Of a DNA stretch of 64,000 bases, positions 1 to 64,000 are shown one piece after another. Both the position numbers and the translations under genes were made by a program. How positions within the stretch are numbered: position 1 is the first letter of the stretch; each line of letters starts with the position of its first letter. The stretch is taken from positions 64,170,001 to 64,234,000 of the forward strand of contig OZ320315.1 in the NCBI GenBank assembly GCA_976226885.1, read 5' to 3'. The notes below the pieces were generated by a model. It had not been told where the DNA came from. It worked only from the letters and a program-made list of their open reading frames with translations, and did not search any database. The stretch comes from Iphione sp. A-MEVVRFRX5. Taxonomy: Eukaryota.

Positions 1-685
1 AGAAAATCTTATTTTCACAGGGGTTAGGGATTCATGGTGATATAATATCCCTGCAAATGACCATATAAGTCATACAATTCACCAGAGTAGCATGATAGAA
101 GATTTTAAGTTCTTTTTTTTTTTAAATATATCAAACCATTGCATAAAAACTTGCATATATTACAATACCACATGATTGTGCAATTGGTCCTCAAACCAAG
201 GGTGCTACTGATAACGCTTAGATAGTCTATCCATCCAAATATATATGGGTAGTCCCCGAATCTACAGTAATGTCAGGGAGGGCCCAGGAATTGAATTATT
301 TACTGTCCGAGATCGTGTCAAGGGCACCACGAGTAGCAGCATTTGTCTTCGAATTGCCTACTTATACTAGTGCTTGGGCAACCGTCTTCCTCCATCTAGT
401 TGAAGTGAACAAAATAAGGGTATCCTCAAAGACTTAGCCTTGGCTGCAAGGTTTCTGAACCACAAGGCCAGAAATGGAGGGTAATTCCGCCGGAAAAAGA
501 TATGTATATTATAACATTCTTTTTGTGTAAGCGCAATATGAACAATGCAGCGAAACCTATAACGTGTAGCGGTTAGGATATGCATGTTAAGTAAATTCAA
601 CGAAAGTTTCCAATACAAATTGATCTTCTGACAGGTACAAATCTTATAAATGCGCATAATGTCCATGATGTGACGTATGACCACT

Positions 686-720
686 GTTAGGTTAGCGTTA
701 GGATTAGGGTTAGGGTTAGC
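686..720. repeat. Short interstitial telomere-like (TTAGGG)n tract
   Basis: gttaggttagcgttaggattagggttagggttagc: two exact TTAGGG units (704-715) plus degenerate units; produces the NPNPNP run in ORF 367..807. Confidence 0.7.
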
Positions 721-1131
721 CATATTTACAGAAAAAAAGCCATAAATGACCATCGACAGCCATACAGGTCGTCGGCCATTAAGACGACCGGTCATTGGGA
801 CTGACATTCTGTCCAGGCTATAGTTACGATGTTACCGGCCCTTTTCATATATAATTATGACTCCATTTGTAACACTTAAAGCAACTTTCTTCATTATTTA
901 TCAAATGGTGCCTGCTTATAGTACTTTGTGAAAATTACGTGTAATCAGAATCTGAAGGCAATCCTGTATAGAATTACTTATACTCTTAAGAGAGGACCTT
1001 GTCATCTGAAAAGCTCTGTAATGATGGGGTGGAACAATGTAATTTGTGCCTAATGTATTGACTTCTATGATCTTATGGGTTAATCAAAATAAACCCTTCA
1101 CCGAGGAATACGCATTACTGTAAGCTATTAA

Positions 1132-2420
1132 TTTCACACATACATGATAGAAAATGAAAATGTCTACATGTACAAATACCTGGGAGTGCAAATTGATAGT
1201 TGTTTATCATATGAAAAACAGACGGACCTAGTGCTATCCAAAGTGGGATGTAAACTACACTACTTCAGGAAAATCAGAAGAATCCTTCGGATAAGAGATA
1301 GAATACTACTCCTAAAAACAACAATCCTGCCTATCCTGGAATATGGACTAATCCTATTTACTGAGAACCGCTCAGTTAACTATCAACGACAAGCTCGCAT
1401 GTACAATCGACTAATCAGAGCAGTGTTCTTTGAAGGATTCGGATCGACTGAATCCAGACGAAGATGTGGCTGCGTCACACTAGCCGAAAGAAGAGACTAC
1501 ATCATACTGACATTAATGTGGTACAGACACATAATGGGCAACACGACACGTACTGTGCACAGGAGGACCAGAGCAGATGGAAAGCCATTGTTCAGAGTCA
1601 GCCGGCCAAACTTTGAGGCATACCGTAGAAGCATCAAGTACAAAGGAGGCCATCTCTGGAACACACTACCACATAACATGATGGACCTGGACTCCTCCAG
1701 TTTCAAGAAGGTGGTAAAGAGCATAGTATAATGAGTCGTAAGCAATCCACACTAGGAGTAGACTGTACTTCTAATGAATATGCTCTAACATAGGCAATGG
1801 AGAACTGGGGTAAGCCAAAATACTTCTGAATCCAAAATTAAATCTGCGCAACTGATACTTGGGCACATGTCTAGTATCGGTCCTGCAGAATGTCGTAGCT
1901 TGATAAAGAGTGACTCCAGACACCGACGTAAACTTGAGACCTGACAACAACCTAATGTTACTTGGCATTCGAGCTTCTGTCTAATGTCAACCCCAGAAGT
2001 ACTACCTAGTGATTCTTACTCTAATCACAAAAGGACCCAGCCAGACAGGCATACCGAAGACATGGTCTACGTAGGAAATAATCTCATTTGTCACCTGAAC
2101 TTCCGTCTATTGTAAACGCAATACAATTCACATGCAGTCACTACAAGGACCATCGATTCTAATATATAAAGAAGTAACTCCATGCTGTAAAAACATATGA
2201 CATCTGGGCTGCTGTCTAATGTCAAATGGCTAATGTCCAAATTGTAAATACTCAAGTAATGTACGATCCATCCCTGTAATTACCAATATTCACAACCACA
2301 ACACATCCAAAACTGTACATTCCAATGAAAATTACTAAGACGACAAAGACCTGAGAAGCAACGTACGATCTGTATATCTCTATCAGGATAAATAAAGAAA
2401 ATGAAAAAAAAAAAAAAAAA
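1132..2420 (+). mobile_element. 5'-truncated CR1/L2-type non-LTR retrotransposon (ORF2 C-terminus, long 3'UTR, poly-A tail)
   Basis: ORF2-type C-terminal coding region, then ~690 bp 3'UTR, AATAAA at 2391-2396 and an A17 tail at 2404-2420. An in-frame stop at 1129-1131 marks the approximate truncation point. No TSD found. Confidence 0.85.
1144..1731 (+). pseudogene. LINE ORF2 C-terminal fragment (RT thumb and downstream region), open to its stop
   Basis: YKYLGVQIDSCLSY, KTTILPILEYG and SIKYKGGHLWNTLP are typical CR1/L2 ORF2 C-terminal motifs; the catalytic RT core is missing. Confidence 0.8.
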
Positions 2421-2946
2421 GACATTGACGATGCCTAGCCTTTTTGTTACGTAAACCTGTCATCACGATATCACTTCATTGTCATTTTAATGTAAGTGTC
2501 AGAGTAATTTACTAAGAATTACTAATAAGTACAATAAAACCAGTTCAACTGAAAGTTTCGTAAAGGCTACAATTTTTGGAATATGATTGAACTCTCGCGA
2601 AAATTCATAGAAAAAAAAGCAAGATGGAGGTAGTATTACTGTTTGTTGAATGTACATTGTAGCAGTATAAAACCCTTCTTTTAAAGAATCCAATACATTT
2701 AAAGGACAGCATTATTTAACAGAATTGGCATTATATCAAAATATATAGTCAGCATCTCATCGGTATTTCTGTCAAGGATATTATTGACGTAGGCCAATTA
2801 AAAACAATTCGTACAGTTGGAATGGCAGTAATAATCCTTCTACCAGTAAGGATAAATAATTCATTAAGTATGGTTCTGAGATCCTTTACCCAATTTTATG
2901 ACAGCAGGTAAAGACGTATAGTAATTTAACGTAAGGAAACTTAATA

Positions 2947-3117
2947 TTAATCACCCAATTCACTGCAATAGGTGACATGGCAGTTCAAGTAAACAGGGTC
3001 CCATCTCAAGCAGCAGCCCTCTTTTACAGGGATCTGGGTGCAGCACTCCTCGTTCATACACTTTGCGTCATCGAGCGTTATGCTGTTACACACCACTGAG
3101 GCAATCGCATCATCCAC
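2947..3117 (-). CDS. Last coding exon of a secreted Cys-rich peptide gene (VDDAIASVVCNSITLDDAKCMNEECCTQIPVKEGCCLRWDPVYLNCHVTYCSELGD*)
   Basis: Pyrimidine-rich acceptor ttcttttttccgtctag|GTG (AG at 3119-3118), phase 0; 56 codons with 8 Cys, then TAA at 2949-2947. GC-richer than its flanks. Possible ATTAAA poly-A signal at 2491-2486. Confidence 0.8.
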   Translation of the reverse strand: MDDAIASVVCNSITLDDAKCMNEECCTQIPVKEGCCLRWDPVYLNCHVTYCSELGD

Positions 3118-3214
3118 CTAGACGGAAAAAAAGAACCAGGGAGGTATTTTTCTCAACCAATAAAGCCTATATTGGCTAGCCTTACAGACGATAATAGACA
3201 GTAAGAATGAGTAG

Positions 3215-3722
3215 TGTAGCGTTTCGGTGTTTGGTACGAACAAAATGCGCATTGAGAGTGTTTCCTCTGAAAGGGTTGTCGGAGGATAATCCTCCGAGAT
3301 AGCCACCGGTGGCGTGGGGTGGGAAGAACATTCTAGAAACTCCCCCTGTGAAGGGAGTACGTGTGTACTGAGCACAGCTCAGAAGGTTCTAGAAAGGATC
3401 TCTCTGGAAGGATCCAAGGTAGTATAGGCTATGGAAGGTTCCAGAAGGGAACTCTCCAGAAGGATCCTATAGAGAAAGGTAGTATGTGCTGTAGAAGGTT
3501 CTAGAAGCACCCCTCCAGAAGGATCTCTGGGGGAGGGTGTTACTATTTTTAAGGATGTACCATGGCTAAATTTAGAGCCAGACTCTGTATATAAGGGCAC
3601 TGATTTCCTGAATAAAGACAGTTCTCATCCGGACTTGGAAGTGAGAGCAACAACGCATATTCTGTGTGGAAGTTCTTTATTTCGCGGTGGCCATCCGGCC
3701 TGACGACGACCGACACGTTACA
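3215..3722 (+). repeat. 5' LTR (508 bp)
   Basis: tgtagcgttt...cacgttaca; by eye identical to 10078-10585; TATATAAG at 3588-3595 and AATAAA at 3611-3616. Confidence 0.95.
3325..3507 (+). promoter_or_regulatory. Array of four perfect heat-shock elements (nGAAnnTTCnnGAAn) in the LTR U3 region
   Basis: aGAAcaTTCtaGAAa 3325-3339; aGAAggTTCtaGAAa 3381-3395; gGAAggTTCcaGAAg 3433-3447; aGAAggTTCtaGAAg 3493-3507. Copies in the 3' LTR at 10188, 10244, 10296 and 10356. Confidence 0.85.
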
Positions 3723-3724
3723 TT

Positions 3725-3742
3725 TGGTGGCAGCGGTGGGAT
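3725..3742 (+). other. Primer-binding site complementary to the 3' end of tRNA-Leu
   Basis: TGGTGGCAGCGGTGGGAT begins 2 nt after the LTR end. It is the reverse complement of ATCCCACCGCTGCCA-CCA, the 3' end of metazoan tRNA-Leu isoacceptors (recalled, not searched). Confidence 0.85.
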
Positions 3743-3774
3743 ACTCTACTCAACTTGGACGAAAGAGTATCCCT

Positions 3775-5322
3775 ATGGACACGAACACGGCGTCTCCAGA
3801 GAAGGATGGCTACGGTTCATCGGTATCAGACCAGAAGAGTTTGCGGCCTATACGAGAAGGAGGAAACGGTCTCCAGCGAAGACGGTGCGGCCCGGTCAGT
3901 GATTATTTATCGGCAACGCAGCGACAAGGGTCGGAATACGAAGATTCCGACATGATGAATGCGACGGACGAAATCGCCGACGAATCCACGAAGGATCAGG
4001 AGGAAGGTAATTCGCCTAATGGAGGGGAAGCGAGTGTTGCCGGAGGACGTGGTCCGGTATCGGTGGCGGTCTGTTCCTGCTCCGAGGGAGAGGAACAGGA
4101 GACGAATCAGTCACCAGGAGGAGGATCAGTTCGCGCATTCTCTCGGCAGTGGCAACCCCGAAGATTCCTTGAAATAACCTCAGGTGGTTGTGAGGAAAGC
4201 GGGAACCGACCAGGCCCCGGTGAAGATAGTGGATCCAATGACGCGACTTTGCCGACAGAGTCATGCAGTCGGCGACGGGTCGACCAGGAGGTGGAGCGGA
4301 CAGCGGGTCAGGAGGAACCGACCTCCGAATGGGACGGGTTACTGGAGGAATTCGGCACATTCCTCCGAGCACAGGAGAAACAGGGAAGGTGGGTACCCAA
4401 ATCAAGGCAGGTACCATCGACGCCCCAGAAGCCTACCGAATTTCCGAAGTGGTTTCCTCCGACAGAAGTGAAATCATCTTCTCGTTTGAAGTTGATCAAG
4501 CCAGAGCGATATGATGGGACGAACGACTGGGAAGATTGGCACTCCCGATTTGAAGAATGGGCAAAAGTAAGTGCGTGGGACGAAGAAACTAAGAAGAACA
4601 TGTTGGTATTGTCTTTAACGGGGGCTGCACGAGTATTTTACAGCGATTTAACCTCTGCAGAGACTTGTACGTATCAGCGGCGTGTTAATGCCCTGTTTCA
4701 TCGATTCGGAAAAGGCAGGAGGGAAATTCGGGCAGTTCAGAAGTTGACTACTCTTCGGAGAACTGGGAACCAAACTCCTAGGCAGCTAGCGAATGAGGTG
4801 TGTCAGCTGGTATACCAAGCGTACCCCGATGTGAGCAGGGAAACGCGAGATTTTCTCTCGGTGGACTTCTTCCAGAAAGCTCTGGACGATAAGATGAAGT
4901 TGAGGTGTGTTTGCGCAAAGATAGGAACTCTGGAAGAAGCGATACAAGTGGTAGAGAGGGAGGAACGGTATGCCAGTAGGGGAAAAACTCCGACAAAAGG
5001 GGATGACGCAGACCAACTTGAGGCGGTAAGAAGAAAGTGCGAGGAGAAACTGGCTTGGAGGGATGCTGGACTCTATCGGAGGGAAGCACCAGCAAGAGAG
5101 AGGTTGTTTCCGAAAAACATTAAGAAAGGAAGAAATGAGTGGGGAAGAATCGTGTGCTGGCATTGCAGATCGGAGGATCATTTCAAGAGAAACTGCCCAC
5201 ACCTGCGGCCGAATGTCAAGCCAGCTGTAACTTTGGTAGAACTTCCGGGAAACGGGGAAGCGCCACCGCCTCCAGCTGCCAAGGGGGGACGGTGGCAGGT
5301 TCAAGTCTGTGTCTCCCTGTAA
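3775..5322 (+). CDS. gag: Gag, intact, 515 aa from the first ATG after the PBS
   Basis: Retrotransposon capsid-like block KPERYDGTNDWEDWHSRFEEWAKVSAWDEETKKNMLVLSLTGAARVFY and CCHC knuckle CWHCRSEDHFKRNC. The track's start at 3664 is a GTG inside the LTR. Confidence 0.9.
   Translation: MDTNTASPEKDGYGSSVSDQKSLRPIREGGNGLQRRRCGPVSDYLSATQRQGSEYEDSDMMNATDEIADESTKDQEEGNSPNGGEASVAGGRGPVSVAVCSCSEGEEQETNQSPGGGSVRAFSRQWQPRRFLEITSGGCEESGNRPGPGEDSGSNDATLPTESCSRRRVDQEVERTAGQEEPTSEWDGLLEEFGTFLRAQEKQGRWVPKSRQVPSTPQKPTEFPKWFPPTEVKSSSRLKLIKPERYDGTNDWEDWHSRFEEWAKVSAWDEETKKNMLVLSLTGAARVFYSDLTSAETCTYQRRVNALFHRFGKGRREIRAVQKLTTLRRTGNQTPRQLANEVCQLVYQAYPDVSRETRDFLSVDFFQKALDDKMKLRCVCAKIGTLEEAIQVVEREERYASRGKTPTKGDDADQLEAVRRKCEEKLAWRDAGLYRREAPARERLFPKNIKKGRNEWGRIVCWHCRSEDHFKRNCPHLRPNVKPAVTLVELPGNGEAPPPPAAKGGRWQVQVCVSL
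5247..5296 (+). other. -1 programmed ribosomal frameshift signal at the gag/pol junction
   Basis: Slippery heptamer G GGA AAC (5247-5253) in the correct gag phase, an 8-nt spacer, then a hairpin GCCACCG(5262-5268)...CGGTGGC(5290-5296) extended by cctcc/ggggg pairing. The -1 frame (ORF 5139..5528) carries the protease remnant. Confidence 0.75.
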
Positions 5323-7034
5323 AAATTGCTGATCGGAAGATGGATCACTTGATCGATACGAGGACTGAAGCAGCTGTTTCAAAGGAAGAATTCGCTCCAA
5401 GTGATATCGGTCGAACGCAGCTTCCCGGCGCCACAGAACAGGTAGCTCCAACTTTGGGTCGGGGAATCATGACATTTGAAGCAAATGGGTACAAGTACGA
5501 GATGCCAATAGTTTTGCTAAACATGTGAGTAAAGGAAGATCATCGGAAATTGAAAGGAACCACCAGGGGAAATGTCTATGCATTGGGCAGAAAATATTCC
5601 GAAAAACAGTTTTTTTCGAGAAACTCAAGAAATGCGGTGAGAGGAGGGTCGACGTAGGAAGAATGCCTCATGAGCATGGCTAACATGCTGCAGTTTGAGA
5701 AGATTCCTTGAAGAAGAGTTCGGAGAGTGGTACAACACCTGCGCGATGCCGGGCTGAAATCCAAAACCGAAGAGATGTGACCTCTTCCTGAAGCATTTCG
5801 ATCCCTTAGGGTACCTTGTAACAAGAGGGGGACATAGGAAGAAACACTGAGAAGATTCAAATTATTGAACATGTACCTGACTTTGGTTGTGTGTTTCCTC
5901 GAAGGGTGACACAATGGGAGAAGAATCATTGGGATAGCAGAAGACACTTGAAGAAGACACTGGTGTGAGCCTCGGAACGATGACGATGCTTCCGGCGGTC
6001 GGAGAAATCTGTGATTTGCCGAGTTTTGTTCCGAAGAAAGAAAACTTTGATGACGGTTATAGGAAGCTTCCGCCCCGGAAGGGGTGATGGAAGGCGGATG
6101 GCACTCTTTGCACGTCGGAGCTGCAGCGGCGAACGCGGATGACAGCAGTAGTCGTTCGTGAATAAGTTCGGAAAACCTGCAGAAGAGTAGAAGACAGAGT
6201 ATGGCCAAGGAGTGCGACACCGGAAAAATCCTGCAAATTGCCCTGGTTTGACTCTACGATCCCCAGTACCAACGGGTGAAAAGGGGCAAGCTAAGTTTTC
6301 TTTGGAAGAAGATCCTCCGTCTTGTGTGAACTAGATCAAGGCAGGCATGTAATGTAACATCATGGAGCCACCTTGACGATCAAAAGTATTGCTCCGTTGG
6401 GAGGAATAGCTGAAAGGGGGTCTTTGCGGTTAAGAAGCCAGATGAACACTGCAAGTGATTTGTCAAGTTGTCTCTGAGGGGAAAAATTCCGAAAGCAATG
6501 ACAAGACGAAGTTATCAGATTAATCCTCCAGTCATGTGGGTAGCAGAGTGAGTGATTTAATTTATCATGGGATTAAAACGGTTACCTGAAGATTTGAAGT
6601 TTGTAAGTGGGACACTACATCAAGTCCTGCATGGATTTGGGAAGAGAAATTCTCAGCTACAGGAGATTTTGTCACATGAAGATTATGTGATCAGCGCTAT
6701 ACGATCAGCAAGAACTTTGGAAATGAGCAATTCCAAACAAGTGGTCTTGGATGACTATGGTAAACTGCAAACACCAGCAACTGCAGAAAAGGGAATTGAG
6801 TTGTCTACACCTGTAAGAGGTGACATGCGAATAAGCACGGGAAAAAGGATGGTTGTGCACAAAAACAAAGTCCACCCGTATTCTGGTGGGCGGTTGCCAA
6901 AATGGGTAAGGGAGGCCATGCAAATCCAGACAAGTCTGATCAACTTTGGTGGGCCTCGTAACGGTGACGACTTACCTTATGGCAGGAGGAGTTATTGGTC
7001 GGGTTCATCCTCCGACGACGATAGCTCTGTATAG
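5253..7034 (+). pseudogene. pol: Collapsed pol: protease remnant, RT thumb remnant, possible RNase H trace, integrase C-terminal remnant
   Basis: LIDTR in place of LIDTG (5355-5363); HLRDAGLKS/PKRCDLFLKHFDPLGYLVT (~5735-5825, frameshifted); DDAS (~5980). No YxDD and no integrase DDE core seen. Many stops and frameshifts; only ~1.8 kb long. Confidence 0.8.
6567..7034 (+). pseudogene. Open 155-aa segment resembling the post-catalytic C-terminal part of Gypsy integrase
   Basis: GLKRLPEDLKF resembles the FGRxxRLPxDL motif; RISTGKRMVVHKNKVHPYSGGRLPKW resembles the ..VVHxNRLKPY..P.W end of Gypsy integrases. Confidence 0.6.
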
Positions 7035-8220
7035 CACACTAAGGAGGCGGCTTCCGAGGGAGGAGGGGTGGGTGGCGTTCTAGTCACCGTCGGTTCAGAG
7101 AGAATGCCCACTTCTTCTCCGAAGCCGGCCATACGGACCAATCGGATGTATTGATCCAGGCCTCCTTGGTGCGTCTGTGCTTACACATGCTCAGAGCTGT
7201 TAGCAAAGAGCAGGGGAGTTATGTCCTCCTCTACATGAACTGCATCGGTAAAATTTCCCAGAACAGCTGCTGGGAAAGCCGTAGAGGTGAAGATGTTGGA
7301 GGTAGAGGAAGAAATACAGGTGATAGAATAAATTTCCATTGTCAAACGGGAGTTTTGGGACCAGCAAGAGTCAATGTAGCTGACAACTGAACCACGGCGA
7401 AAGGAAGGATGATAAGTGTACCATCGACGTTCAGTTGAACACGGGAGCGTGGATGTGGCCAGGCCTGCAGGGCTGGCGCAGTTTCTGTTTCCCCTTCATC
7501 ATCATCCTCGGTAGAGAAGAGCCGGGGGGCACAGGGCGTGAATCGGAGGAATAAGGCAGACATGGACTGTCAGCTGGAAGTTTTGATTCACGCCAGTAGA
7601 TGTCTCAGGGTGTGGTAGATTGACTTGCTGCACCGAGTTCGGGCTCGATTCTCCGACGAACGACACGAGAACGAAGCATTCTCGATAGCGAGGCCAGGGG
7701 GTGAGAGTAGGAAGAAAGAACGATCTAGGAGGACGTTCTGGTGGGAAGGGTGAAGAAGTTGCCAACGCACGTATGCGAAGGGCGACTCCAGCATCCACAA
7801 ATGCTAGCTCAGCATTTCTCGGGGTAAGAGATGTATCGCGAGGGTTACACCAGAGTAACACACCACATTTCCTGTCTGGCAGAAGGTGCCAAGGAAACAT
7901 CGCAGAGGCAGGTGAGCAGTAGCCCTGAAAATGAGAACAAGAAAGGAGCATGTAAAAAGGGGCACAGTCATCGGGAAAAAATGGGGAGGAGCAAAAATCT
8001 AAAGATCGGAGGCAAGAGAAATGACAGAGAATTCACATTTATCGGAGAAGAAAGAAACATTATGGGAAAAGTGGAATCGGAAACGGGAAGGAAGATCAAA
8101 GGTTGTCGGTGTTCGATCCTACCCCTGGGGAGGGATAGGGTAGACAGAAGGGAATTGTAGGAATAGCAAAGTAATCCTCCGAGATGAGAGGGCGGGAAGT
8201 TTTGAACTGCCCACCACCGG

Positions 8221-9738
8221 ATGACGCAATCCCGAGATGCACTGTACCGGAACGTAATTTCTGCCGCTACGTCTTCGGAGGAGATCAAGATGGGGATGCA
8301 TTGTAAGCAATGCCCGAAGTTGACTTTCAAGAATAAATATAATTACGAACGGCATCTGCGAGAGAAACACGGAGAGCAAATGGGAGGAGGAAAGGTACGC
8401 TGGATGGCTTGTCCGTGGTGCAAGGGAAAAGCGTACGCATGTGACTATACCGGGTGGGAGAGCCACCTTATCAGCCAACACCCCGAGGCGGCAGATGAGT
8501 TCGTAGGACAGGGTGACTTGTATTTCATCTTTGCGGTCAACCCTGCCAACTGGAAGGTCCCTGCCCTCACTTCTGCTCCAGAAATTTCCCGGATAAAGGC
8601 GACGGGGTTGATTAAGCAGTGGAGAGAACGTGAAGGGAGAGCTATCCCTTTACGCGAAGCACGCCAGCGCCGAGCATCGCAACAGTCAACAAGCCAGGAG
8701 CCACAGCCGGGCCCCTCCGAAGAACCCCCTCGGAAAGTTCAGAAAAAGCAAGCCTCGGAAGAAGTCATCGATGTACAGCAGAGGAAACCAGCAGCTCCGG
8801 GAAGTCGGGAGGCAGCGTTAGCGCTAGATGTGTCGGATGTTAGTCCTTCCTATGACACGCCTTCGGTGGGACGCACCGCCGAACAATGGATGGCTGAGCA
8901 CGAGACAAGTGGTGACTCCCATGTTGGGAGTGGTGCTGGAGGAAACGTTTCTTTAATCAAAACGTTCCACGTAGACAGCCCCATCGATGCAGCTTCCGAT
9001 GACACCGTTCTGGAAGAGCACCCGCGTGGAGCAAGTCCAGCTCCTGCCAAGCCACCTAGAGATACGACGAGGGAAGAGGATACCGCCCCTACTAGTCTGG
9101 CGCATCAACAGAGTCAAACGGTTTTATCGGCATTTAATATCGCCGATGCAGAGATACAGACGTCGGAGGGGGAGGCGGATCAGCAACTACCAGGTGAAGA
9201 ACTGGAGGAAACCGACCAATTCCATGACTGGTTACGTGCGATAGCAGATGGGCTGGTACGCCCGTTTTGTGGTGTCGCCAGAAGGGCTCCAACGAAGACA
9301 AGCTGTACTCTCCTTAGTCTGGAGTGGCCACCAAAGAACTGGCGACAGTTTAGCCCGGAGCAGAAATTCCTGGTGTCACTCTCGGCAGCCACCACAGTGG
9401 CTATGAGTCAAGGAACTCTCAGGCCAGGAGATCCTATTCAGCCGTTGAGGGATCGACCCTATCTCATACTTCCAGGGTCACGACGGCCGAAATCCCGAGC
9501 TGGTTGGGGCTTGCCTGATGATGGGTCTCAGACGGAGCTGAGCAGGCATAATGCGACGATCCAACAGATAGTCACGCTACGGGAGCAGAACGAACATGAT
9601 CCGATAACGCCGGCAGAGTTGGAAGCTCTAAACAAGTCCGCGGAGGAGGCACGGGCCGAACAGGAAGATACTATTTTGGCCCATCTCCGAGAAACGTCGA
9701 AGCGACGCAGCGTGTTCTTGTCTCCGGAGGACGTTTAG
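8221..9738 (+). CDS. Accessory ORF3 of the LTR element, 505 aa, with two N-terminal C2H2-like zinc fingers, a long disordered middle and an unassigned C-terminal domain
   Basis: CKQC-x13-H-x4-H (8302-8370) and CPWC-x14-H-x4-H (8410-8481); basic NLS-like PPRKVQKK; uninterrupted 1518-nt ORF between pol and the PPT; no obvious env-like signal peptide or TM segment. Confidence 0.85.
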   Translation: MTQSRDALYRNVISAATSSEEIKMGMHCKQCPKLTFKNKYNYERHLREKHGEQMGGGKVRWMACPWCKGKAYACDYTGWESHLISQHPEAADEFVGQGDLYFIFAVNPANWKVPALTSAPEISRIKATGLIKQWREREGRAIPLREARQRRASQQSTSQEPQPGPSEEPPRKVQKKQASEEVIDVQQRKPAAPGSREAALALDVSDVSPSYDTPSVGRTAEQWMAEHETSGDSHVGSGAGGNVSLIKTFHVDSPIDAASDDTVLEEHPRGASPAPAKPPRDTTREEDTAPTSLAHQQSQTVLSAFNIADAEIQTSEGEADQQLPGEELEETDQFHDWLRAIADGLVRPFCGVARRAPTKTSCTLLSLEWPPKNWRQFSPEQKFLVSLSAATTVAMSQGTLRPGDPIQPLRDRPYLILPGSRRPKSRAGWGLPDDGSQTELSRHNATIQQIVTLREQNEHDPITPAELEALNKSAEEARAEQEDTILAHLRETSKRRSVFLSPEDV

Positions 9739-21840: not shown

Positions 21841-21962
21841 GATTAGGGACGGCGTAGAGGGAAAGGTGTGGTAGTTTAATTTGCTCTGGCCTCGGGTTGG
21901 GACCAGCCCGAGGCCAGAGCAAATTAAGCTACCACACCTTTCACGATACAAAGTCCTTAATC
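21841..21962. repeat. Foldback inverted repeat (40-bp arms, 2-nt loop, plus 10-bp outer arms)
   Basis: 21861-21900 pairs with 21903-21942 (38 Watson-Crick pairs and 2 T-G); 21841-21850 pairs with 21953-21962 (9 WC and 1 G-T). Confidence 0.9.
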
Positions 21963-22534
21963 CCTGTTCTGATATGGTTTTGAATGGAACTTACCTTCTG
22001 TACGGTTTACATTCTCCATAATTCATCTCCTTTGAAGTGTTTCTACTCCTACGAGGCATGTTTACAATTGCCTCCATTGTGGATTAATGCAGTTTTCTAG
22101 GTCATGAGCATGTGTGAAAATATATAGGTTGGGACGGATTTTTCCTTAGGGATTGGTTCCCGGTTAAAAGACTCTTTCGGACATTGTAAGTATATGAGTT
22201 TCATTCTCAACCATATTAGAACCAAAGACTAGTAACAGCGCACAGTCTAGTTTACTAGATGGGGCGTGGGAGGTGCTGCTTTGGTCTGTTTTAATTGATC
22301 TTTCGGGGAGATTTTTGGAAGGAGTCCCAATTTGTCGATCAGTACAATCTACCATCACTTTCTTGAGTTGGTCACAGGGGATGACTTGATAAACTTGTAA
22401 CAATTCTCTAGATATTGCCGGCCTTACATCAACATTTAATGACGTGTGACGATCATAATACTAATATGGTTACATGTGAGCAATAGTGTCACTCAAATGT
22501 TGTCTGTACAGATTGATTATGCAAGGAATCATGG

Positions 22535-22885
22535 TCCAGTTGTCACAAGGTCCAGTTGTACCAAGACGTAATTGTCTCAAGCTTAGTCGAGTTGGCCTAT
22601 CATCTTAGTCCAGTTGTCCCATCATCTTAGTCCAGTCGGTCCTCTGGAGTCAAGTTGTATCAGCTCTTATTTTCATAGAATTTCAGTCAGTAATCATCTT
22701 AGTCAGTTTACCCTCTTGACTTAGTCCTGTTGTATTAGTCTTGCTGTTTCTCTTGTTTCTCATCTTAGTTGAATTGTACTCTCTTCTTCTCTTCTGTTAC
22801 TTTCATAGTATTTCACTCAGGTGTGCTCTAAGATCGTACTCTCTTCTGTTACTTATTTCTGTAACTTTCATAGTATTTCATTTCA
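22535..22885. repeat. Degenerate tandem repeat region
   Basis: Recurrent (catc)ttagtccagttgtc and ctcttctgttact/ttcatagtatttca motifs. Confidence 0.6.
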
Positions 22886-23089
22886 TAATTGCCAGGAAAG
22901 GTTTTAGGTCTGGAAGCCTATAACAGCCAACTTGGAAAAAAAGACAAACACCAAACTTATTTAGATATACAGAGGATCCTCAAAAACCAAACATTCAAAA
23001 ACCAAATTTTTCCAAATCCGAACATATTTGACCACTACCAATTGTTTTACTCGTATAACAAAAACATTTGTATTCAAAATCTGAATGAA

Positions 23090-23245
23090 TTTGACCAAAT
23101 TTGGCTGATTGTTGTCAATTTTTGGATGAATTTGGCTGGTTTTTGCCATTTTTGGATGAATTTGGCTGGTTTTTGGTGAATTTTGGATGAATTTGGCTGA
23201 GTTTTGCTGATTTTCGGATGTGGCTGAGTTTTGCCATTTTTTTGA
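23090..23245. repeat. ~30-bp minisatellite, about 5 copies
   Basis: atttttggatgaatttggctggtttttgcc and variants. Confidence 0.85.
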
Positions 23246-23839
23246 CTAATTCAAAATCTGAATTTTCCAAAATCCAAATGAAATAATCTGAAACAGCGAT
23301 CATTTGGTTTTTGAGTACTGACTGTAGGAGATTTTTATTATGGTTCAGGCATGTGGACATAATTACATTAACATGCACATTTTCAATCAATCACACAATA
23401 AATAAATAAACTATAAACTGTATTTCGGCAATTGCTGCAATAAGCAAAAAATTAAATCAGCTATTGAAGAATGACCCTTTTTTCCTCTACCCTTCTTGAG
23501 TGCAGCCGAACCTGCTCATCAGGACAGCTGATTGCATCAGCCCTACTACTGAATCCTTACTACTTACTCCTGAAGAAGAGAACTGCACTCCTAAAAACGT
23601 TCAGTCATTGTACTAAGAATCAGAAATAAGGCCAGAATCAATAACCAAGCCTTGGGACTTTGGGTTTGATTGATATACATTGACAGATAATGGGAAAATC
23701 GATCATATATGATCGACAACTTTCATGCTAGACTTCTGGTGATAATGGCCATTGGGCAGCATTGAATACACATGTTGTCTTGGTCTGTTCTTCACCAAAG
23801 AGCTTTGTTTATAAATTTATATTTACTTTTCTTGTAGGC

Positions 23840-24900
23840 CAAGAAAGCTGCAATCCAGGACCTTTACCAGCCATCTGGTAAGTTAGTTGTGGAGGCCATC
23901 AGAAATGTGGGTGATGGGGATGTCCCACTACAGGGCTCATGCATGAATGAGGCCGAAACAGCCTTCTAGCCTGGATTTCAAGGTTGACATTGGCCATGTA
24001 CCAGCAGGCTTCCTCCAATGTGACATCCAAGACAATGGCCAGTGACATCAGTTGTTTGCCACTACTCTCCAGCTTAAGCACTTGGCCAAGACAAAGGTGT
24101 GGTATGCTGATGGCACCTTCAAGGTTGTACGGGAGCCCTTCGTACAGCTGTTCAGAGTTCCATCAAAACAGGGGAAGTGATGAAGCAGGTTCCCCTGTGT
24201 TTTGTTTTGATGTCATGAAGAAATAAGGGAGATTACAAGGCAGTGTTTGACACAATCAATGCTGCATTGCCCACCAACCCTTCAATGGAGGAGGTCATGC
24301 TCAACTTTGAGCAGGCAAAGTGGTATGGATTGGATCTCCTTATGCCTTCCTGCAGCCTTATATAGATGCAGCTTTATTGGTGCAAGTAGTCTACAAGAAA
24401 GTGAAAGAGCTTGGCTTGCAGACTGCATATGGGAAGCAGATGGCAGTGAGGAACTACTTCAAGGAGCTTATGGCTTTTCCTCGACTGCCAGCCACCCATA
24501 TTGAACATGCCTTTGATGAACTCTACAGCTGCTGTCCACCATCTGTCGATGCCCTGAAGGATTGCTATGCTAACTTGAATTAACGTGTGTGAGGAGCCAC
24601 AGTAAGCCACCAAAAGCATGGTCTAATTTCAAGTGGGTGGTGTACACTAACAATGATATGGAGGGATGGCACCATTTTGTGAACTGGCTTGCATCCCACA
24701 GCTGATATAACTACTACCATCTCCTCACCACAGTCCATGAGAAGGCATTGTCGCTGCCATTACAGGTAAAGCTGGTGGTTCAGAACAATCTATGCCAATA
24801 CCTGAGTAAAACCACAAAGTCCAAATAGCAGGCCCTGACGGATTGTGGGTGTAGTATAAGCAGGAGGAGCACACCCTGGCTTTGTCAAAGGGTTTAATCC
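23840..24900 (+). pseudogene. Mutator-like (MULE) transposase relic
   Basis: Across frameshifts and stops: LAKTKVWYADGTFKVVREPFVQLF, KQVPLCFVLMS*RNKGDYKAVF, VYKKVKELGLQTAY...ELMAFPRLP and YTNNDMEGWHH, all typical MULE DDE-domain motifs. Confidence 0.85.
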
Positions 24901-25339
24901 TAGACACTTCCATTTTCTTCAGAAATTCAAGCCTGGCAACGGAGGCTGCAGGCCTAGGGTGTTAGGGCTTGAATTTCTGAATAAAATGTATAGTATCTAG
25001 GCTTAAACACAGTTCTGACTGGTGCATCTCAATCGCTTTTCCACAAAAACATCTGCCATTTTGGTTGTTTACTTATCATATGTTGAATTTCATTGGTCAA
25101 AAAACAATTCTCCCCAGTTCACGTTGGCATGAGAGTTTGTTTTCAAATCACGTGGCCTTCATATGTTTTGTTGACATGAAAGATGAAGATGCCATAGTGG
25201 TTTTTGGAAGCAATGTGTATTTAAACCACCCCTATGTCTTCTCTCACTTTATGTTCCAACCATACCCCTGAGTACATTATATCCTGTAATCGTCCAGTTG
25301 ATTCTCTGTTCTGGCACGGGCTGTGTTGTTGTTTTCAAC

Positions 25340-25465
25340 TACCCTGACGAAATGTGGTGAGGACTGGGTGGGTATACTTAAACCCAGGTCTGCCCAATAG
25401 CTTTTTCTCTCTGTACATTGCCTATGTGAGAGCCAGCACTCTTATCCACTGCGCCACAGAGGTTG
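25340..25465 (-). mobile_element. Possible degenerate tRNA-derived SINE head
   Basis: On the minus strand, gTGGCGCAGTGGataagagtgctggctc is A-box-like and gggtttaagt is a degenerate B-box; the spacing is irregular and it does not fold as an intact tRNA. Confidence 0.3.
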
Positions 25466-26309
25466 GACAGTGATTAGACTAGGAATCAGTCACATATTAC
25501 AAGGTTAAAGATGAACATTTGTTAGATGTTTCACTTTGTTTTAAAAAATACTTTCATAAATTTGTTAATGTGGGGGAGACCCCCCAAACCACCTTTTTCC
25601 TTCCAATATTTTCATGAATTAAATGCATCTTTAGCATGACTTCCAGAAGTTTTTGTCACTTTTCGAGAAATTCAGAGCATCTTAAGCTGAACTTTTCATG
25701 AATTAAACACACCTTTAGTGCTACCTCTGGTAATACTTGCCACTTTTTCATGAATTAAATGCATCATTAGCATAGCCTCCTGAAATATTCCTTTTTTTCA
25801 CTATTATAAGTGTGGTGGGAGACCCCCCAATACCCCATTTTGAACCTTTTTTCATGAGAACGACCTTGGCTCTCACCTGGGTGGACCCAATCTTCTTGAC
25901 TGGGTCAGCACATCACTCAGTTGTAAGGGTGGGGTTGTTTAAATCAGATAAAATCCTCATGCACAACATTACACACCTAATAATATCCCCGCTCACTCTG
26001 CGAAGCTCGCACATTATAGTGTGTAATGTTGTGCACTTGGACTTTATCTAATACATAATTAATGCTCAAAGTTTGTTTGTTGCTGTTTTTCTTTATGAAG
26101 GTAGCACTTATAAGCTGCTTCAGTCTGTATAATTATTGTATTATCCTCCCAAACTTGTGAAGTGAGTCATCAAGGAACTGCCATCCTGTTTTTTGTAAAA
26201 TCAATGATGCGTTGACTTATAAATCTCTACCCGGGAATGATCCAAGATTCAATACCACTTGAAAACAATCATTTCTAGGGGACAATTCCCGATTATCATG
26301 AAAACTTAA

Positions 26310-27360
26310 TATTCATAGATTTTCGTAAAGCATTTGATATGGTAAATCACTCAATATTATTGAGAAAATCATCTGATAATTTTAAATTCCAAAACATGGC
26401 AGTGAAGCTTGTAAAAAATTATTTGGAACATAGACAGAACTACACGTATGTCAATGAGTTGAGTATGGGTAATATTGTAGTGGGAGTTCCTCAGGGATCT
26501 ACGCTGGGGCCACTCCTATTCTCACTATTCTTAAATTATTTGCCAGAGAAAATATCAAGTAAAGTGACTTTGTTTGCAGACGAAATATTGGTGTTGGTTC
26601 AAGCAAGATCACTTGGAGAATTGAATCAAAAGACCCATGTAATATGTAAAGAAATTGAAGAATGGTGCAGAAGAAACAAACTGTTATCAAATCCTAAAAA
26701 AGTAAAATTATGACAATCTGGCCTGGAAGAAAAAAAAAGGAATTGAAAATAGGGAAACTATGAAGATGTCAGGGGGAAGTTATATCCTATACTGACATGT
26801 ATAGATATCTGGGGATTATAATTGATTCCACGCTCAAATTTGATGATGAACTACACAAAGTTATAGGCGTAATGAACAAAAAAAACTGTATCTCATCAAT
26901 AAGATTTAATTGAACTTAAGACCTCAGGATTCTTTACTTCTATATTAATGTTGCAATAGTCCACATCTGGACTATTCACTAGTATCCCTCACATGTAATA
27001 ATCAAAACACTTTCTCTCAACTGCAAAAAATACAGAATAGGGTTTTATTTGTTATATAGAAAAAAATACGAGAAAATGAGTATCAATAGAAGACTGGATT
27101 TACTGACTATTATGCTACCAGTACTGTATAAAATGATTACGCTAAAATTGCTACCTTTAGTAGAAAACTCTGTATTATACTATGAAGACGACAAATGTTT
27201 GAAATTGGTAACCCTGAAGTCCGAATTAGTGAAGAATTCTTTTATTTTTGATAGATATAAGGTCTGGAACAAACTGGATATATTGTATAACAACTTTGAA
27301 AGCTACAAAGATTTACTTCAATATTATAAAGTTATGTCCATGCAATATCATATTTATTGA
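26310..27360 (+). pseudogene. Degraded CR1/L2-type LINE RT fragment
   Basis: DFRKAFDMVNHSILL, GVPQGSTLGPLLFSLFLN, LFADE (mutated YADD) and YRYLGIIIDS, with frameshifts. Confidence 0.85.
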
Positions 27361-30300
27361 TTGTATATGAATAGTATATTGAATTTAAAGTTAAAATTGA
27401 TACCGGATGCAAGAAAACATATGATAGACTATCATATTTCTGTACAAATAATAAGGCAATACAAAGTTACATACTGTGGTCTGTGCATAGGACATATCTG
27501 TCCTACTCTCTCATGACACTCACCATGGGTACCTGAGAGGAGCATGGAATTTATCTGTGCAGTATCAATACGCATAATGTTAATGATTCTGATTCTGCAC
27601 GCCACCCAGTGGTAACATGTGCAGGTGGTAAATTTATATTTAATTTCAGTTGGAGACTAGCACCTCTTGTGTACATAGTCCTGTTATTTGAACATAGGAA
27701 GCAGCCAATACAATTATACACTTTTGGGTCACACTTGTATTCATACACAACATTGATTATTGATCCCAATGTGTAACACTGACTTCTCAATTATTTTGTC
27801 TCAATTAATTTGCATGACTGTTATCATTTTCAGACTGTTTAATCAACTTTTCCAGATTCTTCAACTATTTATTCAAGGTAAGTGGAACCTTTAGGAATAT
27901 ATGATTGACCAATTGCATGCAACTGAGAAACATATTCTGTATCCAGCATCTTGTTTTGATCACTTGACTCCAACACTTTAATCATTTGTACACGCAAACA
28001 GCAAAACTAGCATCATTTCTATCCATTTCTTCTTTGATTGTCACTATGTGTACTGTAATTGGTCAATTGTTTTATATGCATTGTTGTTGAAATGATGATA
28101 AAACCTGTCATTTGATATGTCGATGTTATTGATGTACTGCCATCAGGTGTTTGAATGTGGTGCTAGCCTCACTCGCAGTCATGCTTTGTTTTGGTCTGGC
28201 ACCAACAGGCCAAGGTGGATGATATTAGAAGAAGCCTGTCTTTGAGTCACTGAAAAAAATTGTAATAACTGTTCTATAAACATCATAATTGCAGCAAAGG
28301 ATTTTAAATATGTTATATCCATGTCATTAAAAGGATTTCATAATCCAGGAAGGGGATTTCAGTAGTTTCAATCAGCTTAGGAAGGCATCGAACACCAGCT
28401 AAAAGTAGGCTTATTTCAAAGCAATCTCTAAGATTTTGATGCACATTTATTTATATGCAAACTTGCTTTGGTGTGTCTACTTACGTGCAGTTATATGCAA
28501 ACTTGATTTGGCAAAAGGTGGCTGATGATAACCTGATGATAACTTGTTGCTTGGTATATTGATGATAATACCCATCACATGTGCTGCTGCTAGTCGTTTG
28601 AATGTGGAAGCAACGATAGTTAACTTAACCTCAGGACAACTGGTTCATTTGACTTATATGAGTCATGTGGCAAAGCTGGCACAGCATCATTGGCCATGGA
28701 ATACTTTTGATTGACAGTTATCGTGAATGTAAAACATGTCATCCTGTCATGCGGCGAAGCTTCAATTGTTGTGACCCTCATTAGGTCTTCCCATGAGAAG
28801 CAGGTAATTATGGTTGAATGACTCTAGCGGGTATCTGCAGCAAGGCTTTTTTTCATAGTTACTGTTCCACTTAAGACCATGGGCCTTGTAGGCTACATTC
28901 TACATTTATGTCGATTTTGAGTATACACGGGCTGCCATCTCTAAGCTAGACAGTCAAAAGGTTTAAAGGCAGTTGTAAAGCTGCCTAAATGCTGAGTTAT
29001 CTGTTTCTGGGGTATCCAGCAAAGCAACTACCGTTTTAATGAGTTCCGCAAAGTCTCGTGTGAAGCTGGGATATTTCGTTACTTGACCTTTCGCCAGAAA
29101 CCAAATGGACGGCCGAGGGGAGGAATCTGTGTGGGGTTTGGGCGGTGCCGGTGATGATGCTGATATATTGTAGGCAGTAGTAAGGTACAGGGACTCCCAG
29201 ATGTTTTGACGTTATGAGATTTAGTCGTTTGTCGGATACTTCTTCTTCTAGGCTTACTATTCAGTGAGGTTTCAATTGTAAGACGAGAAAAAAACAGAGG
29301 CTCTGTGGTACATTGGTATGATGGATTTGAGACGGACTTCGCCTAGGACAGACTTCAGTTTATTCCACTCCATGCGAAAGCATGGCTAAAATAAAATGCC
29401 TCCTGGCGGAACGAACATGAGAGACCAATACCTAAGTTTGATACCCTCTCATGACTGTCAGCATGGGGGAAGAACCAATTCTGCCTTTAAAAGAAGATTG
29501 CCCTTAAGAGAGAGTTTTGACCTTAAACTCGGAGTTATCCCTTGCTGGGACGCCCTCGTGCATGGTCATCTGCGACCATATTTCAGTGGTGGGCAACAAT
29601 GTCACTTTCGTAGGGCTACCGTGAGGCCTACATTCGTTCTTCTGGATATCGACAAGGTACTTCCCGTTATGGTGCAGCTTCCATCAAGTATGGTTTGCGT
29701 CGCCCCCTCAAATGAAGAGCTGTGTCGATCGTAGATACCGAAGTGCATTACTCAATTCTGCTAGAACGCCTGTTGTATCCTCGTGAAGAGGTGCGTGTTG
29801 CTAATTATATACTCTGAATGGGCCGAACGTCGAGGTGGGGGCTTCACACCTTGAGGGGTTAGACACTCGAGTCTGCCATGCAAGATCCCCTACACCCCAC
29901 CCGATTAGCTCTATCAGGTCAGACTCATTCTGCCGAAGTGGAACGAACACGCCATCTCGCCCTCACGGGCGGTTAACCGAAGAAATCTGACTGGCTTAGT
30001 GCAAGATAAAAGACATCGCATTGATATCAATAATGTTGTTCATGTGAGTCAGTGGAGCTACAGTACACATTTCAGGGATGTTACACGTTTAATAAAGGGG
30101 GTGGGGCGGTGGTTTCACTAACGTATTGGGCCATGGACAGGTCCGTTTTCTCAGAGGTTGTTTGGAGGGTGTTGAAGGAGTCTCGTCTAATGCTCCCGGT
30201 CTAGCATGTCGGATTCTTCGAGTTATTAGCTGTAAAAATGTCCCGTTTGGTGCCCTCTTTTATAGTAACTGACGGCAGTTGTTACTCAAGAAACAGAGCG

Positions 30301-32536
30301 GATTTTTACACCAGTAAACAATGCAATAAATCATACGATAGATCAACTTGGACAGTGCTCGCATTTGCATTAATATGGGTCCCTACAAGCCAAGTACATT
30401 GCCGGAGGCCTGACCCAACCTAAGATATCAATATCAAGTAACTCCTATACCCAGTTGGTGTTCGTGTGTACTGGTGATCAGTGAGGTCCCGCCAGCTACT
30501 GACTTGCCAATACGTAGCTGCAAATCTCGCATACGAGGAACCACTCATCACACCTGTAAAATGCGATGAGAAATTGGTACACTGATGCTATTGGTGCTTC
30601 CATTATCAGCCTATCAAGGTGCATCGAATATCTATTGGTCAGCAGAACCTTATGTGTCACTGTGTTTGGTCTTTGTATAGGGTAGTCAAACCACTGCTTT
30701 GCATGATGTTAGTTTTATGATTAAATGGAATAATGAGCACGCAAGAAGGAAACAGATACACCACTTTAGTGGGTCATAGATTTTGTTAATATTCGTCGGT
30801 AACCACATTATTTTCACTTACTGTAGATTCCAGTGGCGCAGCAGGACTCCTTTTTTCCTACCGTTCTGAAAGTCCTTTTCGAACTCCCTCCTTCATATCT
30901 GACCGGCTCGTCATAATCCATCAATATGTTTGTTATATCATAAAAGTATAGATTCGTATAAGTAGAACATGCATCCCTGAACAGAGAGGCTTACCTGGAC
31001 AAACCCACGGATAAAACTGGCAGTGCAAGGAGGTAGTAACATGTTAACAGGTGACTCTAATTTAGGTGCAGCACGTCGTCCACCCTTTTAGAATTTCCTA
31101 AATGAGGATGCCGCCCGTCTTGATTAATTACACTTCTTTCCTATTCCAGATGCACCTGAGCAGCCACGCCCTTTGTAAAGTCAACGAGGGCTTGCCGCTG
31201 TGGGCGGTGGGCCGGCCGCTCGTGCCTATAATCTGCGGACCTCTTCATCAAGTCATTTAGTCCTTAGAGCAGCCATTCGCGCAGCTCCCATTGGCCTGTG
31301 TACAGGTGATCGGTACATTGCGACACGGCAAAAGCTGGTTGTATGGATGGGGTGAATGTGGTGGTTAAGGAGCGGGCAAGTGCATGGGACGAGAGAAAGA
31401 AGGTCCAAGACGGGGATGTAACTGCCATTATCTACGCCTTGTATTGCCTTGAAACCAGTCTTCAAAGGGTTTCACGTAAGTAACGAGACATGTCCTACTG
31501 GAGAAGTAGGAACAGGAAAAGGCACGCATACGTACACACATATATATACACACATTTCAAAGCGCTTGCTGTTGACAGGAGAACCTAGCGGAATAATGGA
31601 AGGGTGCAGCCCGTAGCCAAGGGGGTTTGGGAGATATTGTCCGATACCCCACATAAAAAACTTAATGGCTATAGGCTTGCATAGACATGGTCATCCAGGA
31701 GTTCCACCTCTGGGGTATCAGGGGTATCGTCCGGTACCCGCCAGAACAATTCCTGGCTGCGGGCCTGGGGATGGCACCGTGTCAGAAAAGTGAGGGACAT
31801 GGGATGTCATCGTCACACGTATGACTCGGGCTTTGATAGTCAATCATAAGGTGTGCGCTTGGTTACTAAGAAGTAGGAAGCAGGTGGGAGTTGGACCTAA
31901 GGACAGGCATAGTACTTCAATGCTTGGATTAATTTTTTGTAATAAAGGCGTTTACTGTTTATCATCCGAAGCGCGGAGACGCGGACCAAACACGTTCCTC
32001 GTTTCATTCCTCGAGCCATACATAACACTGAGCGTTGATTAGTAACATGGCCGGTCCGCGGGCTAACCTCTGAGTAGCCATGGGTGGTCTCTTATCTGGT
32101 TCCACCGACAACGTTTCCCCTTTTACCCAGCATTAGATCTTGAATGTGCAAAAACCTGGATGTCATGGAAGAAAGTAAGGAGAAAGATCTGTTCTATTCC
32201 AGATGAATAACGTCGGGCGCACTAAGATCGTACAAAGTTTTCCTAGCTATGGAGGGATTTGTGTTTTTTTAGTAGACTACGTTTTTCAGATACCGTATAG
32301 GAGAATCTTTTTGCCCAAGTATATCCCCAAGTGTCATATGTGTGTTGTTATTCCCACTTGGTAAATCCTCCTATGGTAGTTAATTCCCTGGCTTAGTAAT
32401 CCTCATTTGATAATCCAATATGCTACTCCAATAGGTTAACCCTAAGGTAAATCCAAGTGGGTATGTGTTCCTAGCATTCCCTGAAGAGACAACTGCCACA
32501 ACATAATCCAAGTGCAGACTTGTTTATTGGCCACAC

Positions 32537-32665
32537 CCCAGCCAACACATAAACGTTTTAAAAACGTTCTGAAAACGTCGTTTTAAACGTTCTTAAAACG
32601 TTTTAAATGAAAGTTTGTATAATGTTATCCTAACCACATTAAAAAACGTTTTTAGAACGTGAGTA
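32537..32665 (+). mobile_element. End of an EnSpm/CACTA-like non-autonomous element (CCCAGC-type terminus with aaaacgtt subterminal repeats)
   Basis: cccagccaacacataaacgttttaaaaacgttc...; the terminus resembles 42167 (cccagcaaacac). No partner TIR found; the superfamily is inferred from terminus style. Confidence 0.5.
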
Positions 32666-32764
32666 GTCTAGTCACATTACCCTCCTAAAGGCTGGCAATC
32701 CTATCCATTGGGCCACAGGGGCTATACATAGTTTAGGCTATACTTCTGTCACCTCCTGACCAGT

Positions 32765-33180
32765 CCTCACACCTCATTAGGTACTGGCCCTGGCATTGGC
32801 TGTCCTCCTGTCGCTCATATAAGTTCCCACACCTCGTCTGGTGTTATCCCCACCCTTCCCCATCCTCCTGTTGCTAACAGAAGTCTCCACACCTGGTCTG
32901 GTGTAATCCTCACCCTTCCTGTCCTCCTGTCGCTCTCAGAAGTCTCCACACCTCGTTATGTGGTATCCCCACCCTTCCCCGTCCTCCTGTTGCTCATACA
33001 AGTTCCCACACCTCGTCTGGTGGTATCCCCACCCGTCTCCATCCTCCTGTCGCTCATACAAGTTCCCACACCTCGTCTGGTGGTATCCCCACCCGTCCCC
33101 ATCCTCCTTTCGCTCTCAGAAGTCTCCACACCTCATCAGGTGTGTCCCTGGTATTTGGCCGTCCTCCTGTTGCACTCATA
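32765..33180. repeat. ~60-bp minisatellite, 7 copies
   Basis: ccacacctcgtctggtggtatccccacccgtctccatcctcctgtcgctcatacaagttc and variants. Confidence 0.9.
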
Positions 33181-33182
33181 GC

Positions 33183-33380
33183 TGTAAAATGGTTGCAAAC
33201 ATTCTAACCAAAGAAAAATGTTCTTAAAATGTTGTAAAACAGTTGCAAACATTGTTACCAAATAAAAACTTTCTTAAAACGCTGTAAAATGGTTACAAAT
33301 GTTGTAGCCAAATAAAAACATTCTTAAAATGTTGTAAAATGGTTGCAAACGTTGTAACCAAATAAAACATTCTTAAAATG
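33183..33380. repeat. ~51-bp tandem repeat, about 4 copies
   Basis: gtaaaatggttgcaaacgttgtaaccaaataaaaacattcttaaaatgtt and variants. Confidence 0.85.
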
Positions 33381-33723
33381 AGTTCATCAAGTACAGTACA
33401 GTGCATAAACCTTGGCAGCACTGCCAACCCTGTGGCCCAAGAGGCACCCTCCTATACTAAAAGGTTGATGGCACCGCCAACAATCCCTACTTACCAGCTA
33501 TAAATAGCACATTTGTCCTACTTACAGGTTATAAATAGCACACCCAGAGTTCATCAAGTACACCACAGTGCATAAGCCTTGGTGGTGCCACCAATCCTTC
33601 AGCTCATTACCCCTCTGCCTAGTTGGCAGCACTGCCAACGCCAGGCGCTCGTGAACGTGAAACATCAGTGGTGTCGCCACTACACCGCCCACAGTGATTT
33701 TAATTTCATATATTTCATTACAG

Positions 33724-34479
33724 GTGAAACTCCTAGCTGCAACAGGATGTCTCAATACCAAAGACTTTGTGAAGTGAACTATTAATCAAGTCCTTGAAAA
33801 CAGAGTTCAGCAGAAAGGAATTGAAATGGCATGAGCAAAATTGATGCAAGACAAAGCGAGCATTCAAAGATTTGTGTCTGTGCAGGTGTTTACAAAGTAA
33901 GTCTTAATTACATTACAAAGTACATGTATACCATATTAATAAAATGCTTACATCACCTTTGAAAAATGTTTTTACATGATATATATATATGTGCAAAAAA
34001 TTAGATTGTGAACTATATCTATATTATCTTTGTAAAATTTTGACATTTAAAAAACAATTCTGTTATAAAACATTTGTCATGTTTCTAAAATTCAACATCA
34101 GTTTGTAACATCTATACATAAAGGTTTGAAGAGTTTTACATCCCAACCTGCAGAATTTTACCTACTTGTAAACTGTCTACATATTTGTAAAATAATTATC
34201 AGGTTTGAAAAATTCCTATATAACATGACACATCACATAAATATTTTAAATGCATTTATGTAGGTCAAATTCAAGAGGAAGGTTGAAAACAAACTTTAGT
34301 TGCAAATTACCATTTTTCCATTTTGATTATTGAAATTGATGATTGTTTGTTTTCTTTGTCTTAATTTAGGAGCAATGAAGATGAACCCCACAACAAACAA
34401 AGACACATGCAGAGATCTACAGTTGGCAGTAGCAGACTATTTGAGGAAGGCAGGAGATAGAGCAGGTGGCAGAAAGTAG
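33724..34479 (+). pseudogene. Spliced two-exon relic of a DUF4806/BEN-like transposon accessory gene
   Basis: Exon 33724-33896 (LAATGCLNTKDFVK*TINQVLEN..., frameshift, KWHEQN*CKTKRAFKDLCLCRCLQ, donor a|gtaagt) joins in phase to exon 34370-34479 (RAMKMNPTTNKDTCRDLQLAVADYLRKAGDRAGGRK*). The ending resembles the WLRxAxDRxGGRK terminus of DUF4806 proteins (recalled, not searched). Confidence 0.55.
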
Positions 34480-37034
34480 TGGATGGTTAGAGCAGAGGCC
34501 AGGAAAAGTATAGAGAGCAAGGAGCTCTAGGATGTGGCACACAGGATATGAGTGACATAGAATCAGAGTAGATTGAGTAATCCTTTCTTTTCATTAGTGT
34601 AGAGAAGATATAAATGCTACTAGTGTTTATCTGTTTTCATGTCTAAAGTTAATAAATTATTTTCTATACTGACAATTGTGCACATTTGAATTTTGTTATT
34701 AAAATAACATTTTAAAGCATACATTGTTTTATCAAAAATTGCTGTAATACTTTCTTTTCTAACATTATTTATCAATTACTGGTAGACTACATATATATTC
34801 AACAAACAGTCATTTTCTTACCTGAAGAACAGATTGACTGCATAAAATGAACAGTAACCTTTTGCAGAAGCAATTTTGGTGTGATATGGAAGAGTATAAG
34901 CTGCTAGTATTAGAATGATTTAGCTCAGAATGTAGGTCCTGTTTTTTGATAATAATTAGTAGATTGATGAGTTAATTCCAAGTGCAAGATATTACCACTT
35001 TTTATGTATGGAATCTCGGCCAATTTCGGCAGATGATATGAAGCCGATATTGGATTGACAATTAAATAGGCAGCCATCATTGGACCATTCTCAGTCCACC
35101 AGACTATTTTTTAGCTGTAAGAGTAAAACCAATTGAAGAGTACTCTAGAAGTGGAATTAATTAATACCATCATTTAACATATTTTAGTGTCAAAGCTGAT
35201 CTCAGCAGCGGATGATGGACTGGTGTATTCTGAGGGTGCAAAAAGATGTCGGGGTACAATCGGGTGCCGATGCTGGCCTGATGTCCTTGCTGATGTTGGT
35301 CCAACAATTGACTGAAGAAGGCTTGCTTACAGGGATATTAGTCAAAAGAAGAGTATATTCATTTGAAAAATAGGAAAAATTATGATTGTAAGTTCATTTA
35401 CCGAGTATCATTTCCCTACCAGTGTTTTTTCTAGAATAGCTCTGTATGCCTAGCCCTTTCCTACAACTGCTGCGATCTTACCTGGTTCGAATATGCGTCT
35501 AGAAGCCTTTGGGAGTTCACTGAATGCTTTTGGAGCTGTGGCTCTGCCCACTGGAAAAAAATATCGTAGACACGTGCTTCTGGCATGGGCGAGCAGCAAG
35601 TTGTCTAGGCTTCAGGAGAGCAATTTTTGACCGCACAAAAATTCAGAACTGTTTGACAGAAAAATACAGTGTACCTGATTTGCGAATCATTGCAAATTAC
35701 CTTCTTCATGTATCCAATAGAATTTTATTTTGTCTATAATATTACCATAGATTTTCACGGGTGCCATTTGCCTCAATGCTAGCCATTTATGTTTTGTTTA
35801 TTGTTCAAATTCCCACCTTCCATGAAAGATGTACTCTACTGGCTAGTTCAACTGTCACATCACTAAAAGTTGATATAATCTTATATGGCTTAATTGTATT
35901 CTCCTAATTTACAACTTTTGTCATATAGTTTCCTTCCCTATGCCACACTAAACGAGAGTATGGCTATGGAACGTGAGGTACCTGTTGTTAATATCATACA
36001 GAGTCATTTCCTGAAAAACTAAGCACAATTCCTCTAACCGTACATTCTCTTGCGAACATCCAATTGTCGCCCATCTAACTGTCCAGCGGTGGTCCAGTGA
36101 ATTATTTTGATGTGATCTGACAGCATTTGTGCTGAGTAAGTTAATGGGATTAGGGGATGTTATTAAGAGAAAGAGACGGGATGTAAGGGGCAACTATCTA
36201 ACCTAAGATTAGGCCCATGGCCTTTGTGTTGTTTTTCACCGTCACTCTACCAGCAGACAACTGGACAATGGAAGTTCAGCCCGTTCTTTACATGACCAGA
36301 TAGAGACATGAAGTTGAGAGAATTAGTCTCTAAATAGTACCAGAATGCAACGATGATATCCATCTTCGAAAATGTTACTATTTGTCTTTTTTTTATTTGT
36401 TTGATATGGAAAGAGTAAACGATCACGCTTATTAACAACTTGCAAATGTTGTCTGGCAGTCGAAGACTGGATAATTAATAAAATATCATTATGACCAAAA
36501 TAAAACCTAAGACCACAAAGAAGCCCCTTTATTTGCCTTTTATGGCCGTTGTATCAGTCTAGGGAGAACTAATTTTCTTGCCGACTCACTTATTGCTCCT
36601 GGCTATTTTCCCGTTGCCCAAGCAGGGGCACTGGGGCTGTTCAACTTAATTAAGCAGGAGGAAGTGCCGTGGGTGTTCTCTTGTGATTTTACAAGTATTT
36701 ACGTTCGACGACTTAGTAATAGAAATACGTTCAGACTTTGTAAAGTTTGGGCAAATACAGATTAAAATAGCTTTTCCATTGGCTACAGAGAAAGCAAGAC
36801 ATACAATGCCCATGAATACCGATGAATGCCACCAATACTTGGTTGGTCAATGATTTTCATTACTGAAGTATAATAAATGTTGAACACACCAACAACAACA
36901 CCAGAGTTAATTTTTGAGTTGGTTTTTTAATTCAATCCCAACGTTTCGGCGTAATTTAGCGTTCTTCAGGGGTAACATATATTGAAAAATAAAACAGCTT
37001 AAGTACCTTTTGGGGCGAAAAGGTACTTAAGGTC

Positions 37035-37800
37035 CACCAACCCCTCCTCCCCCATGCAGTCTGGTCCACTTTATTTTCTAGTCCCATGAAAGTTGGGTAT
37101 CGTTGGGGTGTGTAATGAGGCTATTCCCTAGCAGGTCAACTATGTTATAGATGAGGGACACCATGTCAGTAAGGGAGCCAATGCTGTAAGCTCCTATTTG
37201 CACCACTATTTTGAGACGTTTGATCTTGGATCATGCTGTGTTCATCTGCACTGTGACAACTGCAGTGGCCAGAACAAGAACAATTGGGTGTTAGCATATC
37301 TCATGCAGAGAGGCCTGACTGGTCAGCACCAAACAATCACTCCCTACTTTCTTATTTCTGGCCAATGAAGGTGTTTCGGTTTGCTGAACAGAAGTTTTGG
37401 TGTGATTGGTGTGAGTCTGTCTCTAGCCTATCTGAGTTATCTCAGACAGTACTGAAGAGTACCCAAGATCAAGTTATTGTTTTCCAACTTGTTAGCAATG
37501 AGTCTGGGAATGTTCATGTGCCATCCTGTGACTGGCAAGCTTTCCTCAAACCTTTTGTCTGACATTTGTACGACAACTTCACCATTTTGAGTTCTCAAAC
37601 CAGAACCCCAGGGTTATCTCCTTCTTTCAGTATGTAGACAGACAGCCAAACACTTTTAAGATGCTAAGTGTTAACCCCCAAGCTGTTGCCAGGGACCCTC
37701 CCACACCTGTTCCCTCCCCCAGTTTGTTCACCAAGAGATAGTGGAATCCGTTCAAGAACATCAGAGATCTTCTGCACTGTGGAGACCAAAGACATAATGT
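37035..37800 (+). pseudogene. Sola-superfamily (probably Sola2) transposase relic
   Basis: QSGPLYFLVP*KLGIVGVCNEAIP*QVNYVIDEG...KGANAVSSYLHHYF...HLHCDNCSGQNKNNWVLAYL, then DWQAFLKPF; several stops and frameshifts. Confidence 0.75.
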
Positions 37801-37829
37801 GCCCTTAGCCCTCTGTTCCTAAGCCTGCT

Positions 37830-38150
37830 ATGACAGAAGCAGAGATGGACACAGAGCCAGGATCAGCTCCAGGCCCAGCTGCAGGACGTGCTGAGGAAGG
37901 CCCTGCACAAGGTAGGGACTGAGGCAGGGACTGAGGCAGAGGCAGAGGTAGAGGCAGGGGCAGAGGCAGAGCCAGGGCCAGAGACAGAGGCAGAGGCAGA
38001 GGCAGAGTTAGGGGCCATGGGCATACACTTCAGAGGAGGAGGAGGGGGAAGAGGAAGAGATGTTCAGACAAATGGAGAGCTCCACCTCAGACCAGGACTC
38101 TGACTCTGAACCAGAGCCACAGCCACAGCCACAACCTAAGCATGCTAAAG
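37830..38150. repeat. Low-complexity (GAGGCA)n/(AGCCAC)n tract after the Sola relic
   Basis: Repeated gaggcagaggca and agccacagccac hexamers. Confidence 0.7.
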
Positions 38151-41100
38151 GAGGTCTTGGTTGACCAAAAAGACCAGATGAACTTGTTCTACTTGAATGC
38201 CTGCTACACAGTCTGCTAGACTAGAATTGAATGTCTACTTAACTACAATCGAAAAGCACAAGTGGTTGTTTAATAATTTGTACAAAGACTTTGTTCAAGA
38301 CAGTTCATTATTATTATTTTATTACAACCTCCAAGACTATGCTTTTAGACAACCCAAGACAATCATGAACACTTACACATACTATCTTTCAAGACAAGGA
38401 TCAACCTATAGCATTTGTTAAGCTTCTAGATAGAGGTACTGTGATACTTTATACTTGCCTTTCTAGGTTAAGTTTCCATTCCAGAGGGAGATTTTATCAT
38501 ATATTCAGAGGCCAGCACAAAAAAATGTTATGTCTTAAAAGGCATGATTCTTTAGTGTTATGTAGCTCAGATAGTCTAGATAGACTATGTTGAATTTCTG
38601 GAAGATTACGGAATAAGAAATATCCATTGCTAAGGTTATTCTGGAAGACTACAGTAGAGTGTGCCTACCAAAACTTCAAAGGTCAACATCTCAGTTTCTC
38701 ATTTGCAGTTTACGGCATTCTTGGAGTGGGGAATCAAACCCTTTTTGGCACATATTTCTAAAGTGTATTGTATATTCTTTGGGATATATACATATGTTTA
38801 TGGTTAACTTAAATGACCAGATTAGTGTCTAAATTTATATCCTTTGTTAAAAGAAATAATTCAGGAAAAATACTACAGAGGTGAAAAGTGGGTGATAATC
38901 AGGGAGTTTCTACATATTCTAATGTGAACTCTAAAGCCTGGTAAAAACAAACCACTGATAATTTTGACATTTGCACTTTATCTTTAGGTAGTTCTACATG
39001 TGTCTCAAACATAATGTCAGAGCTAGAATTGATGTCAATGTCAAATTATTATTATGAGACAAAACAATACAATGGCTCAAAGAGAGAAACACACTCCCTT
39101 TCACCTCCACACCAGGCAAACTGACCCACATTTGACTAAGGGTACCAGCCTTATCAGCCACTGTGATGTCATGCCCACTTGAAGAATTACCACATAACCT
39201 TGTAACATCACTATATTTTACCAATTTTTTTTTATTAATTTTGCCAGAACGGGTCACATATATTGAAACACATAAGAAAAAAAACACTGGCTTGACACAG
39301 GATATAAACAAGGCTAATGTCATGGTAATAGGTTGAGAATCATTCGGTATATCTGGATGATTTTCTACGAGTAGCTATTCAGTTTAGAAGATTGAAAATA
39401 TGTAAAATAGGATGTAGCACTGCAATCCTAACATTAATCAAATGAATTTTCATCCATGTGTCAACAAAACACTGATACCGTGGACCCGCTAAATAAAGAC
39501 GACAAATTGACAAAAAATCTGTTTTGTCAGCGCAGGACGTCACACCTACCATAAAGTCGAAGTATTTGGAATTCTTTGTAAGGAAGGAAATGCAAAGACT
39601 TTCGATTCGACATTCGGACTAAAACGGACACATTACTGCCTTGATAAATAGTCCAGATAGAAAAGAATCTGTTGCCACCTGTCCCTTTCCTGCATTGTCG
39701 ACACCTTGGATTTTTCCTCTTGCAGCTGCTTCTCGATGATTTATTGATTTTCCTCGATAAAAAAGGCTTAATGGTGTGTTCGTCGTTATGGGGACTTTTT
39801 AAGAGGCTCTAGGGGCAAAGAAGCTGATGGGGAGGATCAAGGTTAATGAGTGGAAAAAAGAACGCCGTGGAGACTCGTAGGTAAGATGGACGAAGACGAT
39901 GGCATCCGCTAGAAATGGGAAGTTTTTCTTGACAAGCGTGTACCAGAGTGCTAAAGGTTACATAGGTTAAAACACGCTAATTCAAGTCGAGGAGTTTCAG
40001 TGTGTCCAGGGCGAATGTCAAATTCAAGGTCTCCTGTCTTTTAAAGTGATATGCTAAAATGAGAACTTATATACCGAGTCTCTGAGTAGGAGCGTTTACT
40101 CAGACATGAACTATTACCTTACATTATGCGAACTGCTAATTCAGTTAATGATGACAACAAACTGATATATAGCAAATGATGTTCTACCTCACACGGAGTA
40201 GACCAAACCGATAAGCATTATGCTATGTATAAAAGCGGCATAATGACATTTCACACCACTGCTCCCCTTCAACCTGATTAGGACCGTGTTAGGTAACACC
40301 TAGGAATATTGTTAGTCTTGTATATCATGGTTTGTATCTCCTTTCATAATCTCATTTATTGTGTAACGTGCAATACAGATCATATGTGACATTCCTTACT
40401 ACATTTATTGCCTATGACATTACCCTCCTAAACACCGCTCTTTCCATTTGCTCTGTTAAGAGAACTGTCTACTTCCCTCTGCCAGTGTCCCTTGCCTTAG
40501 ACTTTTTTCAGAGGATCCAAAGCAGACAAATATTATATGCTAAAATAAAGATTATCACGCATGTTGTATAGCGAAGGTTTTAATAGGTTTCTGCCTAGAT
40601 ACTCAACCTACTGTATTCGTATCTCGTTTTAATCACCGTCTTCTTCCACGTAACTTTACCTGTGCCTTTATCATCGTGTTCTACTTGCTTTTGAACCAGT
40701 TTTCCCAAGTTTCCTCTAAATACTTTGTCTGTTGCATTTTCTCACAGTTTCCACTCCTTGTTTAGAGTAAAGTCTTCATATCTGGAGACTCAATGTCCTA
40801 TCAATGTCTTTCTCCACGTATCAATCTAGGTACATTATTTCCTTTTAGATATTCGGTTTCTCTTTAAAATATGGTTTTTAAAGCGTTACGTTGAAAAATG
40901 TATTCTTCAGTTGAGTGTCACCTCGAGAATAACGACCTTATATCTGGGATTCGAAGGGGAGTTTGAATGTTCAACATAACTCCAGTGTCTCTTTTTAAGA
41001 ACCTCCGCCAGTTGTTGATCTGTGAAAACCTCATTCTCTACGATATGTATACATGTATATATACTTCACATAGATAGCATTCTGTTAATATCCATAGTTA

Positions 41101-42166
41101 CGTATTTTGGCAATGATTGTGTTTGTTATGACAGAATGTATTGTGACGTTAGCATGTTCCTTCTCAGCTGCCACTCGCTGCAACAGTTTTGTTTTTATGA
41201 TATTGTGACTAATGCTTGTTATTAAAGGTTCGTTTTACCCTACCCTTTTGTTGTGCATTTATTAATAGAATATCTATGGGTATATATATGTGCGTGTTAT
41301 ATGTATCTTGCCATTAACTTTCTCCAGATGATCATTTACGGATGATCAAGGTGTAGGACGATTGGGAAATGGGACTATAGCTGCACCGGGGAACCTATAT
41401 GAGCAGTGGCCTAGTCCTTGATGAGCAGCTCATGATGTCCGCACTAGGCGTTCTGGCGCCGTAGATTGAGCAGCTCGCCGTGATCCTTCCTCATTTAGCG
41501 GAGCGCAGACACACCTGGGACAGCTTGGTCCCACCCCACCGCCCTTGGCTCCCGCCACCGCCCCCCCTCCCCCAACCGCAGCTCCCGGTACCCCATAAGT
41601 TCTGTGATCTACCTTGCATCCCAGCGAAACTCCTCGTTGTTTTTAATTCTCTTTGATCTTTTGTTTACCATACCGTTCTCTCAGACGCATTCTCCTATAT
41701 CCATCCGCTATCTTGTAATTCACAAGTCGAATCTCCGTCTTCCCCGGCTGTCTTCTCTCTACTGTATTTTCTACCGTTCACCTTCTACTATGTCTGGTAA
41801 CTTAATTAAGAATTGCCCATACTTCTTTACCGCAACTTTTACAAATTGCCAGCCACGTAATCTTTTTAATCTTCTCTGTCATTCTTTTACTGATTTTCCA
41901 CTGCTTTATGCCAGCACCAGTGTATATAATTACTTTTGTGTTGAAACGCTCAGTTCCTCTCTCTTATTCTCTTTCCTTTCGGGGTTCTTAATTTCTGCGT
42001 TGTTCTTCCTGATCCAACAAACCTTCGATACACTCTAGACTACTTATCATCGACTTCGCAAATGTCCCTGCTTCTTCTTCCTTTGTTTCCGTATATAACT
42101 GTAGATCACTCCATTGGTTAAAAAGCTCAGGAACCTCTTCAGGGGTAAACGAAATAATGCTTCCAT

Positions 42167-42540
42167 CCCAGCAAACACATGGCATTTTCACAATGTTTTA
42201 TGAAGAAATGTTATGAAATTACATTTTTATTATGTTTTAATTCTGTTTTCAAAAGATCTTGAAAAGAGCTTTATAGAACATTTTCAAATAACATTTTACA
42301 ATGTTTTAATAACCTTTTCCAAAACATCTCCAAAAGAGCTAAACAAAACACTGTCCAATAACATTTTTACAATGTTTCCATGACCTTTTCCAAAACATCT
42401 CCAAAAGAGCTTAACAAAACATTTTCAAATAACATTTTTACAATGTTTTGATAAGCTTTGAAAAAACATCTCCCAAAAGTGCTAAACAAAATGTTTCAAA
42501 TAATATTTTTACAATATTTTCATAATCTTTCTAATACAAC
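42167..42540 (+). mobile_element. End of an EnSpm-like non-autonomous element with ~69-bp subterminal tandem repeats
   Basis: Starts cccagcaaacac; about 4 copies of aataacatttttacaatgttt...ttccaaaacatctccaaaagagc. No partner TIR found. Confidence 0.55.
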
Positions 42541-44479
42541 TTTTACCAGATTGTGACATTGTTCAAACTTACGGCAATTTGATCGGTTGATTCTCATTAT
42601 GACATCACAATTAGTAAAAGATACGTCCGCAGTACCGGTTTGTTCAACCGTTCGCAATAGGTCCATTTTTCAGTAAGTGAATTCTGCATAATGGATACTG
42701 CGGTTACGACCTTTTGTCTGAAACTTATTGCTGAAAGGAAAAGGTATTCAGAAAGGTAGTCAAACATGATGAATCAAGTGAATAGTGGGAAACAGGCAAG
42801 TGTGCAGAGATTGAACGATACATTTTTGTGTATGTGCCACTGTCGATTCAGCGATTCCCACCAGGAATATGCAAACAAGACGGCGGATGATCCACACTCT
42901 AACGACCGTAGTTTCCCATACAGGAAGTAATACGCCCAGCGTGCTGCTGAAAGGGGGGTTTCCGGATGTGGAGAGTGATAGACTATGTGGAAACGATAGT
43001 AAACTGGGTGAAATTTTAGACGGTGCTGCGATTTTCTCATACGATGGAGAGAGATGATAGATCCTCTGACCGTACAATCAGAACGGACCTTCCAATTCTC
43101 CATAAACAGTATTTTTTGAATGATTTATTTAAATAAAAGGTGCTCACATTTTTGTAAATTGTGTACACAATTATAGAAAGACGAACGCTATGGGAAAACT
43201 GATTGATGGAATGAAAAAAATAGACGGGATTTGAGAGCGAGGTGCTTCAGAAAAACATTTGTCAGGTGCTTCTGTTTTTTTTTCATTATCAAGACGTTTA
43301 TGATATTTAATGCATAGGACCTTTGGCGACAATTATAATGCATATACGATATTTCAATACGAAGACGGTGCATTACAATTTATACTCGAAATGTAACTAC
43401 ATCTACTGTAGGTTTCTGGTGGTCTCATCATAGCCAGCTGCAGAAATGCGTATATATTTAGGTGCTTACAATCGCCTGGCACTAGTCTTGAGAGAGGCTT
43501 GTACAATTGTGCAGAATATCACCTGTAAGAATCTTTGTTTCATTTATTATCCATCTAGCTGCATTGGTGACCTTCTTTTGAGTCAGTTCAGGAGTGCTTT
43601 GATATCGACTGCCAGTCTGTGAATTTGTTATGAACATATTTCATTTGCATCTTAGGTTAGTACTATTAAAAAATATCTGTTTCCGGTAGCCAAACCGACC
43701 CTAATTTGGGGCTGGTGGAACATTCTCAATGATTGTTCGGCCAATATATGAAGAATACATGAAATATGCAGCTACGGACTCATACTATAAACGATATTCT
43801 TTCTTAGGTCCTACTTTTTCATATGGTGTACGTTTTATCAAGACCCAGGCAATGCATGTGATAGTTTGAGGCCTGAAAACAAACATTATTGTTTGTTTAT
43901 CCATTAACAATCTTTTCCTAAAAACACATACTCATCAGAAACACATTATTTGTCATGCCTTATTATTTGTTACTCGAATGTTTCTAGAGGGCATTCCTTA
44001 TATGTGGTGCATGCAGTTATAACCCATTAATTAGAGATTCGACAACCAGAAAAGCGAATTAACCAAATTCGACTTGAGGAACGAATACATTTGAGCTATT
44101 TGTACTGTTTAACCGGATTTCGTTTCCTGTAACTGGACTGTATTTCATTAAGTTATTAGCTAATTTATTATGGAAATAACGATCTTTAACCATACATATG
44201 GCATGTTAACAAAGCTGCATAATCGACTTACCATCGAGGTGTGAGAGGCAGAGCATCAACCGGGTGGGGCAAGGTATTTCTGAAATAGGGCCTTCAAGTC
44301 AGTCGGCCACGACTTCTTAAGCCTTATATAGACAAGAGATACAGGGGTGCACTGCATTTTATCAACCAAGGGATAAAGTTTCAGCCAACACAGGAGGAGA
44401 CAGTGGGTGAGAGGTCTTATCACAGGCAGGTGACTAGTGGTAGAGTGTCGCACTGCATGCCGTTAACAAAGGGATAGTG

Positions 44480-45360
44480 ATTCGGCCAACACAGGAGAAG
44501 TATACACCCTGGAGGTCCTCCCACCATCCAGGGGGGCATAAAATTGGACTAGGAGAGTGCTTTGCAACAGTCAGTGCAGAGCCGTCAACACATATCAGCC
44601 AGCCACCAAGCGCCACCGTGTCTGTATCACTAATGCCTAGAAGAAGGAATTATGTGAATACAACCACCCAAGCTGGTCTCAAACTGCACTCAGACAGTTA
44701 TTTCCGATCCAGTAGGGGTAAAAGATCATATGACAATTGCCCTGTACTGCAATGCAACTTGCACTGAAAAAAGGCCTTTCCTGATAGGAAAAGCAGTAAG
44801 TACCAGGTGCTTTGGGAAGAATTCTGATCCTGGAATGTATGTCCATGACAGGCATAACACCAAGACCTGGATGACTTCCTTCCCGTGGGGAGAGTTCCAC
44901 CAGATGATGGACGGCAGGACCAAGGCACAGAGTTGTCATTACATCCTCCTGTGTGATCATGCTGGCAGTCACAGATTATCCGAGAAGCTCAGCGACATCA
45001 CACTGAAATATTTGCCTTCCAATACCACTTCCCATATCCATCTTCTGGATGCTGAGATTATAGCTCATTCAAGGCCCAGTATAGGAAAAGGCTGGTCAGG
45101 CATTTTCTGGGGTGTGTGGAGGATAACAGCCCCATGACTGCTGACCTTAGGAAGGCCATCCTCATGGTGCATGGGGCTTTGCAGGCAGTCAGCTCCACTA
45201 CCATCCAGAGTAGCTGGAGGCATACTGACACCCTTCCTAGGACACCCAGACCTGTGGAGGGTGGGGAGGAGGAGGAGGAAGAGGAGGAGGAGAAGGAGGA
45301 GGAGGAGGAGAAGGGCATGCCTCTATCTGACCTGCAGACCATTCTCCAATCACAGTGATC
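44480..45360 (+). pseudogene. pogo/Tigger (Tc1/mariner, DDE_1) transposase relic
   Basis: KDHMTIALYCNATCTEKRPFLIGK..STRCF, HNTKTWMT, ILLCDHAGSH and LKYLPSNTTSHIHLLDAEII, followed by an acidic poly-Glu tail; frameshifted. Confidence 0.85.
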
Positions 45361-48300
45361 TGAAGATTCTCAGGTTCTGATTCCAGGAAATAATGTAATG
45401 TTGCCACAATGTTGTAGCAACATTATTTTTCTGTTGTAGTAACATTATTGTATAATATTGTAGCAACGTAAAAATGTGAAGTTTTATCAAAGTGTCTACA
45501 ATATTGGAAAAGAACTTTCTTGACACCATCACAAAACTCAACAGTCTCACTGCACAACACAGGATTTGAACGCACCTTCTCAAATCCTAAGTCTATCATA
45601 TAACCCACTGATCTATGGGATGTCAGCCCAGGAGTATAGATAGGTGGTCTCCACTGCAGCAACCTCAAGGGAACTCTCCAAAAAAGACTTGCTGTCATTG
45701 GTGATACATCCTGAGGTGAGAGAGGACATTGAAGAAGTGGAGGATGCAGAGGAGGTGACACAACCTCCACGCATCTTGAAAGAGTTCTCCAGGTCAACTG
45801 ACCTCCTTGTCAATAAAAGAAATATACTATGCAGTGTTTCTGAGCAACACATCTTAGGTTCTTTCCAGAAATTCCTTTGCTTTAGATAGGGCCCTATTAG
45901 AGAGTTGGAGTGTGTGAAATGTGGAGTGAATGGAAATGTTCTTCCCTTGTATGTGGCTATTAGAGACATACCCTATCTAACGAGTGGCCTAAGCTTGAGG
46001 TCGCTTCCTATTTAATTTATCTATATCATTTATCTATACATGTAGTTATAGTCACTATCCACGACGTTGGACTGAATGTATCTTCAAGGCGTAATTGTTA
46101 ACTAAGAATTGTGCAGTATGAGAACCGGTGCCACCTTTTATAGGTATGACTCAAACCTTTTTACCATAGCAGGATTTCTGAACTAGACTTTTCTCACGTT
46201 TCTCGGCTGCAGCAGTTGACTTGCCTTATATATGAATGGACCGAAAAGCCCGCTGTAAAGCACGCATTGCTTGATGTATACATGAATCTGCATATTGTAT
46301 GAGACAAAGTCTCACCAAAGAAAGTAAGAGAAACAGTAACGAAAAAAGCACAGTACTCGCTGAAGACATTTGCTTTGGGAATATAGAGAAATGCTGAATT
46401 TCAGCTTTCGTACCTCCGGCTAGGGTTTTCCCTCTTCTCTCAATCAAAGTTCCGTTGTTCTGTATATGATATTACCGGCACCGTCAGCAGAGCTTATAAG
46501 GAATATCTATCCTATTCTCACCTTGCATGTCTTGCCCTCCCTGGCTGAATCTGGCGCCATTCAAAAGCTTAACAGAAAATAGTATTATCGCAAGGAATTC
46601 TCCACCTCCGTATGGCTGCTAAACCTCTGGCCATAAGTTCAGATGGCCGTCTGCGTTACCAGGGAAAATATTGCTCCATGTTAAGTATGCGGTGGACCTC
46701 GAGGCTAGAGGTTTGGGCTGGTGAATGCAATTGTCCACCTTGGCACTGGGAGTAGGATGAAGAAATTGCTGGAGGAGGCAAGAGTCGGAAAGTAGAAAGG
46801 AACGCATGCAGTGATGGCGCGGAGATGGAGTAACAGCCGTTGGAAGGGAGTAAGTAAGAGCGGGCAGCTGGATGGGTTAAAGATATTAAAGGTAGGTAGG
46901 TGATCAGGTAAGGCCGGGCGATGTATTAATATGAAATTGTAACTGTAAGGGAACCTTGCTTGTGGAGTGGATGAGGAAGCGGAAGAATGTGTGCCCTTGA
47001 GATGCTGGTTGGCTTGTTGCCTACGTGTGGGTTGGAAGGTAAGCGTGCAGGTGGCTGCTGGTTGGCTCTGGGTTGAAAGGCTACATGGTAAGTGGACGTG
47101 AGGGTAGGTGATTGCTGAGTTGGTGAGTGGCTGGGTGGGTGGGTGGGTGGTTGGGTGCGTAGGTGTGTGAATGCGTAGGTTAGTGGTAGGGTCACAGGTA
47201 GGCACTTGGGAGGAAAAGCGTGCGGTATGAACCGGCGCGTCTCACAGAGGCAGCATACGTCACTGGGCTCGCGGACCAATAAGAAGCGACAATTGGACGA
47301 GTCGGGATGGACTAACTCACCATACTGCCATCTCGTTGTCAAGCGAACAAACGTACGACCCCCAACAGTCCACCAAGGATAGAGAATCGGTCATAGCTTG
47401 GTGGTTATTCCACTTGGCACTCGCGCGGCACAAGGACAGGAAGGATCGCTTTTAAGCTGCTCATATCAACACAGGCTGAACAGCAGCAAGCGAGCAGCTT
47501 CAAACTTAGCGCAGTACTTTGGGAAAAAAGGGGTGAGCATCTGCAAGCAGTATCTAACGGCAACTCAAGCTCCACAGTAACCAAAGGTGAGGAAGCACGA
47601 GTGTATTTCTTTATATGTAGTTAAACCTCTCCAATTGGAGTATTGAAATCTTGAATTGCTCAGTACTTCATATGATGTGACGATCGCTATTACTGTTTGC
47701 TGGTATATTATGATAGTATATTGCTTCAGATAATTTAATGCTTAAAAATGTTGGCAACCAAAGTGATTATTTGTGCTGAAATCTATATTTGCCTAAATGA
47801 TGAAGTGAATCTACAAAATGCTTTACTCATGCATGCTCGCACCCATATGTTGATTTCTCTGTGTCAGAAAGCCTGACTTCTTATGTTGTGTTTCCACTTC
47901 TCTTTCAAGAAGTGAGGACAGTTGGTAAAATATAGGCATTAATTGTTCCACTCACGGCTCGTTCACTAAGCCCCCTGGGAGACTGGGTCACTTCCTCGTA
48001 CCATGAATACATTTGAAGACATTTTATTCGTCTGTGAGCTCTTTTACTTTTCACCTCGAAATCACTATGAGCAAACGTTCTAAAAAGCCTGCACTGCCAC
48101 AAAGGAATGTGTACTATTTTGGGGGGGATTTATATGCAACTTGATTTATCGTTTGAACATTGTTTCACCCGGCAAGTTTATTGTCACATGAAATGTAAGC
48201 AGTACAAGACTTCTTGCGAAGAATTGTATTAATGCGTGTCGTTCTTATGAATCGCCTTTGCGCTGATTTCGGTTTCGGTGTATGACAACGCTTTTGAATT

Positions 48301-51300
48301 ATGTAAATTTTTGTCCTTCAAGCGTGTATGTCATATTGCGTGTTTGTCTTTGTACTCTGTGGGCACCTAGATTTGTTTTTGTTAGTATGCGGACCGATTT
48401 GTGTGTCATTAATTTGTGAATACATTAAAAATTGTGAAGAGAGGTGGAGTTTTTCACCTTCTCCATCAGGGAGCTCTTCATCAAAGAAAATGTGTTTGTC
48501 CCCGAAATTTGCACCTCACTTCTTTCCGTGTGATCTTGAAGAGTTTCTTTCAGAAAATTTATTAGATACTATCAAAGGGTTTTCCTCATTGAAAACAGGC
48601 TCACTCTACTCAAGTCTCCTTTATATCACTTTCGTTCGACTTAAAAGATAATAGTCGTGGAGGTCTTCGAGATTTTTTCTGACGTATGCCCATCGATTCA
48701 TGAGAGTAGATATATGAATGATTCTATATCATGCATGGCCCAGTACATCACCTACCTAATGACTTACTTAATCACTTACTTTGAGCCGTTGTTATACCTC
48801 TCCGTAGGCATTCTTAACATATTCTTCTGCCTTGAAGTACTTGCTCTATTTCCAGTGCCATTTATAGCCGAAGGCTGAAATGATTAATATCCTAAGTGTG
48901 CAATTATATGTCATTTCTATTGTACTATCTTATCACGAGCTAAATCTGACCCAGGCACCTACTGACAAATCATTACCTTGAAACGAAGTAAATTTCCATA
49001 TTTGTCATCAAAAAATGAAATCTTTCCAAAGTGTTGTATATGCCACTAGAGTTATCGGGGTGATAGACATTTCTCAACCTTACAATCATTTCCCATGTGT
49101 GAACCCTTCCCTCTTGATAACCGGACGTTTCCTCAGGTTAAATTAATTGTATTTCTTCCCGTACACTTTGATTATATTGAAATTTGCTTTTTAGTCTTGC
49201 ATAAAAGTGGTGACATGAATTGTAATTAAATTGCAATTATAGGTCCCAGAGCCCCCTATGGTGTATATAATGTATACGTATTTTATAGTGAATGTAACCA
49301 TTCAAGGAATGATATGCACACGCTGAGTATAAGTCTCGGGAACCCATTTAGGCATGTAAAAAGCTATATTTATTGAAAGGCTCAAGACTTCCGGGAGGCT
49401 TTTTATGGCCCCCCCACTTGGAGACTTGTGCAGCTCTAGAGATGGGAGTAGGAATAATCAGAGCGGATAGTTTGCACTTAGATACCCAGACACCTATTTC
49501 CAGTTCAGTACACCAGCTCCTATACCTGTCATTTCTCTCGCAGTCGCGTGGAGTTTCTTGATTAGCAACTGCCATATAGGAATGGAACCCCAGGGAAAGG
49601 CCGTGTCAGCCAGGTGGTGCCAAATTAGCCTTGACAAGGCCATGGATGCCTTTTGGAAATTCATTGCCGCTTCGGTTAGGATTTGGTGGTTGGATATGAA
49701 GGCAATCCCTATTGGATGAAGCTATGTTAGACAGACGCAATAGTATAGTACGGTGTGGTGACAAGTGTAGTGACTGTTTTGGTTAAGTTCTTGAGCTAGA
49801 AGTACGGTGGTCAGTGGCAGGTGGTAATGGTGTGTTACTAAAGTGTAGCAAGGCTGTTGGAAAAGGTGACCTGACGGTGCATGTAGAACAGAACATATGT
49901 TTAGGTTCAATGGGATGAGGATATGATAACTATGACGAGGCTGTATAAGGGAAACATTAACATAAGGCCGTGGTGGTAAAGGTGAGGGTATTTGGTCTGG
50001 ATACTAAGGTCTTGTGGCCACTATTAGGTTATCGAGTTAAGATATTTAAGTTAAGGTTGCCATAATTTGTGTCTGAATAAGTAGTAAATGAGCTGAGGAC
50101 GAAAGGTTAACACAAACAGGCCAAAGTCACATTCACTATGAAGGGTAATGTTTAAAAAAATCCATGGGTGTGATGTAGAAATCTGAAACAGATGTTCGGC
50201 TCAGGACCTTAGCAGAGATTTAACATTCTTCCTGTAGGTAGAGAACTTTCGGAATGTATTTGTGTATTTGTCCAACTGTTCGAAAGTCCAGCCATTTTGA
50301 ATATGGTCTTAGAGGTGGAAGGCTTTGCACCCTCTACATGAATGATCTATCAAATAGTAGCCTTACCGATCCTATCTGTATCTTTGGTGCATTTAGTTCA
50401 GACTTACTGATCCTATCTGTATCTTTGGTGCATATGATATAGATTATGGTGATATGACATAGATAGCGGACACACTCGCTTATCCACCCACCTTGTGTTC
50501 CTTACTAAATTGACCACATTTGAGAGAAGCCAGATTGGTCAAGTGTTATAGATAAATTTGGTCCAAGCTCAACTGGCTGTAACAGCGAGGTGGCTGGATT
50601 ACCAAGGTGACCGTGACTTGAGACAATGTAACTTTCACAGTAATCTATTCCAAAATTAATCGCTCTTTCTATGTTAAATATGCATTATCTAAATGAGATT
50701 CTATGAAACGCTGATAATTCCGTCTGGGGATCCACATTATGTATTGTAACAATATGAATCATAGGAATTCTACTTTGAATCGCACCCCACTATAACAGTC
50801 TTCTCTGTCATACAACCCAGGGGGTTCATTGCAACTCTCCAATGTACATCATTTGGTTTTTGAGAACATCACAGTTGTTCTACAAATACACCCCTTGGCG
50901 TAACACAAACAAAGGGCTCATTGATAGTTAATCCATATATAGAGAGAGAGAAAAACCCGTATACAGCTTCACATTGCGCAGGACATGTCTCCTTGTCAAA
51001 TATGAGAATGTGGCAAGCTATGCTATGTTGTTCAGAGTCGCACTGTACAGCTACACAACATAGAGAGTCCAGTATATATCTTTGTTGTGTCTTATTCAGG
51101 TTGCCAGCCTATGTTAGCTCAGCTGCGAGTTCTTCTATCTGGTCCCACAGGTGAATATGTGTAGTATTGGGTTTGGCGTTCTGTGATTTGCCTATCTAAT
51201 GAAGGCGGACAATTTGTTGCGGTAAACATGCAGTCCTGCTGTTTCTCGCCGACAGCAGGGAAGATTCACAGCCATATTTTTTGGTAGCCGTCAAAGTTTT

Positions 51301-51679
51301 TTTCCCATATCTGACAGCGTGATTATGTGGAAGAGAACGTGGGACTTGGTAAATAATGCTATGTTGGATATGTTTTGCCTGTATGTAATACTTCACCAAC
51401 GCTCTCACAAAACTTTAACATTTGCATTAGCAATACCATCACAAGATCATGCATGCATTCTTCCATGTTAACTCCACACCTCTTATTTCCTATTCTTCCA
51501 CTCTGTTGACATAGAAAGCAAAGCCTCGTTATCACTAAGGGAGATTTATTCATTGAGTAATTGTACTTGCGGTTTACCTAGGTGTGTTTTTATGGCATTT
51601 GGGCCGGGGTATTTTTATTGTCTCAAATCATATATCACGTTTTATATCAAATCATGTGTTTGTTTAAGAATGGCCTGCT

Positions 51680-54225
51680 CTGTCAGGTATATATAACTTG
51701 TCTATATAGTTGGCATACAACACCATGGTCCGATCAGATGATCTGATGGTTACTAATCAGATGAATGTGTATCAGATGTCAGATGTCAGATTCTGGTGAT
51801 ATTATGAAATAGTTGTCTATATCGTGAAAATTGTCCGTTTGCAATATATGAGTATTGCAAAATCATGGTATTGTGCAAGCCACTAAGGCCCTGTTTGTAT
51901 ATAAAAAGGCACAACCTTTCTAAATTAACAGACATTCTGTCTTTGCACCTTGGGAGAGTTATATCCAGCAGAAGTCCTGCAGTGGAGTGAACCAGATTTT
52001 TCTGTGTTGGAATTGCTTTGCACTGGATCTTGCGACATGTCTGTTAGAGGTCAACAAATGCTGGTACATTATATTTTGGTGGCAGTGGTGGGATCTTCAA
52101 GAAAAGAGATCATGAACTTCAACCTCATCGATAAGTGATGGCCACAGTTTAGATGGAAGAGATTTAGGAAACAACAAGAAATCCAGTGGTTGAGCATTCC
52201 AATCCCGGGCCCGAGCAAGACCTCAATTATTAATGGACTGGAGAATCTGGTGGACTAAGGATTAGAAACAGAGGACAAGGAACAAGATATGGACCACACA
52301 GTAGTAGCTGGAAGAACACCAAATGTTGATGGGCAGTCACAAACGATCAGAACATCAAACAGCACTGGGTTGATAAAGCAAGATGTAGGAGATCAGCCAG
52401 CTGGTTCCATCAGGACCATACCAACAGATAGTGTCCTTGCACCTGGCAAAGTACAGGTTACTGTCAGCGGGCATGATGAGAATCCTAATATTCCAACAGG
52501 ATTGCCAAGGAGATTGGTGAGCATTTAGCATGGAGAAAAGGGAGACTGCCACACAGATGGATGACAGGTACTCAGATTACCTCTACCCCACAGAAAAGGC
52601 ATCCCCAAGATGAAATGAAACCACTATCTCATTTTAGTCTGATCAAACTGGGAAGGTATGATGGGAAATTCAATTTGGAAGGATGGAACTCACAATTCCA
52701 GGAGTGGGCTCAAATCAGCAACTGAGATGTAGAGACAAACAAAAGTATGCTTGCCTTGTCCTTGATCGGAGTGGCCCAATCCTTCTATGGAGACTTAACT
52801 ACAGTGAAAACCTCTACCAACCAGAAGCATACATCCGCACTCATGGAACAGATTGGTGGAAGGTCTGTGCAGTCCAGGAACTAGCTACCCTTCTCCAGAC
52901 TAAGGATCAGATGCCTAAAGAACTGCGGATGAGGTTCAACAATTGATGCATCAAGCATATCCTGATGTGGATTGGGACTGGAGAGATTCTTTCTCATTAG
53001 CATTTTCCAGAGGGCTCTAGGTTATAAGCTGGAACTGAAATACATGAGAAGTGATGTGAAAACTCTGCAACAATCGGTCAAAGTAGTAGAGATGGAAGAA
53101 TGATATGCCTCACAAAAGAAAATTCATGCAATACAAGCAGAAGACAGAATAACTGAGGAGTTGCAGACAATAAAAAAGGAGTTTGAACAAAACCTTTCTG
53201 CATTAAGACCATCACATCCAAAGGCAAATAAAAGCTCTGAAAAGGGGAAGGGTCTGTCAGACAAGAAAAGTAAAGTCGATATGCAAAATATCAGTTGTAA
53301 GGCAGATGGGAAATTTGTGTGTTGGCAATGGTTCTCTGAAGACCATTTTAAAAAAGACTGTCCCCTTCTAGATGTGAAAACAGGAAAATCCACTACTCTT
53401 CCAAAGCAGGAAATCCCATTGGCACCACTGGCTGAAACCAACGTATAGGTACGGTGGTGGGAAGTGGACTATATTTGCTAGCACCGATACAGTCCGAATG
53501 TTGACTGTCTGATTGATACTGGAGCTGAGATAACATTGGCCAAGGGAGAATTTCTTGCCTCAGGGATCAAAAGGAACACAATCTCTGAATCTTACCAGTA
53601 TCACAGGTGAAGTTATTCGGACATGAGGTCACGGCAACACCAGTTGTATTTGCCTGTGTGGATGAGAAGTCATCTTGGGAAATGGTTTCCTAGTAGAAGA
53701 AGAAGCTGTAATTAGTTATCTTAAGAAGGAAGTAGTATTGAAGGAGCAAGTGCATCCTATAGTCTTAAAAGTAGATGGGTGAATAAATCAAGTTAAAGTT
53801 GAAGAAAGCTAACCAGAGCATCTCAGTTATCTTTTCCAGTGGTCTAAGGAGGACTTGTCTGAAGATAATTGGGAAATAGTGAAACAAGTGTTGATAGTCT
53901 TTAAGGATTCCTTCTCAACTGGGAGTGGGGATAGACAAACTGGAATAATTAAGCACAGTATAGATGTAGAAGGGCATCCTACCATTAAGCAACATGTCCG
54001 ACATCTACCGCTTGGAAAATGACAGGAAGAACAAAATTAGTTCAAGAAATGTTGAAAACTAAAGTGATAAGCAAAAGTATAATTTCTCAGGCTAGCCCTA
54101 TTGTAATGTTGGGAAAAAGGATGGATCTACTCGTTTTTGTGTAGACTACAGGAAACCAAATGAGATCACCCATAAAGATGCTTATTCATTACCTCAGATT
54201 GATGATTCACTAAATGCTGTTAAAT
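51680..54225 (+). mobile_element. Old, 3'-truncated Gypsy element related to the element at 3215-10585
   Basis: PBS TGGTGGCAGTGGTGGGAT (52077-52094); gag relic IKLGRYDGKFNLEGWNSQFQEWAQISN*DVETNKSMLALSLIGVAQSFYGDL; broken knuckle CWQWFSEDHFKKDC; protease CLIDTGAEI; RT start DGSTRFCVDYRKPNEITHKDAYSLPQIDDSL. The LTR start is uncertain; TATA-like tatataaaa at ~51898-51906. Confidence 0.88.
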
Positions 54226-56779
54226 GTTCGTTCTAAAACAGGGATTCTATTAATCCTAATTCCATTGTTTTTACAACTTATTTCTAACACACCTAATAGG
54301 CGTTAAGCTTAGTGTGGTGGACTGGCCAGTGTTCTTAGAGAAACACGGCAGACACTGCTCATGCTATACAAACTGCGCAGTTCCATGGCATCATCTGTCA
54401 CATTAGAATCTGCAATATTCAGTTAGTGAGAGTGATCTAGACAACTGATCTAAAGCTTTTAGGTAATGCAGATGAAACCCTCAGCCTGACCAGAGGAATT
54501 CACTTTAGTCCTACTTCTGTGTGATCCACAATTATGGTATATATAGGATTTTGTCTCCCACGTACAAAACGAACGTGAGAATCTGTTCGAAATTGAATTC
54601 AGGGGAAACCGAGGATAATGTGATCTTCTCTTAATTCCAGTGATTGACAGTAGTATGCCGCTCCATTACGGCAGTCATTAGCTTTCACATAGATATTGTC
54701 TTGCCATAACCCTTCTAGTTATTGACCAGTCAGTCTGGACTGATACAACATCATTTAACTGTGTCAGTATTTGCTGCGAAAAATCATTGGTTGTCGGGGG
54801 GATTGAATGCGATTGATCTCTGAATTTCAGTATAGTTAAAGGCCCCTTCCAACTATTGAAAATCAGCGAACATTGCCATATGCGTCGTTGTCATCGATTG
54901 CCTCTATAGTAATTGCTTCTTGGTCAGGATGTAATGCGGTTCCATGAGTCTTTAGTCGCCATAATCTTTCAGACATTCTTAGTCAGCGCGCCATGCATTC
55001 ACATGCATCTTTCTTTACGTTTTGGACTTCTCTTCTTGGGAAAAATCCTTCATATTACCTTTATTTTTATTGAAAACCAGAGGAAGAAAGTGGAAAGAAT
55101 TTTTTTAAAAATACCCTCTTCCCAACCTAGGTTTTTGGTTGGTTGTTACAAGAAACACGCCTATTTCTTCTTTTTTTTTGGGGGGGGGGCAAACCGGACA
55201 GTAGAATGACTATGCTAAAATTGTCTGCATCATGGGTGTTTCAGGATGAGGAGGGCACGTAAATATACAGTGACCCCTCCGGATGCGGCCACCTCAGTAA
55301 TCAGGTTACCACACTAATTCAGCCAGCAGCAACGGCTGCTAAGATATTATCATTATCACCATAATCCTCATAATCATCATTTCTGTGGTGTATTTCGGTG
55401 TATATTCGTTAACGACCCATGTTAATAAAATATTGAGCTGGCGCGTGAAGCTCAAAGGAAAAGGATGGGAAAGAAGTTGCTGTGATTATCATGTCTCTAG
55501 GAAACTGAATATCCAGGTTTATATTTATGTAGTCCTCTATGATTTTGAGATGACAAATCAGTCAAAATAGTATTGTTTTATAGGGAATACAAGTGTTTTA
55601 CAGAGACTAGTGACATCTTGGCGAAACATCGTATATGGCTACATTGAAGCATGGTTTCCTAACAATCTGAATAAAACGTATCGACAATTAATTACTATCT
55701 TGGAGCGCCACGGTGAACGACGGCATTTTCATGCTCTTCTATGTCACGTCTAACCTATCAACTAAACTTGATGGAAAGGACCGCAAAAAAAAGGCTTCAT
55801 TCCATTAGAGAGATCATTGAGCTACATTATAAGTCATACCCACTCAGGTACTTAGCATTTGTAACTGGTCAACACTAGAGGCAACATCGGGGGGCCAGGA
55901 TATCTAGATAGGCTTCGTGTTGTCCTTCAGCCTCCACTATTGGCTCAATATACTCCTAGAGTAGGTAGGTGTATCCTACCAGGCGTGCAATTACGGAGCA
56001 TTGACTGCGAGACCACCGCTAAAGTAGCTTCGTATGGATGCAGTGTTTAAAGCCGTTACAAATAGATCATTAAAAGGGGCCTTACGGCATGGGATAAAAT
56101 GAAATGCGGATGTGGATCACGTATATCTTTACTATTCTTTCATTTTCCTTCTTCTTAATGGAAGGGTTGGTAAGACGTTTGCACGTACACCTATTCCCAG
56201 TGTCAAATGCAAAGCTGTTATGAACAGAACGGGCGATAAATAGTCATTATGTCCCTACCCATGTGTCCTTTAATAATGCATAAGGCTGAGAATCTGCAAT
56301 GACAATCCACTGTCGATGCGTTCTCCTGAAAACATATCTCTAATGATGATCACAAAGTATTACCTTACCAGTATCAATCTTGACCCATGGGTCGCTAACC
56401 CTATGGAGGACCATCTGTTCCAGACACTACAGTTATGTTTCCAGTGCCATAACTACAGGTACTTTGGAAAAGTTCCTACCTGACAATTTAAAGCAAAAGA
56501 TAACCATAAATGGGTCATTGGTAGATAATACATATATACATGTAACAGTTGAAGGAGATATCATGAGAGGCTCTTAACTGTGTATATTAGTCAAGGCAGG
56601 ATACCACTGTCTTTTTCAGGACACAGATTATTTATATTTTTACTAAGGCCTATTTACACAAGGTTTGTTCCTAGAGAAGACTCAATTCGAGGATAGACCA
56701 AAAGGATAAGTAAGAAATACTGTAAAAGGGGTTAAGGATTATATCAAGGTGGACGGACAAAAATGGTTTAAGAATAAAT

Positions 56780-57487
56780 GACAGTTTATACTTGTTTTTA
56801 AGAGCGCGTCATTTGATTTGGACTTAGATCTAAATGAGAAGAAAATTGCTCACGATAGGAAACCCAAATTGCTGGGATTCTGCCTCGACCCAAATCTATT
56901 TTGGACAAATCAAATTCGTGTAATGCAAAGCAAAGTAAGACGTAGAAGTACAAATCTAACACGTTGGGGAAACCAACTATCATACCATGCGAGAGTCAAG
57001 GTTTATTTTAGGATTTATTCAACTATTATTTCTGTATGCCTTGGGTTTTTTATGCATTAATTCCAAGAAGTCTATGTGTAGTCTATAGATTAAATACAAT
57101 GCTGCTATTAAGCGTGTAGTACTATCGAATTTGCTCGATGGCATATATCTGCTAAAGAATTCATGAAAAAGTTAAGCATTATTACCACTTGATAAACTTA
57201 AACTGATTCCTGCAACTATGATTATACATAGGTTGCAAAAAAAGGCATCTTGTAGGCAAAACTTCAAGTAACTCTCACATAGCCTTGACTAATGCTGATA
57301 AAGGAAAGCTTTCTTTTTAAAGGAATTCAGGGGTGGAATGCGCTGCCATCAAGAATTAAGCTACCGCCGAATTAATAGCCAAAAAGCAACATTTTAGTAA
57401 TATCAATTAATCGCTTTATTTTACTCTTCACATTTACACCTCAATTCTTGTATTGAGAAGTGAATAAAATGTTTGATTTGATTTGAC
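56780..57487 (+). mobile_element. 5'-truncated LINE 3' end
   Basis: KPKLLGFCLDPNLFWTNQI (ORF2 thumb-like), then AATAAA at 57463-57468 and a (TTTGA)x3 tail at 57472-57486. Confidence 0.75.
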
Positions 57488-57602
57488 ATACGAAGAGAAA
57501 GTTTAGAAAGAGTCAATTTGAATGCAATGCATAGCACGATTCGTCGATGGGTACTAGTTTGATGGGTTCAATTAATGCCCACATTCCTTAGGTATACTAG
57601 TT

Positions 57603-57727
57603 TATATAAATAGCCTGAGCATTTTGGTTATAGTGCCGTTTGGGGCTGTACTCTAGCAAACAGTCACTACTGACATAGTTGTGTGTAAACCTGTTCTGTG
57701 TCATTCGTCATTAAGTCATTCACGCGG
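57603..57727 (+). promoter_or_regulatory. TATA box, initiator-like site and non-coding first exon of the EH-like gene
   Basis: TATATAAA at 57603-57610; Inr-like tATAGT about 28 bp downstream (57629-57634); donor gg|gtaagc at 57728; 212-nt intron ending ttgcag|ATG. Confidence 0.65.
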
Positions 57728-57939
57728 GTAAGCATTATAAATAAGAATAGAAATATCATCAAAAACACAATGTTTCGCAGGAAATAACCGTATTTTAATA
57801 GAGACAAAAAAGTACTATCATTTCTTGCTAAATGAGAGATGATACTATATTTCATTTTGGACTACTGCCCTTTGACAGTGACTCTGCTTGCTCTAGGTAA
57901 CCTTTTATCTCCATCGCATATTGTCATGGTGACTTGCAG

Positions 57940-58083
57940 ATGATACAACAGCGCCATCTGGTCATCCTAGGGGCATTGCTGGCTGTGCTGGGAACTTCCC
58001 TCGGCTACCCGAAGCCTATCATCCCTTTCAAGCACATGGACCCCGTTGACTCTTGTCTCTTCGTCTGCAGCATGTGCTTCAAG
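57940..58083 (+). CDS. Eclosion-hormone-like neuropeptide precursor, coding exon 1 (MIQQRHLVILGALLAVLGTSLGYPKPIIPFKHMDPVDSCLFVCSMCFK)
   Basis: Acceptor directly before ATG, hydrophobic signal peptide, C-x3-C-x2-C motif, donor AAG|gtacgt in phase 0. Confidence 0.85.
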
Positions 58084-58208
58084 GTACGTCCATCAAACGT
58101 TGACATTTTCACCCTGTTTGTGCTGCCCTTGCACTATTTCTAAGTAGGTGCGACCTTTCTGCTTGGGCAGAAATGTGTCGGTGTGGACTTCTTCTAGTAT
58201 CCCAAGTA

Positions 58209-58235
58209 AACACACACACACACACACACACACAC
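58209..58235. repeat. (AC)n microsatellite in the EH-like gene intron
   Basis: About 13 AC units. Confidence 0.95.
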
Positions 58236-60634
58236 TCAGAAGAATGATGTTGATGCCACCAAAGGAAAAGAAATATTAGTCTTCCGCTTTCTCTCTCCTG
58301 TACTGTGCTAATGCGCGTTTATTCTTTGCATTTTTGAAATCAGAAATTGTTACCTTGCTGATGTGTACTCTAAGGTGAACATTGCTACTATGTTGACAAA
58401 TTGATCGTGTCCTAACATGTTTCACTTACCAAGGTCATAGGCATGTAGAATAGCAACAAAATAAATATACGCTCCGAGTGACTGACTGGTAAAGATGAAG
58501 GGACGGTGACAAGGAACTGACAGAGTCAGATATTTCAGGAAAGAGTAAAACAGCACAGAGCCCCCTGAGTGATAGATCGAGAGAGAAAATGACACAAAAC
58601 CAGAGCAGACGAACGGATAACAAATTATGAATAAGAAAAAGAAAGCAAAATATTGGAGATAGATTTTAACATATGAGAAGTACACAGTATGTCTTCAGCA
58701 CTAATGGTCCATACCCCATTACATATCGTGTATATTCACTTAAACACCATAAGAGTATATATTAAACAAAGGACAGATGGAAATATAGGCTAACATCATA
58801 TGTTACAAGTGTCTATAAGTGTCCATGATTCTAGTTGATTCACAATACAAAATGTGATTTTCACACACTGCTAAACGTAAGCGCACAGAATATCATTGTG
58901 TTAAGAGTAAAGAATACACCACAGGATTACCGGGATGAAGTTAAGAGAGTCAGATTGACTCTCATTATGAAGTAGTTTAATTGATTCTCCCTTTGACGGG
59001 CAATAATGATACCATAGCTCCAGATAAACTGTGCTGTGATTTGAGCTAAGGCCTATTTATAGGATATCTGTGTTTCTGGTAATCCGACTGACCCTTGCTT
59101 AAGTCCCAATTAAACTTTTCGTTTTTTTCTTGTTTTGTAAATCTTCAGAGTTAATAAAGATACAGACAATATAGTATACAATGTTGGTGATTAGATCACT
59201 GGCTTTCATATGATATCAGTGTCATTAACCAACAATCTAAGCAGTAGAACTGATACTGCCATATACATTTGTTGCTGTCAGTATTAAGTAATATTGAAAA
59301 AAAAAGAAAAAAGATACCATCTACTGAACAACCCTATATCTTTTCAGGTTGTTATCAGAAGCACAGATACTTCTTAAGGCCTCATTATATTTGACCAGTG
59401 CAAAATGCTATACAGTTGTTGGTTGTAGTGTATTAAATAGTTATAGTAGAATTTACATTTTATCAAATAGATTTCTACTACACATGGTATAAACCTCATT
59501 CATAAGTAGCAATTCTTCATGCTTAGACTATTTGAGTGGACCTGTTGCTGACAGTTGAATAAATGCGTACTATTGACGTAATTTTTACTTGTCACAAAAT
59601 TGTCACAATTTTAAGCAATCTGATAGGGCGATTCCCATCATGACATCACATATGATAAAAGATATGTGCACATTACCCGTTCATTCAACTGTCGGCGATC
59701 GGTCCATTCTCTGGAGGTTATCATTTTCCTTCATTGCACTCTTCCAAGAGTTTGAATGTATTGTGATCACATGCTCCCCAGTCTGGCTGTGGAAATAGAA
59801 TGTGCTACAAACACAATGGAATTTTAAAACTATATCACGTACAATCTGAAGATATCTACACAACGATTTATAAGAATTCAGTTAAAAGTGTAGAGGTGAC
59901 AAAGAAACTACTTTGTGCACCTTGTCTTCATAAGTGAGTAGTGCATAAACACCAGGTTAAATTTGGTATGGACACATCCTACCAGGTGATAAATATTTCG
60001 CAGAACTAAATAAGTAGGATCTTTCCTTTCTCCATATACTGCTAGTATCACAGAGGAACGCAATGACGGCTTTTCTTTCCACGTCAGAAGGATGTCATCT
60101 TAAGTGCTATTATCTCTTGTAAGAGAGTTTAAATATATATGAAAAAATAAAGTAAAGAACATTCGGAGTGTTCAGTAAATGAGAGCCAACTGTTAGCAGA
60201 ACTGTAACCTTTATAGTAGGCAGAATAGAAGGGGAAGCTTAGACCTGAATGAAAACCAAAACGTCTAATATCAACTTCAAATATCTAGTACTTGTCTTCT
60301 GCAACTTCAAATACCGAAAGTTTTTTTAGTTTTTCCCCACTTTTCCCGCTTTTGGTCGAAAGAAATATTTTCTCTGAGAGCGTTTTGTCATACTCTGTTT
60401 TCTTTTTCTCCGTTTTGTGGGGAAAAAACTGCCATGATCAAGTGTAGTGAATATGAAGGAATACACAGCAGAAGAGAGCCACCAAGAGTTGTCATGTATA
60501 TTTAATATACACGGAATAAATCTTCTTACTGGCCTGTGTTCTGAGAGAGTATACGTCTCTACTACTGAGCAATACTGATACTGCTATTAATTGCTAGTAT
60601 TATAATGTATAACTTAACAACCATCTCCCTACAG

Positions 60635-60757
60635 GAGAACCTGCTATTAGCATGCGCCAACAAGGCATGTCTTCAGGACGTTGCCAGTGGCCGACCGCTC
60701 GGGAAGTTCTGGCTCGCCGGATGTCCGCTCCTGCAGGAAGTCGTCCAGAGGAAGTGA
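60635..60757 (+). CDS. Eclosion-hormone-like neuropeptide precursor, coding exon 2 (ENLLLACANKACLQDVASGRPLGKFWLAGCPLLQEVVQRK*)
   Basis: Branch-like cttaac and acceptor catctccctacag|GAG in phase 0; supplies three more Cys for 6 in total; GC-rich; TGA at 60755-60757. Confidence 0.85.
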   Translation, partial: ENLLLACANKACLQDVASGRPLGKFWLAGCPLLQEVVQRK

Positions 60758-63700
60758 TATGTCGTAGCACGCGCCCCTACGACCGCCCCACCCCCACCCT
60801 TCCGGCGCGACGTGGCGATCCCAAATCCGGTCACGCATGGGCGGAGCTAGTGCGTACCAGTCGCCGACCTGCTGCTGCTTCCTCCCGACGTGTGGAGCCA
60901 CCGTCGCCCGATGCCAGATCTCCAATAGCAGGTCTTGAGGACAGAATACTTGGCTCCGTGGCGTCAGGTTCTACACTGGGAAAGCAGTGGCGAAAAATGC
61001 TATGTGGTGCTGCCGGGGGCGCCATCAAGGGGACATGCCTACTGAACTATACATTGTAATAACACACACACACATACGGACGAACTACCATTGCATTCAC
61101 CTCAGGAACCTTGCGCAACTTAAAACAGTTTGGTAGATGACCTGGTCGACTGGCTGATTTCCCTGGGCAAAAACAAATTAGAGAGGAAAATTAAGGGAAA
61201 TGAGCATCGTTGTGTCGTTGTGTTATCTATAACCAATCGTATTATAAAATGTTCATGTTTTTTTCACAAGTTAGACAAGAAATATATTTTCCTTCTGTGT
61301 AGCGTCCCAAATCAGTTGTATGAACTCTCATCGTGGACCTTTCTTTCACCTAAAGTACGAACAGTTGCGTCAAGGACTTGGAATCATGTGAGCCGCCTCT
61401 CATTTCAATTACGCTAACAATGAATATGATTGCCTCAGTAAAATCGAACATAATCACCTCCCCATTGCTTTAATTAAAGTCTTTTTGTCATTTACCGACC
61501 GCCTGGCTCCTTGCTGTCATAGTGATCAGGTTCATCCGACATTAGTTGTTTTTGCGATGTCTCCACTGAGACGGTTGGGCTGTGTCATCTATACGAGGTA
61601 AAAAAAGACCTCTATTGGCAGAGAGTTAACGGGAAGACAAGCAAGACACACAAAGAGGAAAACAGGGAGAGTTAGACGGCGAGAAAGAAAGCAAACTATG
61701 TATATGGAGTACGAAAAGAACTGATACTGAGGTAACAATGAGGTGAGACTGAGGGATAATATGGGAAAGAAAAAGCTAAGCTTGGAGATGATCAAAGGAA
61801 GAGAAAGGCCTGGAGTGGATAGGTAGGAGAGCGAGGTATATATTCTATGTAAACATATCGGAGAGGAAAACGTAGAGAGGCAAAACCAATAGCATATAGT
61901 GAGGAGAAAAATGAGAGAGTCGAATGAGGGAAATGTTTTCCAAATATAAATGTGAAGAGAGACGAAGCGACAATTAGATCAATATCGCAATATGAAGAAT
62001 GGCGTTTCAAAGAGAATGTATACAATAAGAAGTAAAGAAAACGCTGAATGGCGAACATGCAGAGAAGGAGAGAGATTAGTCAAACAGCATGAGGGTAATG
62101 CTGCATCAGGTTTGATTGTAAAGCTGAACAGTGGTGCCGGAAAAGCGAACATTGACAGAAGATAAAGATAAGAAAAATATCCTTTTACATGTTGAAAGTA
62201 AAGAGAAAGGAAGCCGAGAGATGAATGTGTTGAGAAGGAAAGGAACTACAAAAAACACATGGTACGTATCAATATATAAGTGAAGAGAGTCGGGATAGCG
62301 GAAGGAGGAATACGCTGAGAACGAGAGATATTAATCAAGGAATATGAGCGAAACATCCCCTCATGATGAAAGGTAAGCAAATACGATATAGTAACCACTT
62401 AGAGCAAGGTTGAAAATATAATCAAATAAAAAAAAACTCATCCCTTCGCTACTAGCTGCTTGCATTATTGACACAGATGCCAGCCACCCCTGCCTTCTAG
62501 CCCTACTGAGTGGTAGTCCGGCAATGAGCGATCTGCAATATTGCTGCGGGGAGGAGGATGGTAGCTACCAGACAAGTACGGAGGGGGCGGGATACTTGCA
62601 ATGCTATCTCATGCGGGCACGTTCAAGAACTCCGCTAAGTGCATGTCGCCTTGAAACACCAACCGATGCTTGCAGCATACAATGATTAAAGATAACTTAA
62701 TGGATGCTGATGAACGGCGACTACGCATTCGTAGGAGGGCGGCAGTAAAAATGAAGATACGGCGAATGTAAGCGAGAAAATGTCAGTATTCATACCTTTT
62801 ATGGTACTTGATCGCGTCTCCCTTAAGTGCACTGAACCAGTCAGGTTTGTCGAAGCTTTCTTTATTGCAGGAAAGATTGCATAAAAAATGTACTTTTAAA
62901 ACACTTATTCAGCAGACATCTTGCGGAATTAAACAGTCAGCATTTCATTGGATATATAAGAATTGTCGCTTATGGAGAATTGTTTTACTTAATTTTTCTT
63001 TTTGTTTTGGCTGAGTGTGTCAGATAAGGAATAATGTCAAATAAGGGGGACTACTGCGTACGATGGTCCCTGCGCGACGGACACCATGGTGCTGGCAGTA
63101 CTGCCTAACAGGGTGACTTTTAAGAATCACGATGCAAGATTCCATTACTGCACACTATTTCCACAACCAACAACACCAAGATAACCGTCACAATCGATTG
63201 AAACATGGTGGGACCACTCTAAATAATGATGGGTCGTGTTGATGTATATATGTATGTTTTCCGACGCAGTTGACAGATTAGTGACAAACTTAAAATATAC
63301 ATAAAAATCCCATATATGTCTATCTAACATGAAAAATATACTATTACTCCTCTTAAAATAGTCTGTATATTCTTGGTCATGTTTATCTTTATTAACTAAT
63401 GGATCCATTAAAGTGAGATTCCATCTAGGCGCATTGTTTTCATATTGTTTGGGAATATCCTCAGAATTAAATGTTTAATTAATGTAGTTTTGGGAGAAAG
63501 AAACTCCAATAGAATAGGACCTCATTCTTTTAAAATAATTCCTATATAATTATGAGTTCCATAATAACTGTTTATGTTGTCAAAGATGCAGACATGGAGG
63601 CATCAAGGGAAGTAAAACCTATGAAAACGATACCCCTGATTTATCGTTGTTTTTGCTTCGAAATGACGAGGACATTACTTTCCACGACGAAATTCCTGTG

Positions 63701-64000
63701 CTGATAATATGAGTAAACGGAGGTCGGACAGCAAGTCACAAGTTCCATCCTCATCAACATGCCATACTTGGCGATGGAAACTTGTGTATGTAACAGCAGC
63801 CAATCCACTCCCGGCTACCATTTGTCCCCAGGATAGGATGCGTTGCCATGGTTCCTTCCTATCGGCGGTCGTCAACCTGAACCCTGCGCGTGTGCTTGTG
63901 ACCTAAGGAGGTTTACATGAGTATGGAGGGCCCTTAGGTTGTCCTCGGAATCTTGGGTAATGTTTCCTGTCATTAGCCCCTAATGTATTGCATCGTATCT

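Follow-up and report, generated by a model that had tools for sequence, protein, structure and literature searches.

A Ty3/Gypsy long terminal repeat with four perfect heat-shock elements as a candidate heat-inducible promoter

Can the promoter of a long terminal repeat (LTR) retrotransposon be switched by the heat-shock factor (HSF) of its host, and what could such a switch still achieve for an element whose pol gene is destroyed? Both questions are raised by a single locus in the window, the whole stretch of 64,000 nucleotides of DNA that was analysed here. The locus carries four perfect heat-shock elements (HSEs; nGAAnnTTCnnGAAn) in each of two identical 508-bp LTRs. In our view this Ty3/Gypsy LTR probably has, in its U3 region, a heat-shock promoter that HSF can induce. 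The TATA box is preceded, at a distance of 60-260 bp, by four canonical HSEs of three pentamers each and by three weaker sites, and the motif, its spacing, its place in U3 5' of TATA and the conservation of its core fit HSF binding.

The element and its coding parts

The element lies on the plus strand and shows the features expected of an LTR retrotransposon. Direct LTRs with TG...CA ends (5' LTR, 3215-3722; 3' LTR, 10078-10585) are 508 bp long and 100% identical (508/508). A primer-binding site (PBS) of tRNA-Leu type is found at 3725-3742; read as reverse complement, it includes the final 12 nt given for tRNA-Leu(UAG) in a supplement of PMC13524379. A polypurine tract (10065-10077) directly precedes the 3' LTR. 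Within the 5' LTR, the TATA box TATATAA is located at 3588-3594, and transcription would start about 30 bp further on, near 3620. The AATAAA poly(A) signal at 3611-3616, a conserved LTR motif (PMC3601003), would play its role in the 3' LTR copy. The 3' LTR could also drive heat-induced transcription outwards into the flank. As a putative, imperfect target-site duplication of 4 bp the element is flanked by GTAG and GTAA, which agree at 3/4 bases with one mismatch. The flanks 3195-3214 and 10586-10600 have similar 10-bp words (GTAAGAATGA / GTAACAATGA), which suggests insertion into a short degenerate tandem repeat.

Self-BLAST of the LTR revealed two adjacent palindromes in distal U3, just 5' of the first HSE: an imperfect one of 19 bp (3279-3297) and a perfect one of 12 bp (3302-3313). 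Both may be protein sites. The 14-mer TAATCCTCCGAGAT occurs identically in the U3 palindrome (3287-3300) and about 40 bp 5' of the start of the third open reading frame, ORF3 (8172-8185), a coincidence expected about 0.05 times by chance. A common regulator site or an internal promoter is possible.

The intact gag gene (3775-5322, plus strand) encodes 515 amino acids with a capsid-like core and a CCHC knuckle, the Pfam zf-CCHC match (E 0.001) being under the curated cut-off. The protein resembles Atlas clusters annotated Retrotrans_gag/Ty3_capsid (0.96), and its relatives include two unnamed gag-pol proteins, P0008 and P0009. The former is a full gag-PR-RT-RNase H-IN protein matched with E 4e-14. 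Against PDB sequences, the gag core matched nothing but designed helical proteins and, weakly, a Copia VLP (E 0.14). Judged by its gag, the element is of Ty3/Gypsy type, as the sequence-only reading had proposed.

Between gag and ORF3, pol is reduced to a deleted and decayed relic of about 1.75 kb (5298-7034, plus strand). A protease motif (~5298-5390), the end of reverse transcriptase (RT; ~5752-5838) and a segment resembling an integrase tail (~6762-6977) were recovered by weak tblastn matches. As a collinear chain they score 181, compared with 104-162 in 15 controls, with most single pieces at noise level. A six-frame Pfam scan of 5200-8252 gave no RT, RNase H or integrase match, a PDB sequence search with one frame of the relic gave 0 matches, and the longest plus-strand open frame between gag and ORF3 measures 157 amino acids. 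Lacking an intact pol, the element is to be classed from its sequence as non-autonomous. Since pol is destroyed, a point that the sequence-only reading had left unmentioned, this copy cannot transpose by itself and its RNA would need the enzymes of an autonomous partner for transposition; heat could still raise the RNA. In the 1.2 kb from the pol relic to ORF3 (7035-8220), no coding content was recognised. Candidate splice acceptors are present at 7513, 7595 and 7881, and a candidate donor near 4005.

ORF3 (8221-9738, plus strand) is intact although pol is destroyed. It encodes 505 amino acids, with two C2H2-like fingers at the N terminus and a WPPKNWR block at the C terminus, separated by a long middle part of low confidence in the AlphaFold model (mean pLDDT 35). 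No env match was obtained in Pfam or among the Atlas look-alikes, and an assignment to the errantiviruses was rejected because ORF3 is not env-like. A full HMMER scan of 1.84 billion representatives yielded 3 matches. Only the unnamed P0006 has both the finger region and the WPPKNWR block; the matches to P0005 and P0007 seem to be noise from repeats or zinc fingers, and these two were discarded as relatives. A word-based search returned 0 relatives among 8000 scored candidates, and the Atlas offered only unnamed clusters at 0.90-0.92, for which its recognition value was low. ORF3 perhaps represents an undescribed accessory protein family of Gypsy elements.

Identical LTRs together with intact, CpG-rich open reading frames indicate a recent transposition, even though gene conversion or assembly collapse may also make LTRs identical. 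Pol appears to have decayed while the lineage went on replicating, which points to a long-lived non-autonomous element with a recent insertion here.

The heat-shock element array and its conservation

In the 5' LTR, matches to GAAnnTTCnnGAA start at 3326, 3382, 3434 and 3494. Counted from the leading n, these are the positions 3325, 3381, 3433 and 3493 given by the sequence-only reading, and its distance of 80-260 bp to the LTR TATA box agrees with the 81-263 bp that we measure from TATATAA at 3588. The 3' LTR holds the same four sites at 10189, 10245, 10297 and 10357 (offset +6863). At each of the four sites per LTR, at least three contiguous inverted nGAAn pentamers form a canonical HSE, and all of them are located 5' of TATA and of the presumed start site.

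The array is a real feature and not a product of chance. The window contains 8 matches to GAAnnTTCnnGAA, that is, 4 distinct sites counted twice, one set per LTR. Shuffled windows gave a mean of 0.91 and a maximum of 4, and at least 8 matches were reached in 0/100 shuffles. In the remaining 62,984 bp outside both LTRs there is no perfect HSE in either orientation. Dinucleotide shuffling of the LTR, repeated 20,000 times, gave a mean of 0.007 HSEs; at least one site appeared in 139 of the shuffles, at least two in 2 and at least four in 0. The expectation of 0.004 per LTR that had been calculated earlier is right for one site; the four sites do not count as independent events.

The four units are built differently. 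Unit 1 (3325-3344) consists of three perfect pentamers and a fourth with one mismatch. In unit 2 (3381-3415), the perfect three-pentamer HSE is followed by a degenerate site in 5-bp register, and in unit 3 (3433-3467) by a second GAA-CTC-GAA-ATC site, likewise in register. Unit 4 (3493-3526) combines a perfect HSE with a degenerate site that is 1 bp out of register. All are on the plus strand. Units 3 and 4 share the second site CTCcaGAAggATC; in unit 2 it reads CTCtgGAAggATC, and in unit 1 it is largely lost.

The proposed tandem triplication of about 55-60 bp did not hold up in that form. The units start 56, 52 and 60 bp apart, and unit 1 can be aligned with units 2-4. The array was not listed by Tandem Repeats Finder at score 30. 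The common 33-bp double motif is 82% identical between units 2 and 4. Once motif and spacer columns are set aside, identity among the units is 35%, compared with 26% by chance, and flank similarity is clearly above chance in 1/6 unit pairs only (units 3 and 4, 13/26). With flanks so weakly similar, the duplication must be old and loose, and the case for it rests mostly on the double motif.

Against this decay of the flanks the HSE core stands out. Over the four units, 9/9 core columns are invariant, compared with 6/38 non-core columns (Fisher p 4e-6). All core bases are kept (36/36), with GAA, TTC and GAA at exact HSE spacing and variable nn positions. In a neutral star-tree model, in which an ancestral HSE is copied into four units that then drift, all core bases would be kept with P 8e-5 at a spacer identity of 0.61, with P 0.005 at a generous identity of 0.75 and with P 0.05-0.11 at 85% flank identity. 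These figures are computed over the four units of one LTR, and the test is partly circular, as the motif served both to align the units and to select the locus. Core invariance despite decayed flanks points to selection on the GAA/TTC bases.

The same data bear on a passive origin. Duplication of U3 may simply have copied a single chance HSE that does nothing, or the array may be maintained because of a structure that the genomic RNA forms near its 3' end. A lone perfect HSE is to be expected by chance in some LTR families, as the 139 of 20,000 shuffles indicate, and tandem repeats are common in U3 (PMC3601003). Moreover, the array region folds slightly better than shuffles (z -2.16, 4/200). 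This signal is a modest one that a palindromic motif would be expected to give in any case, and RNA structure was judged secondary; and passive multiplication does not sit well with 36/36 core bases kept while the flanks are down to 35% identity. We regard a passive origin in either form as very unlikely.

Another factor, encoded by the host or by the element (e.g. the ORF3 protein with its two C2H2-like fingers), could recognise the conserved unit and merely overlap the HSE consensus. At intervals of 24-35 bp the word GAAGG(T/A)TC comes back, and in units 2-4 the second site has invariant non-consensus bases, among them a C and an A (9/9 columns). HSF binding alone does not explain the latter; homogenisation or a second factor may be involved. 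In a scan of U3 with 20 motif patterns, the three HSE patterns were the only ones to recur four times. STAT N3 (TTCnnnGAA), BCL6, ETS, AP-1, CRE and MRE sites were dismissed as explanations of the array, being absent from U3, and p53 half-sites were rejected on the same scan. A kB-like site of 11 bp occurs once, at 3447, and could be counted in favour of another factor. The alternatives scanned are thus absent or single, the columns invariant over all four units are precisely GAA/TTC/GAA at HSE spacing with variable nn, and HSF is expected to bind such sites anyway. That a different protein accounts for the array is therefore hardly probable, and HSF remains the preferred ligand.

An older relative of the element in the same window lacks the array. 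It is 3'-truncated and extends over 51570-54230 on the plus strand (5' end approximate). Its PBS is nearly identical, its TATA context is the same (51898), its gag stretch is 60% identical at the nucleotide level, and protease and then RT remains follow. Its CpG o/e is 0.22. From TATA to U5 the two LTRs show a weak likeness (3/500 shuffles as good), and in U3 none (265/500 shuffles as good). The best site in an HSE scan of the relative's LTR has 2 mismatches. Its U3 contains instead TCAGAT(G) five times (51734-51791) and TTGCAA/TTGTGCAA three times (51839-51878), repeats which we take to be E-box-like and C/EBP-like, respectively. Canonical HSEs are thus present here and absent from one related LTR, and the array is probably a lineage-specific U3 module, by comparison with a single (n=1), old and decayed comparator.

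The preferred reading of the array as an HSF-inducible promoter would imply the following course of events. A motif block of about 25-56 bp would have been duplicated locally in the lineage and then kept by selection on the element. Upon heat or other protein-damaging stress, trimers of the host HSF would occupy the array in a cooperative manner and start transcription at about 3620. This RNA would serve as gag message, perhaps as ORF3 message, and as genomic RNA, at a time when much host transcription is down. Protease, RT and integrase for transposition would be supplied by an autonomous partner elsewhere in the genome.

CpG depletion of the promoter and the host background

The HSE array and the core promoter lie in a CpG-poor zone of about 317 bp (3314-3629) with one CpG, at 3360. 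Between 3325 and 3627, this is 1 CpG compared with 14.7 expected, while the LTR parts on either side have CpG o/e values of 1.19 and 1.37. No other 303-bp segment of the element is as CpG-poor as the HSE zone (0.07); the next lowest value outside the promoter is 0.24. TpG/CpA is not raised in the zone (0.84), so that the void is not due to decay by deamination. GpC is low as well (8 compared with 14.7 expected), and 9/187 host windows are equally CpG-poor. When the repeats are counted as one unit, the void has p 0.10 against the host background and p 0.006 against the level of the element's coding regions. As an ONSEN-like evasion of methylation, the CpG void is therefore suggestive only. The sole CpG of the zone sits in TACGTG (3358-3363), presumably a hypoxia-response-like core; its position there could be due to chance.

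The CpG o/e of gag is 0.98, that of ORF3 0.92 and that of the pol relic 0.77, compared with 0.51-0.71 for the flanks. The host genome is CpG-depleted, which would imply methylation. A Pfam scan of 159/169 open frames of at least 68 amino acids outside the element brought two RT fragments and a DDE transposase past the curated cut-offs, and no host gene. The RT fragments (13965-14600, minus strand; 26279-26710, plus strand), matched by RVT_1, are probably of LINE type. What looks by eye like a further LINE C-terminal piece, probably also an RT fragment, lies at 1132-1731 (plus strand), with no Pfam match. The transposase at 44658-45355 (plus strand) is a broken DDE_1 copy, which we assume to be pogo/Tigger-like. 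A short degenerate TTAGGG-like array at 686-719 is probably the end of a small repeat element. LINE-type RT fragments, DDE transposase, TTAGGG-like repeats and CpG depletion would together fit a large methylated animal genome.

Other repeats in the window comprise an inverted repeat pair (10936-11028 / 17340-17432; 93 nt, 89%, 6.3 kb apart) and a hairpin with 63-nt arms (21838-21965), both probably MITE or DNA-transposon remains. Minisatellites are found at 32762-33380, 42216-42530, 23098-23220 and 37898-38015, with periods of 60, 50, 71, 31 and 6/12 bp. No tRNA or Rfam match was found in the window. Two further candidates were set aside: a GATA-finger match at 16480, under the cut-off and rejected on reading, and an HSE-like stretch at 16749, for which blastn and nhmmer gave no support as an LTR relic. 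Among bacterial and archaeal contigs, collections ill-suited to an animal element, a pattern search for related loci gave 34 matches, 0 of them confirmed, and the double-motif pattern had 0.

A more far-reaching interpretation would combine these features. The locus might belong to a long-lived pol-less Gypsy lineage that lives as a stress-triggered satellite, with its own gag and ORF3, a tandem HSF enhancer purged of CpG against shut-off by methylation, a flood of RNA and Gag on heat, borrowed enzymes, and an ORF3 protein that perhaps binds the palindrome of its own U3. Taken as a whole, we hold this to be rather doubtful. If true, it would be the animal counterpart of the two-part strategy of ONSEN, in which HSF is hijacked and methylation evaded, and the sister LTR with its swapped motifs would show that this Gypsy group exchanges stress and tissue enhancers by local duplication.

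Heat-responsive elements in other systems

The closest known counterparts are LTR retrotransposons of the flatworm M. lignano, for which PMC12801592 reports canonical HSEs in 6/137 LTR families. Strong heat induction is described there for 4/4 Ty3 families with one to four HSEs each, 3/3 of those with at least two HSEs, with a mean log2 of 8.0 at 37 C (~250-fold). The other 2/6 families, Copia elements with one site each, were not induced. Mutation of the HSEs abolished heat induction of a reporter, and RNA-seq and qPCR were also used (PMC12801592). With these demonstrations at hand, the novelty claimed by the sequence-only reading for an animal LTR element was overrated; the flatworm study describes itself as the second validated case.

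The likeness is close. The Ty3/Mdg4 families concerned (Mlig-id115|Mag, id36 and id55|CsRN1, id38|Gmr1/Osvaldo) are, like the present element, animal Ty3/Gypsy elements with 1-4 canonical HSEs 5' of TATA, were found with essentially the same three-pentamer pattern, and gained their HSEs in a lineage-restricted manner (PMC12801592). The four perfect sites seen here equal the highest count in that study. In contrast to the present element, the flatworm families bear RT and were tested by RNA-seq and reporter. Here, pol is destroyed, a zinc-finger ORF3 is intact, the sites have GAA-TTC-GAA orientation with extra degenerate sites, and the genome is CpG-depleted. Two HSE 13-mers and a PBS 12-mer had no match in the 5 supplementary files of PMC12801592, in which line breaks could hide one. 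The element is probably not one of the M. lignano HSE families.

HSF1 and HSF2 have developmental roles. The purpose of HSF binding to the array might be expression in development or in the germ line, or repression, and not an acute response to heat. Under physiological conditions HSF-1 represses Cer19 retrotransposons, which carry HSE-like sites (PMC7084138). Expression in the germ line pays elements most, and the M. lignano reporter was seemingly absent from the gonads (PMC12801592). Four perfect sites beside a TATA box, however, are the layout of strongly inducible promoters, and the flatworm families with several HSEs were induced in 3/3 cases (PMC12801592). We find a developmental or repressive role unlikely and prefer acute induction by heat.

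In plants, heat-driven LTRs are known from ONSEN/ATCOPIA78, COPIA37 and TERESTRA of the Brassicaceae. HSFA2 binds the ONSEN LTR (PMC3907296), and the ONSEN HSE arose by duplication of a proto-HRE (PMC5059998). As in these elements, the HSF sites here are located in U3, were built by duplication of a proto-site and lie in a promoter poor in CG sites (PMC3907296, PMC5059998, PMC13602373). The plant elements are Ty1/Copia retrotransposons for which HSFA2 binding and extrachromosomal DNA have been shown, whereas the present one is of Gypsy type and known from its sequence (PMC3907296, PMC5059998, PMC13602373). Unlike in the ONSEN type, the CpG void is here confined to the HSE-TATA zone and does not cover the whole LTR. 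AtROMANIAT5 is likewise a heat-responsive, incomplete and non-autonomous LTR element (PMC5059998); it is a plant Copia element that lacks integrase only (PMC5059998), whereas the present element has lost almost the whole of pol but retains open frames for gag and a third protein.

Among animals, Caenorhabditis Helitrons are transposons with repeated HSEs bound by HSF-1 (PMC6927752). They differ from the present element as rolling-circle DNA transposons with many HSEs and no LTR promoter (PMC6927752). Cer19 of C. elegans and copia of Drosophila are animal LTR elements too, and both respond to heat to some extent. The authors speak of their sites as HSE-like or weak, copia is induced mildly, and Cer19 is under repression by HSF-1 when the temperature is normal (PMC7084138, PMC3907296, PMC12801592). 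HSF sites in Drosophila transposons are a further animal precedent (PMC6649756). In the literature covered, which includes few subscription papers, we found no report of a pol-less animal Gypsy element with an HSE array, a CpG-free promoter or an ORF3 of this type.

If driven by HSF, the element would represent a further independent gain of HSEs, with four perfect sites, identical LTRs and a CpG-depleted host. Each new insertion or solo LTR would bring a strong heat-shock promoter to host genes. The element is a ready case for asking whether retrotransposons of an animal of this kind are set in motion by heat stress, and whether avoidance of CpG accompanies the capture of HSF outside plants. 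The general picture is unchanged by it: the principle of the heat-switched LTR is already established in plants and in a flatworm, and the element described here is a fresh example of it and not a new principle.

Follow-up and report, generated by a model that had tools for sequence, protein, structure and literature searches.

A two-finger accessory gene and a candidate target motif in a Ty3/Gypsy-like retrotransposon of Iphione sp.

Accessory open reading frames are common in LTR retrotransposons, and most have no known function. The locus described here, in a 64,000-nt stretch of Iphione sp. DNA (the window), raises the question of what such a gene might do for an element whose pol region has decayed around it. 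We propose, with a probability of about 0.45, that this gene, ORF3, encodes a protein that binds DNA, marks the element carrying it and thereby keeps that element expressed or in an open state.

The element is bounded by two 508-bp LTRs with TG...CA ends (3215-3722 and 10078-10585, plus strand), identical over their full length with 0 mismatches; the 5' copy holds TATATAA at 3588 and AATAAA at 3611. A primer-binding site starting TGG (3725-3742, plus strand), which we take to be of the tRNA-Leu type, begins 2 nt after the 5' LTR, and a polypurine tract (10065-10077, plus strand) abuts the 3' LTR, completing the signature of an LTR retrotransposon. The flanks, GTAG and GTAA, match at three of four positions where a target-site duplication of 4-6 bp is expected; the duplication is thus uncertain, and the LTR identity would also be compatible with a collapse of the LTRs in the assembly. 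No tRNA gene was found in the 64-kb window, and Rfam gave only one sub-threshold chance match per LTR.

An intact gag of 515 aa with a CCHC knuckle and no stops occupies 3775-5322 (plus strand). Its Pfam matches (zf-CCHC, E=0.0011; PNMA, E=0.068) both lie under the cut-off, its PDB matches are designed helical repeats, and its likeness to a capsid protein is our presumption. A probable -1 frameshift signal spans 5247-5302 (plus strand), with GGGAAAC in the gag phase followed by a hairpin of -26.4 kcal/mol (z -2.2), a stability reached in 6 of 200 shuffles. In the pol region (about 1.8 kb, 5254-7034, plus strand), each frame of 502 codons contains 18-27 stops. Protease-, reverse transcriptase- and integrase-tail-like motifs are visible in it by eye alone, in the Gypsy order; Pfam and PDB searches with the three frames (X at stops) and with 22 stop-free pieces gave no match, and neither did a tblastn search of plasmids. 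The element is likely a member of the Ty3/Gypsy group (Metaviridae) on the motif order read by eye, a filing that is not proven because neither Pfam nor PDB recognises the pol region. The spacer that separates the pol remnant from ORF3 (7035-8220) has no recognisable gene; an antisense reading frame considered there was discarded, since 342 of 1,000 simulations contained a frame no richer in stops.

That the LTRs are identical although pol decayed long ago suggests a non-autonomous lineage, still mobile, in which gag and ORF3 are kept open; the alternative is a recent recombination with a helper. The first-pass annotation had described ORF3 as retained despite the loss of pol, and the stop counts agree: none in the 505 codons of ORF3 or the 515 of gag, versus 18-27 per frame in the pol region.

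ORF3 itself (8221-9738, plus strand) is a stop-free, intronless frame of 505 aa lying, as first described, between pol (recognised by eye alone) and the polypurine tract. Its openness is not a product of chance: the internal region, simulated 1,000 times under a Markov model, gave no stop-free run as long (maximum 338 codons). Met24 (nt 8290) has a stronger Kozak context than Met1, and the N-termini of the homologues described below lie near the first Cys; the true start may therefore be Met24, giving a protein of 482 aa. The two C2H2-like fingers have the spacings originally claimed, C28-x2-C-x13-H-x4-H50 (8302-8370, plus strand) and C64-x2-C-x14-H-x4-H87, the second continuing into an extension to about residue 136 (8410-8628, plus strand) in which F102, P108 and W134 are invariant in the homologue alignment. 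The ligands of finger 1 are conserved wherever the homologues are complete. Both fingers fit the classical C2H2 pattern (C-x2-C-x12..14-H-x3..5-H, beta-beta-alpha), with strand-strand-helix predicted for each at pLDDT of about 57-74, though they score under the Pfam cut-offs (zf-C2H2_4, E=0.037, 15.2 bits versus 27). The 13 residues between them (6 in the homologues) are not a usual tandem linker. Kruppel-type arrays have at least three fingers joined by TGEKP-type linkers; this family has two, joined by 13 or 6 residues.

A low-complexity linker follows (8629-9222, plus strand). It contains the NLS-like PPRKVQKK at residues 169-176 (8725-8748, plus strand), and the Ser/Pro/acid-rich middle noted earlier is evident in the composition of residues 154-323 (170 aa: 20 Ser, 16 Pro, 29 Asp/Glu, 13 Lys/Arg). 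The C-terminal domain (9223-9489, plus strand) has the form P-x-C-x2-A-x-R ... WPP ... L-x-L-x-G and leads into a helical tail. That this block is folded, as had been thought likely, is an expectation drawn from its sequence conservation, which stands; the structure models, being of low confidence, add nothing to it.

Is ORF3 a one-off, or a member of a family? Queried with the whole protein, a word search scored none of 8,000 candidates. HMMER, a method proposed in the first-pass annotation, was run in full against 1.84 billion representatives and gave three matches, of which P0003 alone aligns both blocks in order; P0002, a repeat protein matched within residues 10-35, and P0004, a many-finger protein matched through its fingers alone, were set aside as homologues. 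Searches from the C-terminal part returned 3 of 687 candidates (query counted) and then 5 of 8,000. The homologues are five unnamed proteins of 402-502 aa with no precomputed Pfam domain, and no named host protein appears beyond generic fingers. All five share the finger pair, extension, low-complexity linker and WPP domain, and P0003 and P0006 begin with a truncated finger 1; this common two-block layout supports the earlier claim of an accessory-type protein. Identity to ORF3 is 22-28% in the N-terminal block, 13-18% in the linker and 28-33% in the C-terminal block (20-22% overall). A profile of the five homologues, built with ORF3 left out, gives ORF3 32.3 bits versus at most 6.8 in 1,000 local shuffles and ranks it above all others of the 2,184 segments from a six-frame translation of the window (E=5.9e-9). 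On the strength of these five proteins and this score, ORF3 is, as judged from its sequence, a member of a conserved protein family for which there is no Pfam model.

A basic NLS-like motif occurs in all six members. A pol-fused form was absent from the five homologues (candidates 306-2,000 aa), which is weak evidence. Two scans of GTDB gave 123 and 12 pattern matches with none confirmed, as expected for a eukaryotic element, and the ESM Atlas offered unnamed clusters only (0.89-0.92, low recognition scores), to be taken as leads. Similar hypothetical proteins in bivalve annotations may be a further lead.

Searched against the PDB, the six-member profile gave 71 rows at E<=10, the best 60 nearly all over the finger region and led by the DNA-binding C2H2 pairs of CTCF (E=1.4e-4), MIZ-1 and SALL4. 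Models of the whole protein are of low confidence (mean pLDDT 40.6 alone and 42.8 with six sequences; below 50 over residues 134-369). With such a model Foldseek had no match at E<=0.001 in either PDB or BFVD, and the best VIA-align score (Z 6.3) covers only the helical tail. The C-terminal alignment drew two weak rows from PDB profiles (E about 0.05), and a homodimer prediction for residues 330-505, run without an alignment, scored 0.00 and speaks neither for nor against a dimer.

If ORF3 binds DNA, what might it bind? The most over-represented 8-mer of the element is TCCTCCGA, with nine copies when one LTR is counted (five plus, four minus) against 0.4-1.6 expected; no 8-mer outside low-complexity sequence reached nine under any of three Markov orders, each simulated 400 times. 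The window holds 12 matches, 11 in the element and one in the flanks. The excess appears both in coding sequence (CCTCCGA in gag and ORF3, 8 versus 1.27 expected; 0 of 2,000 synonymous shuffles) and in non-coding sequence (TCCTCCGA, 5 versus 0.26 expected; 0 of 1,000 shuffles). The core TCCGA occurs 47 times in the element, 23 on the plus and 24 on the minus strand, and is preceded by a pyrimidine in 44 cases; such strand symmetry fits recognition of DNA rather than RNA. The wider form of the word is YYTCCGA, and TCCTCCGA contains a CpG. YYTCCGA is found 34 times in 6,863 bp of element and 7 times in 56,630 bp of flank, a contrast inflated by the lower GC and the CpG depletion of the flanks (o/e 0.53 versus 0.64-0.98). 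Its density is 3.5-6.7 per kb in all six regions of the element, with eight sites in the spacer. Seven flanking control tiles reached -log10P of 5.7 for 8-mers and 6.7 for 7-mers, versus 7.8 and 8.4 for the element; when copies within 150 bp are merged the motif counts six, a value that some 8-mer also attains in 3 of 14 overlapping tiles. The motif excess, found post hoc and in one element, is well supported.

Two placements of the motif bear on regulation. In U3 an inverted pair, TCGGAGGA-TAA-TCCTCCGA, lies at 3279-3297 and is repeated at 10142-10160; it is weak on its own, with an inverted arm of at least 8 in 26 of 500 shuffled LTRs. The 14-mer TAATCCTCCGAGAT, shared with U3 (3287-3300), recurs at 8172-8185 (plus strand), 36 bp before the first ATG of ORF3, and a further motif copy lies at 8275-8282 on the minus strand. 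A 14-bp match between LTR and interior arose anywhere in the interior in 12 of 300 shuffles and within the 300 bp upstream in 2 of 1,000, that region having been chosen afterwards. Another exact 14-mer repeat exists in the element (4160/5699), and local alignment gave the region upstream of ORF3 no special prominence. These data hint weakly at an internal promoter for ORF3. The LTR also contains four canonical heat-shock elements (HSEs), GAAnnTTCnnGAA, at 3326, 3382, 3434 and 3494 (3326-3506, plus strand; repeated at 10189-10369). All eight matches in the window fall in the LTRs, four in each (0.91 expected; 0 of 100 shuffles), and three of the four per LTR lie in a local duplication.

Taken together, the observations can be arranged into a model in which ORF3 would be a selected accessory gene of a Ty3/Gypsy-like family, encoding a putatively nuclear, sequence-specific DNA-binding protein. 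Its finger pair and extension would bind YYTCCGA, whose strongest form is TCCTCCGA, on its own element, at sites on both strands, paired in U3 and adjoining the ORF3 start, and host machinery drawn in by the C-terminal domain would hold the element in an open, transcribed state, through anti-silencing, transactivation or both. The HSEs could supply a first pulse of expression and ORF3 the feedback, and a non-autonomous copy such as this one would keep gag and ORF3 and borrow Pol. We infer the link between protein and motif from their co-occurrence in one element. Transactivation and anti-silencing had both been offered as functions in the first-pass annotation, and they receive indirect support, as does DNA binding, from the symmetric motif and the C2H2 pairs in the PDB; for integration targeting, its third option, we found nothing in favour. 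Against binding, the motif could also belong to a host factor, and ORF3 is without the Arg(-1) and Asp(+3) that finger 2 carries in all five homologues, as in the aligned CTCF finger, reading D,T,G,S instead. The finger recognition code predicts roughly xxC-GAx for ORF3, which is present in the enriched word; we give this no weight because such agreement would arise by chance in an estimated 1 in 5 cases. The fuller proposal, that an animal-type LTR lineage combines its own zinc finger with a seeded CpG word in a heat-triggered circuit of self-recognition, anti-silencing or auto-activating, kept even by Pol-less copies, is tentative, and we lean against it.

ORF3 may instead act on RNA, binding unspliced element transcripts in the nucleus and aiding their export, splicing control or stability in the manner of Rev or CERV, with the DNA motif a separate matter. 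Finger 1 of the homologues is spaced H-x5-H, and P0008, the one homologue of five to pass a Pfam gathering cut-off, does so there on zf-met (24.8 bits, cut-off 21.2), with a weak match to zf-C2H2_jaz, a dsRNA-binding model (E=0.0047). The homologues' linkers are of mixed Arg/Glu charge, a composition linked to RNA-processing proteins. A spliced ORF3 message is plausible, a crude scan finding candidate acceptors at 7098-7882, and a Gypsy precedent exists in CERV of Cer1 (PMC10309623). ORF3 itself, however, has H-x4-H in finger 1 and an acidic, Ser/Pro-rich linker, the PDB matches are led by DNA-binding pairs with the U1-type Prp11 finger only at E=0.17, and the symmetry of the motif would be left unexplained. 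We consider an RNA role unlikely.

Alternatively, the word may be bound by a host factor, or merely reflect how the family's sequences are composed, with ORF3 serving as a chromatin or protein adaptor, for example a tether for the integration complex or a block to a restriction factor. Pairs of C2H2 fingers with extensions often bind proteins, the LTR already has HSEs that recruit host factors, a second word, GTTTCCTC, is enriched in the element (seven copies), and six YYTCCGA sites persist in the decayed pol region. The rarity of the motif in the 56.6 kb of flank speaks against this reading, as does the lack of a named host factor, and a role in integration targeting would more naturally travel with the integrase, which is lost here. 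This explanation, too, seems to us improbable, if worth keeping in view.

Could ORF3 be a passenger, a captured piece of a host gene or a recently recombined helper segment under no selection in this lineage? A single copy allows no dN/dS, identical LTRs are compatible with a recent mosaic origin, and the homologues' genomic context is not placed in any element, so that the family's apparent tie to retrotransposons is known from the one element here. On the other side stand the lack of an intron, the full two-block layout and conserved ligands across five proteins at only 20-22% overall identity, the absence of a named host protein or of a Pfam match beyond generic fingers, and a motif density within ORF3 (4.6 per kb) like that of the rest of the element; a segment recombined from a helper would, moreover, still make ORF3 a functional gene of its family. 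We think a passenger origin quite improbable. An env-like or fusogenic protein, suggested by the position between pol and the 3' LTR alone, can hardly be considered, given zinc fingers, NLS-like motifs and, in agreement with the first-pass annotation, no signal peptide, membrane segment or C-terminal anchor in any of six proteins by a simple hydropathy scan rather than SignalP or TMHMM (maximum 19-residue means 0.43-1.35; Kyte-Doolittle 0.93 in ORF3, whose N-terminus is not hydrophobic), and no fusogen among the leading fold-search matches listed for the low-confidence model.

With DNA binding as the preferred reading, an unnamed family now has a candidate target (YYTCCGA) and a candidate trigger (the four HSEs). 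If the link to the motif is true, C2H2 fingers, normally an instrument of host defence, would here serve a retrotransposon for its own protection or activation; this would account for a Pol-less copy keeping a 1.5-kb extra gene and would provide a small sequence-specific anti-silencing module. Were the whole circuit true, it would mirror the silencing of transposons by host zinc fingers and be an independent animal counterpart of plant VANC. If the link is false, what remains is a new, conserved family of accessory proteins, found in an element that looks heat-inducible.

Each part of this arrangement has parallels. The LTRs of ONSEN and of Macrostomum Ty3/Mdg4 elements carry one to four canonical HSEs each, with heat induction shown, and the passages of PMC12801592 on these elements mention no extra open reading frame; here there are four per LTR, likewise canonical and upstream of the TATA box, and a heat response is predicted. 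CERV of the C. elegans Gypsy element Cer1 is a nuclear accessory protein of about 500 aa that has a candidate zinc site and lacks homologues among known families (PMC10309623). As described there, its 5' end is shared with gag by splicing, and it has a Cys-only loop, H/M/G domains and a role in RNA export; ORF3 is, in the sequence, a separate sense frame after pol with two C2H2-like fingers that use His ligands, though its message may be spliced as well. The TRP28-encoding frames of plant Retand and Grande elements are conserved, non-env and predicted to bind DNA, lie between pol and the 3' LTR, and also occur in some non-autonomous elements (PMC11963269); a nuclear accessory gene of Grande is cited in PMC11963269 and PMC8220671. 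By that account they are antisense, confined to flowering plants and matched by PF04195, whereas ORF3 is sense and has no PF04195 match. Animal Gypsy accessory frames of non-env origin are represented by the ORF3s of bdelloid LTR elements (PMC5408684) and by MDG1 sORF1/sORF2 (PMC11952523), which are reported as esterases, exonucleases, coiled-coil or transmembrane proteins and small FAST-like or helix-turn-helix proteins; 'zinc' and 'finger' have 0 occurrences in the available text of PMC5408684. By title and opening of abstract, no paper among open-licence PMC articles and bioRxiv preprints describes a C2H2 frame after pol in a Gypsy element, and supplements of mollusc, annelid and Macrostomum surveys, subscription papers or Repbase could record one. 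The non-env accessory frame is already known as a kind, and what is new in the ORF3 element is the enriched CpG word.

The closest functional likenesses are to Tas and VANC. The foamy-virus protein Tas (Bel-1) is encoded just before the 3' LTR, has an N-terminal DNA-binding and a C-terminal effector part, and has related sites both in the LTR and close to where its own gene starts (PMC4929722); ORF3 resembles it in position, in two-part layout and in the motif found in the LTR and beside its own start, where the shared 14-mer (12 of 300 shuffles as long) would be a weakly indicated counterpart of a Tas-type internal promoter. Tas differs in coming from env-bearing vertebrate retroviruses, the text available in PMC4929722 makes no mention of zinc, and ORF3, compared through a low-confidence model, has no Tas match in Pfam or among the BFVD rows listed. 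VANC of Arabidopsis VANDAL transposons is an accessory protein, made up of conserved domains and a variable region, that has been shown to bind an 8-9 bp motif of its own element, with sequence-specific anti-silencing proposed (PMC5735166). Both are element-encoded and accompanied by a short motif over-represented in the element itself, whereas here the carrier is an LTR retrotransposon rather than a VANDAL, the putative binding module is a C2H2 pair with no DUF1985 or DUF287 match, binding is only predicted, and the motif is not arranged as for VANC but dispersed, coding DNA included, at its 3.5-6.7 per kb in all six regions. If our model is right, ORF3 would work like VANC or Tas while being a member of neither and unrelated to both by descent as far as sequence can tell: the spread of the motif through the body of the element suggests VANC-like protection of chromatin, and the motif pair in U3 suggests Tas-like activation of the promoter.

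Each of the two identical LTRs of the element carries four perfect heat-shock elements, located between 3326 and 3506 in one copy and between 10189 and 10369 in the other, and on the basis of these sequences we predict that transcription of the element is heat-inducible. A local duplication of 52-60 bp is a partial source of these sites. The U3 part of the LTR also contains a perfect 12-bp palindrome, GCCACCGGTGGC (3302-3313), which directly follows an inverted pair of the main motif, the most over-represented 8-mer of the element.

At the gag-pol junction, the probable -1 frameshift signal (5247-5302) looks intact, although the downstream frame reaches a stop at 5528. The end of the pol region holds an open stretch of 157 codons (6561-7034) whose terminus was judged by eye to be integrase-tail-like; searching this stretch against Pfam returned no meaningful match. 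A minus-strand frame poor in stops in the spacer (6995-8040) was considered and rejected as not significant (342 of 1,000 simulations).

The bases adjoining the LTRs, GTAG (3211-3214) and GTAA (10586-10589), differ at one position although the LTRs themselves are identical; the mismatch may stem from a base change after insertion, from copies having recombined with one another, or from the assembly. Elsewhere in the window are LINE-type reverse-transcriptase fragments at 13965-14603 (minus strand; RVT_1, E=1.2e-9), 26279-26713 (plus; RVT_1, E=1.2e-19) and 1144-1731 (plus; by eye, resembling a LINE tail), and a DDE_1 transposase fragment at 44658-45137 (plus; E=6.7e-12). The flanks also contain minisatellite arrays (23098-23214, 32762-33600, 37898-38015 and 42224-42530), two inverted repeats (one with arms at 10936-11028 and 17340-17432, the other at 21838-21965), and a short, degenerate TTAGGG-like run (688-720).

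A second enriched word, GTTTCCTC, occurs seven times in the element (3260, 3867, 4452, 5893, 8788, 8946 and 9212) versus twice in the rest of the window. At 4452 it overlaps the main motif, and GTTTCCTC may be viewed either as a variant of that motif or as a second site.
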